Below, one piece after another: positions 1 to 39,326 of a stretch of DNA of 39,326 nt. The DNA is taken from positions 1-39,326 of the forward strand of contig RBNJ01000145.1 of assembly GCA_003990765.1 (NCBI GenBank), given 5' to 3'. The translations under genes were made by a program, and so were the position numbers. Position 1 is the stretch's first letter; every line of letters starts with the position of its first letter. The notes below the pieces were generated by a model. The model was not told the DNA's origin. It saw nothing but the letters and a program-made list of their open reading frames with translations, and ran no database searches. This DNA comes from Jimgerdemannia flammicorona. Lineage: Eukaryota.

Positions 1-45
1 CCCCCCAAAAAAAAAATAAAATAAAAAAATAAATAAATAAAACAG

Positions 46-2123
46 TCGAAATCTTGGCAAAGCTGGAATATGTGAACCCTTCCGGGAGTCTCAAGGACAG
101 AATCGCCAAAGCCATCCTGGAAGGTGAGCTTTCCCCCCCTCCACTTCCTCCTTGTCTCAAATAGACTAATCGATTCGCAACGCGCGCGTAATACTTCCTT
201 TGAAGACTACGAGAAATCCAATAAGATCACGTCGGGCGCAACCCTTATCGTCCCCACCACCGGAAACCTCGGCATATCTCTCGCCCTGCTAGCCCAAAAA
301 AAGGGCCACCGTGTCATTGCAGTCGTTCCCGAGCGCACCACTTACGACCGTATCCATTTGCTCAAGGCTCTCGGCGTCGAGATCCTCCGCGCACCCAACG
401 AGGCCAGGCGCGAGGCGAACGAGAGTCCCTACTCTGTCGCTGAGAAGCTGGCCAAGCAGCTCAACAATGCTGTGGTCATTGACGAGGTATGCTTTGGATG
501 CTGGGGATGGAAAGCACGCCATGCCATCATTCTCGTGCATCGGGACCCCGTCTCTCGCCAAATTCCTTCGCCAACCAGATCATATGATGCGTGTCCTCTC
601 AATTCGGCTATGCTGTCAGAGTACTTCCGCCCCTCGTGAGCCTTACTTAGAACTTGCGGAGGAGATCTTCCAGCAAGCCAAGAACGATATCGACTACCTG
701 ATCTGCGGTGTCGAGTCGGGTGCGACCATCACCGCTCTGGCCAACGAGTTAAGGGCCAAAATTCCACACATCAAGGTTAACAACGCTTCGGCATAATTTC
801 GTTTGTTTGATGAGGTTATTGCATCATTCACTCTAGATATTTATTAGACCCCATTCTTTGTTGACACTGATAGGTGGTTGGTGTTGAGCCGCATGGCTCC
901 ATCATTGGCGACAATACCGTCGTGGCCACACCACACGTAAGTACCAAAATGTTGATCGCTCGCTCGCTCAAGTATGAGAGAAGTGTAGTTTTCCCAACTA
1001 TACCAGACGACTCTTACAGATCACACCAACTCGTGCATGATATTTCGGATAGTCCCAAAACTGGAAAATCGAGGACCTCGGCAACAATTTTGTGCCCACT
1101 GTGCTCGAGAAGGGCTCTGTAGACAAATGGGTCAAGGTCTCCGATAAGGCAGCTTTTTCGACCGCAAGACAATTGATCCGCGATGAAGGCATGCTTTGTG
1201 GTACGAAAAAGAGACAGCACAGCCTCTCATCGTTTACCTTCTTTATTGCCCACTCACTCGGAACTCCCTCAACCCACCAGGTATCTCGTCTGGCGCCGTC
1301 GTCAGCGCTGCTCTCGACATCGCCCACAAACTGTCACAGCACACCACGCACACCCCGCGTATGGTCGTCGTGCTCAATGACACGGCTCGCAATTACAGTG
1401 CGACTCTGCTGTCGGACGAGTGGCTGCTCGAGAACGATCTAATGGACGATCTGACAGCCAAGAAGCTCGAATACTTGAGGAGCGAACGGTATCGCGCGGT
1501 ACGGCAACTATTGGGGTTACCACCTTTCTTATCGTTTCGTGGTTTCGTGTGACATTTCATGCCGATTCATTGCTTCCCTTATTCGCACCCCCCCCCCTTT
1601 CAGGCTTCGGTCGAAGATCTCCAGCTTCCAGCAGCCGTCACTATCTCACCCAGCGCCCCGCTTTCGCAGGCATTCGACCTGATGCTCGAGCGCGAATACT
1701 CCCAGCTGCCCGTAATCCATTCTTCCAACAAGAAGCTCGTCGGCTGCATCTCGCTCGCCTCTGTGAAAGCTCATCTTGAGGATGGCAGCGCCCAGGGCAG
1801 CGACCCGGTTTCCAGGTGGATGTTTCACTTCGGGAAGCAAGGTAAGGGAGAGAAGTACGAAGTCATCACACCGGACACTCCGTTGGCGACGTTGGGTAGG
1901 TATTTAGATGGTGCGACTGTATGAAGTTGTATGTCTGTGGAGAGGACTGTACTGTTTACAGTTTCTCATGTATTCTTTCCTCCCAAATCACACAGCCAAA
2001 TTTTTCGAAAAGAACTCGTTCGCGGTGATTACCGATGAACAAAGACGGTGGTGTCTAGGAGTAGCTACCAAGTACGATTTAATCAGCTTCCTGAATCGGA
2101 GAAACAACTTGATCGCTGTTTAG
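46..2123 (+). CDS. Cystathionine beta-synthase-like PLP enzyme with C-terminal CBS domains (multi-exon, 5' end outside window, divergent active site)
   Basis: Spliced exons give AKLEYVNPSGSLKDRIA, PTTGNLGISLAL, LAEEIFQQ, VGVEPHGS, ARQLIRDEGMLCGISSG, then a CBS-domain region (AFDLMLEREYSQLPV...GVATKYDLISFL). GT-AG introns; stop TAG at 2121-2123. Confidence 0.85.
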
Positions 2124-2225
2124 CTTGGTGAACGTCTGAGCGGGGGAGAATCGTAGGCCAAAAATTTTGGATGATAGGTTTTCAGCTGGTGCAATAAACA
2201 AACCTATCCCCCACCACCCCAGCCG

Positions 2226-2262
<37 letters not shown>

Positions 2263-2565
2263 ATTGTGATGCTGTGTGACGGAACCGAAATATTATGAAT
2301 GTGCCTTGAGATACTTGTATCGTCAATTTTAGAAATTATCGACGGATGTGGTTCCCAATGCAAAAGGCAGCACTGCGAACCAGTTCGTTCAAAATTTGTA
2401 TCAGGTCTTGCATCAGCGAAGGAGTTTCACAACCTGTGTGATACACGCGGATCTGTTCGTAAAGCTCGACCCTCACATATGTAATTCTATTTTTGTCAGG
2501 TCACATAATCCCAAATTCTCTCCTCCCCCCCCCCAAAAAAAAAAAATAAAAAAAAATACACCAAC

Positions 2566-5298
2566 TCAATCAACCTTTGCCTTTCCAGCCTTCCTCCTCT
2601 GCCTCGCCTCCCGCGCTTCCTTCCAAAGCGCCATAAAAAGTGGCACAGAAATGGGCACGAACAGCGGCATATAAATGGCATACTTGTGTTCATCCGGGAA
2701 ATAGAGCATGGAGACCATGGTGGGGTCGAAGAAGGCCCGTTCAGCGCGCTCAATCGCAAGGATTGAATGAGCGAGCGAGGAGGCGTAGTCACCCGCTTGT
2801 AAGGTATCGCAGGAAAGACGCAGGCTATCAAGTGCTTGGGTTACCTAGGTCGGTTGGCAGTGAGTGGTGATTGGATGCGAGAGTTTTTTTTTTTTTTTAC
2901 AATTCATGACATTTCTGCTCACCTCGGTCTGGATCTGATCGAGTACGACCATGTTTGGGATCTCGCTGACCAGCTGCGCCAATGACTTGAGAGTCGATAC
3001 GGCGTTGACAATATTCTCCGCAGTGCGCTGCCGGACAAGACGGTCCATCTCCATGACGGTGATGGCCGTCTGCGGCGAGGGCGCAAATGTGATATTGAAG
3101 GGGAGGGCCTTTGGAAATAATATTAAAAAGTAACTGGTAAAACCACAGATCCAGAAAAGAGATTCTCGCATGGGGAACAAGACGATTTGAACAAGATGAA
3201 ACAAACAGGAAGAACCTCAAACCTAAGTCCGCACCTTGTCCTCCCCGTTGCGCTTTAAATCGTGCACACCAAGCAACCCACGAAGCTGTGACGCAAAGAT
3301 CTCCATCACGGGCTTAAGGTCCTTGCGCGTGAAGTGATGGTAATGTGCTGCGATGGATGCCGCATTTGGGTTATGGATCACAATGCCGCCCCAGCGGGGG
3401 ATCAAAAAGGCGTTGCTACCAATACGATTGCCTGTAATTCCACCAACAAATAAGCATGCGAACAGGGAAGTCCAAGTTTACAGACATTCGGAGTGATCAG
3501 GTTGAAAGAGAGATAAAGGCAGCGAATTGCATGATTACGTGAATGACTTCATCGCGTACGGGTTACCTTTAGAATTATGTATCCGCAATGGTGTCTCGCT
3601 CGCCAAAGGGATATACAGGATGAAGTTGATAGAGGGATATGACGAGACGGCCGACGCTATTCGAAAAAAGGTTACGGAGAGAGCACTTACAGTGTAAGAG
3701 TTTCGCGAAGTATACGTCATGTATTTTAAAACGAGATACATATTCGGCTCTCCTTATACTCAACACTCACCTAAATTCCATTCGGCTGAGTTGATGAAGT
3801 GAGGTAGCGATTCAGGGTCGAGGTAGTGGTAAGATGGCTCGCGCTCACGCTCTCTATAATGAGGCTTCACTGCTAGACTCGCGTAATGCTGGATCTGCGA
3901 GGATTCAAGGTGAAAAGGGGCGTAGTCATGTTGAGGGTATAGAGGCCAAGTCAAGGGCAATGATATGCCGACAATGAAGAACAGCGCAAGGTCTGACCTG
4001 CGAGTCAATGGTGAAGTTGGACACGGCTGATATTTCGGCTATGAAAGGCGATAGATAACCTGGACGCGTTTGCAAGCAGAAAGGGATATGAGGGGATATA
4101 AGGCAATAAGAAATCCCGAAATCCCGAAGTGACAAACAAGACTTACTCTCAATTGCCCCGCGAATATCCCAGTCGACGTTCAGATTCGACGGGTCGCCAT
4201 TCATGAGGCTGAATGTCATTTGGTACCGAGACGAGTACTTCATCGTTCGCATGCTATCTGGATTGGCCTGTTCAACAAATGGCGAATGAACAGGGCGGAT
4301 GCGTTGAACCAAGAAAGGGCTTCCATTATTTCCAATAATTTCAATTTCGGCAAACGAGAGAGGCGCAATTCCGGGACTCGCGCATCACCTTCTCGTCATT
4401 GCTCTGCTCGCACGCGACCCCGCGAATTGTTTCCTGCTCTTTAGCGAACAGGTTGGGTATAAGCGAAGATATGGTCCGGATGATCTCATCTATGCCATGA
4501 TATTCGGCCGAATCGAAGAGAAAGGTATGAGAATACATGCACAAATTTCCGGATCAATCGTGGCCAGAGATGCAGCAAAGGAGGCCAAAAAGAGACGACG
4601 TCGACAAGCTACCTTGCTTCCAATTTTTCACTAGTACCGCGACGCTTCGGTCCGTGCCAACTGATACATTTGTTTGGCCGTCCGGATTCCCTGGCGCCAC
4701 GTATATGCTATAATGACCGTTGCTAGTCAAAGGCGAGCCTTCAACTGCTTTCGATACTAGTGCCGTTTGTGTATCAATGCGTAAAATGTTCATTGTCACC
4801 TCCCATATCCATCATCGTCCCATGGCGTCGGAAAGGAGCAATGAATCGGGATAAAAGGTACTCGCTCTTACCGTCTAGGTCGGCACCAACATTCCATGGT
4901 ACCGCCACAACGGATACAGGAAAACTGACGCAGTTGTTTCGAGAGTTATTGGAATATTGCATGGAAACGGAGTCTTGTATGGATGAGATGAGCAAGGCCA
5001 GGTCAGGGCGAGAGGCCGATGCGGATGCGGTGTCGGCGACATAAAGGGTGAATTTTGTGGGAAAACGAAGGCTACAAGACTGTGGGAGGAACACGAACTG
5101 AGGGGTTTAACCCAAGTTGCATGTGCGGTTCTCTTTTTGCGGGAAGAAAAGGGTTACCTGTCTCGAAGCCCACTGGTCTATATCTGCGAAGGGCAACTGA
5201 GCACGGTAGACTTCTGTTGTCTTCCACCAGAATGGCAGGGCGAAAACGATAACAATCCAGAATGATGAGATGACGAGAAGCCTGTTTGAATATTCCAT
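2566..5298 (-). CDS. GPI17: GPI transamidase subunit PIG-S/Gpi17 (multi-exon)
   Basis: N-terminal TM ending ALPFWWKTTEVYRAQLP; FLIPRWGGIVIHN; C-terminal AERAFFDPTMVSMLYFPDEHKYAIYMPLFVP followed by a basic tail. ATG at 5298, TGA at 2566-2568. Confidence 0.92.
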
Positions 5299-5487
5299 GT
5301 GCTTGGGGTGTGTTTGGGGGAGAGGAGGGGGGAAGGGAAGGGGGGAGGTGAAGGGGGAAGGTGGACGCGGCGACAAAGTTTTGGTGCAGTGGGGTCACGT
5401 GGCGGGACCCTCTGGGAAACTGACCGACTGGATTGGGACATGACAGAAGCTGCAGCAAACGCCCCGACGCGACAATTCGCAACAACA
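5299..5487. promoter_or_regulatory. Putative bidirectional promoter GPI17/VMA5 with E-box GTCACGTG (5394-5401)
   Basis: Only 189 bp between divergent ATGs; contains a G-rich tract and a CACGTG core. Confidence 0.5.
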
Positions 5488-6336
5488 ATGCACGAGTTCT
5501 GGTTCATATCCGTCCCTATTTCAGGCAACCTGACCAACACACATCTGAACTTGAAGAACAAGTTGCATGATGCCGCAGACGTTTCTCTCTTCAGCATTCC
5601 AGTGTTCAAGGTACCCTTCTGATTGCCTGCCTGCCTTCTTGAACCTCAACCAATATATTGTCTCACGCTCTCGTTTGTCCGCCTCAGATCGGAACCCTTG
5701 ACGCGTTGGTTGTCATGTCCGACGATCTGGCAAAGTTTGACCTCGCCTTCGAGCAATCAACCCTGAAGATCTCAGACATTCTTCGAACCCTGCTGCGGAA
5801 CGCTCAGACCGACCTCAACAGCCAACTCACCGTCAACGAAAGTACGCTCTCTCTCCCCCCCTCTCTCTTTCTCTCTCTTTTTCACGCTAAAACTCTGTGC
5901 GCCGTACAGTAGTTTCCCCTTACCGCGCCTTCGCCTCCTTATATTGAGAACCGAAAACTGCCCTGGCGTTGCTGTAGAAAGCGTGGACCAGTACATCAAA
6001 ACCTTCGAATGGAATACGACGAAATATCGCATCGACAAGTCGCTCCAAGAGATCACCGAACTTCTCAATCAGGTAATATCATACTCTCATCTGCCACCTT
6101 GACGATCCAGCAAAATCCCTCCCTCCCTCCCCACCTTCTCAAACCACCGAACCATTCACGGTCGTTATTTCATTTGCCCGTTTGATTGCTGTTGCAGGAA
6201 GTCACGTCCATCGACACACTCATGAAGCACAAGATGTCAAACTACACACAAGTGAAAGGGAGCCTGCAGAACTTGCAAAGAAAGGAGACGTAAGTGCACA
6301 ACCGGATGTTCATTGCCGCCGTCTCCTCGTGCCTTT

Positions 6337-6397
<61 letters not shown>

Positions 6398-7710
6398 TTG
6401 TGATGGTGTTAGTTCGATATTGGAACTGATTGGAGAGGTGTGGTTTCAGAGGCAACCTGGCGGTCAAGAATTTGGTTGGAATCGTGAAGAAGGAGCATTT
6501 TGTTCTGGATTCGGAATACCTCGAAACCATCCTGGTGGCCGTCCCGAGGTAAGCCGGTGATACGGTTCATTGCAGGGATGGTTACCTATACTTATAAGAT
6601 CTGTTGCATGTGTCAACTCGAAAGTCTATCCCTCTGTCGTTTTTTTTTTTTTTTTTGTGTGGTTTTTTTCGTCTTACCACCCAAATTCATAAGTCTCACG
6701 CGAGCAAATACTTTTGGAACAGGAACCTTTACAAAGACTGGCTCAACAAGTATGAGACTCTTACGCAGATGGTCGTCCCGCGATCCTCGCAGTACGTATC
6801 AATATAATCTTTGATTGTGGTAGATATGTTTCTTTGGCTTATCAAGAGAGTATCTTTCATCCTGATTCTCCGCTTGACCATTATTCCCTCCATTTTAGGA
6901 AGGTAGTGGAGGATGACGAATATGGAGTGTTCACGGTTACCCTATTCAAACGTATCGTGGAAGACTTCTCGCACAGATGTAGAGAAGAGAAGTAAGTGGC
7001 GCATATTCTGCGATTGCTTTTTCATGCCTTTGTCAATGGCCCGATTCATTTGGTCGGTTTCGTACAGATTCGTTGTAAGGGACTTCAAGTACGACGAAGC
7101 CGCGCTTACAAACCAGAAGAAGGACCTGGAGGAGATCACTGCGACGGAGAAAGAGCAACAGGTCCGTCTTTGAGCCTGAGTAAGTCCCATGTTAGCGAGA
7201 CCGCCTTTTGAATGGAACCTTACTGGTAATCCGATTTTTGTACATTTAATTTCCTCTTATCAGACCACCCTTCTGCAGCTGGCCAAGACGAACTTTGGCG
7301 AGATCTTCGCGTCGTGGATACACCTCAAGGCTCTGAGGATCTTTGTGGAATCCGTGTTGCGTTATGGGTTGCCACCTGATTTTGCTGCCATGGCCGTCAA
7401 GGTAAGTCTCTCATCTATTTACAAACCTCGGGTTGCGATAATTGCCGTTGCTGAGCATTGCCGCCCAACCGAACTTTAATAATGTCCGTGACACATTCTC
7501 GTACCACAGCCAAAACACAAGATGGATCGCAAGGCTCGCGAGGTGCTCAATACGCAGTACGGCCACTTGGGCGGCATCCACGGCCAGCAGGTACAGTCCA
7601 AGTCCGGCGACGCGGACGAGGCGCTGGAGCAGCAGTACCAAAGTTTATTCGATAACGACTACCACCCATACGTTTTCTTTGATGTTCGTTGGGATCCTGA
7701 GCGCAAGTGA
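5488..7710 (+). CDS. VMA5: V-type ATPase V1 subunit C (multi-exon)
   Basis: MHEFWFISVP...FSIPVFK|IGTLDALV, FEWNTTKY, LDSEYLETILVAVP, YETLTQMVVPRSS, WIHLKALRIFVESVLRYGLPPDF, YHPYVFF. All introns GT-AG. Confidence 0.96.
6334..6395. repeat. Adjacent T23/A39 homopolymer (self-complementary) in a VMA5 intron
   Basis: Direct reading of the sequence. Confidence 0.85.
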
Positions 7711-8157
7711 TTTATTACTGTGTAAGATATAAAAAACATGGATTGGTTTTAGCTGCTATGACTTGAATAAGATCAATGCTGCAGTGCGGATTCCTTGAAT
7801 GAACTGTTGAGAGGGTGTGATACAGGGATGATGGCATGGCAGAGATTGGAGGATGGAATAGTTCAAAACGAAAAAAAAAACAAAACCAATACCAGATTAT
7901 GGAAGGAGCCCACGGCATGATTGGAGCAATGAAGGTCTGAATAATGTTACAGTGGTTGTCCAGTGGCTACACTAAGTGCATTAGGTACAATACTATATGT
8001 GCAGAGTGAAAAGGAAATCCTGGTTTCTTCACAACCCCTCCGTGATGTAGCCCGTTCTCACCATCCTCATCATCACGAAGCCGATGCCGTACAATTACAC
8101 AACACGCTTTTCCATTTCTATCGGCGTACTTAGCAAGACAGAAAAAATGCAACGCTC

Positions 8158-9921
8158 TTAGCCTTTGCCCGCTGCGGTTTCTGGCTGCCGGTAAAATTCG
8201 TTGTAATCGAGTCGCGTCAACAAGGAACGTAAATCCTCATCTTGATACGAAGATAGTACCCCTAGGAGAGCATTTACTTCCTCCTAAGGATTGTTACGTG
8301 AGAAAATGTCGGTATGCTCAATATGAAGGTGCTGGTAAATTACAACGAAGGAACAAGATTGAAAGTCGGACAAGCTTAATATTTCCATACCTTGAACTTA
8401 ACTGAGGTCTCCTTCAATCTATCCCGAATTTTGGGTAACTTATCTTCAAAATCACTCACAGGTAATCGGTCGATATTGCCATCGTCTTCCGTTAAGCCCC
8501 ATTTGCCCTACACATTACGAATCGAAATACGCGTATTAACGCGGAATAAGCTGCCGTTTCTAATCCTGATAACGGTCATGGCCTAATGCATTTGAGATTC
8601 CAACTTACCGACTTTGTCCTCTTCCGAGCGTCCCGAGCCATCTTTTCTCGCCGCTCGACCTCCGCTAACGCAAACCCCGTAAGTCGGTCCTGTCGTAGTG
8701 GGAATGAGAAGAGAATCAGCGTCATATAATCGTGACATGGAATGAACAGGAACTTGTAATTATGGATCGAAGATAGTCGTCAGAATAGCATGGTCGCAAC
8801 GAGGAGGGAGAGAAATATGAAAGCAATGGAGACTTGCCAACGCAATCTTATACTGCAGTATCACGTCAAAAATCTTCACCAGCTTCATTGACAAGTTCTA
8901 TAAGGATGAATTCAATGGAGGAGGTTACGAGCGAAATCTAGATGTAAACCAGCGCACGTGAATACACTCCACATCAAGTACGCACCTGATTCTTAGACCC
9001 AACGAGGAATCCCTTATCGGTAATGCCATTCAGGTAGCGTGAGTGAGCGTCGATAAGCGAATTGAGGTCGATACATTTGTGCTGGACGAAATTCATCAGC
9101 TCCTCCCACGAGCATTCGAGCACCTGAGTTCACGGAATAGAATTTGGTTGCGATCGTTGTAACACGACGGTAAGACAGCGTCAATAAAAGGACAGCGCTA
9201 CTCAGATGATTAATTATCAGCAGCGGAAAATGGGTAACAATCATACCTCAAACAGATAGTAGTACTGCAATTGATATACGAAATGGATCATTTCGCTAAC
9301 GGTGATGCGGGTCACATGCAAGTCCAGCTCAATCTCTACAACGATCCGATAGATGAAGACATTAACGAGTTACCCCCGGCATCAAAAAAAAAAAAAAAAA
9401 AAAAAAAAAGATTCCTCTTACCAGTAATCATGCCAAACTTGCGCCCGCTTGTCACCATACGGCGCCACGCAGCCGATAGTGTATGCTCAACTCTCTTGAG
9501 ACGCCACAAGAAGTTGAACAACTTGAGATACTGATGCATCGCCTGGGGCGTAAATACAGTGTTGATCGGCGAATCCACGTGGTAATCGAGAGTGAACACA
9601 TCCCAGCCCAGGTCGCCTGGTGAGACCTGTTCGGAGAGGTGAGCAACGGTCATCAGCGCAATGATTATATAGAGATCAATCTAAGTTGGTCACAATATGT
9701 GAGGCATGTTTAACTCACCTCGAGTAATCGCACGTCCAGCCGCCGTAATATTTCGGGATCGTCATATTGTGCATTTGATGCGCGGATAGCGGTCTCCAAT
9801 GTACCAGTCAAATTATGGCGATATAGGGTATTGGCTGCTTTGTCGAGCCCGTCTCTGTGTTGGCGATTTCAATAAATTTGGAAGATTATTCTCCACCATC
9901 ATCCCGCAAAACAAAACAAAC

Positions 9922-9962
<41 letters not shown>

Positions 9963-12900
9963 AATGAATCCTTTCGTGGAGACTTTAGATGCAAACTGCA
10001 AACTGCCCTCCGAACCGTAGTAGCAAAACGCACCCTAATGAGTCCATCAGATACTGGATGAAATCACCCTGACCAAGAAGCAGGTAACGCTTGAGCGCAC
10101 GGAAATGTTCCATCAGCTTGTACTTGTTGGACAGCAGATCGAGCAAACGTCGGCTAGTTTCGGTATAGGCGGCATCGATCGAACTTTCGACGGTGACAAT
10201 GTCACCGTACTTTAGCACCTGGACTGCGGGTTATTGTTAAGTACTGCTCATACGGAATGGAAAACTGAATGGAATATGAAGAGTGCCTAATTGTATAACT
10301 TACGTCGGTCTGAGACTATGTCCCCTGGTTTCGATACGAGGGTGTCATCATGGCAACTGTAACGGATGAAATTAAGCGACTTGCCGATGGAGAAAATCTG
10401 CAACAATATATGAATATCGCACTGAGTCATGGCTTAACATAGAGTCGTCAGATTTGAGATAAAAAACTGCAACCGAACCTTTTGCGCCAGCGCCTTCCCG
10501 ATGAAACTCGGTAACATATCTTCCCTCATCGAGTATTTCCGTAGCCACAATTCCTCCTCTTGCACGCTGTCGTCGCACGCAACAAAGAACTCGTTGTAGG
10601 GATCTTCGAGCTCGCCTTCGTAGATCCAGCGTTGCAACATCTCGTAAAAGGGCTTCGAGACCTGTAAATAAATAACGCGAAAACCAGAACGAAGTCGAAT
10701 GAAGGTAGGAAACCAACGAAAAACAATGGATCAGTCAAGTTGAATAAATATGCGGACACTCATATTGCATATGTAAGTTGACATTTGAGAGATACATTAC
10801 GTCTTCCAATAGGTGGTTGATGAAGTTGTGGATGAAAGGGTCGCCATGACTGGTGTAACCGTAGATAGTATTCACAAGTTGGCCGCCTTTTTGCTCTGGC
10901 AGTAGTCCAAAACATAATATTGAAATTAAAACTAGTAAGTGATCACACCAAACACCTAGCACCTTTACCGGCCACGAATCGATGCTTCTTTATAAATCCG
11001 TAACCTACCCGCACATACGTCGACCAAAACGCTCATCAGTCTCAATCTTTGCATGGAGTCCTGCGTCCAGACCAGCAGCCGCTTCAAGCTGAGCCCCTTG
11101 GTGGTCACAGAACCGCCACGATTACTCGCGTCGTCCTTTGCAATTTGCGCCTCCAGTACCGCGATCAGGCGGTAGTAGTCTGTGAGCTCTCGCTGTAATG
11201 CGGAGCAGAAACTCTGTACAGGATGCCAGTTGCATAATGTTTAAGTCGAGTATTCAGATCTCATAAGTGATGATGAGGGACTAAATAGATCTTGCAAAAC
11301 TGACAAAAACACCAACCTGACCCACGAGGCCGATGGATGTATCGTCGGCCCGAACCCGAACAAACATATGCACTCGCTTGTAAAGCCACCCAAGCTCGGA
11401 CAACCGATGAATAAGGTCTCGTGTCGAACGTGGTATAGCCACCTGGACAAAGGCATATTTAGACAAAAATGAATCATGTTGCTAGGACACGTAATCGTCG
11501 CACAAGGTCCTCCCATTCGATTCAACCGCATCTGGTCATATACAGACACGGAGAGAACATCGTTATTTACTATTCTCAATGGAGGTATGACAGACCTTGT
11601 TATCAATAACGTAAGAACCCGCATCCTCGGCGAACTTGACGTACCGCCCGTCGATCCCCTGGAACATAAAAATAGCGTCCCGTAGCAACGCCGTCTCAGA
11701 AACCTCGTAGGTCGCTGTATGAAGCAATGAAGATAATAATCAGGAAGTGTATCGCACGATCAGCAATGTGGTACTAAGCCCAAGGCATCACTAGATTATC
11801 AGATACTACAAAAACTACCATCAGCCCTCGAACACTTACAATCCCCAGCGGCCAGGTACTGCTTATAAGCAGCCAACCCAGAAAGCTGCGAATCCTTGGA
11901 GGACTTGGACGGTTGCGGTTGTGGAGAATTCGCCTGGCTGTCATCGTTGTTACGCTGATTGCCGAATATGCGCGCGCTCGACCTTGGGTCTCCGTCCATA
12001 CGTTGGTTGGGCGCGGCTGCCGGTGAGATGTTCTGCAAGCCCATGGCGGCGAAGGTTTGTTCTACGGGCTGCTGAGACCATCAGTGACAGGAACGGATTA
12101 TGTGGATCTTTGTTTGCGATGAGGTGATCTGGCGGTAACATATAATGACACAACGGAGAACAGCATGAGGTGCAGGATAAAAATATTGGACTCACGGCCG
12201 AATCCGCCAATGAATTGAACTCCATGGAATGCGACGAGGGTTTCTCGCTCGCTGAAAGTAGGAAGTACATGATTGCCCATCTCCGTGTCAGCGTCGTCTA
12301 ATGAACGGAACCCCATAATTGTATGAATATTTCCAATCACATCGAATTTCGTCGGTTTATAAAACCCGCCCAAACCCCTTATCCATAAAACGTGACATTC
12401 TTGTTTTAAAAATTCGACGTAATAGAACCATATCTTTGTGCTGTCATGGATACCTGGGATGAAAGCTTGCCGTAGAGATTCGAAAATCTTATTGCCTTTG
12501 TTGAAGATCTTTGTTCTCGGATTACTGTAATGTACAATGATGGGGTGGATAAGCGTCATGTCATAAAATGGTGGTGGAGAGTGATATCGAAGCATTTAGG
12601 CGTAATAACGAAACTCACGTTTCTTTTTGATTTGGTCAACGAGGTGCATCTCGTCTGTTACCACAGAAGGAGTAAGCCGACTGTCGCATAGAATGATTGC
12701 CGTTAGAGAAGTTACCAAGCGGTGGAGCTCAATGTGGAACCCGTCTCCAGACTTCTGCATACTCTTACCTCCCAAGGATCCTCAGCGCGTGTTTGTAGAT
12801 CTCCTTCACTTTCGTGTCGCCCGCAGCGCCATTCCTTGCCGAGTCGGCATTCGTGGCGATACTGATGCCGAGCGAGGCGTACGGCGACCGATCGGCTCCG

Positions 12901-13076
12901 GTGGTGGTGGTGGTGGTGGTGTCGATCTGAAGAAGGTGTTTTACTAGGGCGAGCAGCTGTTTGGATATGTAGTCTGACTGAGACTCGGGGGGGTTGGCAG
13001 TTCGAGGGAGATCGGGTGGCTGTGGGGAGGTGTGGAAGAAGTTTGTCAGGGAGTTGTTTTGAGGGGCTCTGTTCAT
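8158..13076 (-). CDS. SPC98: Gamma-tubulin complex component 3 (GCP3/Spc98), multi-exon
   Basis: [110 protein letters not shown] at 13076, TAA at 8158-8160. Confidence 0.95.
8690..8837 (-). other. GC-AG intron in SPC98
   Basis: TTG|GCAAGT donor and CAG acceptor join ...[15 protein letters not shown]... in frame. Confidence 0.75.
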
Positions 13077-13228
13077 GGTTTGGCTGTTTTTTTTTTTTGG
13101 AAAGAGCAGCCAGAAGCAAGACAGGGCGCGTATCAAGTTTTCGCGTGGTAGTGGGATGGTGACGTCATAGAATAGTGAATAGGCTAGTCATGCCATCCTA
13201 AACTCTCGCCTCTCGTCTCTTGCCTACC
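13077..13228. promoter_or_regulatory. Putative bidirectional promoter SPC98/COX11 with CRE (TGACGTCA 13160-13167) and SCB/E2F-like TTTTCGCG (13138-13145)
   Basis: 152 bp between divergent ATGs; motifs read directly. Confidence 0.5.
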
Positions 13229-13969
13229 ATGCTCGCTTCATTGTATCCACTTTCACGCAGAACCTGTCCTCGCCTACTTCATATCCGTCCACTGTCCTCA
13301 CCCTTTGTCCCCCCGTCATTCCTTCTCCGTCCGTCCGCGTCTCGGTTCTATGCTTCCGCCCAAGCCACCACCAAGGACCTCTCGTCCTCCCGAAAATCCC
13401 TTGATAACAAAAGTGGCGGCATGTACGCCCTTGCCGTCTTCATCACCATGGTCGGCCTCTCCTATGCCTCTGTCCCTCTCTACCGCATCTTCTGCGCCGC
13501 CGTCCCAGGATTCAGCGGCACTCCTGGCACTGCCGACTCCAGCCGTCTCGAGCCCGACCGCCTCGTCCCCGCCACCAATTTCGGTCGTCGCATCCGCATC
13601 ACTTTCGCCTCCAACATATCCGATGCATTGCAGTGGGCGTTTAAGCCCGAGCTTCGGGAGATCCGCGTGCTCCCCGGCGAGACCGCTCTGACCTTCTACA
13701 AGGCCAAGAACAAGAGCGACGAGGACATCGTGGGGATCGCGACGTACAATGTGACCCCACAGAAGGCGGCAAAGTATTTCAACAAGATCCAATGCTTCTG
13801 CTTTGAGGAACAGAAGTTGAGGGCGGGCGAGGAGGTCGACATGCCCGTTTTCTTTTACATTGACCCAGATTTTATGAACGATCCGTACATGAAGGACGTT
13901 AATACTGTGACCTTGAGTTACACCTTCTTTAATGCTAAATACGCCAAGAACTTGGCACATCAGTCGTAG
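13229..13969 (+). CDS. COX11: Cytochrome c oxidase assembly copper chaperone Cox11 (single exon)
   Basis: Arg/Ser-rich mitochondrial presequence, TM helix with YASVPLYRIFC, YFNKIQCFCFEEQKL, VDMPVFFYIDPDF, TLSYTFF. Confidence 0.97.
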   Translation: MLASLYPLSRRTCPRLLHIRPLSSPFVPPSFLLRPSASRFYASAQATTKDLSSSRKSLDNKSGGMYALAVFITMVGLSYASVPLYRIFCAAVPGFSGTPGTADSSRLEPDRLVPATNFGRRIRITFASNISDALQWAFKPELREIRVLPGETALTFYKAKNKSDEDIVGIATYNVTPQKAAKYFNKIQCFCFEEQKLRAGEEVDMPVFFYIDPDFMNDPYMKDVNTVTLSYTFFNAKYAKNLAHQS

Positions 13970-14437
13970 AGCCTGCGATAATATTAAAAGTGACTAGACA
14001 TATCTATTGCCATAGAAAGGATAGAATTCTTATTTTGAAACCGCTGGCTACTTCAAGCTATCAGAATAGCATGAAATGCATGACTCAGCATGGGGTGATA
14101 TGCGACTGAAAGCTGCTCAAATTATTGTGTGTGACAATCATTCTGAACAAATTCCGGGAAAACCATTGATGTCATTCGTTCAAAGATCATGAAAGTTTGC
14201 TTTCGCATCTCTTATTGAGGTATTCAATGAGGAGGGCAGATGTAACTTTTGCCTGAATCGCCATTTGCGCCAACGCGCGAATGTTTGCCAAATCGCGGTG
14301 CCAAATATGGATCGTGCTTATCCCTTTATTCACCCGAGGGGACATGTCTATACATCATCGGATCTTATCGTAATTTAATTCAAAAAATAATATATATATC
14401 CGCATTCTCGAGAGGAAGTGCACCCACAAGACCAGGC

Positions 14438-15822
<1,385 letters not shown>

Positions 15823-16074
15823 AACTTTTAATTTTTAATTTTTTAAAAAAGAGGTTGATGTGAATTGGAAGGAAAGGATGAACGACAGCAGCACAACTTT
15901 TATAAACTTCGTTGTCTGAGGAGTTGTGGCTGCTTCTGTATTTCGTCTTTGTTTCATTCGTGGCACCGAACCCTGTAGATGCATTTCGAACCCTAGGGAT
16001 GCATTTCTGGGGAAAGCATTTATAAGCAATCGCCCGCGCCGAGAGTCGGGAGAGTTATGATACGAAGAAATTGT

Positions 16075-17533
16075 TCACGGTTCCATTGCCATCTCTGCTA
16101 GAATTTTCACCATTTCCTCGTCATCCCCAAACTCCTCGTCGTATTCATCCTTCTCGCCGACATCACAACGATTGTTTTCACAATCAACTTCTGGCTGTCG
16201 ATACGATTGATTCGCCGTAGCTTCTGTTGCTTGGCATGCCGTAACGTCTTGTGATATTCTCGTCGCGACCGAATCGGGTGGAAATCCAATCGTTTGGGTC
16301 GTTTTATGAATACCGTCTTCTATATCATCGAAAGTGTCTAGAAAATCTGAATATTGCGTACTGTTGCCGTCAGTTGGTGAATCGTAATCAGTAGAGGAAG
16401 CGGGTGGACTGGAATTCGATGGATGATATGGGTATGGTGCTTCGTCGTCATAAGTATAGTAGTCGCGAAAAGACAGCTGATCCAGGAGTGAAGCCAGAAT
16501 GCCTTCATCTTCATTGTCCATAATGTAACTACCTTTAATGGCATCGGCATCGCTAGATCGCATACTTGCTGTCTGTATGCGTGTGTTCTTGCGCCGAGTC
16601 AAACTGCAGCAGTTCTGAGCCAGAATGAAAGCTGGCTCGACGTTCGACAGACATCGAATTCATGTGCGGTTCAGCAGCATTTTTTTGAGTAGTGTAGGAT
16701 ACGGTTTCAAACAGTAATTCATCGTCATCCGGGAAGTCCGACAATTGTAACTTGTTGTATTCGTCGTCACTGTCAGCAGAAGCATGCCCCTTGTCTTTCG
16801 GATATGGATTGACAGGCGCGACGAAATCACTTGGAAGCAAGTCTGGCCCCAGATTTTCCGGAACAGCATTGTCATGGGTTTCCGCAGTACTCTTTTCGAG
16901 AATCCTGTTTTCATCTACGTTAGCAATACAGGGTTGTGTTGACAGTTTCACTTCCCAGACACAAGTATATCGTTTAAGATAATCTACCACTGTCACCATG
17001 GGTGATTGCAATGGAGTAATCTTTGCGACGATCGACTCCTGAGGTATCACCTTGTGCCCTGCCGTCTCCCACGCAGCATCTAGATCGAATCCATATAGCT
17101 CGCCAATCATGATACATTCGAGAGCGTCCCATACATGCTGTTGAAGATTTTTCTGCGTGTGAAGCGTGGGTGAAGTGCGGCATATGAGGTTGAGATGTTC
17201 TTGAAACTCTGTCGCTGGGAGGCCGAAAAGTTCCGTAAGAGGGCCTGTGCCAAATATGGTAACTGAAAATTGGTGAACCGTCAGTAATGAGAATTAAATA
17301 AGGTTACGGATAGACGGAGTTCACAGCATACCTTTTAACAACCGCGCGACAGCATTGATGGAAATAACGAGAGAAACGCGATAACGGTACATCACATCTT
17401 GTGGCTTGTGAAGCCGCAAACATTTCTTACAAGATAATGCGCTATTAAGACTCGCCAGGCAATCTGAACACGAGGGATAGCAGAAAGTGGCGAGAGGCGC
17501 GATCCGAACCACCGTGGCCAGGACGCGAACCAT
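16075..17533 (-). CDS. DDIAS/noxin-like protein: N-terminal Zn-binding RPA1C-type OB fold plus acidic disordered tail
   Basis: MVRVLATV...FCYPSCSDC...SCKKC...MYRYRVSLVIS...|VTIFGTGPLTELFGLPATEF...ALECIMIGELYGF across a 69-nt intron (17263-17331). Alternative ATG at 17575. The C-terminal ORF 16075-16602 joins only via a 37-nt intron; otherwise the stop is at 16553. Confidence 0.72.
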
Positions 17534-18065
17534 TGTGTAAGACCATTTCGATGTTGCAAAAGTCGCGTCCATCATAACACACCTAGGCAATGACGTCAAT
17601 AATGGGGCGTCACGAACCGTCACAATACTTTTTCTTTTTTTTTTTTCTTCTTTCTTTTAAACCTTCAAAGATCCAAACTGGTAACCGTTAGCATTTCGGC
17701 CATATGAATCCCCAAGTACCAACTCCCGGTAATTCATTAGCCATCATACCCATTTCTATTTATTCACAATCGTTTTTCTGTTGAATTCTTCTCTATTCTG
17801 CTCTGATATTTCAACAATTTTTTAAGAAAAAAACATGAAAAAGGACAAAAGCGATGGCACATTTTTGTGTCTTGTGTGCGGCAGCGATGTTTGCCTATTG
17901 TATCTGCGAGGGAAGAAAAGCGAATAGGAACGATTGCCAGCCAAGTCCCAAATGACATTCCAGTGCTAGCGTTTGTCAGTTATTATATCAGCATTTGGTC
18001 TTGGGAAGCAATGCGATGGTTATGTAAATCTAACACCAGTAAGCAAGTGGAACACTTTGAAGGAT

Positions 18066-18154
18066 CTGTGGAACGCAATATGACAATTAAATAACAAGAT
18101 CGGTAAATTCATCATAGAGGTAGGTGAAAGTTGGGTAGCACACGGTCCGCTTAC
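18066..18154 (-). other. Candidate 3'UTR intron of the SR gene
   Basis: CTG|GTAAGC donor, pyrimidine-rich TTCCACAG acceptor, 89 nt long. Confidence 0.6.
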
Positions 18155-18198
18155 CAGTTAATACGGCCGCTCGATGTATCCACCCATCCAGGTAAGCC

Positions 18199-19790
18199 TC
18201 AATTTTCTTCCGCAGCAGGCGAGATAGACCTGTCACGCACCTCCTCATCCTCATCCTGAGTCACTCTCTTAAGTTCTTCTATAGGCGAGCGCGAACGCGG
18301 GGACCTGGACCTGCCACGCTTCTCCACATCTGATGCCGGAGACCGAGAACGAGAGCCACGACTACGGCTGCCGCTACGGCTGCGGCTGCGGCTGCGGCTG
18401 CTACGGCTGCGATCACGACGGCTACCCTCGTCGCGGCTCCTTCGATGGTGCGATGAGGACTTGAGCCTGGGTGAAGCGGATCGCGAGCGAGACTTTCTGC
18501 GGCTCTTGTTACGCCTCTTGGGCGGGCTGCGAGAGTCCGAGCGACTGCGTGAGCGAGATGAACGGTGGCGGTGGTGGCGAGACCTTGACCTACTGCGTGT
18601 ATGTGGGGACGGTTACAATAGCACGGAGAAAGAAATGATGGGGGAGGGGGGGATGAAGAATAGCTCAATAAATACAGCCAAGTGAGCAATTCGAGCCTGC
18701 CCGTATTAGACGCATCACTCTGGAGGCCGCAAGATTGTGTGCGTAGGAACAGTGATAGGTGGCAGAACGACTTTGGGCCTTCCACAAGGGAGCTCAACCG
18801 GCCTCGGTCAGAGAGGAGGGCGGAGGAGTTGAAGTAGGTAGTACACTTGAAATGGCGGACATGACAAAACGGAAGTAGTAGATCCTGTGCAAAGCGACAG
18901 GGGTATGATTTGATCCAACGTTTACAGGAACGTTTGTGATTGAGGAAGGATGAGGGCTATTCCGAATTTACTGTCCATGTTCTCTCAATCTGTCCCACGT
19001 GGCTCTCGTCGATCGTTTAAATATATTTTTGTTATGAAGTGTGTTAGATTCGCATAATTACCTTTTCTTGCGCCTTCTTTCAATGCAATCTCTAGCCCAA
19101 TGTCCTTCCTTTCCACACTTGAAGCAATTTCTTTCATCACCACGTCGCTGGTTGCCCTTAGCAAGCTCGACGACGATGCGGCATCCGCTAATGCGCTATA
19201 GGAAGTTTTGTCAGCGATTTATGGATGAGCGAAACATAAATAAGAACTGAGCGTGTCGCCAATAATGTTGCTTTTCCCGGCTCCTTCTTCCATCCCTCAC
19301 TGTTCTGCGGTGTTATTTTTGTTATTTATTTATTTTTTTTTTGTCTTTTTCATAGAAAATGATAGGAAGAGGTTCATAAATGCATTTCAAGAGATTCTGC
19401 TCACCATGCCATCACATTCGCGAAGTGCGTCCTCTGCGTCACGCCTGTCATAAAACTCGACAAAACCGTACGCTAAACAACATTGAAGATGATGAAATGA
19501 AGTGAGCCCATTTATAACGTGTCAACGAACAGGGGGCGATTCCAGACTTGAAATTTCAATACTTGCAGTAGCTAGATCCACGCTATAACGATAAATTTGT
19601 TGAAGCACGGAGTATCAAAGCACGCTCAGTCCGACAATGCAAGGCGGAAATATGGGCGCAATTAGAGGGAGAAACAGGCATGATTTTGTACCTTGACGTC
19701 GCAACGGTTGATGCGGCCGTATTTGTAGAAGAGCTCTTCAACCTCGACGGTTCTGATGGAAGGCGGGAGACGACCGACGAACAAGGCCAT
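18199..19790 (-). CDS. SR splicing factor with RRM, CCHC zinc knuckle and RS domain (SRSF7/9G8/RSZ-like)
   Basis: Exons 19692-19790, 19567-19582, 19405-19472, 19062-19195 and 18199-18592 give MALFVGRL...DVKRGSSYSYGFVEFYDRRDAEDA...RIVVELAKG...CFKCGKEGHWARDC, then RS repeats. Confidence 0.92.
19567..19582 (-). other. 16-nt microexon with GC donor in the SR gene
   Basis: TATAG|CGTGGATCTAGCTACT|GCAAGT; needed to join a phase-0 donor to a phase-1 acceptor. Confidence 0.75.
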
Positions 19791-20471
19791 GGTAAGTGGT
19801 TGGTCTGAGAAGGAAAAAGGCAAAATCGATCTACAAGACTTGATCGGTTGTGTTTACTGTCCCAATTTTGCAGATGACGTAAGGTAACAAGCCACCGAAT
19901 TGGTTTCTTTTTGTTGCTAATTATATTAATCTCATTATCAAGTTCGTCATTGGCGATCATCATCTAGCACCTTTTATATTTCACTCATATTCAGAGAAAC
20001 TCGTGGCGAGTGTTATCTTATCCACGGAATATCTGGTATATGGTAAAGCTGTAGGATGGCAGAACAGTGACACTTTAGTATTTGCCGTGTGCAACTAAAT
20101 CTTCCTGATTCGCAATGAATTATTGTGCCTTGCATTTTGGGCGAGGCTTCCCAAGTTGCATCCACGGTCTTTGATTCGTCTTAGAAACATAATTGCCAAA
20201 CTAATCCACAAGAACAAAGGTTTAAATAGAATGACGTAATGCGTCCAGTCTCAGGCCTCGGAGACAGCATCAGAAGGAAGGCTCTCTTTCACCCCAAAGC
20301 GAGAGAGAATGGCGCAAATTTCTGCGATTCAACGTCGTCCGGGTATAATGTAAACCAATCCTTGATTTATGTACTTGGCTCGAAGCCACCCTCCCACATA
20401 CATACGGAGCAACGACCTTCGCGATCGCGCAACAAACTACCGTGATATCACCCCCAAAATTTCGCTTGACC

Positions 20472-22121
20472 TCAATAATACGTATAAGTAGCGTTCAGCC
20501 TGAATTGCAAGTGCTCGCCAGCGGTCATGACCTTTTCTTCGCCCTCGGCGACGACACGTTCTCTGCCGGCGAGGAAGGGGCTGGGCACGATCTCGAGCGG
20601 GACGGCGTCATTAGCATGGCAGAACATGGCGAGGGAATAGCGGTCGGCGGCAGTGTGTTCGGGCAGGAAGACGACTCGGTGCCGCGTCGATCGGAACAGC
20701 CCACCCGTCCACTAAATTCACGGAAGCCCAGTAAGGATTAACTACATCGAGCAGTTTGGTAATTCGACCAATACTTCCAATACCTTCATTAAATAGCACA
20801 CATCTACTTACGAACTCCATCAGGTCGCCAATATTGACCAGGACGGCGCCGGGGATAAGCGGGGCAGAAATCCAGTGCGTGCGCGAAGCTTGAACCTCCA
20901 GACCAGGGAGCTTGTGCTGGAAGAGGAGGGACAGGGAACCGTAGTCGGTGTGACTGAGTGTCGGGTGGATTGATCGGAAGGATTAGAATTGAGGCGATAT
21001 GGAGTGGCAAATGGCTTACATATTTGCTGATGTGACATTTCCCCACTCACCTCCCTGCTCTCACGGCCTCCCCATATTCCTTTTCGTTTCCTTTTGGGTA
21101 CTTCAAGAACCTAAGGATATCGCCACTTGGCTGATCGTAATCGTGACGCTTTGCGAACCAGTCCTTGCCGTCCTCGGATTCGGGGATCTTTAGCGGGATG
21201 GATGAGTGGACGAGATGGTTATCAAGACGAGGTCGCTGGTAAAAAAATGTTTGGTGTGAGGATGTTGTGTAGATGTAATTACCTGGAGACCGATGGCGAA
21301 TGCTTGAAGGATTTGGAGGCAGAGGTTATGACCCGACTAGATGAAGTGATAAGAAGAACAAAAGTCGCATATGAGCTGACTTTAGATGATCATCTATTGC
21401 ATAAAACACTTATGGTTTCTGGATATATCTAGCGTAGCTCTGACATACTTTCGAAAATCTTGCCAGTTCCTCGACGCGCTTTTGGAACACAGGCGGAAGG
21501 TCACTGGCGGGTACGCCATTGACGAACTTGCCGAAATTCCACGCCCTTGTCAACATGTACACACATTCGAGTCAAACGGTTTAGAGACCGACAAAATTTC
21601 GATGTTCCATCTGAGACCCATTCTCTACATCCAGGCGCTTACTCTTTATGATCGCCCTTCTTTTGTGTCTCAGGGTCGAGGCTGTTTAGATGGGTGGGGC
21701 GTTGTGTAAGAATGGGGATTTTCCTAAAAGTTTGTCGCTTGGGATTTTGAATGATGGTTACAGAATCATGGAACGCACCGTTCTTGGAACATGGCGGAAT
21801 AACCAATGTTATTCTGGCCGATCAGGTAGTGTTTCTTGTCGTCCTCGGGCAGATTGAAGAACTCTTTCGACTTAGGGGTAGACGTATGGGCAATGTTCGT
21901 TATAGATGAAAAGTTCGGTCACCAAACGCACACGGCATAGGATGGTAGATACACACCAGCTCGAACATTAGGTCGATTTCCTCCTGCGGGATACCATGGT
22001 TGACGAGATAAAAGAAGCCGATAGAGGTCGAGGCACGCTTGAGTTCCTCACCACACTTGGCAGGTTCTGTTTTGAAGAGGGAAAAGTCGACGATAGGGAT
22101 GGTTTCCTCGTGTGAAATCAT
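20472..22121 (-). CDS. 2-oxoglutarate/Fe(II)-dependent dioxygenase (IPNS/DIOX_N family), 8 exons
   Basis: IPIVDFS, GFFYLVNHGIP, LRFLKYP, HTDYGSLSLLFQ, VNIGDLMEFWTGGLFRSTRHRV, RYSLAMF. The HxD...H triad and RxS motif are intact. Confidence 0.93.
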
Positions 22122-22268
22122 TTTGAACCTGGGACGGAGGGAAGGAGGGAAGGACAGACATTGGGTTGGCCAAGCCACAATGTTGGATGTTTGTGGCTTG
22201 TGCGCGACGTCCAAGAGAAACAGCCGCCACAACAAAGTCGTAGTTGTGCTCTTGTCTGAAACTCTACA

Positions 22269-25794
<3,526 letters not shown>

Positions 25795-26014
25795 AATGCA
25801 ATTTATCGTGCCAAATTTACACAACTTCGTGATTGGGCTCCTGCAACAATCATGAACATTATACATCATTTATCTTCTTCAGTTTTGCCTTCTTTTGGGG
25901 GAGAGTGTGCCCTTTGTATGCTGTTCGTAATTTTTGTAATTATCAAAGTAATCGCTTACATATAATTATGGCTTATCACAAGAATGGTAATGTGTTGGGC
26001 AAAAAGCAGTCCAG

Positions 26015-26630
26015 CTACTCGTTGCTTTTTCTCTGCAAACCATGGCCACAAAGTCCATCGACGATCATCGCAGCGCCATCAACGCTCTGCTCAACAATCT
26101 CGCAGAGATCGAGCGACTCGGCAATGAATTCTTCTTCAAAGCGTAGGCCGTCTTTCCGGTTTGCCCCGAGTAACCACGCAATCAGTTCATGTTTACAGAG
26201 TCTTGACCCCTGACAACAGGCCCTTGGGGCCCATTCTGCGCGAACAGGGAAACCTCATTGTCCATCCCGTACCCATCGCAGGCCGCGCAAAGTAAATATT
26301 TATCTTGCATTGATCGTCCTCATCGAAACGGTTTCACCGCAAATGCTGAATCTACAAGCAATATCACGTCCAACCAGGCGACGCTGCTCAGCTCGCCCTG
26401 CTTCTCAATACACTTGAGAACGACGCCAGGATATCAGGCCTGCTCTGTCTTTCCGCATCCCCTCCCCCCGTAGATGACCAGCCCGCCGAACGGAAGAACC
26501 TGCAGGTACGCACGCAGGATGCCACACAGGCCAGGGACGCGCTCTACAAAGAGAAAGAGCGGCTATTGAAGAACTTGCAAACCGCGTCTGCGTCGATGGC
26601 GGCAGCGGTGGGACGTGGAGTATGAGACAT
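26015..26630 (-). pseudogene. Decayed P-loop NTPase (STAND/AAA_16-like) relic
   Basis: FVER...LVIYGGRGCGKTEQA*...VILLVDS in one frame, with an in-frame TGA (26434-26436) and frameshifts on both sides. Confidence 0.6.
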
Positions 26631-26836
26631 TGCATAAACATAGAATCTTCCAAAGTGATGACACTTTTCGTCTTTCGAACATGTACAACATACGAAACTC
26701 AATTCGTTTATTGGGAAAACCATGATACATATTAAAATTGGCCCATGTGAGGTGAATGGATATGTCGTAAATCTACAAACTTGATATTGTGTAATTATGT
26801 TTTGTTTCAAATGATTCACTGTCATCGTTGGCTGAC

Positions 26837-27778
26837 CTACTGCTGTTTCATTGCCTCCTCCAATTTCTTCTTATCATCGTCACTCAAGTGATGCTGGCAA
26901 ATGTCCAAGAAGTGGTTAACATTTTGAGCAGCGCAATTTCGGAAGAACGCGATGATGTATTCCTAGAACATATGGATGATATCGCAAGAAAAATGTCGGA
27001 AAGCTACATTTAAATCCTGAACAGGTTTACAAGACGATCAAAGAACAGATTCCCAGTTTTAACTCACCCTCAGATTAGTCTGGAAAACCGGATCGTTCTG
27101 CAGATCAGCATCGTTCCGTTCATCATCTTCGCTTTCGAACTCCTCGCCAACATTAACCATTTCTAGAAGCGTGTTGCAGTCAAGAACATAATTGCAAAGA
27201 GGGGAGCAAGAAAATAAGGCTTTATAGACTACTCAACAATCGATGCAAACGGTGTCTCGAGTCAAATAAAAATAATAAATTAGTTACTGACCAGAAAGGA
27301 ACGCATAGTCCTCTGCGGGAGCAAATGGCGACTCGTCTACGTCCTCCCAGTCAGTTCCTTCCTGAGGTCCCATGGCCATGATGATGTTAAACAATAGAAC
27401 TAAACAAAACAAACAAAAGTGTGAGAGGTATAAAATAATAACCGACCTCGTCTCCAGACTCGATCGAATCTTCATCATTTTCGGCCTCCATGCTATTTTG
27501 CAAGTCAGCCACGAGGATCTTGACAATCTTGACGGGCACAGGAAGGACCGTGTATTGATCAGGTGCTAATCCAAGAAATATATCGTTATTGATTTTGTGA
27601 GCAGTGTCTTACAAAACACTACGAGCTAATAAAATATAAGGGAAATTTCGGTGTACCCTGACGGGTTCTTGAACGAGTCATTATTTTGTCTTAGGGAAGA
27701 TCCAGCAAAGAAAAATGAGCATCACGTACGCACACATGGATGAGCAAAGGTTATGAATGTAATCGTTGCTCATAGCCA

Positions 27779-27811
<33 letters not shown>

Positions 27812-28373
27812 TTTGGGGAACTTGCACATACTTGATTGACTCACGATCAGGTCACCTTTCACGGTCAAGGCCTGCACACGAGGATCGGTAGACAAGAACA
27901 TCTTGGAAAGGGCGATTGCACTATTCAAACCCAATGTCAAGCAGAGTATAGCACGCATGAGGAGAACCGAAACAACACATTGAGATTAGCACATAATTTG
28001 ACTAATAAGATAACAGAACACCTCACCTGACTTTGAGCGAGTAATACCCTTGGAAGGACTCGTAGTTCTCGCACCACGCATTCATCACTACCTGGAGCCC
28101 GCTATGGCCCTCGATATTGACATTACTCAAAAATTCAATAACGGTCTCTTGCTGCGCCAGAATCAGGTGCGCAAAAACCAGAACAAGAGACTGAAGAGAA
28201 AGAGTAGGGTTCAATTGTAATCCGTACCAGAAGCGAATCAAACCCAAACCCCAAATAATGCTTCGCATACCAACCTGAATGAAAGTTGGTGACTCCGCGG
28301 TAGCTAGGCGGAACACCACAGCATTTAGCAGCTCCGGCAGGACGGGTGCGAGGTTATTTCCGGTCTGAAATGA

Positions 28374-28419
<46 letters not shown>

Positions 28420-31400
28420 TATGTAAGAATGACCTATCCGCGACTCTCAGAATATTCGTATTTTTACATGCGATATAGAAAGAAAAAAAGAAAAAAAAAG
28501 GAAAGTAAAAATAGAATAGAACCTTCTGAATAAGCTTCACTAGTACATCGCCGACAAACAGCGCAGCAGATTCGGTTTGCGCAGGTTGAAGCAACTTCGC
28601 AACGAACTGAACAATATAATCCAATCCAGACTTGCCGGTGGCGTCTCGCCTTTGTTGACAAAACATGAATGTGCATGGGAAAGGCAACAGGAAATTTTGT
28701 AAGTCCTTCACCGTATTTGTAACTATCTTATATTTTCCCGGCTTTGAGGAAGTAAATATGTGCATACCATTGAACGATGTTTGTGCTATCTTTTTGAACC
28801 AAAAACTTAAGGCAATCTTCCCCGCTCTGTAGGACGTCCCTGTCCTCAGTGGCCCATAGCAGGTGCATGAGCGGCAAGAAGATTTGCTGTGTGTACTGCG
28901 GGGGCAAGGACGACGGCCCGCCACGTACGAGCGCAGTAACCAAGTCAATTGCGGACTGGGACAGGAGATTTAGGTAATGGGTTAGAACGATTGGTGGTCC
29001 GGAAAGAGGAGAAATCGAAGCAAGATCGATGCAACGAGTGGGTCTGGGAGAGGCCAATACTCACGGACAACATTGGCGAATCCTCAGTGCCACTTGTTAG
29101 AGTACTATGGAGGAGTGGGAGCGCGCGGGCGGAGAGTGCAGGGTAAAGAGCTTGATTGCGAGCCAGCTCTTCAAACAGGTCCATAACGACCCCAGCAACG
29201 ATGTGATCTGTTGACAATATAAAAAAAATAAAAATAAAAAAAAACCTCAGTACCACGATATTATCACATAACGTTTCGCAATCAACGTGCCTGCAGGATA
29301 TTTCTGCCAAATGTCCAACACCAGTGGCACAACGGCACCCTCGTACTGGGCAGTCACATTTTCATCCAACTGAAATATATTGTGAAGTTCATTATCAAAA
29401 ACTGATCGTATGACTCGGTGGCGCTTGGGTTGCAAAGTATACGTTCACAAACCTTGGCAGCGGCCATTAGAGTTTCCAACACGAGGATCAACGAATCTTC
29501 AGTTGCCGACGGCAGGAGTTGGCAGGCACCCTCGAGGATGTTAGCCTGGTAGGGAGCGACGGATTCCCTATTGAGGTACTGGCAGAAACTACCACGGTAG
29601 AGGTGTTAGTTTGTAAGGCATGTGGCTTACGCTTTCCCAATAATTATTTGAAAGCTAACACTAAGAACGCTCACTTGTTCATCGCTTTCAAAGCCGAAAT
29701 CTTGACTGGGATCGTCGCCGCAGAAGCTTGAAGCGCCGTCACGGCTGCGACCACGTACTGGTTTGACAGATTCGCAGGCAGGATACGGGCAAACTGGCTT
29801 GCAAAAACAAAGGCGCGACCTTGGCTAAAGGGATACTCTGCAAAGCATGAAAGGACCATGGAACAGAATGATTCACGGTTAATTGCATTGCCCCTATGTC
29901 AAAGTATTCGCAACATGGTATATGGTTGTCCAAGTAAACTAAAAATAATAAAGCAAGCAAAATGACATACCCGTCGATTTTATATGCTCTAACACAACGT
30001 GATCAAACAAGCCAGCTAAATCAAACTGCACGCCAGACTGCTTATCCTGGATAGCGTCTATCAGCTCTTCCGAGGTCCGGCCAATAGCCAAAAGACAAGC
30101 TTCCTGGATCTTCCACCTGCAGCATGATAAAGATAGAGAATAAAGTGTACGAAGTAATGTTATAACCTTATGGGCTCCAGTTGGGACGCAAGTATAAAGA
30201 AAAAGGCACGTAAACGCATACCAATCGGGATTTCCTGTCGTGCGCGCTTTGTTCGATTCCTCTAGGTGTTTTTGAACTCCGAACGACAGAGCGTCAAAAA
30301 ACTTTTCGGGAAATTTTTCCAACAAAATCTAGTTGGATTTGGAAACACATAACTGCATTAAAATACTGAAAATTGTGCCATTATGCAGACAGAACTATCC
30401 TCGTTCATCCACTAATCACTGTGTTCCGTGTTCTATCCCGAGTATTTAACATACCAGAAGTAAGTCCTCGGCGGCAATGCGAACGTTGAAATTGTACGTG
30501 TCGTCCTCCCCGTCCGCAACGAATTGGTTGGCGTCTGTCAACCACGTTTCAACCTGAATTCGAACAAACAAAAAACAAAAAAAAAAAAATAGAAATGGAA
30601 ATGGACATATAGTAAGCTTTTCTGTGTATTGCGATGCCATTTTACTCATCTTTGTATCAAACATTAGCCTTTCGCTGCAACATCATTGCAATGATCGTGG
30701 ATTACAAAACATAAATGATTCTCAATCTCCCGGCTCTTTTTAAATATATATATACGGCAAATAAACCCATACCTGCTCCTCCGTCATCTGCATATAGCTC
30801 AAAATCATGTACACCACCTCCTTCAAAAGTTCACCATCTCCCTTAGGTCCCAAGAACAGGGTGCGAGTGTTCTTCTTCCTCGCTGCCAACCCAAAGAACT
30901 CAAACTGTTCAAACAGCAACGTCTCAAACCCGATCACCTCGCCGTCCGAGTCCTGGAAGGTCTCGTAGTCGACCGCGCCTTCATGCCGCACAAATTCGTT
31001 GACGTAACGCTCGCGAAGGTGGATGAGGTCGAGCCAGATGGGCTCGAGTATGCTGGTGAGGTGCGGGACGACATACTTGGGGAAGCTTCGGATGGTCAAC
31101 GTGAGAGTCTGCGATGTGAACACGTTCAAAGGATAGAAATGGGCACAGCGACATCATTATTAAATGGTGAAAATGCACGCATTCGATCTGTATGTATTCC
31201 AAATAGAGATCACATCACAAAATCCATTACAACACTAGCTGCCCATCCATTTTCCTTACTTGTAGACACCGGTGCCTACACCACGTATTTTCCTTGACTA
31301 TCAACCAACCTTAACAACTTCCATCTTTAACCCGTACTCCGCCATCTGGAGTTCTTCGTTTCCCTGAGTTCGATGCTTCAAGATTCGCACAAACGCCTCG

Positions 31401-32736
31401 ATCCATTGCGCCATCACGGGTTGCAAAAACTGTTCTGCGCTCTCTGGATGCTCCTCCTTCAGCGTGAAGAGCATCTCAATACAGTGTCGGAAAATGGCGA
31501 CAGCGCGGCCGCGCGTGCGCGGGAAATAAACCTACGTATTCAGCACATCAGAACGAGTGATGAGGACGCTTCGGTTGAAAAGGACGACGCCCTGTGAGAA
31601 AGAAACCTCCACAAAAAGAGGAATCCAAGATGGAATACGTACATTATCTGTCATTAAAACTCGCAACAGTTCGGGACATAAGACAGGCGCGATATGGGGG
31701 AATTGCTGATCCGTCACCTCATTCGATACGAACTCTAAGGATTGGATGAAACGAGGCCAAGGTGAGATAGTCACGTAAAATGGACCAAAAACACGCGTAC
31801 GAGAACGATGTAGACAAATGGACACACCTGTCAGCACGCGCATCGCGCCATGCACCTGCTCGGTCGAACCGCCTTTGAGATGCACAAGCAATAGGTCAAA
31901 TAGATTCGGCCACTGCTCAGGCCAGTCGTTGTGTGCAATTTTGGAGACCACATAGGCCTGAAAAATCGGGCAGGAAGGTACAAAGACCCCGTTTATAATG
32001 TTAGTATCTTGCTTCGACTCGAATGGGAAACGACGCAGAAGTACGGATAATGAATGGTACGTACGCATGCAATGCGTATCTTGCTGTCCGAATCTGATAG
32101 ACCATTGAAAACAAGTTCCCTGACGACTTGCTTCGTCTGTTTAAAGAGAAACCCATGCGTTAGTCCACAATGGAAGAGCTGTTGAGCAATATATCTTGTT
32201 TAGCCCATTGGCTATCCAAAACATAGTAAGATAAATTTCACTCACGGCCTCCGGGGGTTCGGGGCCTCTGAATTTGTCGCTTTTGGAAGCCCAGTGAGTA
32301 TCAGCATAATTCTTGAGATTAAAGGCTGCGGAGTGGAAACAACAGGAAGCACGGAGAGCGATAGGTCAAGGAAGCTAGGCGATAGTAGTAATGGAGGACG
32401 AGGTTTGAAATCTTGAACGCGCATGCAGGAAGGATATTTGACGCTGCGGAATGGTTAATTCCTTGGTGAGGGTCAGCTTCGTGAGGCTAATAGGGAATTC
32501 TGATTGGGGCAAAGAAGAGGGGACATGCAATGCTTCGTGAGCCAAAGGATAACGCGAGATTCTTGGGTAGGCGCGTTGTTCTGATCGCGTCAAAATCTCG
32601 GCTAGCGCGTTGCGGGCGGCAAGGATGGCTTACCTGGGAGTTTCTCGAGTTCTCTGAGGTTCAACTCGGCGGTCATTCGCACGTTGGGGTCGTCGGCGAG
32701 GACCTGTGACAAAGTCTCGAAAACGGCTTGGTCCAT
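26837..32736 (-). CDS. IPO9: Importin-9 / Kap114 (multi-exon)
   Basis: DDPNVRMTAE, RQ|SAAFNLKNYADTHW, IAHNDWPEQWPNLF, YMQMTEEQVETWLTDANQFVADGEDD, WKIQEACL, IMTRSR, acidic loop. ATG at 32736, TAG at 26837-26839. Confidence 0.94.
29208..29290 (-). other. GC-AG intron in importin-9
   Basis: CAG|GCACGT donor joins KYPA-D-HIVAGVVMDLF in frame; the nearby GT donor gives the wrong phase. Confidence 0.72.
32333..32437 (-). other. U12-type AT-AC intron in importin-9
   Basis: 5' ATATCCTT, branch TTCCTTGAC (32365-32373), 3' CCAC; removal restores PQRQ|SAAFNLK. Confidence 0.92.
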
Positions 32737-33077
32737 GGGCTTTTTTTGTTGGGTGAAGAGGATGTGTGAGAAGAGACACGGCAGACCGCGAATTTATTAG
32801 CAGTCCATCAACAAAATTGGTGCACGCGCCACACGCACGCGCCACCATGGACGAGGCGTACATAGAACTTTATGAGTGGAGTGTTGGAGTGGTGTCTCTA
32901 TTCCTTCCTTTCTCCTTTCCGGGGCCGTCGGTGCTTCGTGCAGTGGTTGGATCATCATTACCTTGTCGCCTCCTTCGCAAAATATAATATGACCATAAAT
33001 GTCTTGTCACATGACCAGCCAGATCACGTACAAAGGTCCAAAGGTGTGCCTTCCTTCAGTCACAAACTCCTCATAAA

Positions 33078-34974
33078 ATGAGTAACAAGCGATTCCAAAA
33101 CATCAGCAAGTTCAGGAACTCGTTAGGCAAACCCGTAAAAAAAGAGGTACGTCCGCAGTGCTCATTCCCTCACGGACAACTTGGAACTGCGTCGTACTTA
33201 GCACTCCTTCCTCACTCTCTCCTTCAGCTTTGGTACTCGGACCTCCCAATCAACACGTCCAGCTCGTCTGAGGCATCCAACCTAATTGCCGTCAGCTCTA
33301 AATGGTTAGCCATCAAGTGGAATTTTGGAGGTTCGTTCAAACTGCCTAATATAATTTCTTTCGTTCTTTGATACTCTCATGCAGGCGTCTATCTCACTCA
33401 TTTTCATTTTCTACAGCCGGTGGTACTCTAGGTATTCTCCCCATTAATCAAGTCGGCAAGTTCAATGCCGCCGGCCCCGCGCCCCTTCTCGACGCTCATA
33501 CCTCCTCCTTAAGCGACTGGGATTTCTCCGAGTTTGATAGTGATTTGCTGGCGACAGGCGCTGAAGATGGGGTGGTAAATAAAAGCCGTATATATTATAT
33601 AATAATATGTGTATATTATTGACGACACGCGAACTGATTCCAATCGCTTCTTTACTATTATTCGCTTCAAAGGTGAAAATCTGGAAGATCCCAGAGCAAG
33701 GCCTTGAAGCCACGGATGAAGCTCAAAAACCCATCTTAACGATAACGGGTCACGGAAGAAGGGTTGAATCCCTGCGATTCCACCCAACGGCCGACAAGGT
33801 GTTCCTCGCAAACCGTTCTCCTAGTCCTTTGCTTTCCAAATGGAACCCACTAATTAATTGAATTGAAACTCCATGCCAACAGATATTGACCACGTCGTTC
33901 GCCAAAGAGATTAGAATTTGGGACATCAACGCTCAAACTGACCTCTCCAACCCATCACTCGTGCTCGCCAATCATGGCGACATCGTGCAGTCATTTGCGT
34001 GGAAGGGTGACGGGTCTTTGCTTGGGTCCACTTCAAAGGATTTGATAGTTAGAGTATGGGATCCTAGAGTAAACCCTGGAGAGGCCGTTACCGTAAGTAT
34101 TTTTTATTGCGCACTTGGTAATCATGTAATATCAGGTATTCTGACTCAAAAATATTTGTTTTGTTCTACGTGATCTTATTGCTCTTTTTATGCAGTCTGG
34201 CAAGAGCCACCAGGGCCCCAAAGCTTCTCGCGTCACGTGGCTTGGGAACCGCGACCAGATGCTCACGACCGGTTACGACAAGGTTGATGATACACCATCT
34301 TCACCCTCTTCGCTCTTAATTTTTACTGGAATTTGACATTTTGCTTTACCATTTTCAAATAGATGCGATACCGTCAATACTCGCTTTGGGACGTACGCGA
34401 CCTCTCCAAACCAATTGTTATGAATACAATGGACGCAGGGACGGGATTGATCATTCCGCTCTTCGATGAGGACACGAATAAGCTGTTTTTGATCGGAAAG
34501 GTAATTCTAATCTGCAAATCTGTTTTTCGACCTTCTCACAATTAACAATCGCATTTGCGATCAAACCATACAGGGCGACGGAACGATAGGATCCATAGAG
34601 ATTAGTGAGGACCTGAAACCGAGCATCGAAGCTAGTAGGCCCTGCTCTACCACCGTCCCACAATACGGCGCCGCATTGCTGCCGAAACGATTGTTGGACG
34701 TGATGCAGGCCGAAATTGCACGGTTGATGGTAGTCACGGCGAACGCAATCGTCCCGGTGTCGTTCGACATACCGAGGAAGGTCAGTTGAGAATGTTGTTT
34801 TGAGGGATGATGAAGTGAGGTGGTACAGTTGACGACAGCACAGGCCCAGGAACGAAGAGTTTAAAGTCAGACGTTTGTTTCTGAATAGCAATATCTCGAT
34901 TTCCATGCGGAACTTTTTCCGGATACGAAAGGAGATGGTAAATTTATTTGCGTGCATTCAGTCTAAGTAGATTT

Positions 34975-35010
<36 letters not shown>

Positions 35011-37942
35011 TTCAACTCAATTACCACGTAAACCGATATCAAATGGCCATATTTATTAGTTCCAGCGTTGACCGCCGCCGAATGGCTCACGGGAGAAACA
35101 AAACTCGTCGCCAAGGTCTCTTTGGACCCCAAAAACAAGAAGCCTCAACAATTGCCTGCCTCGAGTACCACATCAGTAATATCACCCCCCGCAACGACAC
35201 AGACGCCGACTCAGGCCCCCATTCCCGCCGCCACATCCTCACTAGCACCACAGGCCCCAGTAGCTGCAATACCTACCGTACAAGGCACTGTTAACACTGC
35301 AGTGACATCGCCAACAATTCCTTTATCGCCGATAACCGTCACCTCACCCACTGCTGCCTCGCGCTTCGCCCCAACTCGGACGTCGTATTATCGCTATATC
35401 GAGGGCAAACCCTATCACCCCAGTCAGCATTACGACGATCTCCGGGGCCTAAGCACTAACAAAAGCAGCGAATTCGATTTGATTCAGGTGGGGTTACGCA
35501 TATGCTTTTTTTTTTTTTTGGCGAAAATCTGGGATTGCTATTTGTTCCTTTACCTCATTGATCACTACCCCCTCTCGCCTTCTGTCCATATCCTTTGTCC
35601 TTCCCACGAAAGGTGAACCGTCTCTTCATTGCGGTCACTCTCTCGGGAGCCGGTGGCCGGATCGGCATCTTCCCAGTGAGCAAGCCTGGCAGATTACCCG
35701 TGAAAATATCGGCCGTTATGTGCAGTGCCGAGGTGACGGATTTCAAATTTGATCCGTTTGATCCGACTGTGCTTGTTACTTGTAGGTCTTGTGCAGGCTT
35801 TCGATCATGCAATATTCGGATGATGTGTCATCATCATATGGTGATAGTGACAGTGTGAGTGTATTGACTGTTCTTTTCATTGCAGCTTCTGATGACGCTA
35901 AGATCAGAGTATGGAAAATTCCCGAAGAGGGTCTTGTTGATGACGTTGCGGAACCGACCGCCGTGCTTTCAGGTATTTATCTAAGCGAATAGCTCTTTCT
36001 ACTCCTTTAATACAACGATTCCATAAGGTGGATTCCACAATTACCTGTCTATTGTACTTGTTGATTTAATAAATAGCTCCTCATATGGACCGGATCTCGC
36101 ACCTGGTCTTTAACCCAACGGTCAAGAACGTGCTTCTCTCGGCCTCCGCCGACCGGGGTAATTCAACGATTCGAATCTGGGATATTGAAGCAAGGAAGGA
36201 GAAAATCGCATTGACAGGATCTCATAATGATGTGGTAAGTCATGGGTTATGGCTTCCGTTTGGTGTAGGTTGATATCGTTACGGAAAACAACGATATCCA
36301 TGCACTTTTCTTCAGATCTATAGCGCCATATGGAGCTATGATGGGCAATTAATCGCGACCACCAGCAAGGACAAGAAGGTGCGGATATTTGATGCGCGGA
36401 CGAAAGAGAAAATCACGGTTCGTTACCACTTAATTTCTTGGAAATATGACCCTGGCATCGATGCTCCAATTGGCATATTATAAGTTGATGGCACTGATTT
36501 CACGGACTGCCATGCAGGAGGGGCCCAGCCACGACAGTGTCCGAGCGTCACGTTTAGTATGGCTTGGGGAAACTGGCAGACTTGCCAGCATTGGCTTCGG
36601 AAGGTTAGCCTTTTTTTTTTTTTTTCATCGTTTGGGTGATCACCTGTGTTCACCATGTTGTATCATTTTCCATTGTTTACAGGGGTTCGTCGCGAGAAAT
36701 TATCGTGTATAATACCGCCGATTTATCGACAGGAGCCGTCGATAAGAAGTCAATAGACGTATCCCCCAGCTCAATGGTGCCATATTATGACACTGATTGC
36801 TCAATTCTGTACCTTGCTGGTAGCGTATGTTGGCAATTTCAAATTATTCTCATTCAAGAACTGTTGATACGCTCGAAATAAATCTGATGTTATCCCTGAA
36901 CTTGTGCTACGATGTTAGGGGGACCGATCGATACATACCTACGAGGTTACTATTCACCCTTCCAACTCGGGGAACAAGGTTCCCATCATCAATTCTCTGC
37001 CCACTGTCGAATTGCTGACCCTTCAACAAGGCTTTGCCTTCACGCCTAAACGACATTGCAATGTGAGAGCCGTCGAAATAGCCAAAATGTACCGGCTCAC
37101 CCCTACGAGCGTTGAAACCATCGGAGTGAATGTGCCTAGGTCGAGGGTGAGTGGGTTTTGTCTGAAGAGCTTACTTCCATATGTTTTTTAGTCTTTGATG
37201 GATTTCGATCTCAACCTTCTAACTTGACGTGATCAGACTGAATTCTTCCAAGACGACATCTTCATCCCCACTCATGACATTGAGAATCCATCTTTGGACT
37301 CTGTTGCATGGTTTGCCGGGGAAAACAAAGAACTTCGTCGTGTGGATCTGAGACCGGTTGATATGACTCCCTGTATGTCGACTGGGTCTCGCGTTGAATT
37401 GTGGTCAGTGAGATTCGGTAATTGAAATTTTCTCTCAACTACTAATTGGCTTATTGTGGCAAATAGTATCACAGGCACCTCCCCCGGTAATCGCGCATAA
37501 GAAAGAGGTTGTCCGCGAAACCATCAATTCCAACGTGACTTCCTCGAATGACCAGGTGCGGATGTTACCTTTGAAACATGGACACACGCACAAAGAAAGA
37601 AAAGAAACGAAACGAAAAGCTATGGGAAGGAACGCTGATATTTTCGATCATATTGAAAACAAATTGGGGGTTTAGATTACTAGCTATCGGAGCAGTTTGC
37701 ATATGTAATCGGCGCTTCACATTAATTCTGTTGCCTTTTTTTTTTTTTCAGTTCAAAAATATGCTCAACACAGACAAGAGCACTGACCAAGAGAACAGCG
37801 ATGATCTTCCGCAGAATGCTTTGGAAGGAGTTGCAGACGAGGAGTGGGTGAGTAGGCATTTCTTCGTTTTTCATATATTTAGACCTACCATGTATTCACG
37901 ATTTTCTGGCCTTTCGACTATTTGCGTACACAGGACGATTGA
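33078..37942 (+). CDS. CORO7: Tandem (type III) coronin, coronin-7/POD-1-like, multi-exon
   Basis: SKFRN N-terminus and two coronin WD40 propellers (LLATGAEDGVVKIWKIP; DFKFDPFD...DDAKIRVWKIP). Pro/Thr-rich linker, VPRSRTEFFQDDIF, acidic end EGVADEEWDD*. Confidence 0.9.
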
Positions 37943-38721
37943 GAAACACACACTTTGTACCTTAACATTGCCTCCCTTTGGAACACGTATATACCAGCTT
38001 GGGTTTAAATTAGTGTGGTGAATCAGACGGAACGTCTGAGCAACTGGGAGGGAAAGAAATGTGCACTCCAGCATAACCAACCTGCGATCAAAATTACTGT
38101 TGCAAACTACTTATAGACAATCCGATTGAGTTGGTATTAGATACGCACCGATTGGAAAATGTGCACAGGCGCATTGATCAAAGTCACTTGCCAAGGAACT
38201 TCGAACGTGGCCAATTCACAACCAATGAGATGCCATATATGTTGCGCAAGATGGAATGCTGCGGTTCGTCATAATGTTCTGCTCGCAGCGTCCGTCCTGC
38301 GTTAATCCAGGGCCCCCAGAAGCTGTAAGGCCTTCAATCCGAACAGCTGACGGAATGCACTCCGAACTCGGCCGAACAGATCAACAACCTATACCTCCCT
38401 ATACCTGTCTCCCAGAAGCAACCATAGAATCCTGGGAATCCGACAACTTAACTAAAAGTCAAGTGGGGAAGTGGCACAGGGTTTCGCTTCGCCTCAGAGC
38501 CTCAGAACACTGTGAGGTGAGGCGTATACTAAGGCTTAAATCACGTGAGGTAGCCCGATTGAGCCATTTTGAAGCCGCCTTCGGGACGCGTGGATGCTGA
38601 TTGGTGGCTGCTCACTGCGGCACAGACCTCAGATGCAGGGGATATATGTTACCGCACATAGAACCATTGTCCAAAATAACCCTTCTCACTCGAAAACACC
38701 TCACAGCTGCTTTACGAAATA

Positions 38722-39173
38722 ATGTCTACACCACCTTTCACCAATGTTTTGGTTGTTAACACAACTAGCAACCTCGGCCGCCCCGTTGTCGACGAGTTGC
38801 TGAGCCACGGCGGTTACAACGTTCACGCCTTGGCGAGGCCCGAGCATAAGAACGTGAGTATGCGAGCTATGCATACAAGTGGGAACAGAATGGGCGTGTT
38901 GGTGGTGGACGGTGGATTGTGAGGGACAAGTCGAACGGAAGAACAAGGTAGCAGTGAGGAAATACAGCGTGAAACATGTTGAGGAAACATATCCATCAAT
39001 ATGCTCGAGATAGATCACCCGGATCTCTCGAAAGCCACAACTAACCCCGCTTCAAAACATTCGGCTCTAGCACGATGAGCAAGGCAAGATCCTCGACGCT
39101 TACGCAGAACGCGGGGTTAAGATCCACTACGCCGAGCTGAACGAACATGTGCAACTCGTCGGGATTTTTAAAG
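38722..39173 (+). CDS. NmrA/isoflavone-reductase-like Rossmann protein (first two exons; continues beyond window)
   Basis: MSTPPFTNVLVVNTTSNLGRPVVDELLSHGGYNVHALARP...|...AERGVKIHYAEL...LVGIFKG; GTGAGT/TAG intron 38854-39070. Confidence 0.7.
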
Positions 39174-39326
39174 GTAAGTTGTTTAATTTACTTTCGGGAC
39201 CCGTGAACCACTCTGCATGAATGTGTTGGACACCCGAATCGATGGTTGCTATCAATTCACCCATTGTTATAATACCTTGCCACGTCTTATATTTGACCAA
39301 TTTTTTTTTTTTTTTTTTTTTTTTTT

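Follow-up and report, generated by a model that had tools for sequence, protein, structure and literature searches.

How can an RRM be read across two exons whose splice phases disagree, and does the pair of overlapping donors found at that point control how much of the protein is made? These questions are raised by a minus-strand SR-type gene in the window analysed here, that is, the whole 39,326-nt stretch of Jimgerdemannia flammicorona DNA. We consider it fairly probable, at roughly 0.7, that the locus is an intact five-exon gene for an SR-type splicing factor, in which a 16-nt microexon is constitutive and is followed by an ordinary GC-AG intron. GC-type splice sites are a rare yet well-known kind, and the proposed GT switch four bases away is probably a by-product of the normal splice-site consensus.

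Gene model and protein domains

The gene, located on the minus strand at 19790-18199, encodes a 236-aa SR-type protein that combines an RRM, one CCHC zinc knuckle and an RS domain. The coding sequence amounts to 708 nt (236 codons), a sum that is reached only when the 16-nt exon is included. Its elements, together with the sites discussed below, are as follows (a slash marks the exon-intron boundary).

19692..19790, minus strand: exon 1, 99 nt and 33 codons, with ATG at 19790-19788 and the RNP2 motif LFVGRL; ends in phase 0 on ..DVK, donor AAG/GTACAA
19583..19691, minus strand: intron 1, 109 nt, GTACAA...TTATAG, with CTTCAAC, some 18 nt before its 3' end, as candidate branch site
19567..19582, minus strand: predicted microexon, 16 nt, five codons and the first base of a Ser codon; acceptor TTATAG, donor ACT/GCAAGT
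19561..19566, minus strand: GC-type 5' splice site GCAAGT, in the context ACT/GCAAGTAT
19557..19562, minus strand: overlapping GT site GTATTG, in the context CAA/GTATTG, 4 nt downstream of the GC site
19473..19566, minus strand: intron 2, 94 nt, GC-AG, acceptor TGTTTAG, candidate branch sites GCTCACT and CTTCAAT
19405..19472, minus strand: exon 3, 68 nt, starting in phase 1, with the RNP1 core YGFVEF and the RDAEDA helix
19448..19450, minus strand: TGA that, in the isoform translation, is in frame only with the +4 GT donor
19196..19404, minus strand: intron 3, 209 nt, GTGAGC...CTATAG
19062..19195, minus strand: exon 4, 134 nt, the end of the RRM and one CCHC zinc knuckle
18593..19061, minus strand: intron 4, 469 nt, GTAATT...CGCAG, the longest of the gene
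18199..18592, minus strand: coding part of exon 5, the RS domain, with the stop TGA at 18201-18199

The neighbouring gene encodes a Cox11 protein.

The predicted product has both hallmarks of SR proteins, an N-terminal RRM and a C-terminal RS domain. Manley and Krainer are said to have defined the class in 2010 by one or more N-terminal RRMs together with an RS domain of at least 50 aa and more than 40% RS content; the RS domain encoded by exon 5 spans 130 aa with 59% R+S and 46 RS/SR dipeptides, and its best 50-aa window reaches 76% R+S. In exon 4, Pfam detects zf-CCHC with an E-value of 4.7e-08, and the pattern C-X2-C-X4-H-X4-C occupies residues 24-37 of that exon; this single knuckle sits between the RRM and the RS domain, the arrangement that characterizes SRSF7 and the RSZ proteins. 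Comparison with solved structures splits the affinity of the RRM: for exon 1 the best match is RRM1 of SRSF1 (E 3.1e-07), and for exon 3 it is the RRM of SRSF6, followed by those of SRSF3 and SRSF7, with the SRSF1 RRM also matched.

The microexon and its splice sites

The reading frames of exons 1 and 3 are fixed independently by Pfam matches to RRM_1, which cover positions 1-30 of the domain in exon 1 (E 3.4e-06) and positions 41-62 in exon 3 (E 2.8e-05). The first-pass annotation had described a phase clash between these exons, and its coordinates are confirmed in the sequence: the last codon of exon 1 is complete (phase 0), whereas the RNP1 exon begins in phase 1. The remedy that it proposed also stands, namely a 16-nt exon spliced at T/GCAAGT, with which the two frames agree. 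The flanking introns then measure 109 and 94 nt, and both lengths lie inside the range of 76-139 nt that holds 11 of the 13 training introns. In silico, the RRM is readable across the junction of exon 1 and the RNP1 exon only with 16 nt inserted. In this in-silico model the inserted exon has the properties of a microexon, being internal, 16 nt long against an upper bound of about 30 nt, and flanked by two spliceosomal introns; it codes for the loop between beta2 and beta3 of the RRM, just ahead of RNP1. Between the alignments of exons 1 and 3 it inserts six residues, and at the aligned chain positions of solved structures the corresponding RRM1 loop has 7 residues in SRSF1, PfSR1 and SR34 and 2 in SRSF6. 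Thus, the inserted loop fits the loop lengths of related RRMs, which we count in favor of the microexon.

Enumeration of the GT/GC-AG paths that are in frame and free of stops gave 32, the top three of which all use the acceptor at 19582 with the GC donor at 19566 and differ from each other only in the donor of exon 1. Paths restricted to GT donors require the donor GTTTCT (score -10.9), exons of 1 nt, or acceptors scoring -8.1 or -12.7. Two further candidates were considered and rejected: productive use of the GT at 19562, the sole in-frame path of which likewise needs GTTTCT and makes a 9-nt exon, and U12-type, AT-AC or nested-intron readings, for which a matching donor motif is absent from the sequence. 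With respect to omission of the microexon, skipping does shift the frame as had been claimed, but this frame is predicted to stay open as far as 18281-18279, in the last exon and with no junction downstream, and the skipped isoform would therefore be no classical NMD substrate.

The strength of the splice sites was scored with a PWM derived from 13 training introns in the window, a set that is small and partly selected by consensus; for 11 of them, chosen with the guidance of Pfam, the second-ranked candidate was taken in 2, for one of which the first-ranked candidate had a GC donor. The four splice sites flanking the microexon all score under the range of the training introns. The donor of intron 1 scores -1.05 and the GC donor -0.40 (with +1/+2 left unscored), compared with 0.62 to 9.04 for the 13 training donors, and the acceptors on either side score -1.5 and -1.5 against 0.4 to 11.0. 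These low scores would also fit inefficient or regulated splicing. The GT site at +4 scores -2.19.

Pairing with U1 was compared for the two overlapping donors. In the GC register, pairs form at +1 and at +3 to +8, for a total of 7 pairs, 6 of them contiguous, at -2.6 kcal/mol, and this is the strongest U1 duplex within 19585-19546. When the register is forced onto the GT site, 6 scattered pairs remain at +1.4 kcal/mol and +5G is lacking; forcing the register at the intron 1 donor gives -2.3 kcal/mol. The ranking in the first-pass annotation, a weak GC against a canonical GT, is thus inverted in every respect except the base at +2. Intron 2 moreover has the sequence features of a U2-type GC-AG intron, reading GCAAGTAT...TGTTTAG with CTCAC and TTCAAT motifs before the acceptor, and GC-AG introns make up 1.009% of annotated fungal introns according to Table 1 of PMC7072748.

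Together, these observations suggest a simple scheme, in which the inclusion of the microexon, the choice of donor and the proportions of the products are inferred from sequence. Two short introns would flank a constitutive 16-nt microexon, and its GC donor would be an ordinary U2-type site of the compensated kind, the C at +2 being offset by perfect intron-side complementarity to U1 (AAGTAT, +3 to +8). U1, and by extension probably also U6, would dock in the GC register, so that, as we propose, most of the mRNA made is productive. Now and then cleavage would fall at +4 and lead to a premature stop, and the resulting transcripts would be cleared by NMD as splicing noise.

Alternative readings of the locus

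Conceivably, this gene is regulated by unproductive splicing in which an intron is retained, instead of the +4 donor being used; the candidates are introns 1 and 2, both with weak sites, and the long intron 4. If intron 1 is retained, the predicted stop comes after 42 residues and leaves 3 junctions downstream; for intron 2 the figures are 41 residues and 2 junctions. The below-range scores of the sites around the microexon would be compatible with such an outcome. Furthermore, intron 4 measures 469 nt, compared with 76-209 nt for the other 12 training introns, and the relevant passages of PMC4379411 report that an unusually long intron is retained in the regulation of the fungal gene srp2. 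The case is nevertheless one of analogy only, with a PWM built on 13 introns, and we regard retention as an unlikely account of regulation at this locus.

Another possibility is that the locus is a pseudogene or carries an assembly indel, so that no splice correctly restores the frame and the microexon is an AG..GC pair that arose by chance. For comparison, the interior of the 219-nt interval between exons 1 and 3 was shuffled 3000 times with dinucleotides preserved. A stop-free AG..GY mini-exon of some kind that restores the frame arose in 2925 of the 3000, and therefore the existence of such an exon is by itself no proof; mini-exons whose two sites equal or exceed the observed scores by the crude PWM appeared in 327/3000, and in-frame mini-exons with a consensus GYRAGT donor in only 60/3000. 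Accordingly, the case for the microexon stands on its necessity given the fixed frames, on its place in the best path and on its consensus donor, not on the statistics alone.

Searches of protein collections, which yielded no homologue for any exon, are compatible with a defective gene. Among longer proteins, exon 1 extended by 9 read-through codons gave 5 candidates, none at E <= 0.001, the exon 3 ORF gave 3 candidates at E up to 10, none of them scoring, and exon 4 gave no candidates. A HMMER search with exon 4 retrieved 2310 proteins at E <= 0.001, the best 150 of which are multi-zinc-knuckle proteins; a local phmmer run at E <= 10 found matches to exon 1 or exon 3 in 0 of these 150, and exon 4 is an unsuitable query for finding orthologues. 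The peptide motif of exon 3, written as a degenerate pattern, had no match in a genome collection of bacteria and archaea only. Against a pseudogene or indel, the other exons are intact, with RNP2, RNP1, a complete CCHC knuckle and a 130-aa RS domain uninterrupted by a stop, and introns 3 and 4 join their exons in matching phase. We consequently hold a broken gene to be improbable.

The first-pass annotation had interpreted the GC/GT pair as a compact tandem-donor switch, that is, a selected device by which the SR protein would move its own pre-mRNA to the GT site, creating an NMD target and setting its own level. The consequence that it assigned to the GT site is borne out by in-silico translation: use of the +4 donor makes a 20-nt exon and shifts the frame into the TGA at 19450-19448, after 47 residues, ahead of two exon junctions and 177 nt before the last one. 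This isoform is accordingly a predicted NMD target by position, since its stop precedes the last junction by more than the threshold of about 50 nt. GC donors are enriched among alternative introns, and their intrinsic strength is below that of GT donors, which could make leakage to a nearby GT greater than at a GT donor; the window PWM likewise rates the GC donor and its adjoining sites as weak. SR genes widely use unproductive splicing, and the relevant passages of PMC4379411 describe a case in srp2 of N. crassa in which the product is stabilised in an NMD-deficient strain.

The interpretation as a switch finds no support in closer inspection of the site. A GYNNGY motif is present at the exon end (GCAAGT, 19566-19561), and in the G[T/C]AAGT consensus the +4 GT is nothing more than the bases at +5/+6; it comes automatically with such a donor and is probably no separately evolved competitor. 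Indeed, a GT at +5/+6 recurs in 5 of the 13 other donors of the window. In humans, the delta-4 class is the commonest among tandem donors, and Table 1 of PMC2878309 lists 130,104 such sites, only 955 (0.7%) of them confirmed as alternative. The GT register pairs poorly with U1, as noted above, and the site has no evident structure: the 219-nt interval folds with an MFE of -36.3 kcal/mol (z = +1.16), with 181 of 200 shuffles folding at least as well. Rfam reports no family at gathering score in the whole window, and within 18000-20000 its 3 weak matches at E <= 1 all fall within the RS-coding repeats, far under gathering. Moreover, the mechanism documented for a fungal SR gene in the passages of PMC4379411 cited above is retention of a long intron, with no tandem donor. 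A selected switch thus appears quite improbable, and it is very improbable that an SRSF7/RSZ-like gene of an intron-rich, possibly early-diverging fungus regulates itself through a 4-nt choice between GC and GT at one U1 site.

Finally, frame restoration by a 16-nt extension of exon 1 to CCT/GTTTCT at 19675, with a single 203-nt intron and the loop VQNHAS, offers the sole single-intron path that is in frame and free of stops, has a GT donor and also gives a 236-codon reading frame, but its donor scores far under every training donor and makes 4 U1 pairs at +6.1 kcal/mol, and the far better AAG/GTACAA, TTATAG and GCAAGT signals would go unused, which makes this reading hardly credible.

Significance and comparison with known systems

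The proposed constitutive microexon, followed by its GC-AG intron, has practical implications. A 16-nt exon with a GC donor is likely to be overlooked by automatic gene callers, and without it a splicing factor would be annotated with a truncated or frameshifted RRM, whereas the corrected gene model gives a complete 236-aa protein with RRM, CCHC knuckle and RS domain. A tandem-donor switch, if true, would let a splicing factor of a little-known lineage regulate itself by very compact means, but is unlikely on present evidence; the GC/GT choice would then represent an autoregulatory poison event of minimal size, involving neither a poison exon nor a retained intron.

With respect to domain architecture, the closest parallel is the sub-family of SRSF7 (9G8) and the plant RSZ proteins, which likewise combine one RRM, one CCHC zinc knuckle and an RS domain, and the SRSF3/SRSF7 RRMs are among the matches of exon 3; unlike in that sub-family, the best matches here are RRM1 of SRSF1 for exon 1 and RRM1 of SRSF6 for exon 3. 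The layout is of minor interest because the sub-family was absent from the fungi sampled in one survey (Richardson et al., 2011; PMC3173450). The unproductive splicing coupled to NMD that is known for SR genes, such as SRSF5 and the fungal srp2, also concerns SR splicing factors, and isoforms bearing premature stops are predictable here too. However, the known events are poison cassette exons, 3'UTR introns and, in the relevant passages of PMC4379411, fungal long-intron retention, none of these being a 4-nt donor shift.

The delta-4 tandem donors of the GYNNGY type in TassDB2 share with the present site two GY dinucleotides 4 nt apart, a second site that leads to a frameshift and predicted NMD, and the derivation of the class from the GTRAGT consensus, but here the upstream member is GC instead of GT. 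The microexon of Xlr2 in Trichoderma virens is similarly a very short internal exon, whose inclusion decides the coding of a nucleic-acid-binding domain and is reported as glucose-regulated in the relevant part of PMC11121469; in contrast to that gene, skipping here is predicted to give a frameshifted protein, not a second functional isoform. The U2-type GC-AG introns provide the nearest precedent for the splice site itself, with GC at +1/+2, a perfect match to the remaining consensus (AAGT, here AAGTAT), an AG acceptor and a short intron. The predicted donor differs from them in that the exon before it is 16 nt long and matches the consensus poorly on its side of the junction (ACT), and is otherwise indistinguishable from them in sequence.

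Architecture of the SR-type splicing factor gene

The locus is intron-rich and eukaryotic (G+C 47%), with many short exons in the genes for cystathionine beta-synthase (CBS), PIG-S, V-ATPase C, a gamma-tubulin complex protein, an ADH-like protein, a 2OG oxygenase and THOC5, and it also encodes Cox11, apparently in a single exon (13229-13966, plus strand), and coronin-like proteins. Two stretches, 33015-34170 and 35032-35855 (plus strand), match coronin-type DUF1899; they lie about 2 kb from each other, enclose a WD40 match, and could represent a tandem pair of coronin-like genes or a single double-coronin gene. The five-exon model of the SR gene, which was read from the sequence and then checked by script, is as follows.

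Features of the SR gene
Exon 1, 19790-19692, minus strand: 99 nt, ATG, 33 codons, phase 0 end, donor AAG/GTACAA
Intron 1, 19691-19583, minus strand: 109 nt
Microexon, 19582-19567, minus strand: 16 nt, donor ACT/GCAAGT
Intron 2, 19566-19473, minus strand: 94 nt
Exon 3, 19472-19405, minus strand: 68 nt, phase 1 start
Intron 3, 19404-19196, minus strand: 209 nt
Exon 4, 19195-19062, minus strand: 134 nt
Intron 4, 19061-18593, minus strand: 469 nt
Exon 5, 18592-18202, minus strand: 391 nt, stop codon 18201-18199

Only with the 16-nt exon included does the model yield a coding sequence of 708 nt (236 codons). Pfam matches in exon 1 (RRM_1 positions 1-30, E 3.4e-06), exon 3 (RRM_1 positions 41-62, E 2.8e-05) and exon 4 (CCHC zinc knuckle, E 4.7e-08) fix the reading frames without any splice model, and the 130 residues from exon 5 are 59% Arg+Ser and include 46 RS/SR dipeptides. 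On this combination of RRM, zinc knuckle and RS-rich exon 5, the predicted product is an SR-type splicing factor with the same layout as SRSF7 and the plant RSZ proteins, a sub-family reported to be absent from the fungi sampled (PMC3173450). Despite this architecture, the nearest match is SRSF1 RRM1 for exon 1 and SRSF6 RRM1 for exon 3. Three word-indexed protein searches, one per exon, returned no homologue of exon 1, 3 or 4; an exhaustive HMMER search with exon 4 found multi-zinc-knuckle proteins only among the 150 matches listed, none of which matched either of the RRM exons 1 and 3; and a bacterial and archaeal genome collection, scanned with a degenerate pattern, gave no matches.

A probable 16-nt exon that restores the frame

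The first-pass annotation described the microexon region with coordinates and consequences that are all correct in the sequence: exon 3 cannot be joined directly to exon 1 in frame, the 16-nt exon regains the frame, and use of a GT at 19562, 4 nt downstream of the GC donor (19566), would lengthen the exon to 20 nt and bring in a TGA at 19450-19448.

Splice sites were scored with a position weight matrix (PWM) built from 13 introns of the window, namely introns 3 and 4 of the SR gene and 11 introns retained from 13 Pfam-guided ORF pairs after two ambiguous ones were dropped. For two of these 11, the second-ranked candidate was taken, the first-ranked donor being poor, and in one of the two the first-ranked candidate had a GC donor. 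In the gamma-tubulin complex gene (10895-11032, minus strand), the best candidate by Pfam continuity has a GC donor (TGA/GCGTTT, 11032 to 10931) and a GT candidate (CGG/GTAGGT, 11008 to 10895) was preferred; both junctions are candidates only.

A full enumeration of GT/GC-AG paths, restricted to those without a stop, with no intron shorter than 40 nt and with both the RNP1 core and the first 30 codons of exon 1 read in frame, yielded 32. The top three share the acceptor 19582 and the GC donor 19566 and differ solely in the exon 1 donor (19691 GT, 19679 GC or 19697 GT). The sole single-intron path lengthens exon 1 by 16 nt (19676-19691, minus strand) to CCT/GTTTCT, leaving a 203-nt intron; this donor is very poor, scoring -10.9 vs 0.62 to 9.04 for the training donors. 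In the remaining GT-only paths, an exon is 1 nt long or an acceptor scores -8.1 or -12.7.

The microexon model places six residues between the two Pfam-anchored segments, in agreement with the loop length of related solved RRMs: among chains matched by both exon 1 and exon 3, SRSF1 (7abg_A6, 1x4a_A, 6hpj_B), PfSR1 (2n3l_A) and SR34 (6x89_S5) have a 7-residue gap and SRSF6 (9r53_A) a 2-residue gap. The resulting introns of 109 and 94 nt have a size typical of the window: 11 of the 13 training introns span 76-139 nt. When the interior of the 219-nt interval was subjected to 3000 dinucleotide-preserving shuffles, some frame-restoring, stop-free AG..GY mini-exon arose in 2925, one whose two sites both equal or exceed the observed scores in 327, and one with a GYRAGT donor in 60. 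Thus, the microexon is supported by its necessity, by belonging to the top-ranked path and by having a consensus donor of a kind that chance seldom produces, and we consider it probable, though not proven, that it is real. For annotation, the useful point is that the RRM of this SRSF7/RSZ-like gene would include a 16-nt exon with a GC donor.

Relative strength of the two donors

The GC donor had been regarded as weak and the GT as canonical, a ranking that is reversed apart from the +2 base. Pairing was evaluated against the U1 5'-end motif. The intron side of the GC site, ACT/GCAAGTAT, is its perfect complement save for the C at +2; this register forms 7 pairs, 6 of them contiguous, at a forced-register energy of -2.6 kcal/mol, and is the best U1 duplex within 19585-19546. 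The GT site, CAA/GTATTG, lacks G at +5 and forms 6 scattered pairs at +1.4 kcal/mol, and its PWM score is -2.19 vs -0.40 for the GC site (+1/+2 unscored for GC). The GT coincides with positions +5/+6 of the G(T/C)AAGT consensus; GT occupies these positions in 5 of 13 other donors of the window, and GY in 9. In TassDB2, delta-4 sites form much the largest class of human tandem donors (130,104, or 25.3% of tandem donors at 2-12 nt), of which only 955 (0.7%) are confirmed as alternative (PMC2878309).

All four sites flanking the microexon (19472-19691, minus strand) fall below the training range (donors -1.05 and -0.40 vs 0.62 to 9.04; acceptors -1.5 and -1.5 vs 0.4 to 11.0), a range that leans to consensus because the set is small, involved donor-based choices and includes introns of the SR gene itself. 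These low scores, unlike the other observations, could point to inefficient or regulated removal of introns 1 and 2; by script, their retention would lead to early stops after 42 and 41 residues, respectively. Strength lies on the exon side in the exon 1 donor and on the intron side in the GC donor, matching the two 5' splice-site classes of a LUC7 study, which states that most fungi favor the intron-side class and describes a strong exon-side bias as unusual for most of them (PMC11842720). The donors of the 13 sampled introns of the window do show a strong bias of that kind, with A at -2 in 11 and G at -1 in 10.

Probable constitutive splicing and candidate regulation

Most likely, with a probability of about 0.7, the microexon would be constitutively included through an ordinary GC-AG intron, with rare slippage to the +4 GT whose product would be removed by NMD; by script, the TGA of the slipped form lies upstream of two junctions, the last of them 177 nt away. 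Skipping of the microexon does shift the frame, as noted in the first pass, but the shifted frame meets no stop before 18281-18279, inside the last exon, so that the skipped isoform is not a classical NMD substrate.

If the gene is regulated, intron 4 (18593-19061, minus strand) may be a more conventional candidate than a 4-nt donor shift. Animal SR genes are regulated by unproductive splicing, and in ascomycetes and basidiomycetes an unusually long, stop-containing intron of srp2, the SRSF5 orthologue, is retained, the retained form being stabilized in an N. crassa NMD mutant, as reported in one study (PMC4379411). Intron 4 resembles that intron in its unusual length, being the longest of 15 introns examined (469 nt; the other 14 span 76-209 nt), and may hold a poison exon or be retained. 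RNA structure searches gave no sign of unusual folding in the 219-nt interval (z = +1.16; 181 of 200 shuffles fold at least as well) and no Rfam match at gathering score across the window, the three weak matches all lying in RS-coding repeats of the SR gene.

The initial proposal that the two donors form an autoregulatory switch, the GC register making protein and the GT register an NMD target, is not supported and is very improbable: the donor consensus by itself accounts for the arrangement, pairing in the GT register is poor and delta-4 pairs are seldom used alternatively. A keyword search of the open-access subset of the literature found no description of an SR gene with a delta-4 switch between GC and GT donors. 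GC-AG introns are an established minor class, accounting for 1.009% of annotated fungal introns in a survey (PMC7072748).
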